NCBI GenBank assembly: GCA_048007995.1
Contig: CP180347.1
Coordinates: 289,014 to 353,013 of the forward strand
Length of the DNA: 64,000 bases
Origin: Rhodobacterales bacterium
GTDB lineage: Bacteria > Pseudomonadota > Alphaproteobacteria > Rhodobacterales > Rhodobacteraceae
Direction: 5' to 3'
Below the pieces are notes generated by a model. It made no database searches and was not told the origin of the DNA. It was given only the letters and a program-made list of their open reading frames with translations. A program made the translations under genes and the position numbers. Positions 1-64,000 of this stretch are shown one piece after another (position 1 is the first letter of the stretch; each line of letters opens with the position of its first letter).

Positions 1-1
1 C

Positions 2-193
2 ATGTACGGAACCTGGTATGAAAGCGAAGGCGATATCTGCTTTATCTACGACGACGATCCCGCGCCCAAATGCTGGGCGACCTATCTGCAAGAGGGCGCG
101 ATGTGGGCCACATTTATCAATGTCCCCGATGGCACCGTGATCTATGAAACCGATGCCGACGAACCGCTGATCTGCAACAATCTATCGTCGTGA
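2..193 (+). CDS. 3' end of a hypothetical protein (probably starts before the window)
   Basis: Open frame from the window edge with coding-like composition (GTWYESEGDICFIYDDDPAPKCW); stop overlaps the xseA stop convergently by 12 bp. Confidence 0.6.
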   Translation: MYGTWYESEGDICFIYDDDPAPKCWATYLQEGAMWATFINVPDGTVIYETDADEPLICNNLSS

Positions 194-1681
194 TCCCACC
201 GCGATCCGACCATCGGCGAACTGGATTTCCAGATGATCCGCGTTGGCCGCAGCCACCGTATCGGTGACCAGCACATCGCCCGCACGCACCACCGCATAGC
301 CGCGTTCGAGCGTTTCCATATAGCCCAGGGTTTCACGCAGCCGGTCCAGCGCGGCCAGCCTTGCTGTCCGTTCCGCCTGTTGGCGCGTCGCGCGGTCTGA
401 CAGGCGCGCAAGCACGCTGCCCAACCGTTCGGCCTGCCGGTCCAGCCGTGTCCGCAAAAGATCGGGACGCAATCCGCGCCCTGCCCGGTCCAGCGTCAGC
501 GCTGCATCACGACTGCGGCGTTGCAAGGCGGGGGCGAGCCGGTCCGACAGCGCCGCCAGCCGCCTGCGATCCTCGGCCAGTCGGCGTTGCAAGATCGCGG
601 GGCGCAGCGCCGCATCGCTCAGTTGCAGCCGCTTTTGCGCCGCCGCCTGCCGCAGGGCTGCCGGCAGCCGGTCGGCCAGGTAATCCAGCCGCTGGCGTGG
701 CCCATCGGCCAGCGTGTCCACCCGCGGCAAGGCGCGCGCCAGATCGCGCAATCGCTGGCGGCGGGTCTGCACGCCGTTGGACAGCGCGCGCACCAGCCGC
801 GCGCCTTGCTGGTCCACAAAGGCCAAAAGCTCGATCCGCACCGGCACGGCCAGTTCCGCCGCCGCCGTCGGCGTGGGCGCGCGTATATCGGCAGCAAAAT
901 CGATCAGCGTGGTGTCGGTTTCATGGCCCACGGCGGAAATCAGCGGAATGTCGGATGCGGCGGCCGCCCGCACGACGATTTCCTCGTTGAACCCCCAAAG
1001 ATCCTCCAGCGATCCGCCGCCGCGCGCCACGATAATCAGATCGGGGCGCGGCAAGGCGCCGCCCGGCGTCAGGCGGTTGAACCCGTCGATGGCCGCGGCG
1101 ACTTCGGCTGCGCATTTCTGCCCCTGCACGGCGACCGGCCAGACCAGCACCTTGCGCGGGAAACGGTCGCGCAGACGGTGCAGGATGTCGCGGATCACGG
1201 CCCCCGATGGCGATGTGACGACGCCGATGATCTCGGGCAGATAGGGCAGCGGTTTCTTGCGCGCCGCATCAAACAACCCTTCGCCCGCCAGCATCACGCG
1301 GCGTTTTTCCAGCATCGCCATCAAGGCACCGGCACCGGCGGGCTGGATGTCTTCGATGATCATCTGGTATTTCGACTGGCCCGGAAAAGTGGTCAGCTTG
1401 CCGGTGGCGATGACCTCCATCCCCTCCTCTGGCCGGTGGGTCAGGGCCGTGGCGCGGCCTTTCCAGATGATGCCCGACAGCACCGACCGGTCGTCTTTCA
1501 GATCCAGATAGATATGCCCCGAGGACGGGCGCGAGATGCGCCCCAATTCGCCGCGCACGCGAATATGGGCAAAGCCGCCTTCGATGGTCTTTTTGACCGC
1601 GCCCGAAATCTCGGACACAGAAAATTCGGGCGTGTTATCGGCGCTTTTGTCGGTGGGGTCGTCTTCGAACAAATCCATCAT
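182..1681 (-). CDS. xseA: Exodeoxyribonuclease VII large subunit
   Basis: SVSEISG, VRGELG, SGHIYLDLKD and ARGGGSLEDLWGFNEE..SAVGHETD motifs; start trimmed to MMDLF at 1681. Confidence 0.96.
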   Translation of the reverse strand: MMDLFEDDPTDKSADNTPEFSVSEISGAVKKTIEGGFAHIRVRGELGRISRPSSGHIYLDLKDDRSVLSGIIWKGRATALTHRPEEGMEVIATGKLTTFPGQSKYQMIIEDIQPAGAGALMAMLEKRRVMLAGEGLFDAARKKPLPYLPEIIGVVTSPSGAVIRDILHRLRDRFPRKVLVWPVAVQGQKCAAEVAAAIDGFNRLTPGGALPRPDLIIVARGGGSLEDLWGFNEEIVVRAAAASDIPLISAVGHETDTTLIDFAADIRAPTPTAAAELAVPVRIELLAFVDQQGARLVRALSNGVQTRRQRLRDLARALPRVDTLADGPRQRLDYLADRLPAALRQAAAQKRLQLSDAALRPAILQRRLAEDRRRLAALSDRLAPALQRRSRDAALTLDRAGRGLRPDLLRTRLDRQAERLGSVLARLSDRATRQQAERTARLAALDRLRETLGYMETLERGYAVVRAGDVLVTDTVAAANADHLEIQFADGRIAVGSRR

Positions 1682-1807
1682 CGGGGTGATCCTGTGCGCT
1701 TTGGGTCGCACCCTAAAGTGGTACCAGCCAAAGGCCAAGCCCGGCCTTGTGATCTGCCCCGTCCCTGACTAAGACCGCCCCAAGTTTTCAAAGGCGGAGA
1801 GACGGCC

Positions 1808-3070
1808 ATGAACATCCTTATTCTGGGCAGCGGCGGGCGCGAACATAGTCTGGCTTGGGCGATCAAGCAGAACCCCAAATGCGACCGGCTGATCGTAGCT
1901 CCGGGCAATGCAGGGATTGCGCAGATCGCGGATTGTGCCGACCTCAATATCCTTGATGGTGATGCCGTCGCCAATTTCGTCGAAGAAAACACCATTGATT
2001 TCGTCATCATCGGCCCCGAAGGCCCGCTGGCTGCCGGTGTCGCAGACCGGCTGCGCCGCACCGGCACGCTGGTCTTTGGCCCGTCGCAGGCCGCAGCCCA
2101 GCTGGAGGCATCGAAATCTTTTACCAAGGCAATCTGCGATGCGGCAGGCGCGCCCACTGCCGGTTATGCCCGTTTCACCGAAGCGGCCCCCGCGCGCGCC
2201 TATGTGCAGGCGCAAGGCGCGCCCATCGTGATCAAGGCTGACGGTCTGGCCGCTGGCAAGGGTGTCACTGTCGCCATGACTTTGGACGAGGCACTGGCGG
2301 CCCTTGATCATATGTTCGACGGCAGTTTCGGCCCTGCGGGCACCGCCGTCGTGATCGAGGAATTCATGGAAGGCGAAGAGGCATCGTTCTTTGTGCTTTG
2401 CGACGGCAAAACCATCCTGCCCGTGGGCACCGCGCAGGACCACAAACGCGCCTTTGACGGCGACCAAGGGCCAAACACGGGCGGCATGGGTGCCTATTCG
2501 CCCGCGCCCGTGATGACCGATGAGGTCACGCAAAAGGCGCTGCGCGAGATCATCCAGCCAACAATGGATGAAATGGCGCGCCGCGGCACACCGTTTCAAG
2601 GCGTGCTGTTCTGCGGGCTGATGATCCAGAACGGCCAGCCACGGCTGGTGGAATATAACGTGCGCTTCGGCGACCCCGAATGTCAGGTGCTGATGATGCG
2701 CCTTGGCGGTCAGGTGCTGGACCTGCTGCAAGCCTGCGCCGAGCAGCGCCTGCACGAAATATCCGTGAACTGGGCCGATGACCATGCGCTGACCATCGTG
2801 ATGGCGGCCAACGGCTATCCGGGTGATTACGCCAAGGGCAGCGTGATCGGCGGGCTGGACAGCCAGCCTGCGGATAGTTTCCACATGGTATTCCACGCAG
2901 GGACAAAACGGGTCGAGGGCCAGTATCAGGCACATGGCGGGCGGGTGCTGAACATCACCGCCCGCGGTGCATCACTGGCCGAGGCGCATGAACAGGCCTA
3001 TGCGATGGCGCACGGCGTGGACTGGCCCGGCGGGTTTTACCGGTCCGACATCGGCTGGCGGGCGTTGTGA
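1808..3070 (+). CDS. purD: Phosphoribosylamine--glycine ligase
   Basis: MNILILGSGGREH, APGNAG, KADGLAAGKGV, QDHKR, GPNTGGMGAYSP, RFGDPE motifs. Confidence 0.98.
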   Translation: MNILILGSGGREHSLAWAIKQNPKCDRLIVAPGNAGIAQIADCADLNILDGDAVANFVEENTIDFVIIGPEGPLAAGVADRLRRTGTLVFGPSQAAAQLEASKSFTKAICDAAGAPTAGYARFTEAAPARAYVQAQGAPIVIKADGLAAGKGVTVAMTLDEALAALDHMFDGSFGPAGTAVVIEEFMEGEEASFFVLCDGKTILPVGTAQDHKRAFDGDQGPNTGGMGAYSPAPVMTDEVTQKALREIIQPTMDEMARRGTPFQGVLFCGLMIQNGQPRLVEYNVRFGDPECQVLMMRLGGQVLDLLQACAEQRLHEISVNWADDHALTIVMAANGYPGDYAKGSVIGGLDSQPADSFHMVFHAGTKRVEGQYQAHGGRVLNITARGASLAEAHEQAYAMAHGVDWPGGFYRSDIGWRAL

Positions 3071-3075
3071 AACGC

Positions 3076-3105
3076 AAAAAGCCGCGCTGGTTGGCGCGGC
3101 TTTTT
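3076..3105. terminator. Bidirectional intrinsic terminator between convergent purD and carD
   Basis: Perfect inverted repeat AAAAAGCCGCGC-N6-GCGCGGCTTTTT, giving a T-run on both strands. Confidence 0.9.
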
Positions 3106-3122
3106 CATTATTTCGCAGACGA

Positions 3123-3629
3123 TCAGGCTGCGCGGCCGACCAGAACAGACCCGATCTGCGCGGCTGCCGCATTCTCGTCATCGCCTGCCACGGCGGCGAA
3201 TTCGCGGGTCAGGCGTTCAAGCGCGGCCTCGTAAAGCTGACGCTCGGAATAGCTTTGCTCGCGCTGGTCGTCCTGACGATGCAGGTCGCGCACGACTTCG
3301 GCTATGGCGATCAGGTCGCCTGAATTGATCTTTTGCTCGTATTCCTGCGCACGGCGGGACCACATGGCCTTTTTGACCTTGGCCTTGCCGCGCAGGGTTT
3401 TCAGCGCATGGTTGACCACGTCAGGCGTCGCCAACGCGCGCATACCCACATCGGTTGCCTTATGCGTCGGCACGCGCAGGGTCATCTTGTCCTTTTCAAA
3501 GGCGATCACGAACATTTCGAGCTCAAAGCCCGCAACTTCCTGCGTTTCAACAGAAACGATCTTGCCCACGCCATGCGCCGGATAGACGACAAACTGGTCG
3601 GGGCTGAATTCGCTTTTCTTCTTGGTCAT
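3123..3629 (-). CDS. carD: CarD family RNA polymerase-binding regulator
   Basis: VVYPAHGVG, KAMWSRRAQEYEQKINSGD, QSYSERQLYE motifs; RBS AAAGGA before ATG 3629. Confidence 0.95.
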   Translation of the reverse strand: MTKKKSEFSPDQFVVYPAHGVGKIVSVETQEVAGFELEMFVIAFEKDKMTLRVPTHKATDVGMRALATPDVVNHALKTLRGKAKVKKAMWSRRAQEYEQKINSGDLIAIAEVVRDLHRQDDQREQSYSERQLYEAALERLTREFAAVAGDDENAAAAQIGSVLVGRAA

Positions 3630-3743
3630 GATTGTCCTTTCATGGCAATCCGGCAGGCCAGGCGACAAAAAACCGTCGGCAACAAGCGTCACCGGCGGGT
3701 TCAGACGTATGGGCGGGATCACATCATTCGCGTCATTGCGGGA

Positions 3744-3772
3744 ATCATACCACAAAAACGCACCCTTCGGAA
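3744..3772 (-). promoter_or_regulatory. Putative sigma70 promoter of carD (extended -10)
   Basis: Minus strand TTCCGA-N17-TATGAT with TGn extension preceded by T5; a GANTC site (3742-3746) overlaps the -10. Confidence 0.6.
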
Positions 3773-3819
3773 GCGTCCGCGCGCATGATGCCAAACGCAT
3801 TTGAAATCAGGCGTTTGCC

Positions 3820-4155
3820 TTAGCCGCCTTCGCCGGGAGCTTCGGAAAACAGGTCCAGCTTGCCGGGCTTGCCATCCATCTCTTCGGCGCTGGGCAGCGG
3901 GTCTTTCTTGGTGATGATGACCGGCCACATTTCCGAATATTTGCGGTTGAACTCGACCCATTTTTCCATGTCGGGTTCGGTGTCGGGGCGGATCGCGTCG
4001 GCCGGGCATTCGGGTTCGCAGACGCCGCAGTCGATACATTCATCGGGGTGGATCACCAGCATGTTCTCGCCCTCGTAGAAACAATCTACCGGACATACCT
4101 CGACACAGTCGGTGTATTTGCAGGCGATACAATTGTCATTGACGATATAGGTCAT
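3820..4155 (-). CDS. fdxA: 7Fe ferredoxin (FdxA type)
   Basis: [29 protein letters not shown] and [12 protein letters not shown] cluster-binding motifs. Confidence 0.96.
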
Positions 4156-4202
4156 GGGGTCATCCGTAATTCTTTGCCGGTTTGCTAAATCGGATCGCGC
4201 GG

Positions 4203-4592
4203 TCATTCAAGCGTGAAAGGGTCATCCATCCCGCGCTGCGTCATCATATCCCGCCGGTCCTTTTTGGTGGGGCGTCCCTTGCGGTCGCTGCCGGGGGTCT
4301 GGGGTACAGACACCGTCACCGGTGTCAGGTCTTCGTAAAGCGCCTGTGCCTCGGGCGCGGGGCCACGCCGTGTTCCGCAATCAAGGATGCGGATCACCCG
4401 CGCGACATCGGCCTGCACAAAGGTCAGCACATCGCCCGGCCCCACGGCGCGGGCAGGTTTGCTGACCGGATTGCCACCCACCCGCACTTTGCCCCCTGTC
4501 ACCACACCCGAGGCAATGCTGCGCGATTTGAAAAACCGCGCATGCCAGAGCCATTTGTCCAGCCGGATCGTGGGCCGCGGCGCTTCGGTCAA
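4203..4592 (-). CDS. hslR: S4-domain RNA-binding protein (Hsp15-like)
   Basis: [16 protein letters not shown] and GRPTKKDRR; TTG start overlaps the helicase stop. Confidence 0.85.
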
Positions 4593-7351
4593 GCCTTTTT
4601 GAACCCCGCCAAGGCCGCCGCAAACGGATTATCGGGATCAATCGGTTTTTCATAGCGCGGCTTAGCCTGATAGCTGTCAGGCTTGGTCGCCTGTGCTGCC
4701 GGTTTGCCTTTGGGCTTGCCCTTGGGTTTTGGATTGCCGCGCGGGCGGTCACCACCCGTAGGGCGTGCCGGGCGCACAGCCCGTCCGCCCCATGTGAAGG
4801 TATAGAACACCTCCATCTCGGGTGCATCGGGGGTTTCGACGGATGCATCGGCCAGCGTTCCCTGCGGCGTGGCGTCAGGCACATCGGCCGTTGGCATTGC
4901 TGCATTGTCGGCGTGATCCGGCGTGTCGGCAGGTTTCACGACAGAAGGATCGCCCGCCACATCGGCGCGCGCTGGCTTGACCTTGGCCCGTTCGGCCTTT
5001 TCGGCCTTATAGCCCAATCCGGCCATCAGATCGGCGAATTGATCCAGCGTCATGCCGGTGATCGACAGCATGTCGGGGTTCGCCTCGAACCCAGCCCGGC
5101 TGTCCTTGTCGCGCAGCATATCGGCCAGCCGTTCCAGCATGTCGATCCGGATCGCGCGGTCGCCAGCGGCGCGGTAACCGGCCATCGCGTAATAGCCCGG
5201 CACGGCATCCTTTGCGGCTGGCACCGTGACCAGACCGGGAGGCGGGCTTTGCGGGAATTCCTGCAGATCGCGGGCCAGCGACCACAGCACAAGGCGCAGG
5301 CGGGTCGGCGCGGGTTTCAGCAGCAGCGGCTGGAAAATCGTGAACTGGCCAAAGCGCACCCCATGTTTGCGCAACGCAGACCGCGCGTCCTGTTCCAGCG
5401 CCTTGACCTCGTCCGCGATATCGCCACGCGGGATGATGCCAAAATGTTCGGCCATGCGGTAGGCGAACCCCTTCGCGGCCCCTGTTAGGGTCTCGTCATT
5501 TTTCAGCGCCAGCAGCGGTTCGAACCCTGCCGCGATCTTGCGGTCGATGAAATGCTGCAACCGGCGCTGGACCTTGGCCGTCACATCGGGGCCTGCCTCG
5601 TCATCGACGAAAACAGCCACACCGGGTTTCAGCGGGTCGGACCCTGCCACCAGCTTGCCCACGGCCTGATCGCCCCACATGAGGCCACCCTGTTCGGTGA
5701 AATCAATCTCGGTATCGGGCGCGTTATAGAACCGATCCGCGCGCAGATGCAGATGCGGCGCAATCGCCTGCTGGGACGCCTGCCGCAAGGTTTTCGCCTC
5801 GTCGGGGCTTCCTGCTTTGTCCATGCGGAAACGGAACCCTTCCAGACGACCGACAAATTCGCCCTCGACGGTCACTTCGCCTTTTTCATTCACCTCGGCC
5901 AACAGGCTCTCCTTTTGTTTGAGCCGGCGAAGCAGGATGCTGGTCCGCCGGTCCACAAATCTTTGCGTCAATGCGCCATGCAGCGCATCCGATAACCGGT
6001 CTTCTACAGCGCGGGTTTCATCGCGCCAATGAGAATCGTCAACAAGCCAACCTTTGCGTTGGGCCACATAGGTCCAAGTACGGATATAGGCCAGCCGTTT
6101 GGACAAAGTATCAATGTCTCCGTCGGTGCGGTCAATCCGGCGGACCTGCAAAGCAAACCAATTGGCTGACACATGCCCAAGCTGGTGCAGATCGTTGTAA
6201 ATCTGCGTCAGCAATCCGGCATGTTCGCCCGCCGAAATACCCCGGAAATCGGGGATGCGACAGACATCCCACAGCAGTTTCACCGATGGCCCGTCGGTGG
6301 CACGCGCGGCGACCTCTGCATCCTGTGCCAAGGTTTTCAGCGCGGCCAGATCATCGCTTTCGCGCACGCGGGTCAGCCATGGATCGTCAGTGCGGTCCTC
6401 AAGGGATCCAATCAACCGCTTGACCGATCCGAACTGCAACCGGCTGTTGCGCCATTGCAATTTGGCGACAGGGCGGAACTGGTGGTTGCAGATCGCCTCG
6501 GCCACGGCGTCGTCCAGCGGCGGGGCTTCGCCTGTCACGCCGAACGTGCCGTTCTCGATATGACGCCCCGCGCGGCCCGCGATCTGCGCCAGCTCCTGCG
6601 GTTCCAGATGGCGCATCCGGCGGCCATCATATTTGGTCAGCGATGAAAACGCGACATGGCTGATATCAAGGTTCAGCCCCATCCCGATGGCATCGGTGGC
6701 CACCAGAAAATCGACATCGCCGTTCTGGTACATCTCGACCTGCGCATTGCGGGTGCGGGGCGACAGCGCGCCCATAACGACAGCGGCGCCCCCCTTGGTG
6801 CGGCGCAACAATTCGGCGATGGCATAGACGTTATCGACCGAAAAGCCCACGATGGCGGACCTTGCGGGCATCCGGCTGATCTTTTTCGATCCCGTATAGG
6901 TCAGTTCCGACATGCGGTCGCGGACCATGAACTGCGCACCCGGCACAAGCGCCGCAATCGCGCCGCGCATGGTTTCGGCCCCCAGAAACAGGGTCTCATG
7001 CAAGCCGCGCGCATGCAGCAGCCTGTCGGTGAAGATATGGCCGCGTTCGGGATCGGCACAAAGCTGGATTTCATCGACAGCCAGAAAATCACAGCCCATG
7101 CCATCGGGCATCGCCTCGACCGTGCAAACCCAAAAGGCGGCGCGCGGCGGCACGATCCGTTCCTCGCCAGTGACCAATGCCACGACCCCCGGCCCCTTGA
7201 TCGCGACGATGCGGTCATAAACCTCGCGCGCGAGCAGACGCAGCGGCAGGCCGATCACGCCAGTGCGATACGACAGCATCCGCTGGATCGCGTAATGGGT
7301 CTTGCCAGTATTGGTCGGCCCAAGAACGGCCGTGATCCGGGAACCTTGCAT
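4589..7351 (-). CDS. Suv3/MgpS-like SF2 helicase
   Basis: Walker A LGPTNTGKT, PLRLLAREVY, DEIQ, VATDAIGMGLN, QIAGRAGR; long C-terminal extension. Confidence 0.9.
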   Translation of the reverse strand: MQGSRITAVLGPTNTGKTHYAIQRMLSYRTGVIGLPLRLLAREVYDRIVAIKGPGVVALVTGEERIVPPRAAFWVCTVEAMPDGMGCDFLAVDEIQLCADPERGHIFTDRLLHARGLHETLFLGAETMRGAIAALVPGAQFMVRDRMSELTYTGSKKISRMPARSAIVGFSVDNVYAIAELLRRTKGGAAVVMGALSPRTRNAQVEMYQNGDVDFLVATDAIGMGLNLDISHVAFSSLTKYDGRRMRHLEPQELAQIAGRAGRHIENGTFGVTGEAPPLDDAVAEAICNHQFRPVAKLQWRNSRLQFGSVKRLIGSLEDRTDDPWLTRVRESDDLAALKTLAQDAEVAARATDGPSVKLLWDVCRIPDFRGISAGEHAGLLTQIYNDLHQLGHVSANWFALQVRRIDRTDGDIDTLSKRLAYIRTWTYVAQRKGWLVDDSHWRDETRAVEDRLSDALHGALTQRFVDRRTSILLRRLKQKESLLAEVNEKGEVTVEGEFVGRLEGFRFRMDKAGSPDEAKTLRQASQQAIAPHLHLRADRFYNAPDTEIDFTEQGGLMWGDQAVGKLVAGSDPLKPGVAVFVDDEAGPDVTAKVQRRLQHFIDRKIAAGFEPLLALKNDETLTGAAKGFAYRMAEHFGIIPRGDIADEVKALEQDARSALRKHGVRFGQFTIFQPLLLKPAPTRLRLVLWSLARDLQEFPQSPPPGLVTVPAAKDAVPGYYAMAGYRAAGDRAIRIDMLERLADMLRDKDSRAGFEANPDMLSITGMTLDQFADLMAGLGYKAEKAERAKVKPARADVAGDPSVVKPADTPDHADNAAMPTADVPDATPQGTLADASVETPDAPEMEVFYTFTWGGRAVRPARPTGGDRPRGNPKPKGKPKGKPAAQATKPDSYQAKPRYEKPIDPDNPFAAALAGFKKA

Positions 7352-7376
7352 TTTCGTCCCCGTCAGGGCCGGCCGG

Positions 7377-7937
7377 TCAGATCGCCTGGCCGTCCAGCTG
7401 TTGGTGCAAACGCGTGCGGTCTTCGCGGGCCTGCAGTGAATATGGCACGATCTGAAGGATCATGTCGTAAAGTTCAAGTGCCGCTTCGGGGCGGCCGGTT
7501 TCTTCCATCATCACCGCCAGCCCGCGCATCGCCTCGAAATGGCGCGGATTGCGGGTCAGCACCTCTTCAAGGTCGGCCATGGCGGGGCCGATTTCATCAA
7601 GCAGATAAAATGACGTGGCGCGCAGGAAATAGCCTTCGGCGAATTCGGGGGCATGATCGACCAGCGCCGAAAAATGATCAAGCGCGATATCGGGTTCGCC
7701 ATCATCCAGCGCATCCTGTCCGCGCCGCAAAAGCAGATCGATAGAGGCCGACCCGCTCTTGCCCCATTCCGCGATGATCTGCTGTTCGATCCTAAATGAC
7801 CCGTCTTCATCACTCTGTGACAATTCCGCGAAAAGCTGGTCCAGCCTTTCGGTTTGTGCGACCACAGGCAGCGAAACGCCAAAGGCCAGCACAACTGCCG
7901 CAACGATACATTTGAAGCCAAGACGATCTGCCATCAT
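7377..7937 (-). CDS. Secreted tetratricopeptide-repeat protein
   Basis: Signal-peptide-like N-terminus, then TPR-type helices (DHAPEFAEGYFLRA, NPRHFEAMRGLA). Confidence 0.8.
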   Translation of the reverse strand: MMADRLGFKCIVAAVVLAFGVSLPVVAQTERLDQLFAELSQSDEDGSFRIEQQIIAEWGKSGSASIDLLLRRGQDALDDGEPDIALDHFSALVDHAPEFAEGYFLRATSFYLLDEIGPAMADLEEVLTRNPRHFEAMRGLAVMMEETGRPEAALELYDMILQIVPYSLQAREDRTRLHQQLDGQAI

Positions 7938-8012
7938 ACACAGCAATGTAGCGCATCACGCGGCGGACGCCAGAGCCATGCCACCGCAATTCATCACGAA
8001 AGGATCAAAATC

Positions 8013-8303
8013 ATGAGCGATGTCATCAACGAAGCCGTCACCCAGCTGAACGCCAAGATGGGCGGGAATGGGTTCGACGGGACCGCCAAATTCGTCATCG
8101 AAGACGAAGGCGCGATCATCATCGACCAGACCGGCGCACGCGCCGCCGATGACGACGCCGATGTCACGCTGACCGCCAGTGCGGATGTGTTCAAGGCGAT
8201 CCTTGACAATGAATTGAACCCGACAACAGCCTTCATGACCGGCAAGCTCAGCGTGGACGGCGATATGGGCATGGCGATGAAACTGACCAGCGTGCTTGGC
8301 TGA
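8013..8303 (+). CDS. SCP2 sterol-binding domain protein
   Basis: LNPTTAFMTGKLSVDGDMGMAMKL signature; RBS AAAGGA. Confidence 0.9.
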   Translation: MSDVINEAVTQLNAKMGGNGFDGTAKFVIEDEGAIIIDQTGARAADDDADVTLTASADVFKAILDNELNPTTAFMTGKLSVDGDMGMAMKLTSVLG

Positions 8304-9241
8304 TGGCACCCGCGGCCCCGTTTTTCGATGATGTCGCAAACGGCCCGGCGGGCGGGGCCGCACATTGGCTGACCACCCCCGACAATAGGCGCATCCGCGC
8401 CGGTCACTGGCCGGGGGACGGTGCCAAAGGCACCGTGCTGATCTTTCCCGGCCGCACCGAATATATCGAAAAATACGGGATCACGGCACAGGCGCTGACA
8501 ACGGCAGGCTATAGCGTGCTGGCGGTGGACTGGCGCGGCCAGGGGCTGGCGGACCGGCTGATCAGCGATGCGAACCTCGGCCATATCGGCGATTTCGCGG
8601 ATTATCAGCACGATGTGGCGGCTTTGCTGGACCATGCCATGGCGCTGGGCCTGCCGCGTCCGTTCTTTCTGATCGCCCATTCCATGGGGGGCTGCATCGG
8701 CCTGCGGTCGCTGATGAACGGCCTTGATGTCAAGGCTGTGATGTTTTCCGCGCCCATGTGGGGCATCCAGATGCCCCCTGCCACACGCGCCTTTGCCTGG
8801 AGCCTGACAACGCTCAGCCTGTCATTCAAATTTGACGAAAAACTGGTCCCGGGCCAATCCGCCACCAGCTATCCTTTGATCCAGCCCTTCGCAGGCAATA
8901 TGCTGACCGATGATCCCGAAATCTACGCCGCCCTGCGCGGCCAGATCGCGGCGCATCCCGCCCTCGGCCTCGGCGGGCCGACCCTGCGCTGGCTGAACAG
9001 ATCGCTGCATGAAATGCGTGATCTTGCCCGCCTGCCCGCCCCCGCAATCCCCTGCATCACCTTTCTGGGCAGCAGGGAATCCATCGTGGACCCTGCGGCG
9101 ATCCGCGCCCGCATGGCGCGCTGGCCGGGCGGCGTGCTGCATGAAATCAAAGGCGGCCTGCACGAAATGCTGATGGACAAACCCGAAATGCGCGACAGCG
9201 TCACCGCCAAAACCATCGCCCATTTCGACGCGCACCGCTGA
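8303..9241 (+). CDS. Alpha/beta hydrolase (lysophospholipase PldB-like)
   Basis: FPGRTEYIEKY, DWRGQGLADR, nucleophile elbow AHSMGG, HEMLM; TGATG coupling to the SCP2 gene. Confidence 0.88.
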   Translation: MAPAAPFFDDVANGPAGGAAHWLTTPDNRRIRAGHWPGDGAKGTVLIFPGRTEYIEKYGITAQALTTAGYSVLAVDWRGQGLADRLISDANLGHIGDFADYQHDVAALLDHAMALGLPRPFFLIAHSMGGCIGLRSLMNGLDVKAVMFSAPMWGIQMPPATRAFAWSLTTLSLSFKFDEKLVPGQSATSYPLIQPFAGNMLTDDPEIYAALRGQIAAHPALGLGGPTLRWLNRSLHEMRDLARLPAPAIPCITFLGSRESIVDPAAIRARMARWPGGVLHEIKGGLHEMLMDKPEMRDSVTAKTIAHFDAHR

Positions 9242-9256
9242 CGGCACAATCCCCAT

Positions 9257-9289
9257 CTTCTTATTTCCCACAATACTCCCGCCGGAGGC
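9257..9289 (+). repeat. Dispersed intergenic repeat, copy A
   Basis: CTTCTTATTTCCCACAATACTCCCGCCGGAGGC, 15 bp after the hydrolase stop. Confidence 0.85.
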
Positions 9290-9321
9290 TCAGGTCCCAC
9301 CACCGCCACGCAGGCCCGCCA

Positions 9322-9348
9322 TTGGCAGACCGGTCACAAACCCTATCT
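9322..9348 (+). promoter_or_regulatory. Putative sigma32-family promoter; probable leaderless mRNA
   Basis: TTG-N18-CTATCT ending 7 nt before ATG 9356; no Shine-Dalgarno visible. Confidence 0.4.
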
Positions 9349-9355
9349 ATGCACC

Positions 9356-10366
9356 ATGGCGGATGTGCTGACCTTCACCGAAAGCGGGATCTACTGCCCC
9401 GCGGGCGATTTCTACATCGACCCCTGGCGCCGTGTGCCACGGGCGCTGATCACCCACGCGCATAGCGATCACGCGCGCTGGGGGATGGACAGCTATCTCG
9501 CCACCCCCACCACCGCCGCGGTGATGCGGCACCGGCTGGGCGATATCGCCGTGCAGACGATTGCCTATGACAGCGCCCTGCGCATCGGGGATGCAGTGGT
9601 GTCCTTCCACCCCGCGGGCCATGTGCCGGGATCGGCGCAGATCAGGGTGGCGGTCAAAGGGCAGGTCTGGGTCGTCTCGGGCGATTACAAAACGGTGGAT
9701 GACGGGCTGTCGGAACCCTTTGCCCCCGTTCCCTGCCATGCGTTCATCAGCGAATGCACCTTCGGACTGCCGGTTTTCAACTGGACGCCGCAGGATGTAC
9801 TGCGCGACCAGATCAACCGCTGGTGGGCCGAAAGTGCCGCTGCAGGCAAGACCGCGATCCTTGGGGCCTATGCCTTGGGCAAGGCGCAAAGGCTCTTGCG
9901 CCTGCTCGACACGGACATCGGCCCAATCTTGACGCATGGGGCGGTGGAAAACACCAACGAGGTCTTGCGCGGCATCGGCATCCCCCTGCCCGCCACGACC
10001 CGCGCCGATGCTGCCATCACCGGCAAAACCCACCCCGGCGCTTTGGTGCTGGCGACACCTGCCGCGCTTGGCACGCCCTGGGCGCGGCGGTTCGGGCCGT
10101 CCTCGACCGCCTTTGCCAGCGGCTGGATGGCCCTGCGCGGCGTGCGGCGCAGGCGGGCGGCGGACCGAGGGTTCATCGTATCGGACCATGCCGATTGGGC
10201 CGGGCTGAACGCGGCGATCACCGCGACGGGGGCAGAGAAAATCTTTGTCACCCATGGCTATACCACCGCCTTTCAGCAATGGCTGCGCGATCAGGGCCAT
10301 GACGCCCATACCGTCAGCACGGATTATCAGGGCGAAGGGTTCGAAAGCGGCGAGGATGCGGCATGA
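9356..10366 (+). CDS. Ligase-associated DNA damage response exonuclease (metallo-beta-lactamase/beta-CASP-like)
   Basis: GDFYIDPW, ITHAHSDHAR, PAGHVPGSAQ, ISECTFGLP, SDHADW motifs. Confidence 0.93.
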   Translation: MADVLTFTESGIYCPAGDFYIDPWRRVPRALITHAHSDHARWGMDSYLATPTTAAVMRHRLGDIAVQTIAYDSALRIGDAVVSFHPAGHVPGSAQIRVAVKGQVWVVSGDYKTVDDGLSEPFAPVPCHAFISECTFGLPVFNWTPQDVLRDQINRWWAESAAAGKTAILGAYALGKAQRLLRLLDTDIGPILTHGAVENTNEVLRGIGIPLPATTRADAAITGKTHPGALVLATPAALGTPWARRFGPSSTAFASGWMALRGVRRRRAADRGFIVSDHADWAGLNAAITATGAEKIFVTHGYTTAFQQWLRDQGHDAHTVSTDYQGEGFESGEDAA

Positions 10367-11952
10367 AAGCCTTTGCCGCCCTGTTCGCGCAACTCGACGA
10401 AAGCACCAAGACCAGCGTCAAGGTCGCGGCGCTGGCCGATTATTTCCGCACCGCGCCTGACAGCGACAAACTCTGGACCACCGCCCTGTTCACCGGACGC
10501 AGACCGAAACGGGTGATCACGGCCGCCAAATTGCGCCTCTGGGCGGCAGAGGTGGCAGGCCTGCCCGACTGGCTGTTCGAGGAAAGCTATAGCATCGTGG
10601 GCGATCTGGCCGAAACCATCGCACTCGTGCTGCCACCGCCGTGTGCGACCAGCGACGAAAGCCTGACCGACTGGATCATGCATCTGCGCGCCTTGGGCAT
10701 GCAGGATGACGACGCGCGCAAGGCCGGCATCATCGCTGCATGGGACCGGCTGCCGCCTGCGGAACGGTTCCTGTTTACCAAGCTCTTGACGGGCGGTTTG
10801 CGCATCGGGGTCAGCGCGAAACTGATGACCCGGGCGCTGGCACAGGCGACAGGCCAGCCGGAACCGGAGCTGACCCATAAACTGATGGGCAACTGGACGC
10901 CCGACAGCGTCACATGGGCCAGCCTGATCGAGGCGGATGATCCCGGCACCGACGCGTCGCGCCCTTATCCGTTCTATCTGGCTTACGGCTTGGAAGATCT
11001 GGCTGCCCTCGGCCCGCCTGCCGATTGGTCGGCGGAACGCAAATGGGACGGGATCAGGGGGCAGTTCATCCTGCGCGGCGGCAGCCATTACCTGTGGTCG
11101 CGCGGCGAAGACCTGATGACCGACCGCTTTCCCGAGCTTGCCCAGCTTTGCGACGCCCTGCCCGACGGCACCGTGATCGATGGCGAGGTGCTGGCCTTTG
11201 CGGGTGATGCCCCCCTGCCCTTTGCCGCTTTGCAAAAACGCATCGGGCGGAAAACAGTACCGCGCAAATTGTTGGCCGAGGCCCCCGTGATCCTGATGGC
11301 CTATGACCTGCTGGAACAGGACGGGCGCGACATACGCGCCTTGCCCTTTGCAGACAGACGCGCGGCCTTGGCGGGGCTCGTTGCGCGGGTGTCCACCCGC
11401 GCGCCCCTGCGGTTGTCACCGCAGGTGACGTTCAGCACCTGGGACGATCTGGCCGCCGCACGCAGCCAGTCGCGGGATGTGGGGGCCGAAGGGCTGATGC
11501 TCAAACGCCACGACAGCCCCTATCTGGCCGGGCGCAAGAAAGGTGATTGGTGGAAATGGAAGGTCGATCCGCTGACCATTGATGCCGTGATGATCTATGC
11601 GCAATCGGGCAGCGGGCGGCGGGCCAATCTGTTCACCGATTACACCTTTGCCGTGCGCGATGGCGATGCAATGGTCCCCTTCACCAAAGCCTATTCCGGC
11701 CTGACCGATGCCGAATTCCGCCACATCACTGCTTGGGTGCGCAAGAACACATTGCAAAAATTCGGCCCCGTCCGGCAGGTGCCGCCCGTGCATGTGTTCG
11801 AGATCGCCTTTGAAGGGATCAACGCAAGCCCGCGGCACAAGTCAGGTGTTGCCTTGCGGTTTCCGCGGATGCTGCGCTGGCGGCAGGACAAACCCCTGGC
11901 CGAGGCCAATACGCTCGACGATCTGCGCGAAATGCTGCGGCTTTACGGCTGA
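10363..11952 (+). CDS. ATP-dependent DNA ligase (DNA-damage-response type)
   Basis: Adenylation motif KWDGIR, IDGE, EGLMLK, WWKWK, SGVALRFPR; ATGA overlap with the exonuclease gene. Confidence 0.93.
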   Translation: MKAFAALFAQLDESTKTSVKVAALADYFRTAPDSDKLWTTALFTGRRPKRVITAAKLRLWAAEVAGLPDWLFEESYSIVGDLAETIALVLPPPCATSDESLTDWIMHLRALGMQDDDARKAGIIAAWDRLPPAERFLFTKLLTGGLRIGVSAKLMTRALAQATGQPEPELTHKLMGNWTPDSVTWASLIEADDPGTDASRPYPFYLAYGLEDLAALGPPADWSAERKWDGIRGQFILRGGSHYLWSRGEDLMTDRFPELAQLCDALPDGTVIDGEVLAFAGDAPLPFAALQKRIGRKTVPRKLLAEAPVILMAYDLLEQDGRDIRALPFADRRAALAGLVARVSTRAPLRLSPQVTFSTWDDLAAARSQSRDVGAEGLMLKRHDSPYLAGRKKGDWWKWKVDPLTIDAVMIYAQSGSGRRANLFTDYTFAVRDGDAMVPFTKAYSGLTDAEFRHITAWVRKNTLQKFGPVRQVPPVHVFEIAFEGINASPRHKSGVALRFPRMLRWRQDKPLAEANTLDDLREMLRLYG

Positions 11953-12015
11953 CAGGGTTCCCTGCGCCAGTGCGACACCCTAAGTAGTGGATCAAACAGC
12001 AATGAAAGCCGCCCC

Positions 12016-13821
12016 ATGCAGAACCCCGTCTTTGATGCCAATACCTCTGGCAAGAACGCTTTTGGCGATCTGCCCGAATGGGACCTGACCGACCTTTACC
12101 CCAGCCCCGACAGCCCCGAGATCACCCGCGACATGGCCTGGCTGGAAACCGAATGCGCGGCCTTTGCCGCCGATTACGAAGGCAAGCTGGCCACGCTGGA
12201 TGCGGCAGGGCTGCTGCGCGCGGTCCAGCGCTATGAACAGATCGACGTGATCGCGGGGCGGATCATGTCCTTTGCGGGTCTGCGCTATTACCAGATCACC
12301 ACCGACAGCGATCGCGCCAAGTTCATGGCCGATTGTCAGGACAAGATCACCCGTTTCACCACGCCGCTGGTGTTTTACGGGCTGGAGTTCAACCGGCTGG
12401 ACGACGCGCATCTGGCGGGTCTTTTGGCCGCCAATGCCGATCTGGCGCGCTATAAACCCGTATTCGACCGGATGCGCGCGATGAAGCCGCATCAATTATC
12501 CGACGAGCTGGAAAAATTCCTGCATGACCAATCAACCGTCGGGGCTGCTGCGTGGAACCGGCTGTTCGATGAAACCATGGCGGGGCTTGAATTCGTCGTG
12601 GATGGCGATGTGCTGGGCCTTGAAGGCACGCTGAACCTTTTGACCGACCCCGACCGCGCCAAGCGCGAGGCTGCGACCCATGCGTTGACAGCGGTTTTCC
12701 GTGAAAACATCAAGATCTTTGCCCGTGTCCACAACACGCTGGCCAAGGAAAAGGAAATCCACGACCGCTGGCGCAAGATGCCCAGCCCGCAGGCCGCGCG
12801 CCATCTGGCCAACCATGTCGAACCCGAAGTGGTCGAGGCCCTGCGCAACGCCGTCGTTGCGGCTTATCCGCGCCTGTCGCACCGGTACTATGCGCTGAAG
12901 GCGAAATGGCTTGGGCTGGAGCGGATGCAGGTCTGGGACCGCAACGCGCCTTTGCCGATGGACCAGACCCGCGTGATCGGCTGGATTGAGGCCCGCGACA
13001 CGGTGCTGACCGCCTATGCGGGGTTCGATCCGCGCATGGCCGAAATCGCAGGCCGGTTTTTCGACAAAGGCTGGATTGATGCCGCGACAAAACCCGGCAA
13101 AGCGCCCGGTGCCTTTGCGCATCCCACGGTGACGCCGGTGCATCCTTATGTGATGCTGAACTACCTTGGCAAACCGCGTGATGTGATGACGCTGGCGCAT
13201 GAATTGGGGCATGGCGTGCATCAGGTGCTGGCCGCCGAACAGGGCGAATTGCTGTCATCCACCCCGCTGACGCTGGCCGAAACGGCATCTGTTTTTGGCG
13301 AGATGCTGACCTTTCGGCAGCTTTTGGACAATGCCAAGACGCCGCAGGACCGCAAGGTGCTGCTGGCCGGCAAGGTCGAAGATATGATCAACACGGTCGT
13401 GCGCCAGATCGCGTTTTATGATTTCGAATGCAAGCTGCATGCGGCCCGCGCGACAGGCGAACTGACCCCGGATGACATCAACGCGCTGTGGATGTCGGTG
13501 CAGGCCGAAAGCCTTGGGCCGGTGTTCGATTTCACGGATGGGTACGAGACCTTCTGGGCCTATATCCCGCATTTCGTGCATTCGCCATTCTACGTCTATG
13601 CCTATGCGTTTGGCGACGGGTTGGTGAATGCGCTTTACGCCGTTTTCGAGGAAGGCGATGCCGATTTCCGTGACAAATATTTCGCGATGCTGCGCGCGGG
13701 CGGGTCCAAACATCACAAGGAGCTGCTGGCCCCGTTCGGGCTGGATGCCTCGGACCCTGCCTTCTGGGACAAGGGGCTGGCGCTGATCGAAAGCATGATC
13801 GACGAGCTCGAGGCGCTGTAG
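12016..13821 (+). CDS. pepF: M3 family oligoendopeptidase F
   Basis: LPEWDLTDLY, GKAPGAFAHPT, zinc motif HELGHGVH, LAETASVFGE, HSPFYVYAYAFG. Confidence 0.93.
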   Translation: MQNPVFDANTSGKNAFGDLPEWDLTDLYPSPDSPEITRDMAWLETECAAFAADYEGKLATLDAAGLLRAVQRYEQIDVIAGRIMSFAGLRYYQITTDSDRAKFMADCQDKITRFTTPLVFYGLEFNRLDDAHLAGLLAANADLARYKPVFDRMRAMKPHQLSDELEKFLHDQSTVGAAAWNRLFDETMAGLEFVVDGDVLGLEGTLNLLTDPDRAKREAATHALTAVFRENIKIFARVHNTLAKEKEIHDRWRKMPSPQAARHLANHVEPEVVEALRNAVVAAYPRLSHRYYALKAKWLGLERMQVWDRNAPLPMDQTRVIGWIEARDTVLTAYAGFDPRMAEIAGRFFDKGWIDAATKPGKAPGAFAHPTVTPVHPYVMLNYLGKPRDVMTLAHELGHGVHQVLAAEQGELLSSTPLTLAETASVFGEMLTFRQLLDNAKTPQDRKVLLAGKVEDMINTVVRQIAFYDFECKLHAARATGELTPDDINALWMSVQAESLGPVFDFTDGYETFWAYIPHFVHSPFYVYAYAFGDGLVNALYAVFEEGDADFRDKYFAMLRAGGSKHHKELLAPFGLDASDPAFWDKGLALIESMIDELEAL

Positions 13822-13828
13822 TGCCACC

Positions 13829-13863
13829 GCCTCCGGCGGGGGAGTATTTTTAGAAATAAGAAG
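13829..13863 (-). repeat. Dispersed intergenic repeat, copy B
   Basis: Reverse complement CTTCTTATTTCTAAAAATACTCCCCCGCCGGAGGC, between convergent pepF and oxidoreductase genes. Confidence 0.85.
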
Positions 13864-13878
13864 TTGGGTGGCGCGTGG

Positions 13879-14853
13879 TTAACGCCGCGCGCCCGCCGCA
13901 AAGACCATGTCCATCATCGCCTGCGTGCCGCGTGAAAATTCCAGCGCGCAGGGATAGGGGGCGGCGCTGCGCAGCGTCCGGCCAAAGTTTTCGACTTGCA
14001 GGATATACTGGTTCACGCCGGGCCAGCGTTCGGTGATTGTGCTGGTCCCGTCAGTTTCCAGCGTCAGTTGCGCCATGTCGAAGACATTGGCGTTGAATGG
14101 GCAGGTCAGGCGCAGAATACCCTTGTCACCGTGAAAGGTGATCTGCTGGCGCGGATGCATCCGCATCGAGACAATGGCGGAATAGGTGAAGTCGGGAAAA
14201 CGCGCGGCGACCTGCGCGAAGACATCGACATCATTTTCCAGCCGCAGATCGGCATGGGCGATGGCATCGGGTTCCTGTCCTGTCACGAAACGGGCGGCAC
14301 CAAAGGTGTAAACGCCAATATCGCGCAGCGCGCCGCCTGCGGTTTCAGGCCGGTTGCGGATATTGGTCACATCATCCGCGTTGTTATAGGTAAAGGTGGC
14401 ATCGACATGCACCAGCTTGCCGATCGCGCCTTGGGCATAAAGGGCGCGCGCGCGGGCGAATTGGGGGTGATGCACGATCATGAATGCTTCTGCCGCGAGC
14501 AGCCCCGCCGCATCGCGCGCGGCGATCAGCCGGTCATAATCCGCCGCCGCCAGCCCCATGGGTTTTTCGCACAACACGTGTTTGCCAGCGGCCAACGCCT
14601 TGAGCGACCAATCCACATGCAGATGATTGGGCAACGGGATATAGACCGCATCCACCGCCGGATCGGCCAAAAGCGCGTCATAGCTGTCATGCACAATGAC
14701 GTTCGGCGCGAAATCCGCGAAATGCGCCGCCTTGGCGGGGCTGGATGTGGCCAGCGCGTAAAGCTCGGCCCCTTTGGCGGCATGGATGGCGGGGCCCATG
14801 AAACGGCGGGCGAATTCGGCGGCACCCAGAATGCCCCAGCGGATTGGTGTCAT
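13879..14853 (-). CDS. Gfo/Idh/MocA family oxidoreductase
   Basis: [39 protein letters not shown]; second ATG chosen on RBS (GGGAG) spacing. Confidence 0.92.
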
Positions 14854-14915
14854 GGTCATCTCCCTTTTCAGAATGGTAGCGCTATCATCCGGCCGCCGCC
14901 ACGCCCCTTTCCCAT

Positions 14916-14945
14916 CTTCAGAGAAAAAATATCCCCGCCGGAGGC
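14916..14945 (+). repeat. Dispersed intergenic repeat, copy C
   Basis: CTTCAGAGAAAAAATATCCCCGCCGGAGGC; inverted relative to copy B. Confidence 0.8.
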
Positions 14946-14983
14946 TCCGACGGGGATCACAGGGAGACGGGTCGCGGAAAAGC

Positions 14984-15880
14984 TCAGGCGCTTTCCAGCA
15001 TGCCTTTTTCGCGCGCCAGCTGGGTCATGCGCGATTGCAGCTTTTCAAACGCCCGCACTTCGATCTGACGGATTCGTTCGCGGCTGACCTCGTAGCGCGC
15101 GCTTAGATCTTCGAGGGTGACAGTTTCATCCGTCAACCGGCGCTGCACCAGAATGTCCTTTTCGCGGTCGTTCAGCACGGTCATGGCTTCGGCCAGCAGG
15201 GCGCGGCGCGCGTCGAGTTCGTCATGTTCTTCGTAATCGGCGGCGGTATTGGCGCTATCGTCTTCGAGCCAGTCCTGCCACTGCATCGATCCTTCACCGT
15301 CCGAGCCGATCTGCGCGTTCAGCGAGGCATCGCCCCCCGACAGGCGCCGGTTCATCGAGATCACCTCGTCCTCGGTCACGCCCAGATCATTGGCGATCTG
15401 TTTGACGTTCTCGGGGCGCAAATCGCCTTCTTCCAGCGCGCCAATGCGGTTCTTTGCCTTGCGCAGGTTGAAAAACAGTTTCTTCTGCGCCGATGTCGTG
15501 CCCATTTTCACCAGCGACCAGGACCGCAGGATATATTCCTGGATCGAGGCGCGGATCCACCACATCGCATAAGTCGCCAGGCGGAAACCCTTTTCGGGGT
15601 CGAACCGTTTGACCGCCTGCATCAGGCCCACATTCGCCTCCGATATCACCTCGGCTTGCGGCAGGCCGTAGCCGCGATAACCCATGGCGATTTTGGCAGC
15701 CAGTCGCAGGTGCGATGTCACCATCTTATGCGCGGCTTCGGTGTCTTCGTGGTCCACCCAGCGTTTGGCCAGCATGTATTCTTCTTCGGGTTCCAGCATC
15801 GGGAACTTGCGGATTTCCTGCATATAGCGGTTCAATCCGCCTTCCGGGGTTGGTGCGGGAAGATTTTTATAGTCGCTCAC
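14984..15880 (-). CDS. rpoH: RNA polymerase sigma factor RpoH (sigma32), probably the RpoH1 paralog
   Basis: RpoH box [19 protein letters not shown]; GTG start at 15880 with RBS GGAGGG 7 nt upstream. Confidence 0.96.
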
Positions 15881-15917
15881 TGTCGTGCCCTCCATTATGT
15901 ATAAAGGCTTAACATGG

Positions 15918-15945
15918 ATATGGTCGCGCTGCGGCCGTTTTCAAG
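15918..15945 (-). promoter_or_regulatory. Putative sigma32-dependent promoter of rpoH
   Basis: Minus strand CTTGAA-N16-CCATAT matches the heat-shock consensus. Confidence 0.65.
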
Positions 15946-15975
15946 TCTCAGTCTTTACATCTGGTCAACGCAATA

Positions 15976-15991
15976 TGAACCATTCGGTTCA
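15976..15991. promoter_or_regulatory. Operator-like palindrome upstream of rpoH
   Basis: Perfect TGAACC-ATTC-GGTTCA. Confidence 0.4.
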
Positions 15992-16040
15992 GTTTTGCGA
16001 GTGGCCTTTATGTGCGCTCACGCAGATGGGATAGCGTATT

Positions 16041-17090
16041 TCAGACCGGCGCGCCCATTGCGGCCAGCAGGGCCTGCATATCGGCGGGCAAAGGTGCTGA
16101 AAATTCAAGGAATTCTTCGGTCACCGGATGCACGAAACCCAAGGTCGCGGCATGCAGCGCCTGACGCGGAAAGGCGGCGACGGCGTCGACGCCGGCCTCG
16201 CCCAATGCCTTGGGCGACATCTTGCGCCGGCTGCCATAGGTCGGATCGCCGATCAGCGCATGGCCGCAATGGGCCAGATGCACGCGGATCTGGTGGGTGC
16301 GGCCGGTTTCCAGCCAGCATTCGACCAGCGCCGCAACAGGCATTGCGCCCAAAGCGGAAAGGATTCGGACCCGTGTCACCGCATGCCGCCCGGCGGTAAA
16401 GGACACCGCCTGCCGCTGCCTGTCGGTGCGGTGCCGGCCCAACTGGGTCTGGATTTTCAGGATGTTGCCGGGTTCAAAGGACGTGCCCTTGATGCCGCGC
16501 AGGCGCGGATCGTTCGCTTCGGGGACGCCATAGCAGACAGCGATATAGCGCCGTTCCACCGTGTGATCGGCGAATTGATCGGCCAGATGGTGATGCGCGC
16601 GGTCGGATTTGGCCACGACCAGCAGGCCCGACGTGTCCTTGTCGATCCTATGCACGATGCCGGGGCGTTTGAGGCCGCCCACACCCGACAGGCTGTCGCC
16701 GCAATGGTGGATCAGTGCGTTGACCAATGTGCCATCCGCCGTGCCGGGGGCAGGATGCACGACCATGCCGGCGGGTTTGTTGATGACGATCAGGTCGTCA
16801 TCCTCGAACACCACATCCAGCGTGATATCCTGCGCCCCGATATGGCTTTCGACGGCAGCGGCGACGGTGACGGCGACCTGCGCGCCCTCAGCGATGCGGA
16901 AACGCGGGTCGGTGACCACCTGCCCGTCCACGGCCACGGCGCCATCCGCGATAAGACGCGCCAGACGCGACCGGCTGAGCGCGGCGTCATCCGGCACGTC
17001 GCGGCCAAGCGCCTTGTCCAGCCGTGGCGGCGGGTTTTGGGCAATCGTGAATGTGATCAGGGTCGGCCCCATCAAGTTCTCCGTCATCAT
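16041..17090 (-). CDS. rluD: RluA-family 23S rRNA pseudouridine synthase (RluD-like)
   Basis: N-terminal S4 domain, INKPAGMVVHP, VHRIDKDTSG, LETGRTHQIRVH, QALHA. Start uncertain (17090, 17087 or 17072); the ORF-track extension runs through the tRNA and is spurious. Confidence 0.9.
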   Translation of the reverse strand: MMTENLMGPTLITFTIAQNPPPRLDKALGRDVPDDAALSRSRLARLIADGAVAVDGQVVTDPRFRIAEGAQVAVTVAAAVESHIGAQDITLDVVFEDDDLIVINKPAGMVVHPAPGTADGTLVNALIHHCGDSLSGVGGLKRPGIVHRIDKDTSGLLVVAKSDRAHHHLADQFADHTVERRYIAVCYGVPEANDPRLRGIKGTSFEPGNILKIQTQLGRHRTDRQRQAVSFTAGRHAVTRVRILSALGAMPVAALVECWLETGRTHQIRVHLAHCGHALIGDPTYGSRRKMSPKALGEAGVDAVAAFPRQALHAATLGFVHPVTEEFLEFSAPLPADMQALLAAMGAPV

Positions 17091-17109
17091 CTGCGGGCTG
17101 AAAAGGGGG

Positions 17110-17186
17110 TGGTACCACCTGCTGGTCTCGAACCAGCGACCTCTTGATCCACAATCAAGCGCTCTAACCAACTGAGCTAAGGCGGC
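17110..17186 (-). tRNA. tRNA-His (GTG)
   Basis: 77-nt cloverleaf GCCGCCT...CTTGA-TTGTGGA-TCAAG...TTCGAGA...AGGTGGT-A-CCA. Confidence 0.97.
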
Positions 17187-17196
17187 ACTGGCGCCG

Positions 17197-17225
17197 GATT
17201 TAGCCGCATGACCGCATGATTGCAA
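17197..17225 (-). promoter_or_regulatory. Putative sigma70 promoter of tRNA-His (and rluD)
   Basis: TTGCAA-N17-TAAATC; the -10 lacks the -7 T. Confidence 0.6.
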
Positions 17226-17310
17226 GGGCTAGTCACGGCTTTTCGCGCGCGGCACTTGCCAAGCGATCGCGCGGCGCTGTAGGCAGGCAAAAGACAGCAA
17301 GGAACAGATC

Positions 17311-17502
17311 ATGGGTATCAACAGCGAACGCGATATCGAGGCCAATATGCAGATCGGCCCGACCGAACTGGGCATGGTGCGCATTTTCATCGAGGCCGGC
17401 GACACAGAGATCCCGATGGATTTCGAACCCGAAGAGGCCGAGGAAATCGCTGACGAGATCCGCGCCGCAGCCCAAGCCGCCCGCGCCGTCAAAAAGCGCT
17501 GA
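17311..17502 (+). CDS. Small conserved protein (DUF6324-like)
   Basis: MGINSERDIEANMQIGPT..PMDFEPEEAEEIADEIRAAA; recognised from memory of roseobacter proteins. Confidence 0.75.
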   Translation: MGINSERDIEANMQIGPTELGMVRIFIEAGDTEIPMDFEPEEAEEIADEIRAAAQAARAVKKR

Positions 17503-17947
17503 CAAAGCCCGGATCGCGCGCCACTTGTGCGCGGATCGCGGCATGGCGCGCGAATTTCTGCGTCAGCAGCTTGCGCCTTGCGGGGGGCAAAGGCCGGTCC
17601 GGCCCCATCCGCAGAATTTCGGCGTCATAGCTGTCGGCGATGATCAGGCCCGTGTCATCGGGCAGCAATTCCAGCGGAAAAGCGGCATCTACCGCCCAGA
17701 AAAACCGGTCGCACCAGTCCAGATAGCCCTGCCATTTGCGGTCGGTCTGGAAATCGGCACGACTGGATTTGCATTCGATCACCCAGATTTCACCTTTCGG
17801 CCCCAGCGCCATGACATCGACGCGCAGCCCCGGTGTCGGCACCAGCTCTTCGACGCTGACGAAATCATGACCGCGCAGATGACGGCACACGCCACGGGCC
17901 AGAGTCTGGCCGGGCAGCAAGGCGGGGGATACGAAACCAGAGGACAT
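17489..17947 (-). CDS. mmcB: MmcB-family DNA repair nuclease (PD-(D/E)XK-like)
   Basis: LARGVCRHL, RVDVMALG, IECKSSRADFQTDRKWQGYLDWCDRFFW; upstream LexA box supports the call. Confidence 0.9.
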   Translation of the reverse strand: MSSGFVSPALLPGQTLARGVCRHLRGHDFVSVEELVPTPGLRVDVMALGPKGEIWVIECKSSRADFQTDRKWQGYLDWCDRFFWAVDAAFPLELLPDDTGLIIADSYDAEILRMGPDRPLPPARRKLLTQKFARHAAIRAQVARDPGFVSAF

Positions 17948-17953
17948 GGTGCG

Positions 17954-17982
17954 ATACTGAACAATAAGTGAACAAATTGCAA
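17954..17982 (-). promoter_or_regulatory. mmcB promoter with alphaproteobacterial LexA box in the spacer
   Basis: GAAC-N7-GAAC at 17959-17973, inside TTGCAA-N17-CAGTAT, which ends 6 nt before the ATG. Confidence 0.85.
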
Positions 17983-18101
17983 TCGGGGGCGGTGCAACAG
18001 CATGGTGGCGCGCCGGATTTCTGCGTCCGACAACCCGCCATCTTTATGATTTGGTCAGGTTTTACTGCGACATATGTTCCCGTCACGAAAGTAGGGCGGA
18101 C

Positions 18102-18248
18102 ATGTCTGCGATTGCCAGTATCACCTTTTTCGACATCTGCATGGCGCTGGTGACCATCGGTCTGGCCGAACGGGTCTTGCTGGGCTACGCGCCTGCGTCG
18201 ATGGTGGGCCGCAATGGCTGGTTGATGCGCGGCGATATCGAAGAATAA
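18102..18248 (+). CDS. Small (48 aa) membrane hypothetical protein
   Basis: Purine-rich stretch GTAGGGCGGA before ATG; one hydrophobic segment (FFDICMALVTIGLA). Confidence 0.5.
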   Translation: MSAIASITFFDICMALVTIGLAERVLLGYAPASMVGRNGWLMRGDIEE

Positions 18249-18317
18249 GATCATCCCACTTGTGGAACCCAGTGTTGCGCCCTAACTGTCTGTCAGACGG
18301 GTTTCTGCGCTGCATGT

Positions 18318-18452
18318 ATACCATCGGTACAAATCCAGTGGCCTTAAGCAACTCCGAGGGAGCTGGCTCTGTTCTGGCCCTGGTCAGTCTACCTGGCGCC
18401 CACCTGTAAAAACAGGTCCTCGGGATTAGCTACCGCTACGGCAGATGTGGTG
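18318..18452 (+). ncRNA. ssrS: Probable 6S RNA
   Basis: Long self-pairing rod: ACCA/TGGT, CGGTA/TACCG, AATCC/GGATT, GGCC/GGTC, then a central A-rich bubble (TTAAGCAACTCCGA / CACCTGTAAAAACA), then GGGAGC/GCGCCC. The GGGAGCTG and GGCGCCCACCTG words resemble alphaproteobacterial 6S RNAs as I recall them. Ends approximate. Confidence 0.7.
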
Positions 18453-18460
18453 CCCGTCGC

Positions 18461-18772
18461 CTAACGCCCGCGCCGCGACCCAGCGGTCACGCGGATCGGG
18501 ATCAATTGGCCGCCGGATTGGTCGTCGTCATCGTCATCCTGCGCGTCCAGCATGATCGAAATGGCAAATTGCACGCTGCCGAAAACGGTGCCGTGGAAAA
18601 ACCACAGCAGGAACACGGCCAGCCAGCCGATATCGGAATTGGCGACAAGGCTGCCAAGCCGCGCCACGTCATGCCACAGTAACAGCGCGACAAATCCTGC
18701 GGCGATTACGAATCCAACCGCGCAATGGCGCAGGTAAAGCCGCATCAGGTCCGGCTCATTATCATGTGTCAT
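18461..18772 (-). CDS. Two-helix membrane hypothetical protein
   Basis: RBS GAGGGG; LMRLYLRHCAVGF..IGWLAVFLLWFFHG..SVQFAISIM; acidic tail. Confidence 0.75.
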   Translation of the reverse strand: MTHDNEPDLMRLYLRHCAVGFVIAAGFVALLLWHDVARLGSLVANSDIGWLAVFLLWFFHGTVFGSVQFAISIMLDAQDDDDDDQSGGQLIPIRVTAGSRRGR

Positions 18773-19029
18773 GTCATCGCCCCCTCGGTCAAAAGCTAAG
18801 CCATGTGCCAAGGAATACAAGACGTGCCAATGTCGCGGGTCTTCATTCCCGTCAACCGCCCCCGCGTCTGGTCCTGTCGTGTGGCCAAGCCGCGACTGTG
18901 ATGACCTTAACCTTTGATTCATATTAAAACCGGCTAACAGCCTCAGAATGGACAGATTTCAAAATCATCTCCGTGGCGCATGCGACGCCAGAGTGTTGCT
19001 GCAATTTACCAGTGAAACAAGGAACGAGT

Positions 19030-19458
19030 ATGATGCAAAGACGAGCCGAATATCTGTCGCGCTTCACCACACCGATTGGCGCGGCCTGTGCCGCGCTGAT
19101 CATCGCCGCAGCACCGGTGCAGGCGGACCCAACCATCGGGTTTGGCCTGTCCGTCAGCTATGGCCAGCAAAAGGTCGATACGGGTGTCGGTGTCCGCCTG
19201 TTTTCGGACAACGAGCGTGACAGCAACGTGGCTTCCATCGGTCTGGATTACATGCTGACCAGCCAGTCCTGGCGCGCCACCATCGGTGCGGCACATCTAT
19301 ATGATGACACCTATATCGGCCTCGATCTGGGGTTTGACGGCAATTTCGATTTCGGCGTCTCGGCGGGTTGGCTGAAAGAGCAAACCGAGCAAGTCTTTGC
19401 GCAGGCCACCGGCCTGCAACCGGTCATCCCGGACCAGTCGCTGGGCCAGGGACGCTAA
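19030..19458 (+). CDS. Secreted / outer-membrane beta-strand-rich hypothetical protein
   Basis: Signal peptide ending APVQA, then alternating Gly/aromatic beta-strand pattern (IGFGLSVSYG, IGLDYML, IGLDLGF, FGVSAGW). Confidence 0.7.
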   Translation: MMQRRAEYLSRFTTPIGAACAALIIAAAPVQADPTIGFGLSVSYGQQKVDTGVGVRLFSDNERDSNVASIGLDYMLTSQSWRATIGAAHLYDDTYIGLDLGFDGNFDFGVSAGWLKEQTEQVFAQATGLQPVIPDQSLGQGR

Positions 19459-19572
19459 AGACGGATTGGCTTTGACGCCGTGCTTTGACGCGCGGCATCG
19501 GGATCATATCGGTCCGGATGCCGCCGCAAGCGCCGCACATCCAAAACCCTAACCCGCCGGTCGCAGGCAGGC

Positions 19573-20040
19573 TCAGAACGCCTCGGGATGGGCTTCGCGG
19601 GCCATATGGTCCAGCACGGCATTGACGAATTTCGGTTCCTTGCCGTCATGCGAAAACGCCTCGGCCACGGCGACAAATTCGCTGATCACGACCTTGGGCG
19701 GCGTGTCCTTGTCCAACAGCTCTGCCCCCGCCGCGCGGAACAACGCGCGCCATGTCGGGTCGATCCGCGCGATCGGCCATTTGGCCACCAATGCGCGATC
19801 GGTCATCTGGTCGATACTGGCCTGCAGATCGACGGCGCGGTCCATCATCCGGCGGAAGGTATCGACATCGCCTTCCACCAATTCGACATCGTCGATCACC
19901 TCGCCGAAACGGTGGTCTTCGAATTCGCGCACAATGCCTTCGACGGTCTGGCCGGTGGCTTCCATCTGGAACAGGGCCTGAACTGCATAAAGCCGTGCGG
20001 CGGATTTCATCTTGCGGCGCTGGTTGTTGGAAATTGTCAT
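19573..20040 (-). CDS. nusB: Transcription antitermination factor NusB
   Basis: KSAARLYAVQALFQME, WPIARID, KFVNAVLD; ATGA coupling to ribH. Confidence 0.95.
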   Translation of the reverse strand: MTISNNQRRKMKSAARLYAVQALFQMEATGQTVEGIVREFEDHRFGEVIDDVELVEGDVDTFRRMMDRAVDLQASIDQMTDRALVAKWPIARIDPTWRALFRAAGAELLDKDTPPKVVISEFVAVAEAFSHDGKEPKFVNAVLDHMAREAHPEAF

Positions 20041-20564
20041 GCGGTTGTATGACCTGTCATCAGGATGTCGCGGGTAAAGCCCACGCCTTTTTCGGCCTTG
20101 CCCCATTTGCGCGCCAGCGCCACCAGATGCAACGCCGCCGCCGCCGCCCCGCCGCCTTTGTTCATCTGTGCTGCATCCGCACGCACGACCGCCTGCGCAT
20201 AGTTTTCCACGGTCAGGATGCCGTTGCCGATACACAGGCCCTGCAACCCCAGCAATTGCAGCGCGCGGCTGCTGTCGTTGCAGACGGTGTCGTAATGCGT
20301 CGTCTCGCCCCGGATCACACAGCCAAGCGCGACATAGCCGTCAAAATCGCCCATCCGCGCGGCGATGCCGATGGCGGTGGGAATTTCCAGCGCGCCGGGG
20401 ACATGCACGATCTCATGTGTGGCACCGGCCTTTGCAATCTCGGCCAAGGCTCCGGCGATCTGGTGATCGCTGATATCTTTGTAATAGGGCGAGGCGGCGA
20501 TCAGGATCTTCACCGGCTTGTCGAACTCCGGCAGGGGCATGATATGGTGTGTGGGTCCGGCCAT
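20037..20564 (-). CDS. ribH: 6,7-dimethyl-8-ribityllumazine synthase
   Basis: VPGALEIP, ALGCVIRGETTHYD, GNGILT, NKGG. Confidence 0.95.
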   Translation of the reverse strand: MAGPTHHIMPLPEFDKPVKILIAASPYYKDISDHQIAGALAEIAKAGATHEIVHVPGALEIPTAIGIAARMGDFDGYVALGCVIRGETTHYDTVCNDSSRALQLLGLQGLCIGNGILTVENYAQAVVRADAAQMNKGGGAAAAALHLVALARKWGKAEKGVGFTRDILMTGHTTA

Positions 20565-21694
20565 CAGCCAATCTCCGAAATTTTGCGCGTGCCGACGATT
20601 TCGAGACCGTAAGCATCAAGTCCCACGACCCGCGGCTTGGGTGAATTGGTCAGCAGCGTGATGTCATGCAGGCCCAGTGCAGACAGGATCTGCGCGCCAA
20701 GGCCGTACTGGCGCAGGGTCTGGGGTGTCGCCTCTTCGCTCGGGTCCAGTTTCATATGCAGATCGCGCAGCAGCACCAATGCGCCGCGCCCTTCATCGGC
20801 GATCAGCTGCATGGCATCGCCAAATTCGTTACGCCGCCCCTTGGGGCCGACACCGACGACATCCAGCATCGGGTCCAGCGCATGCATCCGTACCAGCACG
20901 GGGTCCGGCGTGGTGATATCACCCTTGATCAGCGCGATATGTTCGGCCCCTTGGGTTTCATCGACGAAAATCCGCATCTCCCAGTCACCGCCGAACTCGG
21001 ATGTGATGGTCTGGCTGTCGCGCAACACGACCAGATTGTCGTGGCGGCGGCGATAGGCGATCAGATCGCTGATCGTGCCGATCTTCAGCCCGTGCAATTG
21101 CGCAAAGGCGACCAGATCGGGCAGACGCGCCATTTCGCCGTCTTCTTTCATGATCTCGCAGATCACGCCCGACGGGTTTAGCCCCGCCAGACGGCTGATA
21201 TCGACAGCGGCCTCGGTATGGCCGGCACGGACAAGCACACCGCCATCGCGCGCGCGCAGCGGGAAAACATGGCCCGGCGTGGCGATATCGGCCGCCCCCT
21301 TGGCTGCGTCAATCGCGACCGAGACGGTGCGCGCACGGTCGGCCGCTGAAATGCCGGTGCTGACGCCTTCGCGCGCTTCGATGCTGACGGTGAACGCTGT
21401 TTCATGGCGCGATGAATTGTTGGACGCCATCAAAGGCAGGCCCAGCGCGTCGATCCGGCTGCCGGGCAGCGACAGACAGATAAGCCCGCGCCCGTGCTTT
21501 GCCATGAAATTGATTGCGTCAGGTGTGGCCATCTGGGCGGGGATCACCAGATCGCCTTCGTTCTCACGGTCCTCGTGATCGACAAGGATGAACATCCGGC
21601 CATTGCGGGCATCATCGATGATATCCTCGATCTTGCTGATCGCATCGGACCAGTCCTGTTCAACCGGACCCGGTGTTTCGAAAGTGATGGACAT
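20564..21694 (-). CDS. ribB: DHBP synthase fused to a degenerate GTP cyclohydrolase II domain (RibBX-type)
   Basis: DHEDRENEGD, TGISAADR, PGHVFPL, RAGHTEA in the RibB domain; the C-domain (VLVRMH...YGLGAQIL) lacks the zinc-binding Cys cluster. Confidence 0.92.
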   Translation of the reverse strand: MSITFETPGPVEQDWSDAISKIEDIIDDARNGRMFILVDHEDRENEGDLVIPAQMATPDAINFMAKHGRGLICLSLPGSRIDALGLPLMASNNSSRHETAFTVSIEAREGVSTGISAADRARTVSVAIDAAKGAADIATPGHVFPLRARDGGVLVRAGHTEAAVDISRLAGLNPSGVICEIMKEDGEMARLPDLVAFAQLHGLKIGTISDLIAYRRRHDNLVVLRDSQTITSEFGGDWEMRIFVDETQGAEHIALIKGDITTPDPVLVRMHALDPMLDVVGVGPKGRRNEFGDAMQLIADEGRGALVLLRDLHMKLDPSEEATPQTLRQYGLGAQILSALGLHDITLLTNSPKPRVVGLDAYGLEIVGTRKISEIG

Positions 21695-21772
21695 AAGCGA
21701 CCCCGCAGCTTGGTTGCCTGCCAGATAGCCCAGCATCCACGGTTTGAAAAGGGGCGCAGGCCGCAGGGTGGC

Positions 21773-22327
21773 TTAAGGAAAGAACGCCTCGGCGCTGACA
21801 TAGCCTGCCAGACGGGCCGCCGCGACCCATTCCCGCTCGAAATCGGTATCACCCACCAGCACAAAGCGGTCGGCAGGCTGGCGCAACGCCTGGGTCACGC
21901 CCTCAAGATCGCGGCGCATGGCCGACCAGCTGTCGGCAAAGCGTGGTGCGGCAAAGGCGCGGTCGATCCCCGCCAGCCCCGCCAGATGCGTGGGCGTGAC
22001 AGGCCGGTGCGCAAGCCCGTGGCGGGCGGTATTGACCAGCGTTTCCAACCGCGCCGCACGGTCCGCAGGCATCGCCTGCCCGTCGCGCAGCACGCGCAAG
22101 GCGTTGCTGGAAAACAGAAACCCGATCAGGTCATGGCCGTTGCTGGCACGGATACCGGCATAGGTTTTATAAGGCAGCCCCGGTTCGGCGGCGCGTTTGA
22201 CACGCAGGCGCACGACCTCGATGGGCAGGACGGGCAGCAAATCCTGCCTTGCCTTGGTCCATGCGAATTTGCGCCAGCTATGTCCGGGTTCGACCGAAAG
22301 ACCGGAATTATGCCCGATCCCGGCCAT
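21773..22327 (-). CDS. Conserved hypothetical protein, possible degenerate HAD fold
   Basis: TGATG coupling to ribE; C-terminal PADRFVLVGDTDFEREWVAAARLAGY resembles HAD motif IV. Confidence 0.8.
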   Translation of the reverse strand: MAGIGHNSGLSVEPGHSWRKFAWTKARQDLLPVLPIEVVRLRVKRAAEPGLPYKTYAGIRASNGHDLIGFLFSSNALRVLRDGQAMPADRAARLETLVNTARHGLAHRPVTPTHLAGLAGIDRAFAAPRFADSWSAMRRDLEGVTQALRQPADRFVLVGDTDFEREWVAAARLAGYVSAEAFFP

Positions 22328-22923
22328 CAGGCGTAGTCCCGCAACCGCGCGACATAGCGGGCCATCGTGTCGATCTCGATATTGATCAGATCACCCACCG
22401 CAACATCGCCCCATGTCGTCGCGGTCTTGGTATGAGGGATGAAATTGATCCCGAAATCGCGGCCCGCAACCTCGTTCACGGTCAGCGATGTGCCGTCCAG
22501 CGCCACCGACCCTTTGGGTGCGATGAACCGCGCCAGCGCCTCTGGCGCGCGGAATGTCACGCGGGTGCTGTCACCTTCATCGCGCAGGGCCACAACCTCG
22601 GCCACGCCATCGACATGGCCCGACACGATATGCCCGCCCAATTCGTCACCCACCTTCAGCGCGCGCTCCAGGTTCAGCCTTTTGCCCACCGCCCAGCCGC
22701 TGACATTGGTGGCCCCCACGGTTTCCGCCGAAATCTGCACATCAAACCAGTTCTGTGGATCACGGCCCAATGCGATCACCGTCAGGCACACCCCGTTACA
22801 GGCAATCGACGCCCCGATGTCGATTCCTGCCACGTCATAGCCAGTGCCAATCCGCGCGCGCAGATCGCCCTGCTGGTCCAGTACCAGCACCCGCCCGATA
22901 TCGGTGACAATTCCTGTGAACAT
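22327..22923 (-). CDS. ribE: Riboflavin synthase alpha subunit
   Basis: MFTGIV start, GASIACNGVCLTV, LERALKVGDELGGHIVSGHVD, IPHT. Confidence 0.97.
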   Translation of the reverse strand: MFTGIVTDIGRVLVLDQQGDLRARIGTGYDVAGIDIGASIACNGVCLTVIALGRDPQNWFDVQISAETVGATNVSGWAVGKRLNLERALKVGDELGGHIVSGHVDGVAEVVALRDEGDSTRVTFRAPEALARFIAPKGSVALDGTSLTVNEVAGRDFGINFIPHTKTATTWGDVAVGDLINIEIDTMARYVARLRDYA

Positions 22924-23012
22924 GCGCTTTCCTTTCCGCTTGCTCCTGACCTAGCGGCTTGCAGGCGTGCAGGCAAGCAGGCGGCTTGCCGCATTACCGC
23001 CAGAATTGCCGT

Positions 23013-23048
23013 GTTAAGCTGGCGTTCAGTTTGTTCAGTCAGTTCAGT
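23013..23048. promoter_or_regulatory. CtrA-like box overlapping a triple GTTCAGT direct repeat
   Basis: GTTAA-N7-TTCA (23013-23028); GTTCAGT at 23024, 23033 and 23042 (9-bp period), ending 3 bp before the kpsS ATG. Confidence 0.45.
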
Positions 23049-23051
23049 GTT

Positions 23052-24350
23052 ATGAGTTCCCAACGCCGCTTCCTTTTCCTGCAAGGGCCGCATGGCCCGT
23101 TCTTTCGCCAGATCGCGGCGGCCCTGCGCAAATCGGGGGCCGATGTCTGGCGCGTCGGGTTGAACGCGGGCGATGCGGCTTTCTGGTGGCGCAGCCCCGG
23201 CTATCTGCCGTTCCGCGACAGCCCCGACGCATGGCCCAGCGCATTGGCCCACATCCTGCGCGACAAACAGATCACCGATATCGTCCTTTACGGCGACACC
23301 CGCCCGATCCATGCCGAGGCGGTGCGCCAGGCCCGCGCCGCCGGTCTGCGCATCCATGTCTTTGAAGAAGGCTATCTGCGCCCCTATTGGGTCACCTATG
23401 AACGCGGCGGCAGCAACGGACATTCGCAGCTACGCAGCCTCAGCATCGCTGACATGCGCGCGCATCTGGCCCAGCCGGGGCAAGACCAGCCGACGCCGCC
23501 GTCCCATTGGGGCGACATGCGCCAGCATATCTTTTACGGCGCGCTTTATCATTGGTTCGTGATGTTCCGAAACGCGCGCTATCCGCAATTCCGCCCGCAC
23601 CGCGCCCTGCCGGTGCGCACCGAAGCGCAGCTTTACACAGGCCGTCTGCTGATGATGCCGGTTATGGCGCTGCTGCGCGGGCTGGCCACCTTGCGGATCA
23701 AGGCAGGCGGCTATCCCTATCATCTGGCGCTGCTGCAACTGGAACATGATTCGAGCTTTCAGATCCATTCACCGTTCCGCGACATGGAAAGCTTCATTGA
23801 CATGGTCATCACCGGTTTTGCCAAAGGCGCACCGGCGGGCCATCACCTTGTGTTCAAGACGCATCCGCTGGAAAACGGGCGCAAACCGCTGCACCGCCTG
23901 ATCCGGCAGGCGGCGGCGGCGCAGGGCATCGCGCATCGCGTGCATTTCGTGCGCGGTGGTAAACTGGCGCGTTTGCTCAATTCCGCACTCTCGGCGGTGA
24001 CGGTCAATTCCACCGCGGGCCAGCAGGTGCTGTGGCGCGGGATTCCGTTGCGGATTTTCGGCGCCGCGGTCTATGACAAACCGCAATTCGTGTCCGACCA
24101 ACCGCTGCCCGCCTTTTTCGCAGCCCCACGCGCCCCCGACACCCAAGCCTATCGCGATTTCCGGCAATTCCTGTTGCAAACCAGTCAGGTACCCGGCGGG
24201 TTCTATTCCGCCAAGGGCCGGCGCAACCTGATCCGGCATCTGGCCCCGATGATGCTGGCGGATGTGGGTCCCTATGCCGCGCCTTGCGGCAATGATCAGG
24301 CGCGCGATCTGCAAACCGCCGCGCTGGCCAAGATACAGCGCGTGGCCTAA
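23052..24350 (+). CDS. kpsS: Capsule biosynthesis beta-Kdo transferase KpsS-like
   Basis: FLFLQGPHGPFF, VFEEGYLRPYWVT, LQLEHD, FKTHP, VTVNSTAG. Confidence 0.85.
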   Translation: MSSQRRFLFLQGPHGPFFRQIAAALRKSGADVWRVGLNAGDAAFWWRSPGYLPFRDSPDAWPSALAHILRDKQITDIVLYGDTRPIHAEAVRQARAAGLRIHVFEEGYLRPYWVTYERGGSNGHSQLRSLSIADMRAHLAQPGQDQPTPPSHWGDMRQHIFYGALYHWFVMFRNARYPQFRPHRALPVRTEAQLYTGRLLMMPVMALLRGLATLRIKAGGYPYHLALLQLEHDSSFQIHSPFRDMESFIDMVITGFAKGAPAGHHLVFKTHPLENGRKPLHRLIRQAAAAQGIAHRVHFVRGGKLARLLNSALSAVTVNSTAGQQVLWRGIPLRIFGAAVYDKPQFVSDQPLPAFFAAPRAPDTQAYRDFRQFLLQTSQVPGGFYSAKGRRNLIRHLAPMMLADVGPYAAPCGNDQARDLQTAALAKIQRVA

Positions 24351-24359
24351 CCTGCCGCA

Positions 24360-26354
24360 ATGCCGGATGAAAACCTCCAGAACCTTTATGTCTATTCGGG
24401 CGGTTTCCTGACCCAGCCCCGCATCCGGCGCATCCTGACGCTGGCGGGCTTCGACATCCGGCTTGGCGCGCCCGGACCCCACGACAATGTCGGCGTCTGG
24501 GGCCAAAGCCCGACCGCGCCACGCGGCGCGGCTGTGGCGCGGCACAAAGGTGCGGGCCTGATCCGGGTCGAGGACAGTTTTCTACGCTCGGTCCGGCCCG
24601 GACGGTCCGGTGATCTACCGATCGGGCTGAACATCGACCGGCGCGGCGTGCATTTCGACCCGACCGTGCCGTCCGATCTGGACCTGATACTTGCGCATGA
24701 TCCGCTGGACGATACCGTCCTGCTGAACCGCGCTAAGGCGGGGATCAGCGCCTTGCAGGCGGATCATCTGTCGAAATACAATTGTTTCGATCCCGCCACG
24801 CCCGTGCCAGGTGCCGGCTATGTGCTGGTCATCGACCAGACCCGCAAGGATGCGTCAATCACCGCCAGCGGTGCCGACAGCAACACGTTCCGCGAAATGC
24901 TGTTCTACGCCCAAACCGAACATCCCGACCAAAGGATCGTGATCAAGACCCATCCTGAAACCATAGCAGGCAACAAGGCGGGCTATTTCGCCGCCGCCGA
25001 TACCAACGACAGGATCAGCCTGTGTGCTGCCCCCGTCTCGCCCTGGGCGCTGCTTGCGGGGGCGATCGCGGTCTATACCGTCACATCGCAGCTGGGGTTC
25101 GAGGCGATTTTAGCAGGCCACAAACCCGTGGTTTTCGGCCAGCCATTCTATGCAGGCTGGGGGCTTACAGACGACCGCAAACCGGTCCAACGCCGCCAAC
25201 GCCGCCTGACGCGGGCGCAGCTTTTCGCGGGCGCGATGATCCTCTATCCAACTTGGTACGACCCCTACCACGACCGTCTGTGCAGCTTCGAGGAAGCGAC
25301 AGCCAGCCTGTCGGCGCTGACCCGCGCCTGGCGTGACGACCACCAGGGCTGGGTCGCGGCCGACATGCGGCTGTGGAAACGCAGCCCCTTGCAGCAGTTC
25401 TTCGGCCAATACGCGCAGGTCAGGTTTGCGCGCGGGGCCAAGGCGGCACCGCAGGCCGCACAATCCAACCGACGCCTGATGCGCTGGGCCAGCACGGATG
25501 CGCGCGACGCGGTGCTGGTCGAGGATGGTTTTCTGCGCTCGCGCGGGCTGGGCGCCGATCTGGTGGCCCCCTTGTCCTTGGTGCTGGACGATCTGGGCAT
25601 CTATTACGACGCAACACGCCCCAGCAGGCTCGAGGCGCTGATCACCGGATCACCCACACTGCCCCCCGCCGCCCGCGATCGTGCAGCGGCGCTGATCACA
25701 CGGATCAGGGCGGCGGGCCTGTCAAAATACAATCTGCAGGGCAAACCCCTGCCCGAGCTGCCCAAAGGGCGGCGCATCCTTGTGCCGGGGCAGGTCGAGG
25801 ACGACGCCAGCATCCGGCTGGGCGCAGGCGAAGTGCGTAGCAACGCAGCGCTGCTGCAAGCGGTGCGTACGGCCAACCCCGCCGCCGTGATCATCTACAA
25901 ACCGCACCCCGATGTGCGCGCAAACCTGCGGCCCGGCCATATCGCCAACGCAGGCGACTGGGCCGATCTGGTGCTGGACGACGCCGACCCGATCGCCGCC
26001 ATCCAGGCCTGCGACTGCGTCTGGACCATGACATCGCTTCTGGGGTTCGAGGCGCTCTTGCACGACCGCCCGGTCACCTGTCTTGGGATGCCGTTCTATG
26101 CCGGCTGGGGGCTGACCGATGACCGCGCGCGGCCGCTTGCACGGCGCAACAAAACACTGGACCTCACCGCGCTGGTCCATGCCACGCTGATCGCCTATCC
26201 GCGCTACCGCGATCCGGTCAGCGGCCTGCCCTGCCCGGTCGAGGTGATCGTGGACAGGCTCAGCCATGACGATATCCCGCCCGCCACGCGCCTCAACCGC
26301 GCCACAGCGAAACTGCAGGGCCTTTTTGCGAGCTTCGCGCCCTTGTGGCGTTGA
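24360..26354 (+). CDS. kpsC: Capsule biosynthesis beta-Kdo transferase KpsC-like
   Basis: Two homologous halves (VEDSFLRS / VEDGFLRS; KYN; KTHP / KPHPD; TSQLGFEA / TSLLGFEA; PFYAGWGLT twice). Confidence 0.9.
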   Translation: MPDENLQNLYVYSGGFLTQPRIRRILTLAGFDIRLGAPGPHDNVGVWGQSPTAPRGAAVARHKGAGLIRVEDSFLRSVRPGRSGDLPIGLNIDRRGVHFDPTVPSDLDLILAHDPLDDTVLLNRAKAGISALQADHLSKYNCFDPATPVPGAGYVLVIDQTRKDASITASGADSNTFREMLFYAQTEHPDQRIVIKTHPETIAGNKAGYFAAADTNDRISLCAAPVSPWALLAGAIAVYTVTSQLGFEAILAGHKPVVFGQPFYAGWGLTDDRKPVQRRQRRLTRAQLFAGAMILYPTWYDPYHDRLCSFEEATASLSALTRAWRDDHQGWVAADMRLWKRSPLQQFFGQYAQVRFARGAKAAPQAAQSNRRLMRWASTDARDAVLVEDGFLRSRGLGADLVAPLSLVLDDLGIYYDATRPSRLEALITGSPTLPPAARDRAAALITRIRAAGLSKYNLQGKPLPELPKGRRILVPGQVEDDASIRLGAGEVRSNAALLQAVRTANPAAVIIYKPHPDVRANLRPGHIANAGDWADLVLDDADPIAAIQACDCVWTMTSLLGFEALLHDRPVTCLGMPFYAGWGLTDDRARPLARRNKTLDLTALVHATLIAYPRYRDPVSGLPCPVEVIVDRLSHDDIPPATRLNRATAKLQGLFASFAPLWR

Positions 26355-26399
26355 CTTCTTTTTTCCAAAAATACTCCGGGGTACGGGGCAGCGCCCCGT
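26355..26399 (+). repeat. Dispersed intergenic repeat, copy D (variant tail)
   Basis: CTTCTTTTTTCCAAAAATACTCC followed by hairpin ACGGGGC-AGC-GCCCCGT; between convergent kpsC and ribD. Confidence 0.8.
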
Positions 26400-26405
26400 G
26401 CAACC

Positions 26406-27485
26406 CTAGACCCGCCGCCAATGCGTCATGACATCATCGCCCAGACGCGCCAGATCATGCAAGGCAAAGCGCGGCGCATCCGCCAGACGGCCAATGCCCA
26501 TCGCGGCCAGCGCAGGCGTGCCTTCGGCGCCGATGGCGCAGCCTGCGGTCATCACCACCAGATCATCGACCAGCCCAGCACCCAGCAACGACGCGGCCAA
26601 CATCCCGCCGCCTTCGCAAAACAGCCGCGTGATCCCCGCGCTTGCCAGCGCCTGCATCATCGCCTCTGGTTCAACCTGTCCTGCGCGCACGGCACAGGGC
26701 AGGCTGACAGCGCCCAGCGCCAGCCAATCGGCCACATCCGCCTCTGCCCCGTGGCAGATCCAGACCGGCGATTGGCGCGCGGTTTGCGCCAATTGGCTGG
26801 TCAGCGGCAGTTTCACAGCGCGCGATACGACGATGCGCACAGGCTGGCGGGTGATGCCCAGACCGCGCACGCTCAGCGCCGGATCATCGGCGCGCAGGGT
26901 TCCTGCGCCCACCAGCACCGCATCATGGCGCGCGCGCATCATATGCACGGCGCGGCGGGCCTCTGGCCCCGTGATCCACTGGCTTTCGCCGCTGGCAGTG
27001 GCGATCCGGCCATCCAGCGTGCCAGCCAGCTTCAGCGTCACAAAAGGCCGCGCTGCCGTGATCCGGGACAAAAACCCCGCATGATCCGCGCGGGCCTGAT
27101 CGGCCAGCAGCCCCGTTTCCACGACGATCCCCGCCTGTTCCAGCATCGCGATGCCGCGACCGGCCACGCGCGGATCGGGATCACCCACGGCGATCACCAC
27201 ACGCGCCACGCCAGCGGCAATCAGCGCCTCGGCGCAGGGCGGGGTCTTGCCGTGATGCGCACAGGGTTCCAGCGTGACATAGACCGTTGCACCGCGCGCA
27301 TCCTCCCCGGCTTGCGCCAAGGCGACAGTTTCGGCATGCGGGCGCCCGCCATCCTGTGTCCAGCCGCGCCCGACGATGCGGCCATAGGTCACGATCACGC
27401 AGCCCACCGCCGGATTGGGCCAGACACGGCCCATCCCGCGCCGCCCCAGTTGCAGCGCCAGTGCCATGTAGCGGGCGTCGGTCAC
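26406..27485 (-). CDS. ribD: Riboflavin deaminase/reductase RibD
   Basis: [40 protein letters not shown]; GTGA coupling to nrdR. Confidence 0.96.
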
Positions 27486-27952
27486 TCGTCTTCTTTGGCT
27501 GCTTGCGGGCGCAATTCGCTGACGAATTTATCGAAATCATCCGCCGCCTGAAAGTTCTTGTAAACGCTGGCAAAGCGCACATAGGCGACCGTGTCGATCC
27601 TTGCCAGGCTTTCCATCACGATCTCGCCAATCGTGCCAGACGGGATGTCGGTATCGCCCAGACTTTCTAGCCTGCGCACGATGCCGCTGATCATCTGATC
27701 CATCCGTTCTGGTTCAACAGGGCGTTTTTGCAGCGCGATCCGGATCGAGCGTTCCAGCTTCTGGCGGTCGAAATCCTCGCGCCGCCCATTGGATTTGATC
27801 ACCACCAGATCACGCAATTGCACGCGTTCATAGGTGGTGAAACGCCCGCCACAGGCCGGACAAAACCGCCTGCGCCGGATCGCCACATGGTCCTCGGCGG
27901 GACGGGAATCCTTGACCTGGGTATCGACATTTCCGCAAAAAGGGCAACGCAT
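27482..27952 (-). CDS. nrdR: Ribonucleotide reductase repressor NrdR
   Basis: [38 protein letters not shown]. Confidence 0.97.
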
Positions 27953-27993
27953 AAGGGGGTCCTTTGGGTCTATGTGTTGGGGCAAGACCCCAC

Positions 27994-28002
27994 TTATCCA
28001 CA
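27994..28002. promoter_or_regulatory. Perfect DnaA box upstream of nrdR
   Basis: TTATCCACA, about 40 bp upstream of the nrdR ATG. Confidence 0.6.
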
Positions 28003-28223
28003 GCCACTATAAGAACCCGCCTTGGTTTTGGGTAGGGGGGATTTTAGACCGCTAGATACAGCATGAGACAGGCAGCTCAATGGCGACCGGCCAAGAAAGT
28101 GCCATGCTTTCGCTGACAGAGGTCTCGACGCCTTGTCACGTCAAACCAAAGCCTGACGCTATCGTTTAATCTGCTATTTCACTGGGCCAGAACACGGGTT
28201 GCCACGCCAGATATACGGCTTGG

Positions 28224-28267
28224 GTCAGCCCCGCCCAGCCGATACAACCGACTGGGCAAGGCCTGAC
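28224..28267 (-). terminator. Long stem-loop just downstream of the rpoD stop
   Basis: Minus strand GTCAG-G-CCTTGCCCAGTCG-loop-CGGCTGGGCGGGGCTGAC; G-U pairs form only on the rpoD strand; no U-tract. Confidence 0.5.
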
Positions 28268-28271
28268 TGTA

Positions 28272-30251
28272 TCACTGGTCCAGGAACGACCGCAATTTGC
28301 GTGACCGGCTGGGGTGCTTCAACTTCCGCAGCGCCTTCGCCTCGATCTGGCGGATGCGTTCGCGGGTAACGCTGAACTGCTGGCCGACCTCTTCGAGCGT
28401 GTGATCCGTGTTCATCCCGATCCCGAACCGCATGCGCAGCACACGTTCTTCGCGCGGCGTGAGCGAAGCCAGCACGCGGGTCGTGGTTTCTTTCAGGTTT
28501 TCCTGAATGGCGCTGTCCAGCGGCAGGATCGCGTTCTTGTCTTCGATGAAATCGCCAAGCTGGCTGTCTTCCTCGTCACCAATCGGCGTTTCGAGCGAAA
28601 TCGGTTCCTTGGCGATCTTCATCACCTTGCGGACCTTTTCCAGCGGCATTTGCAGCTTTTCGGCCAATTCCTCTGGCGTGGGTTCGCGGCCGATTTCATG
28701 CAGCATCTGGCGGCCGGTGCGGACCAGTTTGTTGATCGTCTCGATCATATGCACCGGAATCCGGATCGTGCGGGCCTGATCCGCGATGGACCGGGTGATC
28801 GCCTGCCGGATCCACCATGTCGCATAGGTGCTGAATTTATAGCCACGGCGATATTCGAATTTGTCGACGGCCTTCATCAGGCCGATATTGCCTTCTTGAA
28901 TAAGATCAAGGAATTGCAGGCCGCGGTTGGTGTATTTTTTGGCGATGGAAATGACCAGACGCAGGTTCGCCTCGACCATTTCCTTTTTCGCCTGCCGCGC
29001 TTCTTTTTCGCCTTTTTGGACCTGCTGGACGATACGGCGGAATTCGGTGATATCGACGCCGACATATTGCCCGACCTGCGCCATATCATTGCGCAATTCT
29101 TCGATCTTGTCGGTCGATTTCTCGACCAAAGCCTGCCAGCCCCGGCCCGATTTGGCGGCCATCTGTTCCAGCCAGTTCGGGTCCAATTCGCGCCCGCGAT
29201 ATTCGTCGATGAATTCGCGGCGGTTGATGCGGGCCTGATCGGCCAGTTTCACCATCGCGCTGTCGATCGACATGATCCGGCGGTTGATGCCATACAACTG
29301 GTCGATCAGCGCCTCGATCCGGTTGTTGTGCAGGTGCAGCGAATTGACCAGCACCACGATTTCAGAGCGCAGCGTCTGATAGCGTTCTTCCTCTTTGACC
29401 GAAAACGACGAATCCTCGTTCAAGGTCGCGGACATCCGCGCGTCCTGCATATCGGACAGATCGGCAAAGCCGCGCGCGATAATTTCCAGCGTTTCCAGCA
29501 CGCGCGGTTTCAGCGCGGCCTCCATCGCGGCCAGCGACATATTGGCCTGATCGTCATCGTCGTCGTCATCGTCCTTGCTGATCGGGTTGCCGTCAGCATC
29601 CAATTCGCTGCCGCCATCCTCCTTGCTGTCGGACACAGAGGCGGCGGTGACGACGGTTTCAACCTCGCCCTCCTCGCCCAATTGGTTGCCAAAGGTCGTT
29701 TCAAGGTCGATCACGTCGCGCAGCAGGATGTCCTCTGACAGCAATTCGTCGCGCCAGATGGTGATCGCCTGAAAGGTCAGCGGGCTTTCACACAGGCCCA
29801 GAATCATCGTGTTGCGGCCAGCCTCGATCCGCTTGGCGATGGCGATCTCGCCTTCGCGCGACAAAAGCTCGACCGATCCCATTTCGCGCAGATACATGCG
29901 GACGGGGTCATCGGTGCGGTCCAGCTTTTCCGCCTCGGCGCCGCCGATGGTGACATCGCGCGACCCAGATACGGTGGCAATGTCGGTGCCGCCGGCGCCA
30001 TCATCGCTTTCTTCTGATTCTTCTTCCTCGGTGACCTGAATGCCCATTTCGGACAACATCGACATCACGTCCTCGATCTGATCGGACGACACCTGTTCAG
30101 GTGGCAGGACCGCGTTCAGCTGGTCATATGTAATGTAGCCGCGTTCGCGGGCATCGGCGATCATTCGCTTGACCGCGGCCTGGCTCATATCAAGACTGAT
30201 ATCCCCATCCTGGTCGTTGTCCTTGCGATCATCGGTGTCTTTCGCAGCCAT
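28272..30251 (-). CDS. rpoD: Primary sigma factor RpoD
   Basis: Acidic region 1.1, [54 protein letters not shown]. Confidence 0.98.
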
Positions 30252-30284
30252 CAAAGGGACCCTTCCAAGTCGTCGTTACGCAGC

Positions 30285-30326
30285 CAGGGTGATTCGGCTG
30301 ATTCGGTCATTCCCGAATCAACCCTG
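30285..30326 (-). promoter_or_regulatory. GANTC-rich hairpin in the dnaG-rpoD intergenic region
   Basis: CAGGGT-GATTCGG...CCGAATC-A-ACCCTG; three GANTC sites (30291, 30300, 30315). Confidence 0.45.
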
Positions 30327-30380
30327 CATCGGCGTGAACCGCAAGCAGGCGACCGCGTGTTTTTCAGTTCTGTTGCCATG

Positions 30381-32345
30381 TCATGACCTAGGCCGGTCCT
30401 GTCCTTTGGCAAAATTGATCTGGTCGAGCAATTGGTCCAATGCACTGCGCTCGTCCTTTTTCATTCGCGCCCCGTTGGGGCCAACCGCATATTCGGCGCG
30501 GTCCTCGTTATCGCCGCGTCCGGCCTTGTCTACCGCCGCACTGGCCTGTGCCAGCCGCCATGTCAGCCCCTCATCGGCCAGCCCACCAAGGTCTTCGACC
30601 GCATCTTCGATCTCGCGGGCATGGCCGCGGCGGGCGGTCAGTTTCGCAAATTCCTCGGCCAGGCACAGGCGCGCGACCTCGGCCTGCCCTTTGCGGCGCA
30701 CGGCGGGGCTGATTGCGACATGGCTTTGCGTCAGCAGCTTTTCAAGAGCATCTGCCCCCAGATCAGCCGAAATAGCGGTTTGCAGATCGGCATGTCCAAG
30801 ATGGCGCAAAATCGCTGCCTGCAGGTCACGATGCGCCGGATCGCGGCAATCAATGCGTTCTAGCGCATCACCAAACTCTACCGCTACACCGGGGGCGACG
30901 ATCATCGTGGCCAGAATAACCGCCTCGCGCAGATGTTCTTGGCTGACGGCCCCCGCCCCCAGCATGGAATTGCGCGCCGTGGCCACGGGGCTGATCGTGC
31001 GTTTCCACGGATCGGCATTGCGCGACCATGTCCCGCCTTGGGCCCTGGGCGCGGCGGGACGGCGGGTGCTGAACAAGGCCCAGCGCATCTCTTTGATCGC
31101 CTCGCCATAATGGCTGCGAATCGATGGATCGGCGATCAGCTTGATCTTGTCACGCAGCGCCTTGTCCAAAGCGGCCTTGCGTTCGGGGCTGTCGAAAGTC
31201 TTGCCTTCGGTCTCGCGCTGCCACAACAGCTGCACCATCGGGATCGCAGCATCGAGCAGTTTTTGCATCGCGCCCGCGCCTTGCGTCTTGATCACATCAT
31301 CAGGGTCCAGCCCTGCCGGCATCAGCGCAAACCGCAAGCTTTGCCCCGATTCCAACAGCGGCAGCGCGATATCGATCAAGCGCATCGCGGCACGCAGACC
31401 GGCGGTATCACCATCCAGCGCGATGACCGGCTCGGGCGCGATCCGCCAGAGCAGGCGCAACTGATCCTCGGTGATCGCGGTGCCCAGGGGGGCCACCGTC
31501 GCGGTAAATCCCGCCTCTGCCAGCGCGATCACATCCATATAGCCTTCGGCCACGATCAAAGGCTTGCCCTTGCCCGCAGCCTCACGCGCGGGGCCATGGT
31601 TGAACAGGCTGCGGCCCTTGTCGAACAGCGGCGTTTCGGGGGAATTGTAATATTTCGCAGGCGCGTTGGGGTCCATCGCGCGACCCCCCATCCCGATGGC
31701 GCGGCCTCGCGCATCACGGATCGGAAAGATGATCCTGCCCCGAAACCGGTCATAAGGCGCACCACCTCGGTCGCTTTCAGCGGCGATGCCCGCGGCGATC
31801 ACCAGCTTGGCATCCACCCCCTGTGCGGTCAGATGCGCCAGCGCCCCGCCCTGCGCAGGTGCAAAGCCGATATCCCACCGCTCCAGCGCCTGCGCGCTCA
31901 GGCCGCGCCGTGCCAGATAATCGCGCGCCTCGGCCGCCGCCGCTGTCTGCAATTGCAACCGATGCCATTTGATGACCTTTTCCATCACCTCGACCAGCTG
32001 GCCGCGCAGATCGGCCTTTTGCTGGGCGGCCGGGTCGCGTTCGGGCATCGGCATTCCGGCCTCGCCCGCCAGAATCTTCACCGCCTCCATGAAATCGACA
32101 TTCTCGGTCTCGCGCACGAATGAAATCGCGTCACCCTTGGCGTGGCAGCCAAAGCAGTAATAATACCCTTTGCGATCATCGACGTGGAAACTGGCGCTTT
32201 TCTCTTGATGAAACGGGCATGGCGCCCAAAGATCGCCCTTGCCGGGGTTGGATTTGCGGGCGTCCCACATGACCTTGCGCCCGACGACCTGTCCAAGCGA
32301 CAGCCGGTTGCGTAATTCGTCCAAAAATCCAGGTGGCAGGCTCAT
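30381..32345 (-). CDS. dnaG: DNA primase
   Basis: Zinc finger CPFHQEKSASF..CFGC, FRGRIIFPI, KYYNSPET, TOPRIM EGYMD and ALDGDTAG. Confidence 0.97.
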   Translation of the reverse strand: MSLPPGFLDELRNRLSLGQVVGRKVMWDARKSNPGKGDLWAPCPFHQEKSASFHVDDRKGYYYCFGCHAKGDAISFVRETENVDFMEAVKILAGEAGMPMPERDPAAQQKADLRGQLVEVMEKVIKWHRLQLQTAAAAEARDYLARRGLSAQALERWDIGFAPAQGGALAHLTAQGVDAKLVIAAGIAAESDRGGAPYDRFRGRIIFPIRDARGRAIGMGGRAMDPNAPAKYYNSPETPLFDKGRSLFNHGPAREAAGKGKPLIVAEGYMDVIALAEAGFTATVAPLGTAITEDQLRLLWRIAPEPVIALDGDTAGLRAAMRLIDIALPLLESGQSLRFALMPAGLDPDDVIKTQGAGAMQKLLDAAIPMVQLLWQRETEGKTFDSPERKAALDKALRDKIKLIADPSIRSHYGEAIKEMRWALFSTRRPAAPRAQGGTWSRNADPWKRTISPVATARNSMLGAGAVSQEHLREAVILATMIVAPGVAVEFGDALERIDCRDPAHRDLQAAILRHLGHADLQTAISADLGADALEKLLTQSHVAISPAVRRKGQAEVARLCLAEEFAKLTARRGHAREIEDAVEDLGGLADEGLTWRLAQASAAVDKAGRGDNEDRAEYAVGPNGARMKKDERSALDQLLDQINFAKGQDRPRS

Positions 32346-32351
32346 GCGCGC

Positions 32352-32380
32352 AGTATCCGCCTTTTGCCCCTGCTTTCCAA
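32352..32380 (-). promoter_or_regulatory. Putative dnaG promoter; probable leaderless mRNA
   Basis: TTGGAA-N17-GATACT-N6-ATG; no Shine-Dalgarno. Confidence 0.5.
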
Positions 32381-32408
32381 GGGCTGCTATCGACCGAAAA
32401 GGCCTTTG

Positions 32409-32441
32409 CATCGTCCGAGCAAAAATATCCCCGCCGGAGGC
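32409..32441 (+). repeat. Dispersed intergenic repeat, copy E
   Basis: CATCGTCCGAGCAAAAATATCCCCGCCGGAGGC between soxG and dnaG. Confidence 0.75.
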
Positions 32442-32460
32442 CTCGGTCTGGCGCGCAGCG

Positions 32461-33003
32461 TCAGGCCGATCCGCGCGCCGCCAGCCCCGCCATCGCCTCT
32501 TGCAGATCATGCACCAATGACGCCGCCATTGACCGCATCACCATCACCTCGAACGCCTGCGCACCGGTGCGGGTGATGCTGACCGGCAAATGGCCCAGCA
32601 GGCTGCGGGCGGTATGGTTGATCTTGAACGCGCTGACGCGCAGATCAAGCGGGACCAGCCGCGCCAGCACCGCCTCGCCCCCCGCCCCCGCGATCTCCAG
32701 CGCGGCATAACCGTCGGATTGATCAGTGACCGCCGCCAGCCCGTCCAGCATGACAGGCGCGCTGACGATCCACGCATCATGGCCGATCCATTGGCAGATC
32801 ACATCGCCCGCAATGGTCCGCCGCCCAACGGCGGGCAGGCTCAGGCCAAGCTGCGATTTGATCGCCGCCGATACCGGCTTGTGCTGGCCACGATAGGGGG
32901 CAATGGAAAACAGCGTCTCGTGCGTGACCTCGGTGCAGGTCACATCGCCTGTCTGCAACGGCAACAGATCGCCAAAAGCGCCAAGTGCGATCAATCTAGC
33001 CAC
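32461..33003 (-). CDS. soxG: Sarcosine oxidase gamma subunit
   Basis: GTG start with RBS AAGGAGGA; VTDQSDG, ARLVPLDL, VMRSMA; operon position. Confidence 0.85.
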   Translation of the reverse strand: MARLIALGAFGDLLPLQTGDVTCTEVTHETLFSIAPYRGQHKPVSAAIKSQLGLSLPAVGRRTIAGDVICQWIGHDAWIVSAPVMLDGLAAVTDQSDGYAALEIAGAGGEAVLARLVPLDLRVSAFKINHTARSLLGHLPVSITRTGAQAFEVMVMRSMAASLVHDLQEAMAGLAARGSA

Positions 33004-35893
33004 GGGCGCGTCCTCCTTCGGGGTCGAAGAACACCGGATGGCAGACCTCGGCCAATGTATCCACACCGCGCAAATGGTCGACCATGCGGATCACCTCGCC
33101 ATACCTTTCGGGGCCGTTTTTCAGAAACCCAAGCCCCAGATAACAATCCAGCGTCGGCGAATAACAGGCCGAAGTGACATAGCCCTGATCATTGGCGGTC
33201 ACGGCCTTGGCGTCTTTGGCAAACAGATGCGCGCCCGCGGTCAGACGCCGCCCTTCTTCTACCGCACGCAGACCGACCAGCCGTTCGCGGGCAGGGTCCA
33301 GCAGACCGGGACGCCGGGATGCGGCTTGCCCGATACAATCTTTCGCGGTGCTGACCATCCCCGCCAGCCCCAGATCATACGCCGTGGTGCGCCCGTGCAG
33401 TTCGGCATGGGTCAACAGGCCCTTTTCGATGCGCAGGACATTCAGCGCCTCTAACCCGTAAGGGCCACCGCCCAAGGTGCGCGCCTGCGCCACCAATTGC
33501 CGAAACAGGCTTTCGCCGTACCGCGCAGGCACCGCGATCTCGTAGGCAGTTTCGCCCGAAAACGAGATCCGGAACAGCCGCCCCGCCACACCGCCGATAC
33601 CTACAGCGCCACAAGCCATGAAAGGCCAATCCTCATCGGTAATCTGGTCATCCAGCACGGTGTTCAGCAGCACCTGCGCGCGGGGTCCGGCCACGGCAAA
33701 CTGCGCCCAATGATCCGTCACCGACACGATGCGCGCATCAAGATCAGGGCGCAGCACCTGCCCCGCGAATTCCAAATGGCGCATCACCTGCCCTGCCGCA
33801 GCCGTCGTCGTGGTAATGACAAAATGATCCGGCGCCAGACGCGCGGCCGTGCCGTCATCCATGACGAACCCGTCCTCGCGCAGCATCAGCCCGTAACGTA
33901 CGCGCCCGACCTTCAGGGTCGACATGCGGTTCGTATAGACAAAGTCCAAAAGTGCTGCCGCATCAGGCCCTTGCACGTCGATCTTACCCAAGGTGGACAC
34001 GTCGCAAACGCCAACAACATTGCGCACATAGTTCACTTCACGGTCGCAGGATTGGCGCCAGCTGACGTCGCCTTCCAGCGGGAAATAGCTGGGGCGATAC
34101 CAGAGCCCCGCCTCGATCATCGGCGCACGGGCCGCGACGCTTGCGTGATGCGATGTCATCAGGCGGCTTGGGGCAAACCCTTTGCCCTGCCCGCCTGCGC
34201 CCATCGCGGCGATACTGACCGGGACGAAAGGCGGACGGAAGGTCGTTGTCCCCGTCTCGGGGATGCCGCGCCCGGTCAGATCGGCCAGCACAGCAAGCGC
34301 CAGCACGTTCGAGGATTTGCCCTGATCGGGCGCCATGCCTTGGGTGGTATAGCGTTTCATATGCTCGACGCTGCGCATGTTTTCCTGTGCCGACAGCGCG
34401 ATGTCCTTGGTCGTCACATCATTCTGGAAATCGACCCATTTGCGCCCCTTTCCGGGGACCTCCCACAGCGGCGCAATCGCATAGGCGCGGGCCTCGGCCA
34501 TGGGCAGCGTCACCTCGGGTGTGAACCCGAGGCCACGGGCGATCTCTGCGGCCACCTCGGCCCCGTCGCGCAGACAGCCTGCGGTGTCAAAGACACCGTG
34601 ACACGCCCCTGCCACCGCCATGCCGGGGATCGCGTCAGGGCTTGGCACAAAGGCTGCGATATCTTCGCGCCACTGGGGCCGTCCGTTCATGTGACAGGTT
34701 AGATGCAACGACGGGTTCCAGCCGCCGGATATGGCCAAACAATCGGTCTGGATCACCCGCGTGCCGCCCTGATGGGTGACAGTGATGCTGGTCAGACCCA
34801 GCCTGCCGGTCGTCGTCGTGACGCTGCCACCGGTATAGACCGGATAATCCGCCGTGACCTGCACATCAGCGCGGGCATCGATCAGCCCCGCGATCTTGAT
34901 CCCCGCCGCCGCCAGATCGCGCGCGGTGCGGTGCGCGTCATCGTTGTTGCCAAAGACCGTGACCGACCGGCCGGGTGCCACACCCCAGCGGGTGACATAG
35001 GCCCGCACCGCCCCCGCCAGCATGATGCCGGGCCGGTCATTGTCAGGAAACGCGATAGGGCGTTCCAGCGCACCCGCACAAAGCACCGATCGTTTGGCCA
35101 CGATCCGCCAGAAACACTCAACCGGCGCATCCGCACCCACGATGCGTTCCAGCGCGCCATAGGTGCCTTGGTCATAGGCACCGGTCACGGTCGTGCGCGT
35201 CATCAGCCGCACATTGGGCAGCGCGCGCAATTGCGCCAGCACATCCGCAACCCACAGAGCGGCAGGCCGGCCATCCACATCCTCGACCTCGCGCAGCAGA
35301 CGGCCGCCCATGGCGCTGTCCTCATCGGCAAGGATCACATCGACACCCGCCCGCCCTGCGGTCAGTGCCGCCATCAGCCCCGCAGGCCCCGCCCCGATCA
35401 CCAGCAGATCGCAAAAGGCAAAGGCCTTTTCATAACGCTCAGCATTGGCCTCACCACTCAACCGGCCAAGGCCCGCCGCGCGGCGGATCACCGGCTCATA
35501 GAGCCTTTCCCAGAACGACGCAGGCCACATGAAGGTCTTGTAATAAAACCCCGCCCCCAGAAACGGCGACAAAAGGTCATTCACCGCCAGCGCATCATGG
35601 CGCAGGCTGGGCCAGGCGTTCTGGTTGAACACCTCCAGCCCCTCGGACACTTCGACCATGGTCGCGCGCCGGTTCGGGTCCTGTGCGGCACCGCGCCCGA
35701 CCGTGACCAGCGCGTTCGGTTCTTCGGACCCCGCCGTCAGCACGCCGCGCGGGCGGTGGTATTTGAATGAGCGGCCCATCAGCCTGATCCCGCTGGCCAG
35801 CAGCGCGGCAGCGACCGGTTCGCCCGGTACGCCCTGCACGGGTTTGCCGTCAAAGGTAAAGGTCACGGTCTGGCCAGGGTTGCGCAGCCTCAT
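32996..35893 (-). CDS. soxA: Sarcosine oxidase alpha subunit
   Basis: GRSFKYHRPRG, GAGPAG, KRYTTQGMAPDQGK, DVSTLGKIDVQG, RISFSGE, GcvT-like C-terminus. Confidence 0.95.
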   Translation of the reverse strand: MRLRNPGQTVTFTFDGKPVQGVPGEPVAAALLASGIRLMGRSFKYHRPRGVLTAGSEEPNALVTVGRGAAQDPNRRATMVEVSEGLEVFNQNAWPSLRHDALAVNDLLSPFLGAGFYYKTFMWPASFWERLYEPVIRRAAGLGRLSGEANAERYEKAFAFCDLLVIGAGPAGLMAALTAGRAGVDVILADEDSAMGGRLLREVEDVDGRPAALWVADVLAQLRALPNVRLMTRTTVTGAYDQGTYGALERIVGADAPVECFWRIVAKRSVLCAGALERPIAFPDNDRPGIMLAGAVRAYVTRWGVAPGRSVTVFGNNDDAHRTARDLAAAGIKIAGLIDARADVQVTADYPVYTGGSVTTTTGRLGLTSITVTHQGGTRVIQTDCLAISGGWNPSLHLTCHMNGRPQWREDIAAFVPSPDAIPGMAVAGACHGVFDTAGCLRDGAEVAAEIARGLGFTPEVTLPMAEARAYAIAPLWEVPGKGRKWVDFQNDVTTKDIALSAQENMRSVEHMKRYTTQGMAPDQGKSSNVLALAVLADLTGRGIPETGTTTFRPPFVPVSIAAMGAGGQGKGFAPSRLMTSHHASVAARAPMIEAGLWYRPSYFPLEGDVSWRQSCDREVNYVRNVVGVCDVSTLGKIDVQGPDAAALLDFVYTNRMSTLKVGRVRYGLMLREDGFVMDDGTAARLAPDHFVITTTTAAAGQVMRHLEFAGQVLRPDLDARIVSVTDHWAQFAVAGPRAQVLLNTVLDDQITDEDWPFMACGAVGIGGVAGRLFRISFSGETAYEIAVPARYGESLFRQLVAQARTLGGGPYGLEALNVLRIEKGLLTHAELHGRTTAYDLGLAGMVSTAKDCIGQAASRRPGLLDPARERLVGLRAVEEGRRLTAGAHLFAKDAKAVTANDQGYVTSACYSPTLDCYLGLGFLKNGPERYGEVIRMVDHLRGVDTLAEVCHPVFFDPEGGRARG

Positions 35894-36153
35894 GATGCGG
35901 CCTTTTGCGCAAGCGTCGCGCCATGAACCGCATGGGACAGCGTGTTGCGCGCCACGACGATCCATGCGCCACAGCCCGCCTCGTGATACCACAGATCGCG
36001 TGTGTCGCCGGCGGGGTTGTCGCGGTTATGCAGGTAATCATCCCAGGCGTCAGGCCCCGCATCAGCTGCGGGGCGGGTGATCGCCACGGCATCGCCCATA
36101 TAATAAAACTCGCGCCGGTCGCGTTGGCCGCAATGGGGGCAGTTAATCCGCAT
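35890..36153 (-). CDS. soxD: Sarcosine oxidase delta subunit
   Basis: MRINCPHCGQR, DYLHNRDNPAG, WYHEAGC. Confidence 0.93.
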   Translation of the reverse strand: MRINCPHCGQRDRREFYYMGDAVAITRPAADAGPDAWDDYLHNRDNPAGDTRDLWYHEAGCGAWIVVARNTLSHAVHGATLAQKAAS

Positions 36154-36160
36154 GATCCGC

Positions 36161-36187
36161 CTTCATTCTCATTTCTTCAAAATACTC
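36161..36187 (+). repeat. Degenerate dispersed repeat, copy F (head only)
   Basis: CTTCATTCTCATTTCTTCAAAATACTC in the 45-bp soxB-soxD gap. Confidence 0.55.
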
Positions 36188-36198
36188 ATTTCCTGCGC

Positions 36199-37452
36199 TC
36201 AATGCAGGTTATGCTGCGACCCGGTGCCTTCTTCGTCCATCAACCCGACCCCGGTGCGGAACCGATCAAGCCGGAATTTCGCCGCCGTTGCATGGGGCTG
36301 GCCGGTCGCCATCAGATGCGCAAAGGCAAAGCCAGAGGCGGGTACGGCCTTGAACCCGCCATAGCACCAGCCGCAGTCGATAAATAACCCCTTGGTCGGC
36401 GTTGTGTCGATGATCGGGCTGCCGTCGGGGGTCATGTCCATGATCCCGCCCCAGGATCGCAACACACGGGCCTTGCCGATCATCGGCATCAGGGTCATCG
36501 CGGCCTCCATCACATGTTCGGCCATCGGCAGATTGCCGCGCGCGGCGTAAGAGGCGTAGAAATCCAGATCGCCGCCAAAGACCAACCCGCCCTTGTCAGA
36601 CTGGCTGATATAGAAATGGCCCATGCCGAAACTGACGACATGGTCGATCACGGGTTTCAGCCCCTCGGTCACAAAGGCCTGCAAGACATGGCTTTCGATC
36701 GGCAGGCGCATCCCCGCCATGGCCGCGACCTGCCCTGATCGGCCTGCAGTGACGATGCCCACCTTGCGCGCCCTGATCGGGCCGCGCGTGGTCTGCACGC
36801 CGGTCACGACGCCGTTTTCGATGTCGATGCCGGTGACTTCGCAATTCTGGATCAGATCGACGCCGCGCTGGTCGGCACCGCGCGCATAGCCCCAGGCCAC
36901 CGCGTCATGGCGTGCCGTGCCGCCACGCGGGTGATACAGGCCGCCATAGATCGGGAACCGGGCATTGTCGAAATCGAGATAGGGCAGATGGCTGCGCACG
37001 CCTTCGCGGTCCAGCAGGATCGCATCATCACCTTGATTGATCATCGCATTGCCGCGCCGCACGAAGGCATCACGCTGGCCGTCAGAATGGAACAGGTTGA
37101 TCAGCCCGCGTTGCGAATGCATCACGTTGTAATTGAGATCCTGTTCCATACGCTCCCACAGCTTGAGCGAATGCGAATAGAATTCCTGATTGCCCGGCAG
37201 GAAATAATTGGCGCGCACGATGGTGGTGTTGCGCCCGATATTGCCGCCGCCGATATGGCCTTTTTCCAGCACGGCGATATTGGTCAGCCCGTGTTCACGG
37301 GCAAGGTAATAGGCCGTGGCCAACCCATGTCCGCCACCGCCGATGATGATCGCGTCATAGCGCGGTTTGGGCGCGGGGTCGCGCCACAGCGGTTTCCAGC
37401 CTTTCTGGCCGAACAACCCTTCCTTGATGATCTGAAACCCCGAATAGCCCAT
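36199..37452 (-). CDS. soxB: Sarcosine oxidase beta subunit
   Basis: GGGGHGLATAYYLA, GRNTTIVRANY, ARHDAVAWGYARGA, GWCYGGFKA. Confidence 0.95.
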   Translation of the reverse strand: MGYSGFQIIKEGLFGQKGWKPLWRDPAPKPRYDAIIIGGGGHGLATAYYLAREHGLTNIAVLEKGHIGGGNIGRNTTIVRANYFLPGNQEFYSHSLKLWERMEQDLNYNVMHSQRGLINLFHSDGQRDAFVRRGNAMINQGDDAILLDREGVRSHLPYLDFDNARFPIYGGLYHPRGGTARHDAVAWGYARGADQRGVDLIQNCEVTGIDIENGVVTGVQTTRGPIRARKVGIVTAGRSGQVAAMAGMRLPIESHVLQAFVTEGLKPVIDHVVSFGMGHFYISQSDKGGLVFGGDLDFYASYAARGNLPMAEHVMEAAMTLMPMIGKARVLRSWGGIMDMTPDGSPIIDTTPTKGLFIDCGWCYGGFKAVPASGFAFAHLMATGQPHATAAKFRLDRFRTGVGLMDEEGTGSQHNLH

Positions 37453-37556
37453 GCCCTGCCCCTTGCCGCGCCAGCCCGACTCTAGCCGATTGGCGGCAGA
37501 CCGAAAGGGCAAATGCGGGTGTAAGGTGGATCATGATCCACCTTACGTTTCAGCCC

Positions 37557-38996
37557 CTACAGCCCCTTGGCGCGATAGCTGTCAGCAACCTTGCGGATCG
37601 ACACCAGATAGGCCGCCGTGCGCAGGTCATGTACGTCGTCGCGCCCATGCCAGACCGCGCGCATCGCCTGATAAGCCGTCCGCATCGTGTCGTCGAGCCC
37701 CGAGCGGACCAGTTCCAGCTCATCCGCACCGCGCAGATATCTGTCCTTGAAATCGGGCGACAGGGTCCACCCAAGGCCCTTGTCTGCCGACAGCCGTTCC
37801 AATTCATCCACCACCAGCTGGTGGCGCGATTCTTCCTGGCGGCGCTGCATCCGGCCGAACCGGATATGCGACAGGTTCTTGACCCATTCGAAATAGGACA
37901 CCGTCACGCCGCCCGCATTGGCATACATGTCGGGAATGATCACACAGCCCTTGTCGCGCAGGATTTCATCCGCCCCCGCGGTCACCGGGCCATTCGCCGC
38001 CTCGATGATCAGGGGGGCCTTGATGCGGTCGGCGTTGGACAGGTTGATCACCGCCTCCAATGCGGCGGGGATCAGAATGTCGCAATCAGCCTCCAGCATA
38101 CTGGCCCCGTCGGGGATGAATTTGGCATGGGGGTAATTGGCCAGACCGCCATTCTTGGTAATCCAGGCGCGGACGGTTTCGACATTCAGCCCCGCTTCGT
38201 CATGCAGCGCCCCGTCGCGTTCGATGATCGTGGTGATCAGCGCGCCATCTTCTTCGGACAGGAATTTGGCCGCGTGATACCCCACGTTGCCAAGGCCCTG
38301 CACGATCACGCGCTTGCCATCAAGGCTACCGGTCAGGTTCGCCTTGGCCACATCCTCGGGGTACCGGAAAAACTCGCGCAGGGCATATTGCACGCCGCGC
38401 CCCGTCGCCTCGACCCGGCCGGCGATGCCGCCTGCATTGGTGGGCTTGCCCGTGACACAGGCCGCAGCGTTGATATCGGTGGTATTCATCCGCCGGTACT
38501 GATCCGCGATCCAGGCCATTTCACGTTCGCCCGTGCCCATATCGGGCGCAGGCACGTTCTGGGCGGGGTTGATCAGGTCGCGCTTGATCAGTTCATAGGC
38601 GAAACGGCGGGTGATCAATTCCAGTTCATGTTCGTTCCAATCGGCAGGATTGATCCGCAAGCCACCCTTGGAGCCGCCAAAAGGCGCCTCAACCAGCGCG
38701 CATTTATAGGTCATCAGCGCCGCCAATGCCTCGACCTCGTCCTGATGGACGTTGATCGCATAGCGGATGCCGCCTTTGACCGGTTCCATATGTTCCGAAT
38801 GGACCGACCGATAGCCGGTGAATGTATGCAGCGCGCCACGCAGGCGCACACCGAAACGGACCGTATAGGTTGCGTTGCAGACCCTGATCTTTTCCTCCAG
38901 CCCGGGGCTGAGGTCCATCAGGGCGACGGCACGGTTGAACATCAGATCAACGGATTCGCGAAAACTGGGTTCCTGCACGGGATCGTGGGCGTTCAT
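37557..38996 (-). CDS. gdhA: Glutamate dehydrogenase (Glu/Leu/Phe/Val family)
   Basis: KGGIRY, GGSKGG, VPAPDMGTG, GRVEATGRG, QGLGNVG, EAANGP, NAGGVTVSYFEW. Confidence 0.93.
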   Translation of the reverse strand: MNAHDPVQEPSFRESVDLMFNRAVALMDLSPGLEEKIRVCNATYTVRFGVRLRGALHTFTGYRSVHSEHMEPVKGGIRYAINVHQDEVEALAALMTYKCALVEAPFGGSKGGLRINPADWNEHELELITRRFAYELIKRDLINPAQNVPAPDMGTGEREMAWIADQYRRMNTTDINAAACVTGKPTNAGGIAGRVEATGRGVQYALREFFRYPEDVAKANLTGSLDGKRVIVQGLGNVGYHAAKFLSEEDGALITTIIERDGALHDEAGLNVETVRAWITKNGGLANYPHAKFIPDGASMLEADCDILIPAALEAVINLSNADRIKAPLIIEAANGPVTAGADEILRDKGCVIIPDMYANAGGVTVSYFEWVKNLSHIRFGRMQRRQEESRHQLVVDELERLSADKGLGWTLSPDFKDRYLRGADELELVRSGLDDTMRTAYQAMRAVWHGRDDVHDLRTAAYLVSIRKVADSYRAKGL

Positions 38997-39192
38997 TGTC
39001 ATTCCTTCCTGTCCCGGCGCAGCGCCGGGTCTGTTCGGGCGCAGCACGCCCCATCGTCAACATAGGGGCGATTCTGCTAAAACAAGATGAGAAAATCAGC
39101 AGTTTTCAAAAAACAGACGATTTACCTGCCAGCATGCGGTGAATCCGGTCAATCGGCTGCGGGCGTTTGTTTCGCAAAAATAAACAGTCATA

Positions 39193-39206
39193 TTGATTTG
39201 GATAAA
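39193..39206. promoter_or_regulatory. FNR/FnrL-like box (1 mismatch) in the gdhA-tadG divergent region
   Basis: TTGAT-TTGG-ATAAA; lies in AT-rich DNA, so a chance match is possible. Confidence 0.3.
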
Positions 39207-39240
39207 CTGTCCATCAATCTGCTATAAATATCTCTTTTCA

Positions 39241-39256
39241 TTACATAAATCTTAAC
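39241..39256. promoter_or_regulatory. CtrA-like box upstream of the tad trio
   Basis: TTAC-N7-TTAAC (1 mismatch to TTAA-N7-TTAAC), about 95 bp before ATG 39352. Confidence 0.55.
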
Positions 39257-39351
39257 ATTCTTGTCACGTCGTCCAGCTGCTTGTGTTAAACAGAAGATGA
39301 ACGCTTTCATGAACAAGGCACGATGAAAATCGCCAGCTGCGAGGATTCAGA

Positions 39352-40809
39352 ATGCAAAATTCAAAGCCGCATTTGACAAGCAAGGCACACAACCCGCGCT
39401 GGCGCATCAAATGTTTGCGCGCCTTTGGACAGGACGAGAACGGCAGCGTCATCATCATGACGATCCTGCTGCTGGTCACGATGTTGATCTTGGGCGGCAT
39501 GGCGGTCGATTTCATGCGCTATGAGGCGCGGCGCGCGACGCTGCAATCGGTGTCGGACCGCGCTGTTTTGGCGGCAGCCAGCTTGAACCAGACCCTCGCT
39601 TCGCGCGACGTCGTCGAAGATTACTTTACCAAAGCTGGCTTTGCTGATGCGTTGGTCGGCACGCCTGTCGTGGTGGACAACGGCAATTCGCGCACCGTGA
39701 CGGTGCGGTCCGCACTTGATGTGAACACGTTCTACTTGCGGCTGGCCGGTATGGACCGTCTGACAGCCCCCGCACGGTCAAGCGCGACCGAAGGCGTCGG
39801 CAAGGTCGAAATTTCGTTGGTGCTGGATATTTCCGGCTCGATGCGCTTTAGCAACCGGTTCGTGAACATGCAGGCCGCGGCGATCGCATTCGCCGAAGAA
39901 GTGCTGGACCCCGCCAATGGCGGCACCGTGTCCTTGACCATCATCCCTTATGCGGGCGCGACAAATCCGGGGCCAGAGATGTTCGCCTTCATGGGCGGCG
40001 TGCGCTATCCCGATACGTTGCTGGCGGGTGATGACGGCATTCTAGGGACCAAGGACGATTATTTCTTTCCACAGGTGTCGTCTTGTGTGGAAATGGTCGG
40101 CACCGACTGGTCCAGCGCCGGTTTGCCAGGGGCCGGACGGGCCCAAGTGCCGCATTTCCAGGTCTGGGATATCGCCAAATCGGTGATGGATTGGGGCTGG
40201 TGCCCGCAGGACAGGTCATCGATCCAATATGCCATGGCAACGCCTGCGCAGGCCCGGTCTTTCATCAATGGCCTGCGGATGCATGACGGCACCGGCACGC
40301 ATTATGCGATGAAATACGCGCTCGCCACGCTCGACCCGTCCAGCCAACCCGCTTTCAAGCATCTCAGCCACCCCAGCAGGGGGCTTGTCCCGCCCCAATT
40401 TGCAAACCGCCCTGCCGCATGGGAAGATCCCGAAACCAAAAAGATCATCGTTCTGATGACCGATGGCGACATCACGCAACAGGAACGACCGCGCATTGCG
40501 CAGCAGGCACGGGATACTGACTACATCATCTCGCGGTCCATCAATGGCACGGACAACCGTGGCCCCTTGGTCGATACTGCCACCAACGTCGGCAGGTTCG
40601 AGGCGATTTGCACGCTGGCAAACCAACCCGCGCGCAGTGTGGACGTCTATACCGTCGCATTCGAGGTGCAGCCGAACAGCGCCGCCGACCGACAGATGCG
40701 CAACTGCGCCTCTGATCCATCCATGTTTTTCCGCACCAGCGGTGCCGAGCTGATCGACGTCTTTGCCGGTATTGCCGAACGGATCACTGACCTGAGGTTG
40801 AACCTGTGA
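39352..40809 (+). CDS. TadG-like pseudopilin with vWA domain
   Basis: Prepilin site DENG|SVIIM, GGMAVD, MIDAS LVLDISGSM, VLMTDG; RBS GAGGA. Confidence 0.88.
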   Translation: MQNSKPHLTSKAHNPRWRIKCLRAFGQDENGSVIIMTILLLVTMLILGGMAVDFMRYEARRATLQSVSDRAVLAAASLNQTLASRDVVEDYFTKAGFADALVGTPVVVDNGNSRTVTVRSALDVNTFYLRLAGMDRLTAPARSSATEGVGKVEISLVLDISGSMRFSNRFVNMQAAAIAFAEEVLDPANGGTVSLTIIPYAGATNPGPEMFAFMGGVRYPDTLLAGDDGILGTKDDYFFPQVSSCVEMVGTDWSSAGLPGAGRAQVPHFQVWDIAKSVMDWGWCPQDRSSIQYAMATPAQARSFINGLRMHDGTGTHYAMKYALATLDPSSQPAFKHLSHPSRGLVPPQFANRPAAWEDPETKKIIVLMTDGDITQQERPRIAQQARDTDYIISRSINGTDNRGPLVDTATNVGRFEAICTLANQPARSVDVYTVAFEVQPNSAADRQMRNCASDPSMFFRTSGAELIDVFAGIAERITDLRLNL

Positions 40810-41381
40810 CGTCCGCCTTGCGTTTGCGCGATCTCTTGCGCCGGTTTCACACCAATGAGGATGGTGTGGTCACGGTTGAATTCGTGATCATCTTTCCGGT
40901 GTTCATGACATTCTTTCTGATGACCTATGAAAGCGGGATGATTTCGCTGCGCCATTTCGCGCTGGAACGGGCGGTGGATGTCGTCGTGCGTGATGTGCGC
41001 ATCGGGGCAATCCCGAATCCGACGCGCAACACCCTGCGGGCGAATATTTGTGACGTAGCCCGGCTCTTGCCGGATTGCGAAAACCAGTTGCAGTTGGAAA
41101 TGATCCGCCGTGACCTGCGCAATTGGGTCGATGTGCCGGACACGGTGCAATGCATTGATCGCGGCGCCGCAGTACAGCCCGTCGTTGAATTCACCAGCGG
41201 CGGCAATAACGAATTGATCTTTCTGCGCGCTTGCGTCCGGCTTGATCCGGTGCTGCCGACCAGCCTTTTGGGCCGCACCATTGTTGACGCCAATGCAAAC
41301 AGCGCGGCGGCCGGGTCTTATGCGCTGGTCTCGACCACGGCTTTTGTTGTTGAACCGTTCCGGAACACGCCAGGATCATGA
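40806..41381 (+). CDS. TadE/TadF-like pseudopilin
   Basis: NEDG|VVTVEFVIIFP; GTGA coupling. Confidence 0.85.
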   Translation: MTSALRLRDLLRRFHTNEDGVVTVEFVIIFPVFMTFFLMTYESGMISLRHFALERAVDVVVRDVRIGAIPNPTRNTLRANICDVARLLPDCENQLQLEMIRRDLRNWVDVPDTVQCIDRGAAVQPVVEFTSGGNNELIFLRACVRLDPVLPTSLLGRTIVDANANSAAAGSYALVSTTAFVVEPFRNTPGS

Positions 41382-41986
41382 TGACCGATCTGATCAAACG
41401 CTTTCGCGACAACGAGGATGGATCAGCCGCCATTGAACTGGTGCTGGTCACCCCGATCATCACATGGGCCTTGTTGTCCACGATCGTTTATTTCGACGCC
41501 TTCCGCGCGGAAACACGCAGCGCGCGCGCGGGCCTGACCATCGCGGATATGTTCAGCCGCGAGGCCAGCGCGCCAGTTGCCATCGGTGCAGGCTATGTTG
41601 ATGCAGCGCAGGCGCTGCTGGGCACTTTGGTCGAATTCGACCCCGCCCCCGCCCTGCGTGTCACATCCTATGCTTGGGACGCGGCGGCAAACCGCTATGT
41701 GCTGCGCTGGTCCGAAAGTCGCGGCATGGGTCAGGCGCTGACGGATGTCGATCTTGCCTTGATGACAGACCGTCTACCGCTGCTGGCGGATGGGGCGACG
41801 TCGCTTCTGGTTGAAACAAGCGCCGCCTATCGCGCGCCGTTTTCGCTGGGCATCGCGCCCTTCACGAACAACACTCTGGGTCCGGTCGAGATGACGACCT
41901 TCACGGTCATATCGCCACGGTTCGTGCCGGCGATCTGCTTTGACCCGACACCCTTGATCCCGACCAATGGCGACGAGATTTGCTGA
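41378..41986 (+). CDS. TadE/TadF-like pseudopilin
   Basis: NEDG|SAAIELVLVTP; ATGA coupling. Confidence 0.82.
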   Translation: MMTDLIKRFRDNEDGSAAIELVLVTPIITWALLSTIVYFDAFRAETRSARAGLTIADMFSREASAPVAIGAGYVDAAQALLGTLVEFDPAPALRVTSYAWDAAANRYVLRWSESRGMGQALTDVDLALMTDRLPLLADGATSLLVETSAAYRAPFSLGIAPFTNNTLGPVEMTTFTVISPRFVPAICFDPTPLIPTNGDEIC

Positions 41987-42472
41987 TCAGCCGCTGCGCG
42001 CCTTGATCCGCAGGGCGATCTGTTCGGCCATGAACTTGGCCGGGCCAGCCGCGGTGACACCGCCAATGCCGACGCGTTTGCCGATCCGCCACCACATACC
42101 GGGTGACCAACCGCGTGGCTGACGCGTTTTCAGCACCAGCGTAAAGCCATTGGCGGGTTTCATCGCCAGCGCGCCGCGATCCACCAGCACGATATCGTCG
42201 ATCCGCGCCAGAACCCTGCCGTCGGTGTCGCGCAGGTCGGTCTCGGTCAGCACAATGCCCAGCCGCGTGGCGCGGCGCATCATATCCCCCAGCCACAGCA
42301 TCGCAGCCCCGAAACCCAACAGAAAGATCAGCCAGATCAGGTCAGGCGGATGGGCCATCGCCGTATAGATCAGCAATCCACCCAAGCCATAGATCACCGC
42401 ACAGGCAAAATAGCGGCGCCCCTCGGAGGCATGGACGGTCGGATAACCGCCGGTGTGATCGGGGTTGAACAT
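41987..42472 (-). CDS. Membrane-anchored hypothetical protein
   Basis: Two N-terminal TM segments, then a beta-rich soluble domain (WSPGMWWRIGKRVGIGG). Confidence 0.75.
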   Translation of the reverse strand: MFNPDHTGGYPTVHASEGRRYFACAVIYGLGGLLIYTAMAHPPDLIWLIFLLGFGAAMLWLGDMMRRATRLGIVLTETDLRDTDGRVLARIDDIVLVDRGALAMKPANGFTLVLKTRQPRGWSPGMWWRIGKRVGIGGVTAAGPAKFMAEQIALRIKARSG

Positions 42473-42487
42473 GGATAGCCTTTCGCG

Positions 42488-43075
42488 TCAGCGCCGGACG
42501 GATTTCTGGACAAGGTTGCAATAGATTTCTTCGATCGCATCCATGCCCAGCCTGCCACCTTCGCGGTACCAATGGCTGAGCCCGGTCAACATGGCAATGA
42601 TCGCCATCGTCGCAATCCGCGTGTCAGGCACGGAAAAGACCCCCGCCGCCACCCCGTCGCGCAAGATATCTTCGAGCGCGGTTTCGTAATCGCGGCGCAT
42701 GGATTCCAGAATGGCAAAGTTTTCAGGCGCAAGGTTGCGCAATTCCATGTACGATACAAACACCTGATCCGGCCGCGGCAGATGGAACCGGATGTGAAAC
42801 CGCGTGAAGCCATCCAGCCGCGCGGGCGGATCACCGCGCAGATCGGCCGCGGCCAGCGCATCCAGCACGTCCTGCATATGCGCGCGCATCAGGTCGAACA
42901 ACAAGGTCTGCTTGTCAGGGGTGTAATTATACAGCGCCCCCGCCTGCACCCCGACCTCGGCCGCGATCTGGCGCATCGACACGGCCGCATAGCCATGCCG
43001 CGCAATCAGCCGCAAGGCCGTGTCCTGCACCCGTGGGCCGGTGATATCGGAATGAGACCCTTGTTTGCGCGCCAT
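42488..43075 (-). CDS. TetR/AcrR family regulator
   Basis: HTH ARHGYAAVSMRQIAAEVGVQAGALYNYTPDKQTLL. Confidence 0.92.
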   Translation of the reverse strand: MARKQGSHSDITGPRVQDTALRLIARHGYAAVSMRQIAAEVGVQAGALYNYTPDKQTLLFDLMRAHMQDVLDALAAADLRGDPPARLDGFTRFHIRFHLPRPDQVFVSYMELRNLAPENFAILESMRRDYETALEDILRDGVAAGVFSVPDTRIATMAIIAMLTGLSHWYREGGRLGMDAIEEIYCNLVQKSVRR

Positions 43076-43088
43076 GGGCCCATCTAAC

Positions 43089-43102
43089 TGAACAGTCGTT
43101 CA
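43089..43102. promoter_or_regulatory. Probable TetR autoregulatory operator
   Basis: Palindrome TGAAC-AGTC-GTTCA, 13 bp upstream of the TetR ATG. Confidence 0.6.
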
Positions 43103-43154
43103 AATGAAAAGCCCGACTTGCTGCAAAGGCCGCTGCATGTCTATTGTCTGCCAC

Positions 43155-43385
43155 ATGCGCTACGCCCTGCCCTTTTTGCTGATCCTTGCCGCCTGCGCGG
43201 ATACTCCCGCCTTGGATGGTACGGTGTCCGAGGCTGCGCGCCTTGCACCTTACCCGCGTCTGGCACCGCTGGAAGATCTGCCCGCATCGGTCATGACCGA
43301 CACGGATGGCATGGGCGACCGGCTGGCCGCGTTGCAACGCCGTGCAGCGGCGCTGCGTGCGATTGATCCGGACGCGTTGCAGTAG
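43155..43385 (+). CDS. Small lipoprotein
   Basis: MRYALPFLLILAAC lipobox; APYPRLAPL; C-terminal helix. Confidence 0.75.
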   Translation: MRYALPFLLILAACADTPALDGTVSEAARLAPYPRLAPLEDLPASVMTDTDGMGDRLAALQRRAAALRAIDPDALQ

Positions 43386-43439
43386 CCAAATCTATTCGCT
43401 ACACCGCAGGGCAACCGCGACAGATATGGATTTGACAGC

Positions 43440-44726
43440 ATGACACACCCCTTAAGGCTCGGCATTGCGGGACTGGGCACCGTTGGCGTGGGCGTCGTGC
43501 GGATCGTGCAGAAGCATGCCGATCTGTTGCAGGCGCGTTCGGGCCGTAGGGTCACGATCAGCGCGGTATCGGCGCGCAGCCGTGACAAGGATCGCGGCGT
43601 CGATCTGTCCGCCTATGCATGGGAAGATGATCCTGTGGCCCTTGCCCGCCGCGATGATGTCGATCTGTTCATCGAGGTGATGGGCGGCCATGACGGCCCC
43701 GCCAAACACGCGACCGAAGCCGCAATTGCCGCGGGCAAGGATGTGGTTTCCGCCAACAAGGCGCTGCTGGCCGTGCATGGCCAAGCCATCGCCGAAGCCG
43801 CCGAGGCCGCAGGCCGTGTGATCCGGTTCGAGGCCGCCGTTGCTGGCGGTATTCCCGTCGTCAAGGCGCTGACCGAAGGGCTGGCCGCCAATGACATCAC
43901 CCGGATCATGGGCGTGATGAACGGAAGCTGCAATTACATCCTGACCCGCATGGAAAACGCGGGCCTGACCTATAGCGAGGTGTTCGACGAGGCCAACGCC
44001 CTTGGCTATCTGGAAGCCGACCCCGAACTGGATGTGGGCGGGATCGACGCGGGCCACAAACTGGCCCTGTTATCGGCCATCGCATTCGGCACGCAGGTCG
44101 ATTTCGACGCCGTGCAGCTGGAAGGCATCGGTGCGGTCAGTATCGAAGATATCCGCCAAGCCGCCGATATGGGCTTCAAGATCAAGCTTTTGGGTGTCGC
44201 CCAGATGACGGGCCGCGGGCTGGAACAGCGGATGTCGCCTTGTCTGGTGCCGGACACATCACCGCTTGGCCAGTTGCAGGGCGGCACCAATATGATTGTG
44301 CTGGAAGGCGATTCGGTCGGCCAGATCGTGCTGCGTGGCCCCGGTGCAGGCGAAGGCCCGACCGCCAGTGCCGTGATGGGCGATGTGATGGATATCGCGC
44401 GCGGTATACGGATTTCGACCTTTGGGCAGCCCGCGACCAGCCTGCGGCGCGCGCGCCCCGCATTGGCGGCGATACCGGCCCCCTATTATCTGCGGCTGCA
44501 ATTGCTGGATAAACCCGGTGCTTTGGCCAAGGTCGCGCGCGCCTTGGGCGATGCGGGCATTTCCATCGACCGGATGCGCCAATATGGCCATGCCGAACCC
44601 ACGGCCCCGGTGTTGATCGTGACGCATAAGACGACCCGCACCGCATTGGACGAGGCTTTGGCCGCGTTCAAGGACACCGGCGTGGTGTCGGGCGATCCTG
44701 TTGCGATCCGGATCGAGGCGGTTTAG
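43440..44726 (+). CDS. hom: Homoserine dehydrogenase
   Basis: IAGLGTVG, VSANKAL, FEAAVAGGIP, GYLEADP..D, C-terminal ACT domain. Confidence 0.96.
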   Translation: MTHPLRLGIAGLGTVGVGVVRIVQKHADLLQARSGRRVTISAVSARSRDKDRGVDLSAYAWEDDPVALARRDDVDLFIEVMGGHDGPAKHATEAAIAAGKDVVSANKALLAVHGQAIAEAAEAAGRVIRFEAAVAGGIPVVKALTEGLAANDITRIMGVMNGSCNYILTRMENAGLTYSEVFDEANALGYLEADPELDVGGIDAGHKLALLSAIAFGTQVDFDAVQLEGIGAVSIEDIRQAADMGFKIKLLGVAQMTGRGLEQRMSPCLVPDTSPLGQLQGGTNMIVLEGDSVGQIVLRGPGAGEGPTASAVMGDVMDIARGIRISTFGQPATSLRRARPALAAIPAPYYLRLQLLDKPGALAKVARALGDAGISIDRMRQYGHAEPTAPVLIVTHKTTRTALDEALAAFKDTGVVSGDPVAIRIEAV

Positions 44727-44796
44727 CGCAAACAGCCTTGCGACGGTGGCCCAAGCAGGGTTTACCGTGGGGTGAACATCCCGAAGGAATACCCAT

Positions 44797-45762
44797 ATGC
44801 CCAGCCCCGCCGATTTCAACGACCGCAACCTGTCGCTGGGTCTGGCCCGCGTCTCTGAAGCGGCCGCCATCGCCTGCGCGTCTCTGATCGGGCGCGGCGA
44901 TGAAAAGGCCGCCGATCAGGCGGCGGTGGATGCGATGCGCAACCAGCTCAACAAGCTCGATATCGCCGGTGTCGTGGTGATTGGTGAAGGTGAACGCGAC
45001 GAAGCCCCAATGCTGTTCATCGGCGAAGAGGTCGGCACCGGCAACGGGCCAGGCGTGGATATCGCGCTTGACCCGCTGGAAGGCACCACGTTGACCGCCA
45101 AGGACATGCCCAATGCATTGGCCGTCATCGCAATGGGCCCGCGCGGGTCGATGCTGCATGCGCCGGATGTCTATATGGACAAGCTCGCGATCGGGCCGGG
45201 GTTTCGCACCGGTGTCGTGACGCTGGATATGTCGCCTGCGGAACGGGTGTCGGCGCTGGCCGCCGCCAAAGGCTGTTCGACCAAGGATATCACCGTCTGC
45301 GTGCTGGAACGTCCCCGCCACGAAGACATGATTGCCGAAATCCGCGGCACGGGGGCCGCGATCCGGCTGATCACTGATGGTGATGTGGCGGGTGTCATGC
45401 ATTGCGCCGAACCCGATATCACCGGCATCGACATGTATATGGGGTCTGGCGGCGCGCCCGAAGGTGTGCTGGCCGCAGCCGCGCTGAAATGCATGGGCGG
45501 GCAGATTTTTGGCCGGCTGTTGTTCCGCAATGATGACGAGCGCGCGCGCGCAACCAAGGCCGGTATCACCAATTTCGACCGCGTCTATACCCGCGACGAC
45601 CTTGTGACTGGCGATGTGATCTTTGCCGCGACCGGAGTCACGGATGGATCTCTGGTGCCGGGGATCAAGCGCGAGGTCGGTTTTGTCACCGCCGAGACGA
45701 TCCTGATGCGGTCCAAAACCGGATCGGTGCGGCGGATGATCTATCGCAATCCCGTGCGCTGA
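44797..45762 (+). CDS. glpX: Class II fructose-1,6-bisphosphatase
   Basis: VIGEGERDEAPML, DPLEGT, DGDV, GGAPEGV, FAATGVT. Confidence 0.96.
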   Translation: MPSPADFNDRNLSLGLARVSEAAAIACASLIGRGDEKAADQAAVDAMRNQLNKLDIAGVVVIGEGERDEAPMLFIGEEVGTGNGPGVDIALDPLEGTTLTAKDMPNALAVIAMGPRGSMLHAPDVYMDKLAIGPGFRTGVVTLDMSPAERVSALAAAKGCSTKDITVCVLERPRHEDMIAEIRGTGAAIRLITDGDVAGVMHCAEPDITGIDMYMGSGGAPEGVLAAAALKCMGGQIFGRLLFRNDDERARATKAGITNFDRVYTRDDLVTGDVIFAATGVTDGSLVPGIKREVGFVTAETILMRSKTGSVRRMIYRNPVR

Positions 45763-45776
45763 GGCGCTGGCGCGCC

Positions 45777-45809
45777 GCCTCCGGCGGGAGTATTTTTGGA
45801 AATAAGAAG
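45777..45809 (-). repeat. Dispersed intergenic repeat, copy G
   Basis: Reverse complement CTTCTTATTTCCAAAAATACTCCCGCCGGAGGC; its tail pairs with GAGGCG at the glpX stop. Confidence 0.85.
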
Positions 45810-45817
45810 TCAAGGCG

Positions 45818-45846
45818 TGGCGCGCCAGTTGCGGCGCTGCTAGTAT
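45818..45846 (+). promoter_or_regulatory. Putative recJ promoter; probable leaderless mRNA
   Basis: TGGCGC-N17-TAGTAT-N6-ATG. Confidence 0.5.
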
Positions 45847-45852
45847 GGGCGC

Positions 45853-47613
45853 ATGAACATACCACAAGATCATGCGTTTTTAGGGGTGGCTGCGTCCTTG
45901 ACAGGGCGTCGTTGGGTTGGGCCAAACGCGCAGGAAGACCGCGCGGCCGAGGCGATGGCGCAGGCGACCAACCTGCCGCCCGCGCTGTGCCGGACGCTTG
46001 CGCGGCGCGGCGTGCCGTCGCAGGAGGCGGCGTTGTTTCTGGCTCCGACCCTGCGCGATCTGCTGCCTGATCCGCGCAGTTTGCGTGACATGGAAAAGGC
46101 AGCCACGCGGTTTTTGCAGGCCGTGGCAGGGCGCGAGCGGATCGCGGTTTTTGCCGATTATGACGTAGATGGCGGGGCGTCTGCCGCGCTTTTGATCGTC
46201 TGGCTGCGGCAGAGGGGATTGCGCGCGACGCTGTATATCCCTGACCGCATCGACGAAGGGTACGGCCCCAATGAACCGGCCATGGCAGAATTGGCTGCGG
46301 CGCATGACCTGATCATCTGCGTCGATTGCGGGACGCTGTCGCATGGCCCGATTGCCGCGGCGATAGGCGCGGATGTGATCGTACTGGACCATCATCTGGG
46401 GGGTGAAACCCTGCCTGCGGCCCATGCTGTCGTGAACCCCAACAGGCAGGACGAAAGCGGTGATCTGGCGCATCTCTGTGCCGCGGGCGTTGTATTTCTG
46501 ATGCTGGTCGAGGCGAACCGGCAATTGCGCCTGACGGGCACGGCGGGGCCGGATCTGATGACGATGCTCGATCTTGTGGCGCTGGCCACGGTCGCCGATG
46601 TCGCCCCCCTGGTCGGGGTGAACCGCGCCTTTGTGCGGCAGGGGCTGGCGGTGATGGCGCGCCGTGCGCGCGTGGGCCTGACGGCGCTGGCCGATGTGGC
46701 GGGGCTGGATGCGGCACCCACAGCCTATCATCTGGGGTTTTTGCTGGGGCCGCGGGTCAATGCGGGCGGGCGGATCGGCAAGGCCGATCTGGGCGCGCGA
46801 TTGCTGGCCACCGATGATCCGGCAGAGGCGCGCGATCTGGCGGATATGCTGGACCAGTTGAACACCGACCGGCGCGCCGTGGAACAGGCGGTCCGCGATG
46901 TGGCCATCGCACAGGCGCTGGCACGCGGCACGGATGGTCCGCTGGTCTGGGCGGCGGGCGAAGGCTGGCACCCGGGCGTCGTCGGCATCGTCGCGGCCCG
47001 GCTGAAAGAGGCCACCAACCGCCCCGCCATCGTGATCGGGTTCGAGGATGGGATCGGCAAAGGATCAGGCCGGTCGGTATCGGGCATTGATCTGGGGGCT
47101 GCGATCCAGCGGCTGGCCAACGAGGGCCTGTTGCTGAAAGGGGGCGGGCACAAGATGGCGGCGGGGCTGAGTGTCGCGCAGGACAGGCTGGAACCGGCGA
47201 TGGCGCGGCTGGCGGAATTGCTGGACAAACAAGGGGCCAGCGCGCTGGGGCCTGCCGATCTGCGGTTGGACGGGATCCTGATGCCGGGGGCGGCGACCGT
47301 CGATCTGGTGACCTTGCTGGATGATGCGGGGCCGTTCGGCGCGGGCGCGCCTGCGCCACGTTTTGCTTTTCCCGATTGCCAGATTCTTTTCGCCAAGCAG
47401 GTGGGCGAAACCCATCTCAAGATCAGCTTTGGCGACGGGCTGGGCACGCGCATCGATGCGATCTGTTTCGGGGCGATGGACGGGCCTTTGGGGCCTGCGC
47501 TGTTGCAGCATAACGGCACCCGGTTCCACCTTGCCGGACGGATCGAAGTCAATGTCTGGCAAGGCCGCCAATCGGTGCAATTGCGCCTTGAAGACGCCGC
47601 CCCCGCGCATTGA
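45853..47613 (+). CDS. recJ: Single-stranded DNA exonuclease RecJ
   Basis: DYDVDG, PDRIDEGYG, VDCG, DHH, TVADVAPL, PRVNAGGR, GSGRS, GGH.MAAG. Confidence 0.96.
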   Translation: MNIPQDHAFLGVAASLTGRRWVGPNAQEDRAAEAMAQATNLPPALCRTLARRGVPSQEAALFLAPTLRDLLPDPRSLRDMEKAATRFLQAVAGRERIAVFADYDVDGGASAALLIVWLRQRGLRATLYIPDRIDEGYGPNEPAMAELAAAHDLIICVDCGTLSHGPIAAAIGADVIVLDHHLGGETLPAAHAVVNPNRQDESGDLAHLCAAGVVFLMLVEANRQLRLTGTAGPDLMTMLDLVALATVADVAPLVGVNRAFVRQGLAVMARRARVGLTALADVAGLDAAPTAYHLGFLLGPRVNAGGRIGKADLGARLLATDDPAEARDLADMLDQLNTDRRAVEQAVRDVAIAQALARGTDGPLVWAAGEGWHPGVVGIVAARLKEATNRPAIVIGFEDGIGKGSGRSVSGIDLGAAIQRLANEGLLLKGGGHKMAAGLSVAQDRLEPAMARLAELLDKQGASALGPADLRLDGILMPGAATVDLVTLLDDAGPFGAGAPAPRFAFPDCQILFAKQVGETHLKISFGDGLGTRIDAICFGAMDGPLGPALLQHNGTRFHLAGRIEVNVWQGRQSVQLRLEDAAPAH

Positions 47614-47644
47614 CGCGGGTTTGGAAAAAACCGTAAATTCCCCC

Positions 47645-47673
47645 TTGCGCGCGCTGCGGGCTTTGCCTAAAAG
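47645..47673 (+). promoter_or_regulatory. Putative sigma70 promoter of tRNA-Glu
   Basis: TTGCGC-N17-TAAAAG; the -10 lacks the -7 T. Confidence 0.6.
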
Positions 47674-47688
47674 CGCGACACCAAGCGC

Positions 47689-47763
47689 GGTCCCTTCGTC
47701 TATCGGTTAGGACGTCAGGTTTTCAACCTGAAAAGAGGGGTTCGATTCCCCTAGGGACTGCCA
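47689..47763 (+). tRNA. tRNA-Glu (TTC)
   Basis: 75-nt cloverleaf GGTCCCT...TCAGG-TTTTCAA-CCTGA...AGGGG-TTCGATT-CCCCT-AGGGACT-G-CCA. Confidence 0.97.
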
Positions 47764-47930
47764 TGGTGAAATTCATCAAAAAATTGTCATAAAATCAATG
47801 TATTAGAGCTGTGGTCGCTGATAATCCTGCGCGCGGATACAGCATTTTTCGATTTTGTGGTCGGTTCGGTTGTTTCGCCCCCTGCCCAGCCGCGCTAGGC
47901 TGGCGCGAAGATGACAGAAGGATTGCAAAA

Positions 47931-48359
47931 ATGACCCTGACCTACCTGCACACGATGGTGCGCGTGAACGACCTCGAGGCGTCGATGGCGTTTTACGCCT
48001 TGCTTGGCCTGCGCGAGACGCGGCGCATCGACAATGACAAGGGGCGGTTTTCGCTCGTGTTCATGGCGCCACCGGGACAAGAGGACTGTCCGGTCGAGCT
48101 GACCTATAACTGGGATGGCGATGACGGATTGCCGTCGGACAGCCGCCATTTCGGGCATCTGGCCTATCGCACCAGCGATATCTATGCTTTGTGCCAGCAT
48201 CTGATGGACAATGGCGTGACGATCAACCGCCCGCCCCGCGATGGGCACATGGCCTTTGTGCGGTCGCCTGACAATATTTCTATCGAATTGCTGCAGGAAG
48301 GCGACAACCTGCCGCCGGCTGAACCTTGGGCCAGCATGGGCAATACCGGCCACTGGTAA
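47931..48359 (+). CDS. gloA: VOC family lactoylglutathione lyase (glyoxalase I)
   Basis: YLHTMVRV, ELTYNW, FGHLAY, PPRDGHMAFVRSPDNISIELLQ. Confidence 0.85.
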   Translation: MTLTYLHTMVRVNDLEASMAFYALLGLRETRRIDNDKGRFSLVFMAPPGQEDCPVELTYNWDGDDGLPSDSRHFGHLAYRTSDIYALCQHLMDNGVTINRPPRDGHMAFVRSPDNISIELLQEGDNLPPAEPWASMGNTGHW

Positions 48360-48381
48360 GGCCGGCACCGGTCAGGTCCGG

Positions 48382-48903
48382 TCAATAGATATAGCGGATC
48401 TGATCGCTCCAATACCGTTCAACTCGGCGGAGTGCGGAGGAAATGCCGTCAAGACCGGCATGGTCCAGCACCTGCCGGTCCAACAGGCCATCGGCATGGG
48501 TGGCAAACAGTTTCGCCACGATCAACCGCACATTGCGCCCTTTTTCGGTCAGGCGCACCCGTACTGACCGGCGGTCGATTTCGCTGCGCTGGTGGTGCAT
48601 ATAGCCAAGTTCGACCAGTTTCTTGAGGTTGTAGGACACGTTCGAGCCTTGGTAATAGCCGCGCGATTTCAATTCGCCTGCCGTCACCTCGTTTTCGGCG
48701 ATGTTGAACAATAGCAGCGCCTGCACCGCGTTGATTTCAAGAATGCCGACCCGTTCGAATTCATCCTTGATCACGTCCAGCAGCAAACGGTGCAAACGTT
48801 CGACCAAGGTCAGGACATCCAGATAGGACGCCATGAAGGTTGCGCTGCGCGCGTCCGTCAAGCCGGATTTATCCTGCTTTCCCAGATTGGTATGAACGCT
48901 CAT
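48382..48903 (-). CDS. MarR-type winged-helix regulator (LdtR-like)
   Basis: VERLHRLLLDVIKDEF, INAVQALLL, GYYQGSNVSYNLKKL, DRRSVRVRLT. Confidence 0.88.
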   Translation of the reverse strand: MSVHTNLGKQDKSGLTDARSATFMASYLDVLTLVERLHRLLLDVIKDEFERVGILEINAVQALLLFNIAENEVTAGELKSRGYYQGSNVSYNLKKLVELGYMHHQRSEIDRRSVRVRLTEKGRNVRLIVAKLFATHADGLLDRQVLDHAGLDGISSALRRVERYWSDQIRYIY

Positions 48904-48960
48904 CCCGCTGCTCCGTCTGCTGTTCTGCAGAGGGTCTAAGGCAAACAAACCAATATAAGG

Positions 48961-49242
48961 TTAATGCGCCGCCGCAGGGCGCGTGACCCCCTGCGCGCCT
49001 GCCGCGATCCGCGCGATCATGTCGGCATAAACATCAGGCACCGCGAATTGCCCGCCGACCCAACCATACAGATCATGGTCGTTTTCGGACAATAGCGCGT
49101 CATAAAGCGCCAGCTCCGCATCATCCATATCCGCCAGATGGCCGGCAGCAAAGGCCGACAGGATCAGGTCCATTTCCTTGATCCCGCGCCGCATCGACCG
49201 CATGTGCAACCGTTTGCGGGTGTGTTCGATGGTTTCTGTCAT
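48961..49242 (-). CDS. sdhE: Succinate dehydrogenase flavinylation factor (SdhE/SDHAF2)
   Basis: RSMRRGIKEMDLIL, ENDHDLYGW. Confidence 0.9.
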   Translation of the reverse strand: MTETIEHTRKRLHMRSMRRGIKEMDLILSAFAAGHLADMDDAELALYDALLSENDHDLYGWVGGQFAVPDVYADMIARIAAGAQGVTRPAAAH

Positions 49243-49634
49243 TATGTCCTGCGCATTGCTGTCTGAAGCTGTTTTTCCACTTGCCCCATCTTGTCAAGCG
49301 TCTGCACCATCTGCGCGCGCAGGCGCCGCATCTCTTGCATCAGGGCTGCCACATCGGCGGGGATTTCGGTGGCATCATCGGGGGCGGCCAGCCCGTCGCC
49401 CAGCCCGGTCATCAACCAGCCCAGCGATACGCCCAGCATTCCTGCCAGCATCTGCAGCCGGTTGGCGCGCGGTTCGCCCGTGTCATTTTCCCAAGATACC
49501 AAGGTTGCGAACTTGACGCCCAGCGACTTGGCAAGGTCTTTCTGGCTCAGCCCTGCGGCTTCGCGCGCGCCTGCCAGCCTGTCGCCAAAGGTCGCGGCCT
49601 CGGGGCTGTACCAATCGCTGTCTGTTTCGGTCAC
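49242..49634 (-). CDS. XRE-family HTH regulator with C-terminal coiled coil
   Basis: TFGDRLAGAREAAGLSQKDLA, SWENDTGEPRANRL; TAATG coupling to sdhE. Confidence 0.88.
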   Translation of the reverse strand: MTETDSDWYSPEAATFGDRLAGAREAAGLSQKDLAKSLGVKFATLVSWENDTGEPRANRLQMLAGMLGVSLGWLMTGLGDGLAAPDDATEIPADVAALMQEMRRLRAQMVQTLDKMGQVEKQLQTAMRRT

Positions 49635-49699
49635 ACGGGACTCCTTGGTTCTTGCTAAGCTTGCTCGCCTCGTCTTATGTCACGGATAGTGCAATTTGA

Positions 49700-50917
<1,218 letters not shown>

Positions 50918-50965
50918 CGCGCAAAGCGGGTGTTCAGCCAAAGGCGGGCGCGCGCTGCGCGCCGC

Positions 50966-50990
50966 GCGGGAGTATTTTGGACAAAGCGAA
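50966..50990 (-). repeat. Dispersed intergenic repeat, copy H (variant)
   Basis: Reverse complement TTCGCTTTGTCCAAAATACTCCCGC with a GCGC-rich tail; between convergent aspC and 2-hydroxyacid dehydrogenase genes. Confidence 0.65.
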
Positions 50991-51052
50991 CAGGCCTTTT
51001 CGGTGCAAAAGGGTGAGCGCATTGCGTGATGGCGTCAGCGGCGGTCGGGGCG

Positions 51053-52006
51053 TTATGACGTGAGGCCCTGCGGCAGCGCGCGCCCTTCGTCCCATGCGAT
51101 GATATTATCCAGCGCCATCTGGCCCATCGCCTCGCGGACTTCCAAGGCGGCTGTGCCCAGATGCGGCAGGATCACGACGTTTTCCAAAGCGCGCAGCGCG
51201 TCAGGCACAATGGGTTCCTTGGCAAAGACATCCAGCCCTGCCCCCGCGATCTGACGCTTTTGCAAGGCGGCGATCAGCGCGTCTTCGTCCACCACATCGC
51301 CGCGCGCGATATTGACGAAAATACCGTTCGGTTTCATCGCGGCCAAGGCGGCCGCGTCGATCAGGCCGGTATTGCTGCCGCCCCCCGGCACGGTGACGAC
51401 GATGATATCAGCCCGCCCCATCAGATCATGCAGGCTGTCCACCTGCTGTGCCGGCATATCCACCATCTTGGGCGAGCGGTTGAAATACAGGACCGGCATA
51501 TTGAACCCGTAAAGACAGCGCCGCGCGACGGCTTGTCCGATCCGGCCCATGCCGACGATGCCTACGGTCTTGCCCGTCACATGGGTGCCCAGCATCTGTG
51601 TGGGCTGCCAGCCGGTCCATTGGCCCGCACGCACCAGCCTTTCGCCTTCGCCCGCGCGGCGGCAGGCGGACAAGATCAGCGTCATGCCGATATCGGCGGT
51701 CGCATCGGTCACGGCACCCGGCGTGTTGGACACGGCGACACCGGCGGCACGGGCGGCGGCCACGTCGATATGGTTATAACCCACCCCGAAATTGGCCAGC
51801 ACACCGCAGCGGATATCGCCGGTGAATGCCGCAGCAGCAAAGCCATCGCCCAAGGTTGGCAGGATCGCGTCGTAATCGCGCAGGGCGGCGGCAGCCTCGG
51901 CCACGGTCAGCCCAGTGGTTTCAGTGCGCAGGGTCACGTCAAACCGCGCGCGGGCAGCGGCAAGCGTTGCCTCTGGCACGCCCCGTGTGATCAGAAGTTT
52001 TTTCAA
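51053..52006 (-). CDS. D-2-hydroxyacid dehydrogenase (glyoxylate/hydroxypyruvate reductase-like)
   Basis: [38 protein letters not shown]; TTG start overlaps the csaA stop. Confidence 0.9.
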
Positions 52007-52341
52007 TGCAAACGCCCCCCCAAAGGCACATCTTGGTCAGGGCCGACCAGCACGACCGCGCCATCCGCATCGGGCATGCCCAGCACCAGCACTTCGGACA
52101 TGAATTTACCGATCTGGCGGGGCGGAAAATTCACCACCGCCAGCACCTGTTTTCCGACCAGCGTATCGGGGGCATAATGCACCGTGATCTGGGCGGATGT
52201 CTTTTTCTCGCCAATCTCGGGGCCGAAATCGATCCAGAGCTTGATGGCGGGCTTGCGCGCCTCGGGGAAAGCTTCGGCGCGGGTCACGGTGCCGACGCGC
52301 ACATCGACCTTGAGGAAATCGTCGAAAGAAATCTCATTCAT
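52003..52341 (-). CDS. csaA: tRNA-binding / export chaperone CsaA
   Basis: [37 protein letters not shown]. Confidence 0.9.
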
Positions 52342-53149
52342 TGGCCAGTTCCCGCGCGCGGTTGGCGGCAGCGGCGACCGCACGGCGCATCAGGTCGGTC
52401 AGGCCCTTGTCCTTGTCCATCAGCACGTCGAGTGCGGCCTGCGTGGTGCCATTGGGCGATGTGACGTTGATCCGCAATTGCGCGGGATCTTCATCGGCGG
52501 TTTCGGCCAATTCGCCCGCGCCGCCCACGGTGGCCTTGGCCAGATCCATCGCCATCTGCGGCGTCAGCCCTTGGGCGACACCGGCGGCGGCAAGCGCCTC
52601 GATCATGTAAAAGACATAGGCGGGGCCGGAGCCTGACAGGGCGGTCACCGCATCCATCTGGGATTCGTCTTCCAGACGCACGGTCTGGCCCACGGCCCAG
52701 AGCAGCGCCTCGGCCAGATCAAGATCGGCGTCCGTCGTCTTGGCATTGCCGATCAGCGCGGTGATGCCCCGGCCAATGGCGGCGGGGGTGTTCGGCATGG
52801 CGCGGATGATGGGGGTGTCTTCGCCAAAGGCCGCCTCGAACGTGGCAATCGGCGTGCCTGCGGCGATGGAAATTATCAGCGTCTTGCCCGTGCCAAACGA
52901 TTTCACATCGGGCAAGGCGGTCATCATCATCTGCGGCTTGACCGCGATCACGGCGATGGCGGGGCTTTCGGGCAGGGTGCCGCCGATATGGACGCCCTGT
53001 TGTTTCAACCAGTCCGACGGATGCGGATCGATCACCCAGACCGACGTAGCAGGCAGCCCGTTGCGCAGCCAGCCCGCCAGCATCGCCGACCCCATCTTGC
53101 CGCAGCCCAGCAAGACCAGACCACGCACGGCAACTTCGTTCATATTCAT
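52334..53149 (-). CDS. proC: Pyrroline-5-carboxylate reductase
   Basis: [34 protein letters not shown]. Confidence 0.96.
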
Positions 53150-53224
53150 CGGCGGCACCTCTTGTCGGAATTCCAACAGGTTACGCCACGCCAAGGCGAA
53201 GGAAAACCCACCTTGGCGAAATTT

Positions 53225-53728
53225 TCAGGCGCGCCCGTAGGCGCCGGCGATGGCGATTTCCAGTGCCTGTTTGGGGGTCTTTTCGGCCCATGTCACCAGC
53301 TGGATCGCGGGGTAATATTGTTCGCAGGCATTGACCGCCGCACCGATCATCGTGTCGATCTGGTCGGGGCCTGCGACCTGATCGCCCGCCAGCACCAGCC
53401 CGTAGCGGTAGACCATCAGGTTCTGCTCGTCCCACCATGTCAGCGATCCGGCCCACAGCCGGTCGTTGATCGCGTTCAGCGCCTCGTAAAGGGCGGGTTT
53501 GCGCGCGGCGGGGGGGTCCATCTCGAAGGTGCAGATCAGACGCAGGGTTTCGTCATAGGCCGACCAGGCGAGGGTGATCGAATAGGTGCGCCATTGGCCT
53601 TCGACGGCCATGGCGATCTGGTCATCATGGATACGGTCGAATTCCCAGTCATGGGTTTCAGCGATATGTTCGACCAGATCGATCGGATGCAGATCATCGG
53701 CTTCAAAGTAATGTTCGGACAATGCCAT
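53225..53728 (-). CDS. YbjN domain protein
   Basis: HPIDLVE, GQWRTYSITLAW, YYPAIQLVTW. Confidence 0.88.
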   Translation of the reverse strand: MALSEHYFEADDLHPIDLVEHIAETHDWEFDRIHDDQIAMAVEGQWRTYSITLAWSAYDETLRLICTFEMDPPAARKPALYEALNAINDRLWAGSLTWWDEQNLMVYRYGLVLAGDQVAGPDQIDTMIGAAVNACEQYYPAIQLVTWAEKTPKQALEIAIAGAYGRA

Positions 53729-53960
53729 ATGCTTGGCCTCACTGTGTTGGCGCGGGGACTGCGAAATGCCCCTAGCGCTAGCTGCCTGCTCTAGGGGCGG
53801 TAGAGTTCACGTTTAACCCCTACAACATATCGTGTGGCAGGATCGGCCACCTGTAAAGCAGTTTCTTGGGGATAACCCTGCCGTCACGAATATTTCACGC
53901 AGCACGATTGCCAACCGCCGCAGCACCGCACAGATTGCAAGCAACAAAGGAGCCTGCCCC

Positions 53961-54992
53961 ATGAACCTCGACCTGCTGAAACGACTTTGCGAAACACCCG
54001 GCGTGCCGGGCCATGAACACCGCGTGCGCGATCTGATCACATCCGAGATCAAGGGAATGTTCGACGCGGTGACAACCGACCCGATGGGGTCATTGCTCTG
54101 CCGCCGCGACGCCAAGAAAAAAGACGCGCCGCGCATCATGCTGCTGTGCCATATGGATGAAATCGGCTTTCTGGTCAGCCATATCAGCAAGGACGGTTTT
54201 GTGTATCTGCAACCGGTCGGCGGGTTCGATCCGCGCAACCTGTTTTCACGCCGCGTGCTGGTTTGCACCGATCAGGGCGATTTCAAGGGCGTGATGAACC
54301 CCGGCGGCAAGCCGATCCACATCTCATCCGCCGAAGACCGCAAAAAGGTGCCCGAAGTCACCGAATTCTTTGTCGATCTGGGGATGGGCAAGGCCGCTTG
54401 CGACAAGGTCAAGATCGGCGATTTCGTGGTGATGGACGAACCTTTCATCGAGATGGGCAACAAGGTCGTGTCCAAGGCGCTGGACAACCGCATCGCCTGC
54501 TGGCTGGGGATCGAGGCAATCCGCAAACTGGCGAAAAAAGGGCGCGGCGCGGAAATCCACGTGGCCTTTACCTGTCAGGAAGAGGTCGGATTGCGCGGTG
54601 CGCGCACCGCCGCCTATGCGATCAAGCCCGATATCGGGCTGGGCATTGATGTGACGCTGGCCTGCGACACGCCCGGCATCCCCGAAAAGGACGCCACCAC
54701 CACGCAAGGCGCGGGATTCGGGCTACATGTGCGCGATTCGTCCTTCATCGCAGACAAGGCATTGGTCGCGCAGATCGAGGCTTTGGCGATCCGCAAAAAG
54801 ATCCCCTATCAGCGCACCATGCTGGCCGCAGGCGGCCAAGACGGGGCGGCAGCCCAGCAGGCCGCCGCAGGCGCGCGCGCGGTCGGGATCATGGTTGGCA
54901 CCCGCTATATCCACACCGTGACCGAAATGGTCGACAAGGGCGATCTGCAGGCGGCGCTGGATATTCTGGTCGCCTATCTGTCGGAATTTTAA
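53961..54992 (+). CDS. M42 family metallo-aminopeptidase (TET/FrvX-like)
   Basis: PGVPGHE, HMDEIG, KALDNR, QEEVGLRGA, GIDVT, RYIHT; RBS AAAGGAG. Confidence 0.92.
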   Translation: MNLDLLKRLCETPGVPGHEHRVRDLITSEIKGMFDAVTTDPMGSLLCRRDAKKKDAPRIMLLCHMDEIGFLVSHISKDGFVYLQPVGGFDPRNLFSRRVLVCTDQGDFKGVMNPGGKPIHISSAEDRKKVPEVTEFFVDLGMGKAACDKVKIGDFVVMDEPFIEMGNKVVSKALDNRIACWLGIEAIRKLAKKGRGAEIHVAFTCQEEVGLRGARTAAYAIKPDIGLGIDVTLACDTPGIPEKDATTTQGAGFGLHVRDSSFIADKALVAQIEALAIRKKIPYQRTMLAAGGQDGAAAQQAAAGARAVGIMVGTRYIHTVTEMVDKGDLQAALDILVAYLSEF

Positions 54993-55000
54993 CCATCTGT

Positions 55001-55030
55001 GCGGCGGGGGATGCGCCATCCTCCGCCCGC
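55001..55030. terminator. Stem-loop between convergent M42 peptidase and ubiK
   Basis: Imperfect inverted repeat GCGGCGGGGGATG-CGC-CATCCTCCGCCCGC; no clear U-tract. Confidence 0.45.
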
Positions 55031-55125
55031 GCCACGGCCAACGCATAGCGTCAATCACAGCGCGTGACGCATAGACCCCCAGATGCAAAGCGAAAGCCAG
55101 ACTTGGCCTTGCGCCGTGCCGACGG

Positions 55126-55374
55126 TCACTTTGCCTTTTTGGCTTCCAATGCGGCGATCCGCGCTGACAAAGCCTCGTTTTCTTCGCGGGCTTTCTGGGC
55201 CATGGCGCGCACGGCGTCGAATTCTTCGCGGGTCACGAAATCGCGGTCGGCCAGCCAGCGGTCCATCATGGATTTCATGGCCGTCTGCGCCTCGTCCCGC
55301 GCGCCTTGGGCGACACCCATGGCATTGGTCATCAATTGGCTCAGATCGTCGAAAATCTTGTTACGGTTCTGCAT
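55126..55374 (-). CDS. ubiK: Accessory factor UbiK family protein
   Basis: KIFDDLSQLM, DFVTREEFDAVRAMAQKAREEN coiled coil. Confidence 0.88.
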   Translation of the reverse strand: MQNRNKIFDDLSQLMTNAMGVAQGARDEAQTAMKSMMDRWLADRDFVTREEFDAVRAMAQKAREENEALSARIAALEAKKAK

Positions 55375-55441
55375 GGCGCTCTCCAATCCTGTTCAGCCCT
55401 ATATGGGGCCAAGCCGCACCGCAGACAAGCCGCCCGCCCGC

Positions 55442-55470
55442 TTGACATCGCCGTAACCACGCATCACGAC
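55442..55470 (+). promoter_or_regulatory. Putative lgt promoter; probable leaderless mRNA
   Basis: Perfect TTGACA-N17-CACGAC-N6-ATG; the -10 is weak. Confidence 0.45.
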
Positions 55471-55476
55471 TGCGGC

Positions 55477-56358
55477 ATGTTTGCAGCAATTCCCTTTCCC
55501 GATATCTCGCCCGAGATTTTCAGCATCGACCTGTTCGGCATGACGCTGGCCCTGCGCTGGTACGCCATGGGCTATATCGTCGGCATCGCGCTGGGCTGGA
55601 TGCTGATCAAAGCCGCGTTGGGCCGGCCGCATCTGTGGCGCAACGGCGCGCCGATGGACCCCGCGCGGCTCGAGGATCTTTTGACCTATATCGTGCTGGG
55701 CGTGATCGGCGGCGGGCGGCTGGGTTATGTGTTTTTCTATCAACCAGCGACATTCCTTGCCGATCCGGCCAGCATCATCCGGATATGGGAAGGCGGGCTG
55801 TCGTTTCACGGCGGTTTTGCCGGCGTTGTAATTGCGGTCTGGCTGTTCAGCCGCCGCCAGAGCGTGCCGCTACCCGATCTGGCCGATATCATCGCGCTGG
55901 CGGCAACCCCTGCCATCCTGCTGGTGCGGATCGCCAATTTCATCAATGCCGAGCTTTGGGGTCGCCCGACGGATGTACCGTGGGGCGTGATCTTTCCCGG
56001 CGATGCCGCGCAATCCTGTGCCACGGCAACAGCGCCCTGCGTGCGCCACCCGTCACAGCTCTACGAGGCGGGGCTCGAAGGGTTGGTGCTGGGCGCTGTC
56101 TTGTTGCTTCTGGCGTTCCGGTTCGGCGGGTTGAAAAAACCCTGGCTGCTGTCAGGCCTCTTTTTCGCAGGCTACGGGATGTCGCGGTTCATCGTCGAAT
56201 TCGTCCGCCAGCCTGATGCGCAATTCGTCAGCCCCGGCAATCCTCTGGGTTGGGCTGTACAATTTGGCGATTACGGTCTGACCATGGGACAGGTTCTGAC
56301 GCTGCCGATGATTGTGATCGGACTTGTCGTCGTGATGGCGACCCTGCGCCGCAGATGA
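55477..56358 (+). CDS. lgt: Prolipoprotein diacylglyceryl transferase
   Basis: LRWY, GGRLGYV, WEGGLSFHGG, NFINAELWGR, HPSQLYEA, EFVRQPD. Confidence 0.96.
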   Translation: MFAAIPFPDISPEIFSIDLFGMTLALRWYAMGYIVGIALGWMLIKAALGRPHLWRNGAPMDPARLEDLLTYIVLGVIGGGRLGYVFFYQPATFLADPASIIRIWEGGLSFHGGFAGVVIAVWLFSRRQSVPLPDLADIIALAATPAILLVRIANFINAELWGRPTDVPWGVIFPGDAAQSCATATAPCVRHPSQLYEAGLEGLVLGAVLLLLAFRFGGLKKPWLLSGLFFAGYGMSRFIVEFVRQPDAQFVSPGNPLGWAVQFGDYGLTMGQVLTLPMIVIGLVVVMATLRRR

Positions 56359-57413
56359 CCCCGCTGGCCGATCTGCTGCTGGCCCGGATCGCCCGTGACG
56401 GGCCGATCAGTATTGCAAGCTTTATGGCCGATGCGCTGATGCATCCGGTCCACGGCTATTACGCCACGCGCGACCCGTTTGGCGCGGCGGGCGATTTCAT
56501 CACCGCCCCCGAGATCAGCCAGATGTTCGGCGAACTGATCGGGCTGTCGCTGGCGCAGGTCTGGCTGGACCAAGGCGCGCCTGACCCTGTGACCTTGGCC
56601 GAGCTTGGCCCCGGCCGCGGCACGCTGATGGCCGATATCCTGCGCGCCACCGCCGCCGTGCCGGGGTTTCATGCCGCTGTGACGGTGCATTTCGTGGAAA
56701 CATCGCCGCATCTGCGCGCCTTGCAGGCAGAGCGCGTGCCGCAAGCCAGATGGCATGACCGGATCGACACGCTGCCCGATGCGCCCTTGCTGCTGGTTGC
56801 CAATGAATTCTTTGATGCCCTGCCGATCAGGCAATTCGTGCGCGCAGGCACAGGCTGGCGCGAAAGGATGGTCGGCGCGCAGGACGGCCACTTGTGCTTT
56901 GGGCTGTCGGATGCCGCCCCCTTGGCGCTGCTGGCACCGCGTCTGGACGACACGCAGGACGGTGATCTGGTGGAACACTGCCCTGCCCTGCCCGGCATTG
57001 TTGCGGCGATTGCAGGCCGGATTGCGGCACATGGCGGTGCCGCGTTGGTCATTGATTATGGCGATTGGCAATCACTGGGGGATACGTTGCAGGCGCTGGC
57101 GGGCCATGCCCCCGCCGACCCACTGGCCGCGCCGGGTGCGGCCGATCTGACCGCCCATGTCGATTTCGCCGCCATTGCCGCCCATGCCGCCCCCGCGCGC
57201 CACAGCCGCCTGACGCGGCAGGGCGTGTTTCTGGAACGGCTGGGCATCACGGCGCGGGCGCGAAAACTCGCCTCAGGGTTGACTGGACAGGCGCTGGATG
57301 CGCATGTTGCAGCACATCGGCGCTTGACCCACCCGTCGGAAATGGGTGACCTGTTCAAAGTGATGGCGCTCTTCCCTGCGACTGCCATGCCCCCAGCCGG
57401 ACTGGACCCATGA
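56355..57413 (+). CDS. MidA/NDUFAF7-type SAM-dependent methyltransferase
   Basis: HGYY, GDFITAPEISQMFGELIG, ELGPGRGTL, ANEFFDALP, DLTAHVDF, MGDLFK. Confidence 0.92.
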   Translation: MTPLADLLLARIARDGPISIASFMADALMHPVHGYYATRDPFGAAGDFITAPEISQMFGELIGLSLAQVWLDQGAPDPVTLAELGPGRGTLMADILRATAAVPGFHAAVTVHFVETSPHLRALQAERVPQARWHDRIDTLPDAPLLLVANEFFDALPIRQFVRAGTGWRERMVGAQDGHLCFGLSDAAPLALLAPRLDDTQDGDLVEHCPALPGIVAAIAGRIAAHGGAALVIDYGDWQSLGDTLQALAGHAPADPLAAPGAADLTAHVDFAAIAAHAAPARHSRLTRQGVFLERLGITARARKLASGLTGQALDAHVAAHRRLTHPSEMGDLFKVMALFPATAMPPAGLDP

Positions 57414-58165
57414 CGCTTGAAATCATCACCGACACGGCACTTGGCGCCACCCGCCACGGATTTTTCACCCGCAAGGGTGGTGCATCGTCTGGGGTCTTTG
57501 CGGGGTTGAATTGCGGCTTCGGCAGTTCGGACCAATCCGATATCGTGGCGATCAACCGTGACCGCGTGGCAGGCGCGCTCGATTTGACGGCCGACAAGCT
57601 GGTCGGCGTGCATCAGGTCCATTCCGCTGACGTTGTGACCGTCACCACCGCAGGCCCGCTGGTGCAAAAGGCCGATGCGCTGGTCACGCGCACCAAGGGG
57701 ATCGCGCTGTCGGTGCTGACCGCCGATTGCCAGCCCGTGCTGTTCTGCGACGCACAGGCAGGTGTGATCGGCGCCGCCCATGCAGGCTGGAAAGGCGCTT
57801 TGGCCGGCGTTCTGGAACAGACCGTGCATGCGATGGAGCAGCTGGGTGCCGTGCGGCGCAATATCGCGGCGGTGATCGGCCCCGCGATCAGCCAGCGCAA
57901 TTACGAGGTGGGCGGCGATTTCCGTGACCGATTCGTCGCTGTTGATCCGGGCTATGACAGGTTCTTTGCAGCCGGTGCGCCGGGGCGGTTCCAGTTCGAT
58001 CTGCCGGGGTTCGGGCTGATGCGGTTGCGCGCTTGCGGCATCGGTCAGGCGCATTGGACGCGGCATTGTACCTATGCTGATCCGGCGCGCTTTTTCAGCT
58101 ACCGGCGCAGCGTGCATCTGCAAGAGGCCGATTACGGCCGTTTGATCGCCGCGATCCGGCTGTAA
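57410..58165 (+). CDS. pgeF: Peptidoglycan editing factor PgeF (YfiH/LACC1 family)
   Basis: HGFFTRKGG, QVHS, ADCQP, AHAGWKG, IGPAI, FFSYRR. Confidence 0.94.
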   Translation: MTLEIITDTALGATRHGFFTRKGGASSGVFAGLNCGFGSSDQSDIVAINRDRVAGALDLTADKLVGVHQVHSADVVTVTTAGPLVQKADALVTRTKGIALSVLTADCQPVLFCDAQAGVIGAAHAGWKGALAGVLEQTVHAMEQLGAVRRNIAAVIGPAISQRNYEVGGDFRDRFVAVDPGYDRFFAAGAPGRFQFDLPGFGLMRLRACGIGQAHWTRHCTYADPARFFSYRRSVHLQEADYGRLIAAIRL

Positions 58166-58473
58166 TCAGGGCAGCAATAGGGCGACAGCAGGACGGCAGC
58201 ATGGCACGGCGACAGCCTCTGCACACGGCCGCGCGAAAATACCTTGTTTCAATGCAGTATCGTTTTCAGGCACACAGGCCTTTTTCTTGCAGCCCCGCAA
58301 ATCGCCGCCAAAGTCCTGCCAGTTTGATACCGCATATTGCCCGGACATCTTCCGCCACACGGGCCTGCAACACGAGGGAACGCCATGGACAACCGCGGGC
58401 AATGACAGCAACCGCCATATCATGGGCGCAGGCGACATCGCCTGTCGTACGACCGGTCCATTAAGGGGTCCGT

Positions 58474-59218
58474 ATGCCAAGCCGTTCCAATGCCGCTCCA
58501 GCCTATCCGGCCCTGCACGATGCCGACGCGACATTGCGCCCCGAAAGCGAGGCTGGCCGCAGCCGACTGAACCGCAAATACACCATCACCTGTCTTGCTG
58601 GCGTCCACATCATCGAGACAAGCATCATGGCCCCTGCCATCCCCGCCTTCGAGGATGCCTTTGGGGCGCGGTACGATCCTGCAAACACGTCACGGCCCCG
58701 TCGCGGTCGAGGACCTGATGCCGGGCGATAGCCTGCGATTGATCGACGGCAGCTTTGCGCCACTGTTATGGCGCGGCATGATGACGATCACGCAGCCCGC
58801 GCGGCACAGCCTGACACGGATCACCGCTGATGCGCTGGGGATCGGGCGGCCCTTGCAGGATCTTGTTTTAGGGCCTGCAGCACGGCTTTATCATGCGACC
58901 AGCACTGTGGCGAAGCTGACAGGCAAAACGGCGGCCTATATTCCGGCCCATGATTTCGTGGATGGCAACCAGTTCATCGCTTTGCGCCCTGCGGCACCGG
59001 TCGATGTCTATCAGCTGGGCTTTGCCGCGCATGAAACGCTGATGGTCAACGGGATCGGGGTGGAAAGCCTGCATCCCGGCACCGCCTTCAGCCTTGGCCT
59101 GCGCGGCCCCGTGCTTGCACAGTATCTGGCCCTGTTTCCGCATCTGCGCAGGCTGGATGACGTCGGGATGTTCCGGCACCCGCGGTTGCGGCTGCGCGAT
59201 CTGGACCCGCAGGCCTAG
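58474..59218 (+). pseudogene. Hint-domain (BIL-like) protein gene split by a +1 frameshift
   Basis: Frame of 58474 reads ..RKYTITCL..APAIPAFEDAFG, then loses sense; the +1 frame reads GRGTILQTRHGPVAVEDLMPGD..LQDLVLGPAAR..HETLMVNGIGVESLHPG. Junction at TTTGGGG (58660-58666). Confidence 0.75.
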
Positions 59219-60579
59219 CCCCGCGCGGGGGTGATCCGCACCGACCGCCCCCAGAACCGCCACATCAGCAGCAGCGCCGCGACCAGCAACCCCAGCACCA
59301 GCCCCAGCCATATGCCGACACCACCCAAGCCCCAGTGAAACGCCAACAAATAACTGGCGGGCAAACCGACCCCCCAATAGCTGAACGCCGCCATCACCAT
59401 CGGCACCGTCGTGTCCTGCACACCGCGCAACAGGCCCAGCACGACGACCTGCAACCCGTCAACCAGCTGGAACAGCCCCGCGATCATCACGAGCGTGATA
59501 CCGACTTGCATGAGCCGTAGCCTTTCAGGCTCTGCGGGGTCGATGAATATGGAGACCAGCAGGCCGGGGATCAGCAGAAAAATCGCCGAGGTCGCCGCCG
59601 CATAAATGGCCGACAGCCCGATGGCAGTGATCCCGCCGCGCCGCAGCCCCTGTTCATCGCGCCGGCCCAGCGCGCGGCCCGCGCGCACCGTCGCCGCCTG
59701 CGAAAAGCCGATATGCACCATGAAGGTCAGGCTGGCCAATTGGATCGCGATGCCATGGGCGGCCAGTTCAATCGGCCCGATCCAGCCCATCATGATCGCC
59801 GAGGCGCTGAACAACCCGCCTTCGGCCAAAGATGTCAGTCCGATGGGCCAGCCCAACAGGAAAACGCGGCGCATGATTTCGCTGTCAGGGCGGTGGAAAT
59901 TGCGGAACAATTCGTAGCGCGGCAACTTGCGCCGGATATAGCCGACCAGCAGCGCCACGCCCAGCAGATTGACCATGACCGACGCGATGGCCGCCCCTTC
60001 GATCCCCAGTTCCGGCGCGCCCCAATTGCCAAAGATCAGCGCGTAATTCACCAGCCCGTTCAGCACCGCCGTCCCGACCGTGGCCCATAGGATAAACGCG
60101 GTATGTTCGAGCGCCACCAAAAAGGATTTCAGCGCCATCACCAGCAATGTCGGAATCATCCCCCAGATCACGATCTGCAGGTACAAATGCGCCTCGGCCG
60201 CGACGATGGGCGCTTGACCAATAGCGATCAGGATATCCTCGGCCCAGAAAAAGGGCAGCATCACGATCACTCCATAGAAGATCGACAGCCATAGCCCCAT
60301 GCGCGTGACGCGCCGGACCTGCACCTGGTCATTCTGTTCATTCGCCGCCGCCACCAGGGGCGTGATCGCCTGCGCGAAACCGGCCCCCACAATGAAAACA
60401 ACGAAAAACAACGATGTTGCAATCGTCGCCGCCGCCAATGCCGTGACATCATACCAGCCCAGCATCAGCGTATCGGTCATATGGATCGCGAATTGCGCCA
60501 TATTGCTCAGGATCAGGGGGATGCCCAGCTTCCAGATCGCGCGCGCATGTTCGGGATATGTGGTGGCGATCTGTTGCAT
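59215..60579 (-). CDS. MATE family efflux transporter (NorM-like)
   Basis: DTLMLGW, NYALIFGNWGAPELGIEGAAIAS, AAHGIAIQ, DGLQVV..GLLRG.QDT. Confidence 0.93.
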   Translation of the reverse strand: MQQIATTYPEHARAIWKLGIPLILSNMAQFAIHMTDTLMLGWYDVTALAAATIATSLFFVVFIVGAGFAQAITPLVAAANEQNDQVQVRRVTRMGLWLSIFYGVIVMLPFFWAEDILIAIGQAPIVAAEAHLYLQIVIWGMIPTLLVMALKSFLVALEHTAFILWATVGTAVLNGLVNYALIFGNWGAPELGIEGAAIASVMVNLLGVALLVGYIRRKLPRYELFRNFHRPDSEIMRRVFLLGWPIGLTSLAEGGLFSASAIMMGWIGPIELAAHGIAIQLASLTFMVHIGFSQAATVRAGRALGRRDEQGLRRGGITAIGLSAIYAAATSAIFLLIPGLLVSIFIDPAEPERLRLMQVGITLVMIAGLFQLVDGLQVVVLGLLRGVQDTTVPMVMAAFSYWGVGLPASYLLAFHWGLGGVGIWLGLVLGLLVAALLLMWRFWGRSVRITPARG

Positions 60580-60621
60580 TGCGCCAGCATTAGGCGCGAA
60601 GCCATGGGTCGTAAAGCGCAA

Positions 60622-61506
60622 TCAGATGCTGCGCTGCACCAACTGCAAGGCGAGCAGCATGACCAGCGCACCGGCGGCGATCTCGGCGCTGGCCATCATG
60701 CGCGCGGTGCCACGGTTGCTGACCAGTTGCAGCGCAGATTCGCGCAAACCAACGGCGGCAAAGGCCACCAGCACCGTGATACCGGCCGTGCCCAGCCCCA
60801 TCACGAAGGCCCCGATGATCCCCGCCCAGTCCAGCCCGAACCGCCATGTCAGGATCAGCAGGAACACCGCCCCCGTGCAGGGGCGCACCGCAATCGCGGC
60901 GACAATGGCCGCAGCATCGCGCCATGACCGGACCTCGGCGGCCTGTTCCACGCTGGGGCCATGGGCGTGCCCGCAACTGGCGCAGACGGTGTCATGCGCA
61001 TGGACGGGTTTGCGCAACCCGTGCAGATGGCGCGCGCCGCGCAGCGCCAGCCATAACCCGACCCCCGCGATCAGCGCATAGCTGACAGGTTCCAGCACAT
61101 CATCGGCCAGCCCCGTCATCTGCGCGCGGCCCCAGCCCAGCGCCCAAACCGCGCCGTAAACCAGCAGCACCGCCGTCGCCGCCTGCGCCAGCGACGACGC
61201 CAGCGCCAGCCCCGCCAGCCGCCCCACAGGCACCCGCGCGCCGATCCCGTAACCGCCGATGACCAGCTTGCCATGCCCCGGCCCTGCGGCATGAACAAAC
61301 CCGTAAGCAAAACACAGCCCCCACAGCGTCAGCACCGCCGCCCTGTCGCCTTGTTGCAGCGCACGCAAGGCGCCCGCCATCGCATTCTGGACCTGCATCT
61401 GGCTGGCGGCGGCCTGCCGCGCGATCTGGTCCGCGCCGCCAAAGCCCCAAAGCCACAGCGCCGCCATGCCGATCAGCGCCAGCAGGATTACAGCAAACCG
61501 GCGCAT
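60622..61506 (-). CDS. RcnA/HoxN-like nickel/cobalt(zinc) transporter
   Basis: YGFVHAAGPGHGK, His/Cys loop HAHDTVCASCGHAHGP, RPCTGA, MGLGTA. Confidence 0.9.
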   Translation of the reverse strand: MRRFAVILLALIGMAALWLWGFGGADQIARQAAASQMQVQNAMAGALRALQQGDRAAVLTLWGLCFAYGFVHAAGPGHGKLVIGGYGIGARVPVGRLAGLALASSLAQAATAVLLVYGAVWALGWGRAQMTGLADDVLEPVSYALIAGVGLWLALRGARHLHGLRKPVHAHDTVCASCGHAHGPSVEQAAEVRSWRDAAAIVAAIAVRPCTGAVFLLILTWRFGLDWAGIIGAFVMGLGTAGITVLVAFAAVGLRESALQLVSNRGTARMMASAEIAAGALVMLLALQLVQRSI

Positions 61507-62135
61507 GTCACCACCACGGTATCGGCAAAGGACCGGCCGACTTCGGGGAAATCCTCATCGGGGCCGACATCGCTGGCAGGGCGGCCATAAAGCAATTCGT
61601 CAACCAGCGAATAGGCGGCGTCCAGATTGGCGGGGATGATATCGACCGTGCAATCGTCGCGGCCTTCGACGGTGACCGGACCGGCCAGCGCATAGGCGAC
61701 GTAATAGGTCGGATCATAGGGCAGGATCATCAGCGGTGCGGCGCGGTCGGCAACCTGTGACAAGGGGCGCAGATGGGTTTCATGCATGATCCCGTCCTGA
61801 TAGACCATCGCATGGGCGCGTTTGGGGGCCAGCGGCAGGATCGTGTCGCCCTGCACGACTTCCAGATCGCCATCGAAATCAGCGGGCCATGCGGCGATCT
61901 GAGTGTCCAGCAGCGCCTGTTCCTCGGGCGTCAGTTTCAGATCGCCGTCCGTGTCGATACCCAGATCGGCGGTGACCAGCATCGAAAAATACGCGTCATA
62001 GACCCAGTCCAGCCGCACGCCGACGCCACCTTGTGCATCAAACACCACGGCCATTTCCACCTGCACAAACACATGCGGATGCGCCAGTGCAGGTACCGGC
62101 AACAACAGCGGGATCAAGGACAATTTGCGCAACAT
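61488..62135 (-). CDS. DUF1007 family periplasmic metal-binding protein
   Basis: Signal peptide ending PALA then N-terminal HPHVF; YDPTYYVAY. Confidence 0.88.
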   Translation of the reverse strand: MLRKLSLIPLLLPVPALAHPHVFVQVEMAVVFDAQGGVGVRLDWVYDAYFSMLVTADLGIDTDGDLKLTPEEQALLDTQIAAWPADFDGDLEVVQGDTILPLAPKRAHAMVYQDGIMHETHLRPLSQVADRAAPLMILPYDPTYYVAYALAGPVTVEGRDDCTVDIIPANLDAAYSLVDELLYGRPASDVGPDEDFPEVGRSFADTVVVTCAGLL

Positions 62136-62278
62136 GTCCCTAGCTACCGCAGGGCCGCGCGTGCCGCAATCGCGCTGTCGTGCAGCAGGTGACACTTGGG
62201 CGTGATCGGCCCCTGACGGCTAGCCCCTGGCATGCGCGATCATGGCACCGCAGGCCACAGGCTAGTCTGGGCAAGCTG

Positions 62279-63163
62279 TCAGCCCAGAACATCGCGCCAT
62301 GAATACTGCGGGGCGAAACCGACCATACGCTTGGCTTTGGCATTGCTATACATTGTTTCGTTTTCCGACAAAGTGCCGCGCTGTTCGACCCCTTGGTAAA
62401 ACCGGTCGATCACCTGACGCGCGGTGATCCCGACACTCAGATCATCATTAGACACATTGAACACCTGATAGCCCAGCCCGTCGGTTTTCAGGCAGCAATC
62501 AACCATATGCCCCAGATCGCGTGCATCGATATAGGCGAATATATTGCGGCGGCGGGTTGCGGGATCGGCGATGAAGGCCGGGAAGTTTGTCGCATATTCA
62601 TGTGGTTCAATGACATTATTGATGCGCAAACCGTAAATATCTATGCCCGTGCGCATCTGAAAGCTGCGCGCCGTTGCCTCGTTGCAGACCTTGGACATGG
62701 CATAGCTGTCATGCGGCACGGTGGGGTGATCTTCGTCCACCGGCACATAATCCGGCTTCACCTCGCCATGGGCAAAACAGACGCCATAGGTGGTTTCGGA
62801 ACTGGCAAAGATCACCTTGGGCACGCCCAGTTTCACCGCCGCCTCGATCACATTATAGGTGGATTGGGTGTTGATACGGAAACATTCGGCATCGGTGCCG
62901 ATCATCACGCGCGGCACCGCGGCGAAATGTACGACAGCATCGAAACGCGGCACGCCGGTGCCTGTATCAAGCTCGTGGAAATCGGTGTATTGCGACATGG
63001 CCCCGATCACCTGCCCCGCATCGGTCAGGTCCACCAGCAATTCGGACACGTCCAGACCGGACGGTACAAGGTCGATATTGACGACGATATGCCCCTGCGC
63101 CTGCAAATAGGCGATCGCATGTTTGCCCGCCTTGCCGCTGCCGCCAGTAAAGAAAATGCGCAT
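62279..63163 (-). CDS. NAD-dependent epimerase/dehydratase (extended SDR)
   Basis: TGGSGKAG, HFAA, ASSETTYG, catalytic YAMSK. Confidence 0.9.
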   Translation of the reverse strand: MRIFFTGGSGKAGKHAIAYLQAQGHIVVNIDLVPSGLDVSELLVDLTDAGQVIGAMSQYTDFHELDTGTGVPRFDAVVHFAAVPRVMIGTDAECFRINTQSTYNVIEAAVKLGVPKVIFASSETTYGVCFAHGEVKPDYVPVDEDHPTVPHDSYAMSKVCNEATARSFQMRTGIDIYGLRINNVIEPHEYATNFPAFIADPATRRRNIFAYIDARDLGHMVDCCLKTDGLGYQVFNVSNDDLSVGITARQVIDRFYQGVEQRGTLSENETMYSNAKAKRMVGFAPQYSWRDVLG

Positions 63164-63196
63164 GGGTGATCCTTTCACATGTCTGTTTGCGGCACA

Positions 63197-63859
63197 CTAT
63201 TTGCGCAGGCGGGAAAACACCATCTTCTGTCCGGCCAGATCAGCCGGTTTGCCCAGCCATGCATAAGCCAGCAATGCCGGTTCACGGTCACCCACGGTGA
63301 TCCGGTGCAAATGGTCCGGCGGATTAAAGATCATCGAGCCGGGCACATAAACGCCCTGATGGTTTTCCGACACAGCGCCCGACAGGCAAACATAGCTTTC
63401 GGTGATCCCCTGATGCGCATGGGCGGGATAGGTGCAGGACGGGGCGAACAAGACCACGCCCAGAATAATCTCTGACGTGACGACCGGCCCGTTTGGCCCC
63501 GCAATCTCGGCATAGGCATAGGAATCGGCCAGTGCCGACGGCACCTTTTCGTACCCATATTGCCATGACAGATCGGTGCGCAGCGTATCCAGCGCACGGA
63601 TGGTCGATGCCATGATGCCCGACCGCCCTTGATCAAGCGCGCGACGCAGATGCGCAGTGACAGGTTTCTGCGCGGCAGGCTGCAATTGGACGGGCGCATG
63701 CGCCTTGATCACGCGGTTGATCGCCTCGCGCACCTGACGTTGATGGCTGCGGATGCGGTCACTGCCGCCCGCCGGGATCGCGCGGTACAGCTCATAGAAT
63801 TCTGCCAGCAAATAGCGCCAGTCAGGCAATGCCTTGATCGTCGTCAGATTGTCCGTCAT
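63197..63859 (-). CDS. dddL: DMSP lyase DddL (cupin)
   Basis: PDWRYLL.EF..LYR, KPVTAHL.RALD, WQYGYEKVP, YAYAEI.GP.GPV, LFAP.CTYPAHAH.GITESY, HRIT, LLAYAW; recognised as DddL from memory of the family. Confidence 0.9.
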   Translation of the reverse strand: MTDNLTTIKALPDWRYLLAEFYELYRAIPAGGSDRIRSHQRQVREAINRVIKAHAPVQLQPAAQKPVTAHLRRALDQGRSGIMASTIRALDTLRTDLSWQYGYEKVPSALADSYAYAEIAGPNGPVVTSEIILGVVLFAPSCTYPAHAHQGITESYVCLSGAVSENHQGVYVPGSMIFNPPDHLHRITVGDREPALLAYAWLGKPADLAGQKMVFSRLRK

Positions 63860-64000
63860 CGCGCCCCCCATTTGGGCGGAACCTGCCACAGCGCCAAGGG
63901 CAAGACAAACCCCATCTGCGGGGTCTTTCATGGACGCCCCCCCTCTGCCATAAAGGTGCAAACCACAAGAAAAGAGCAGCCAATGGCCGACGACCTTTTG

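What the first reader, a model, noticed from the sequence alone, without database searches (positions are those of the whole stretch)
21773..22327. Uncharacterised HAD-like protein coupled to riboflavin synthase: candidate for the pathway phosphatase step, or a pseudoenzyme
Seen: its ATG overlaps the ribE stop (TGATG) and it lies between ribE and ribB. The C-terminus PADRFVLVGDTDFEREWVAAARLAGY has the shape of HAD motif IV. DLIGFLFSSNAL sits where motif I (hhhFDxDGTL) would be, but has no Asp. A separate N-terminal region begins MAGIGHNS. Established: the ribityl-pyrimidine 5'-phosphate phosphatase step between RibD and RibH is performed by HAD enzymes in several bacteria (for example E. coli YigB/YbjI) and no such gene is usually found in rib operons. 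Inference: this is either an atypical phosphatase or, given the lost nucleophile, a flavin- or intermediate-binding scaffold or regulator for the rib enzymes.
Basis: partly seen in the sequence, partly recalled or inferred. Interest (0 to 1): 0.6.

Follow-up and report, generated by a model that had tools for sequence, protein, structure and literature searches.

The report
Dead HAD-fold protein inside riboflavin operon
The small gene wedged between two riboflavin-synthesis genes encodes a real, conserved protein with the fold of a HAD phosphatase but without that enzyme's catalytic residues, joined to an unknown basic domain, so it is probably a non-catalytic helper rather than the pathway's missing phosphatase.

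Summary
A 184-aa ORF (21773-22327, minus strand) starts on the last base of the ribE stop codon and lies 36 nt upstream of ribBA.

It has two parts:
- Residues 1-65 form a strongly basic three-helix module with an invariant N-terminal GHNxGP motif. This module has no Pfam model and no convincing fold match. It also occurs alone as 70-110-aa proteins in other Alphaproteobacteria.
- Residues 66-184 form a capless HAD Rossmannoid core. The AF2 model has pLDDT 93, and all 50 best structural matches are HAD proteins (Z 8.4-10.3).

Profile alignment puts Ser73 at the nucleophile Asp position and Asn75 at Asp+2. The motif II and III positions are not conserved. Motif IV survives as G-(mostly D/E)-x-x-x-E. 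No family member examined has Asp at the nucleophile position. It therefore looks like a HAD-derived pseudoenzyme, and canonical ARPP-phosphatase chemistry is very unlikely.

About 38% of sampled Rhodobacteraceae genera carry it, and 66 of 75 have it beside rib genes. All rib-linked copies form one clade with the SxN signature, so the linkage is essentially one event. The gene was lost repeatedly. Relatives outside the clade (TxD/E type, other families) are not rib-linked. Its presence does not track FMN-riboswitch absence.

The function is unknown. The best guess is a non-catalytic binding or regulatory accessory of the rib operon. Interest is moderate.

The parts
21773..22327 (-). Gene X: 184-aa two-domain protein (P0001), including its stop codon
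   Evidence: ORF and translation. 1152 homologue clusters, all named 'hypothetical protein'. AF2 pLDDT 93.2.
22133..22327 (-). N-terminal basic three-helix module (residues 1-65; helices 16-30, 36-47, 53-63)
   Evidence: One search gives the secondary structure. In alignment A2, G5 H6 N7 G9 W23 R42 A46 G50 Y53 G64 are invariant. 30 of 65 positions are >=90% conserved across 30 genera. Net charge averages +7. There is no Pfam, NCBIfam or PHROG hit. The best fold match is only Z 3.2.
22298..22315 (-). Invariant N-terminal GHNxGP motif (GHNSGL here, residues 5-10)
   Evidence: The first 10 residues have low pLDDT (52), so the motif is probably flexible.
21776..22132 (-). Capless HAD-type Rossmannoid core (residues 66-184; strands 69-73, 101-106, 123-126, 155-159, 175-178)
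   Evidence: In the VIA-align wide search all top 50 chains are HAD proteins, Z 8.4-10.3, 102-122 residues aligned, mostly to model residues 65-184. Foldseek ranks mainly KdsC/YrbI, GmhB and T4 PNKP phosphatases highest, E 4e-3 to 4e-2. hhalign against HAD_2 gives E 2.7e-4 to 2.9e-4.
22097..22117 (-). Degenerate HAD motif I (L71-F72-S73-S74-N75-A76-L77): Ser at the nucleophile Asp position, Asn at Asp+2
   Evidence: hhalign with the cap columns removed aligns LFSsNAL to lFDxDGT. Among 63 rib-linked copies, S73 occurs in 62 and N75 in all 63.
21836..21865 (-). Retained HAD motif IV region (F155-V-L-V-G159-D160-T-D-F-E164), of the form G(D/E)xxxE
   Evidence: It aligns to IGDsxxD of HAD_2. E164 occurs in 62 of 63 rib-linked copies. 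Position 160 is D in 38, E in 12 and A in 10.
22327..22923 (-). ribE (riboflavin synthase); its stop codon overlaps the X start by one base
   Evidence: Pfam Lum_binding, E 3e-46; sequence.
20564..21736 (-). ribBA (DHBP synthase / GTP cyclohydrolase II), 36 nt downstream of the X stop
   Evidence: Pfam PF00926 and PF00925.
20037..20564 (-). ribH (lumazine synthase)
   Evidence: Pfam DMRL_synthase, E 1.4e-35.
19573..20235 (-). nusB. This is the ORF as listed; the true start is probably near the ribH stop.
   Evidence: Pfam NusB, E 5.7e-25, residues 79-213 of the listed ORF.
26406..27985 (-). nrdR-ribD, the upstream part of the ancestral rib cluster, now separated from ribE by two plus-strand capsule genes
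   Evidence: Pfam RibD_C plus deaminase; ATP-cone plus Zn_ribbon_NrdR.
22924..23051 (.). 128-bp divergent intergenic region upstream of ribE. It probably holds the promoter for ribE-X-ribBA-ribH-nusB and carries three tandem ACTGAAC repeats at 23024-23048.
   Evidence: Sequence; repeat search.

Best explanation
Gene X encodes a two-domain protein of an unannotated alphaproteobacterial family. The N-terminal part is a highly conserved, basic three-helix module with a flexible invariant GHNxGP tip. The C-terminal part is a capless HAD-fold domain that has lost the HAD catalytic machinery: Ser/Thr replaces the nucleophile Asp, and no motif II Ser/Thr or motif III Lys is conserved. An acidic motif IV remnant survives. 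In one clade of Rhodobacteraceae the gene sits between ribE and ribBA and is probably co-transcribed and translationally coupled with ribE. This clade has a fixed F-S-x-N-A-L pocket signature. The most likely role (inferred, not shown) is a non-catalytic accessory of the riboflavin operon. In this reading the degenerate HAD pocket binds a ligand or partner, and the N-module provides the conserved interaction with a protein or nucleic acid. It is not the canonical ARPP phosphatase and it is dispensable for riboflavin synthesis.
For: - Fold: AF2 pLDDT 93.2 and pTM 0.82. All 50 best VIA matches are HAD proteins, Z 8.4-10.3. Foldseek's best hits are mainly KdsC, GmhB and PNKP phosphatases. hhalign against a HAD_2 profile gives E about 3e-4 and aligns motifs I and IV in register. 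A distant homologue gives a weak PF00702 hit over motif IV.
- Lost catalysis: S73 and N75 sit at the Asp and Asp+2 positions. The motif II and III positions are variable. No member examined has Asp at the nucleophile position.
- Operon membership: there is a one-base stop/start overlap with ribE. 66 of 75 X-bearing genera have same-strand rib genes adjacent, and ribE usually ends within about 30 nt of the X start.
- Constraint: 46% of N-module positions are >=90% conserved, against 13% of core positions. The conserved core positions include the old active-site motifs I and IV (S73, N75, A76, L77, G159, E164).
- Dispensability: 124 of 201 sampled genera lack X. In 4 of 10 such genomes checked, ribE directly abuts ribBA. 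X-plus and X-minus genomes interleave on a RibE tree.
Against: - No direct evidence links the protein to flavin metabolism.
- All rib-linked copies form one clade (SH-aLRT 85), so the synteny is one historical event and not independent replication.
- The TxD/E-type copies in six Rhodobacteraceae genera and the homologues in other families show no rib linkage and no other conserved neighbour.
- The most conserved part, the N-module, also exists as a stand-alone protein in lineages where it has no rib context. This points to a more general function.
Confidence: 0.55

Rival explanations
1. Hitch-hiker. X has a function unrelated to riboflavin, driven by its conserved basic N-module (for example nucleic-acid or hub-protein binding). 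It landed once between ribE and ribBA in a Rhodobacteraceae ancestor and has stayed there because operon-internal genes are rarely moved.
For: Rib linkage maps to a single clade. Homologues outside it are not rib-linked in 13 loci from other families and in 6 TxD/E-type loci. The N-module is the most constrained part and occurs alone elsewhere. X has been lost repeatedly without loss of the rib genes. The ribE-ribBA junction accepts other insertions in relatives.
Against: The tight stop/start coupling with ribE is kept in most of the 66 linked genera. The switch of the pocket signature from TxD/E to a nearly invariant SxN coincides with entry into the operon. This suggests specialisation rather than neutral residence. 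Only about 3 of 66 SxN copies have left the operon.
Confidence: 0.3
2. Atypical active enzyme. X still dephosphorylates ARPP or FMN, or hydrolyses another substrate. It would use non-canonical residues such as Ser73 as nucleophile, helped by the invariant His6 and Asp66, or Mg bound by D/E160 and E164.
For: In the rib-linked clade S73, N75, E164, D66 and H6 are nearly invariant, and 160 is mostly D or E. The acidic motif IV, which binds Mg in HADs, is retained. The ARPP phosphatase step is carried out by HADs encoded outside rib operons in several organisms, and its identity varies (PMC13151069, PMC12051542).
Against: From my own knowledge, every characterised catalytic HAD uses an Asp nucleophile. 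Here no member has Asp at that position. Motif II Ser/Thr and motif III Lys are also not conserved. 62% of sampled genera of the family lack X. The genome holds canonical HAD_2 proteins elsewhere that could do the step. Whether His6 or Asp66 reach the pocket could not be checked.
Confidence: 0.1
3. Protein regulator that replaces the FMN riboswitch. The HAD-like domain senses a flavin or intermediate, and the basic N-module binds DNA or RNA to control rib expression.
For: The complete genome has no FMN riboswitch. The N-module is strongly basic. Its weak best fold matches are ribbon-helix-helix DNA binders. The ribE upstream region carries three tandem ACTGAAC repeats.
Against: FMN riboswitch presence does not anticorrelate with X: 14 of 40 X-plus genomes against 10-11 of 40 X-minus genomes. 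The fold matches at Z<=3.2 are at noise level. The ACTGAAC repeats are absent from every other locus fetched. Stand-alone N-modules have no conserved target neighbourhood.
Confidence: 0.05

Closest known systems
HAD-superfamily phosphatases: capless or small-cap forms (KdsC/YrbI, GmhB, MDP-1) and subfamily IA enzymes, including YigB-like 3VAY
   Same: They share the Rossmannoid alpha/beta core: Z 8.4-10.3 over residues 65-184, with 3vay at Z 9.7 and 2gmw at Z 8.8. Motif IV G(D/E)xxxE and the hydrophobic strand before motif I align in register.
   Different: X has Ser73 and Asn75 instead of the DxD nucleophile and acid. It has no conserved motif II Ser/Thr or motif III Lys, and no cap. It carries an extra 65-residue N-terminal module. 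No Pfam HAD model detects it.
Known ARPP (ARAPDP) phosphatases of riboflavin synthesis: E. coli YigB/YbjI, B. subtilis YcsE/YwtE/YitU, the B. thetaiotaomicron and Arabidopsis HADs, and A. aeolicus HFP/IMP
   Same: Most are HAD-fold proteins (PMC13151069). X is HAD-fold and, unlike them, sits inside a rib operon.
   Different: Those enzymes are catalytically intact and are encoded outside rib operons. X lacks the catalytic residues. The A. aeolicus enzymes have other folds (PMC12051542).
Catalytically inactive HAD-like domains used as scaffolds, for example the C-terminal KdsC-like domain of murine CMP-sialic acid synthetase (PDB 3ewi)
   Same: 3ewi is among the Foldseek matches (E 4.2e-2, TM about 0.42-0.47). 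From memory, that domain is an inactive HAD that serves as an oligomerisation platform. This is the kind of role proposed here.
   Different: There is no sequence relationship beyond the fold. The protein context (fusion to a nucleotidyltransferase) and the organism differ. The scaffold role of X is untested.
RibT, the GNAT acetyltransferase encoded in the B. subtilis rib operon
   Same: It is a non-essential accessory gene embedded in a riboflavin operon. Its deletion lowers but does not abolish riboflavin production (PMC13151069).
   Different: The fold and chemistry are unrelated. RibT is an active acetyltransferase acting on lumazine synthase.

Membership tests
HAD superfamily (fold level) | Rossmannoid alpha/beta core similar to solved HAD structures | tested here: met
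   All 50 top VIA matches are HAD proteins, Z 8.4-10.3, 102-122 residues aligned. Foldseek's top hits are mainly KdsC, GmhB and PNKP.
HAD superfamily (catalytic members) | Motif I DxD, with the Asp nucleophile at the end of strand 1 | tested here: not met
   F72-S73-S74-N75 aligns to F-D-x-D. Among 63 rib-linked copies S73 occurs in 62 and N75 in 63. Other subfamilies have T, A or P at this position.
HAD superfamily (catalytic members) | Motif II Ser/Thr at the end of strand 2 | tested here: not met
   The aligned position (about R108) varies across 30 genera (A, G, K, P, Q, R or S). The alignment confidence there is modest.
HAD superfamily (catalytic members) | Motif III Lys/Arg before strand 4 | tested here: inconclusive
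   The aligned position (about A131) is not among the positions conserved at >=90%. R138 is 73% conserved one helical turn later. This part of the hhalign alignment is low-confidence.
HAD superfamily (catalytic members) | Motif IV acidic residues (GDxxxD or DD) after strand 4 | tested here: met
   G159-D160-T-D-F-E164 aligns to IGDsxxD. E164 occurs in 62 of 63 copies. Position 160 is D or E in 50 of 63.
HAD superfamily | Squiggle and flap elements after strand 1 | not testable with these tools
   A 14-residue coil (74-87) follows strand 1.
HAD superfamily | Detection by curated HAD sequence models (Pfam PF00702, PF13419 and others) | tested here: not met
   X gives no Pfam or NCBIfam hit at E<=1. 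There is only a sub-threshold PF00702 hit (E 0.054) in a distant homologue.
ARPP (ARAPDP) phosphatase of riboflavin biosynthesis | Phosphatase activity on 5-amino-6-ribitylamino-uracil 5'-phosphate | not testable with these tools
   This needs an enzyme assay. Loss of the catalytic residues argues against it.
ARPP (ARAPDP) phosphatase of riboflavin biosynthesis | Sequence-level relationship to a characterised ARPP phosphatase (YigB or YbjI type) | tested here: inconclusive
   No PDB sequence hit to any HAD was found. The fold match to YigB-like 3vay (Z 9.7) is tied with dozens of other HADs.

The most novel reading that the evidence does not exclude
X is a metabolite-sensing regulator or chaperone of riboflavin synthesis in roseobacters. 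The HAD-derived pocket (S73/N75/E164) would have been repurposed to bind a phosphorylated or reactive pathway intermediate (ARPP or 5-A-RU) or FMN. The basic GHNxGP module would relay this to a Rib enzyme or to nucleic acid. This would give protein-level control of the pathway in organisms such as this one that have no FMN riboswitch.
Probability: 0.12. Interest if true: 0.7.

Novelty: new variant of a known kind. Interest (0 to 1): 0.45.

Why it matters
Riboflavin synthesis is regarded as fully mapped except for the dephosphorylation step. Accessory genes inside rib operons, such as RibT, are only now getting functions. Here a conserved, unannotated protein is translationally coupled to riboflavin synthase across at least 60 genera of abundant marine Rhodobacteraceae. 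It is a HAD fold with a remodelled but conserved pocket, joined to an unknown domain that also occurs on its own in other Alphaproteobacteria. If it binds a pathway intermediate or a Rib enzyme, it would reveal a new layer of control or intermediate handling. If it does not, it is still a clear case of a HAD pseudoenzyme and defines a new small domain (GHNxGP). In either case the annotation 'candidate pathway phosphatase' should not be propagated.

Tried and rejected
- Pfam, NCBIfam and PHROGs scans of X and of eight homologues gave no family.
- PDB sequence searches with the single sequence and with the profile gave only chance hits.
- The ESM Atlas returned only unnamed clusters for the whole protein and nothing usable for residues 1-66.
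- The N-module was folded alone (pLDDT 77) and searched against 48,161 chains. The best Z was 3.2, from ribbon-helix-helix-like two-helix matches, which I treat as noise.
- A literature search for the GHNGGP or GIGHN motif found nothing relevant.
- A search for longer fused forms found only one 633-aa protein (X N-half plus RibBA) and one 452-aa protein (N-module plus DHBP synthase). Each is a single record and is probably a frameshift or read-through.
- A search for conserved neighbours of homologues in other families found only unrelated ABC-ATPase paralogues. The nine non-rib Rhodobacteraceae loci shared no neighbour either.
- The idea that X replaces the FMN riboswitch was rejected, because riboswitch presence is similar in X-plus and X-minus genomes.
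- A plasmid or phage origin was rejected: there were no hits except one plasmid copy of the short module.
- A weak own-genome hit (L050) turned out to be a chance match to an unrelated, non-HAD ORF that I did not scan.
- A KdsC profile for a cap-free alignment could not be built, because TIGR01670 matched only 1 of 41 genomes. I removed the cap columns from the HAD_2 alignment instead.

Full report
**1. What is there**

The minus strand of the window carries, in order:
- nrdR (27985-27482) and ribD (27485-26406);
- two plus-strand Capsule_synth genes (about 23052-24350 and 24360-26354);
- ribE (22923-22327), the ORF in question (22327-21773, called X here), ribBA (21736-20564), ribH (20564-20037) and nusB.

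The ATG of X shares base 22327 with the TGA of ribE. The X stop lies 36 nt before the ribBA start. X is 184 aa (P0001). It gives no hit in Pfam, NCBIfam, PHROGs or PDB sequences.

X is a real gene. It has 1152 clusters of homologues at E<=1e-3, every named one 'hypothetical protein'. The nearest are from Yoonia, Loktanella and Cognatiyoonia. More distant ones come from Celeribacter, Paenirhodobacter and Amylibacter. An exhaustive HMMER scan found 262 representatives at 50% identity, and full-length members are 180-200 aa.

**2. Architecture**

An AF2 model built on a 47-sequence alignment is confident (pLDDT 93.2, pTM 0.82). It shows a coil at 1-15 and three helices (16-30, 36-47, 53-63). These are followed by a five-stranded alpha/beta domain covering residues 66-184.

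A Foldseek-independent structural search of 48,161 PDB representatives returned only HAD-superfamily proteins in its top 50. Z was 8.4-10.3 with 102-122 residues aligned. Most alignments start at model residues 65-67 and at the first residues of the HAD chains. Foldseek's best hits are mainly capless or small-cap HADs: KdsC/YrbI, GmhB and the T4 PNKP phosphatase domain. E-values were 4e-3 to 4e-2 and TM about 0.4-0.45.

I built a HAD_2 profile from 27 alphaproteobacterial PF13419 matches. It aligns to the X family at E 2.9e-4 over the helix, strand 4, motif IV, helix and strand 5. With the C1-cap columns removed it aligns end to end at E 2.7e-4. A distant homologue (L006) gives a sub-threshold PF00702 hit over the same region.

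**3. Catalytic motifs**

The register gives the following.
- Motif I: L71-F72-S73-S74-N75-A76-L77 pairs with l-F-D-x-D-G-T. Ser73 occupies the nucleophile position and Asn75 the Asp+2 position. The start offsets of several structural alignments fit the same register, if the recalled numbering of those enzymes' nucleophile Asp is right (an inference from memory).
- Motif II: the Thr pairs with a variable position, about R108.
- Motif III: the Lys pairs with a variable position, about A131, in a low-confidence stretch.
- Motif IV: it is retained as G159-D160-T-D-F-E164.

Across 63 rib-linked copies, S73 occurs in 62, N75 in 63 and E164 in 62. Position 160 is D in 38, E in 12 and A in 10. No family member examined has Asp at the nucleophile position. 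The alternatives are Thr in a sister group and Ala or Pro in other families. Canonical phospho-aspartyl chemistry is therefore not available. X is best described as a HAD-derived pseudoenzyme with a remodelled but conserved pocket.

**4. The N-terminal module**

This is the most constrained part. Across 30 genera, 30 of its 65 positions are >=90% conserved, against 16 of 119 in the core. G5, H6, N7, G9, W23, R42, A46, G50, Y53 and G64 are invariant even when homologues from other families are included. Its net charge averages +7 (range +4 to +14), whereas the core is near neutral.

The module occurs on its own as 70-110-aa proteins. They end shortly after the third helix and are found in several other alphaproteobacterial families, including records named Rhodospirillales and Thalassobaculales. 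All are unannotated and have no Pfam domain. Folded alone it gives pLDDT 77, and its best structural match has Z 3.2, which is noise level. It is an undescribed domain.

**5. Distribution and synteny**

X was found in 77 of 201 sampled genera of the family, one of them a marginal match (E 3e-4). At class level it was found in 20 of 301 genomes, and most matches outside the family covered only the N-module.

I examined 75 X-bearing loci from other genera.
- 66 have rib genes on the same strand next to X. This is nearly always ribE upstream, usually ending within about 30 nt of the X start, and ribBA downstream.
- 9 have no rib gene within 1.5-2.5 kb. These nine share no other neighbour.

Thirteen loci from other families have no rib gene within 6 kb and no conserved neighbour. 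The only recurrent neighbours were unrelated ABC-ATPase paralogues.

The pocket signature tracks the context. All 63 rib-linked copies that could be aligned carry S-x-N, with one Pro exception. Six of the nine unlinked copies carry T-x-(D/E), which is closer to the HAD consensus. The other three carry S-x-N.

On a tree of X rooted with the other families, the 66 SxN copies form one clade (SH-aLRT 85). The TxD/E copies branch below it. Rib linkage and the SxN switch therefore go back to one ancestral event, with two later escapes. The synteny is deep but it is not independent replication.

**6. Dispensability**

In ten X-lacking genomes of the family (98-100% complete), ribE is directly followed by ribBA in four. 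In the other six it is followed by other DNA. On a RibE tree the X-plus and X-minus genomes interleave, and well-supported branches force at least three changes. X has therefore been lost (or gained) repeatedly while the rib genes stayed. The genome also has five canonical HAD_2 matches elsewhere that could carry out the ARPP step.

**7. Regulation**

Neither the window nor the whole 3.17-Mb genome has an FMN riboswitch. In the family the riboswitch is present in 14 of 40 X-plus genomes and in 10-11 of 40 X-minus genomes. Where it could be checked, it lies away from the X locus. X is thus not a general substitute for the riboswitch.

The 128-bp region upstream of ribE carries three tandem ACTGAAC repeats. 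They are not seen in any other locus fetched.

**8. Literature**

Reviews and recent work confirm three points. The ARPP (ARAPDP) phosphatases known so far are promiscuous HADs in E. coli, B. subtilis, B. thetaiotaomicron and Arabidopsis. In A. aeolicus the known ones are a histidine-family phosphatase and an inositol monophosphatase. The step is redundant, and in the operon example given (B. subtilis) the phosphatase lies outside the rib operon (PMC13151069, PMC12051542). RibT is the precedent for a non-essential accessory gene in a rib operon (PMC13151069). I found no paper on this family or on its motif.

**9. Reading**

Shown:
- X is a real gene, probably co-transcribed with the rib genes.
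- It has a HAD fold and has lost the catalytic residues.
- It carries a novel, conserved N-module.
- The rib linkage has a single origin, and the gene has been lost repeatedly.

Inferred:
- It acts without catalysis, as a binding, regulatory or scaffold accessory of the operon.
- The SxN pocket is adapted to that context.

The main rival is that X is a passenger with an N-module-driven function unrelated to flavins. An atypical hydrolase mechanism is unlikely but not excluded.

**10. Verdict**

X is a new variant within the HAD superfamily. Interest is moderate because the function remains open.

Noticed in passing
window 22959-26354 (+): Two Capsule_synth (KpsS/KpsC-like, PF05159) genes on the opposite strand sit between ribD and ribE. 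They split the ancestral nrdR-ribD-ribE cluster. The first probably starts at the ATG near 23052, not at the listed TTG at 22959.
   Followed up: partly
window 23024-23048: Three tandem ACTGAAC repeats (9-bp period) lie in the 128-bp divergent region between ribE and the capsule gene. 0.11 matches are expected by chance. They are absent from all other loci fetched. They may be an operator for either transcription unit.
   Followed up: partly
whole genome G000 (3.17 Mb, 1 contig): No FMN riboswitch (RF00050) occurs anywhere in this complete genome. In the family only about 30% of 80 genomes have one, and where checked it lies away from the main rib operon.
   Followed up: yes
L005, L007, L012, L015, L016, L017 (other alphaproteobacterial families): Stand-alone 70-120-aa proteins consist only of the GHNxGP three-helix module and end ...(L/M)(D/E)(R/K)G..L. 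They have no Pfam model, no annotation and no conserved neighbours.
   Followed up: partly
L128, L136, L148, L151, L161, L163 (Rhodobacteraceae): A sister subgroup of X carries F-T-x-(D/E)-G/A at the motif I position. It retains Asp+2 and lies outside rib operons in varied contexts. These genomes have no SxN copy.
   Followed up: partly
P0274 (633 aa) and P0228 (452 aa), metagenome proteins: These are apparent fusions of the N-terminal half of X with RibBA or DHBP synthase. Each is a single record and is probably a frameshift or read-through rather than a true fusion.
   Followed up: no
L035 and L028: Two variant operon orders were seen. In L035, X is followed directly by ribH. In L028, X is preceded by a divergently oriented ribD, with no ribE hit between them.
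   Followed up: no
window 17216-17971 (+) and 18461-18922 (-): Two ORFs downstream of nusB (251 and 153 aa) have no Pfam family. A tRNA lies at 17113-17186 (-).
   Followed up: no
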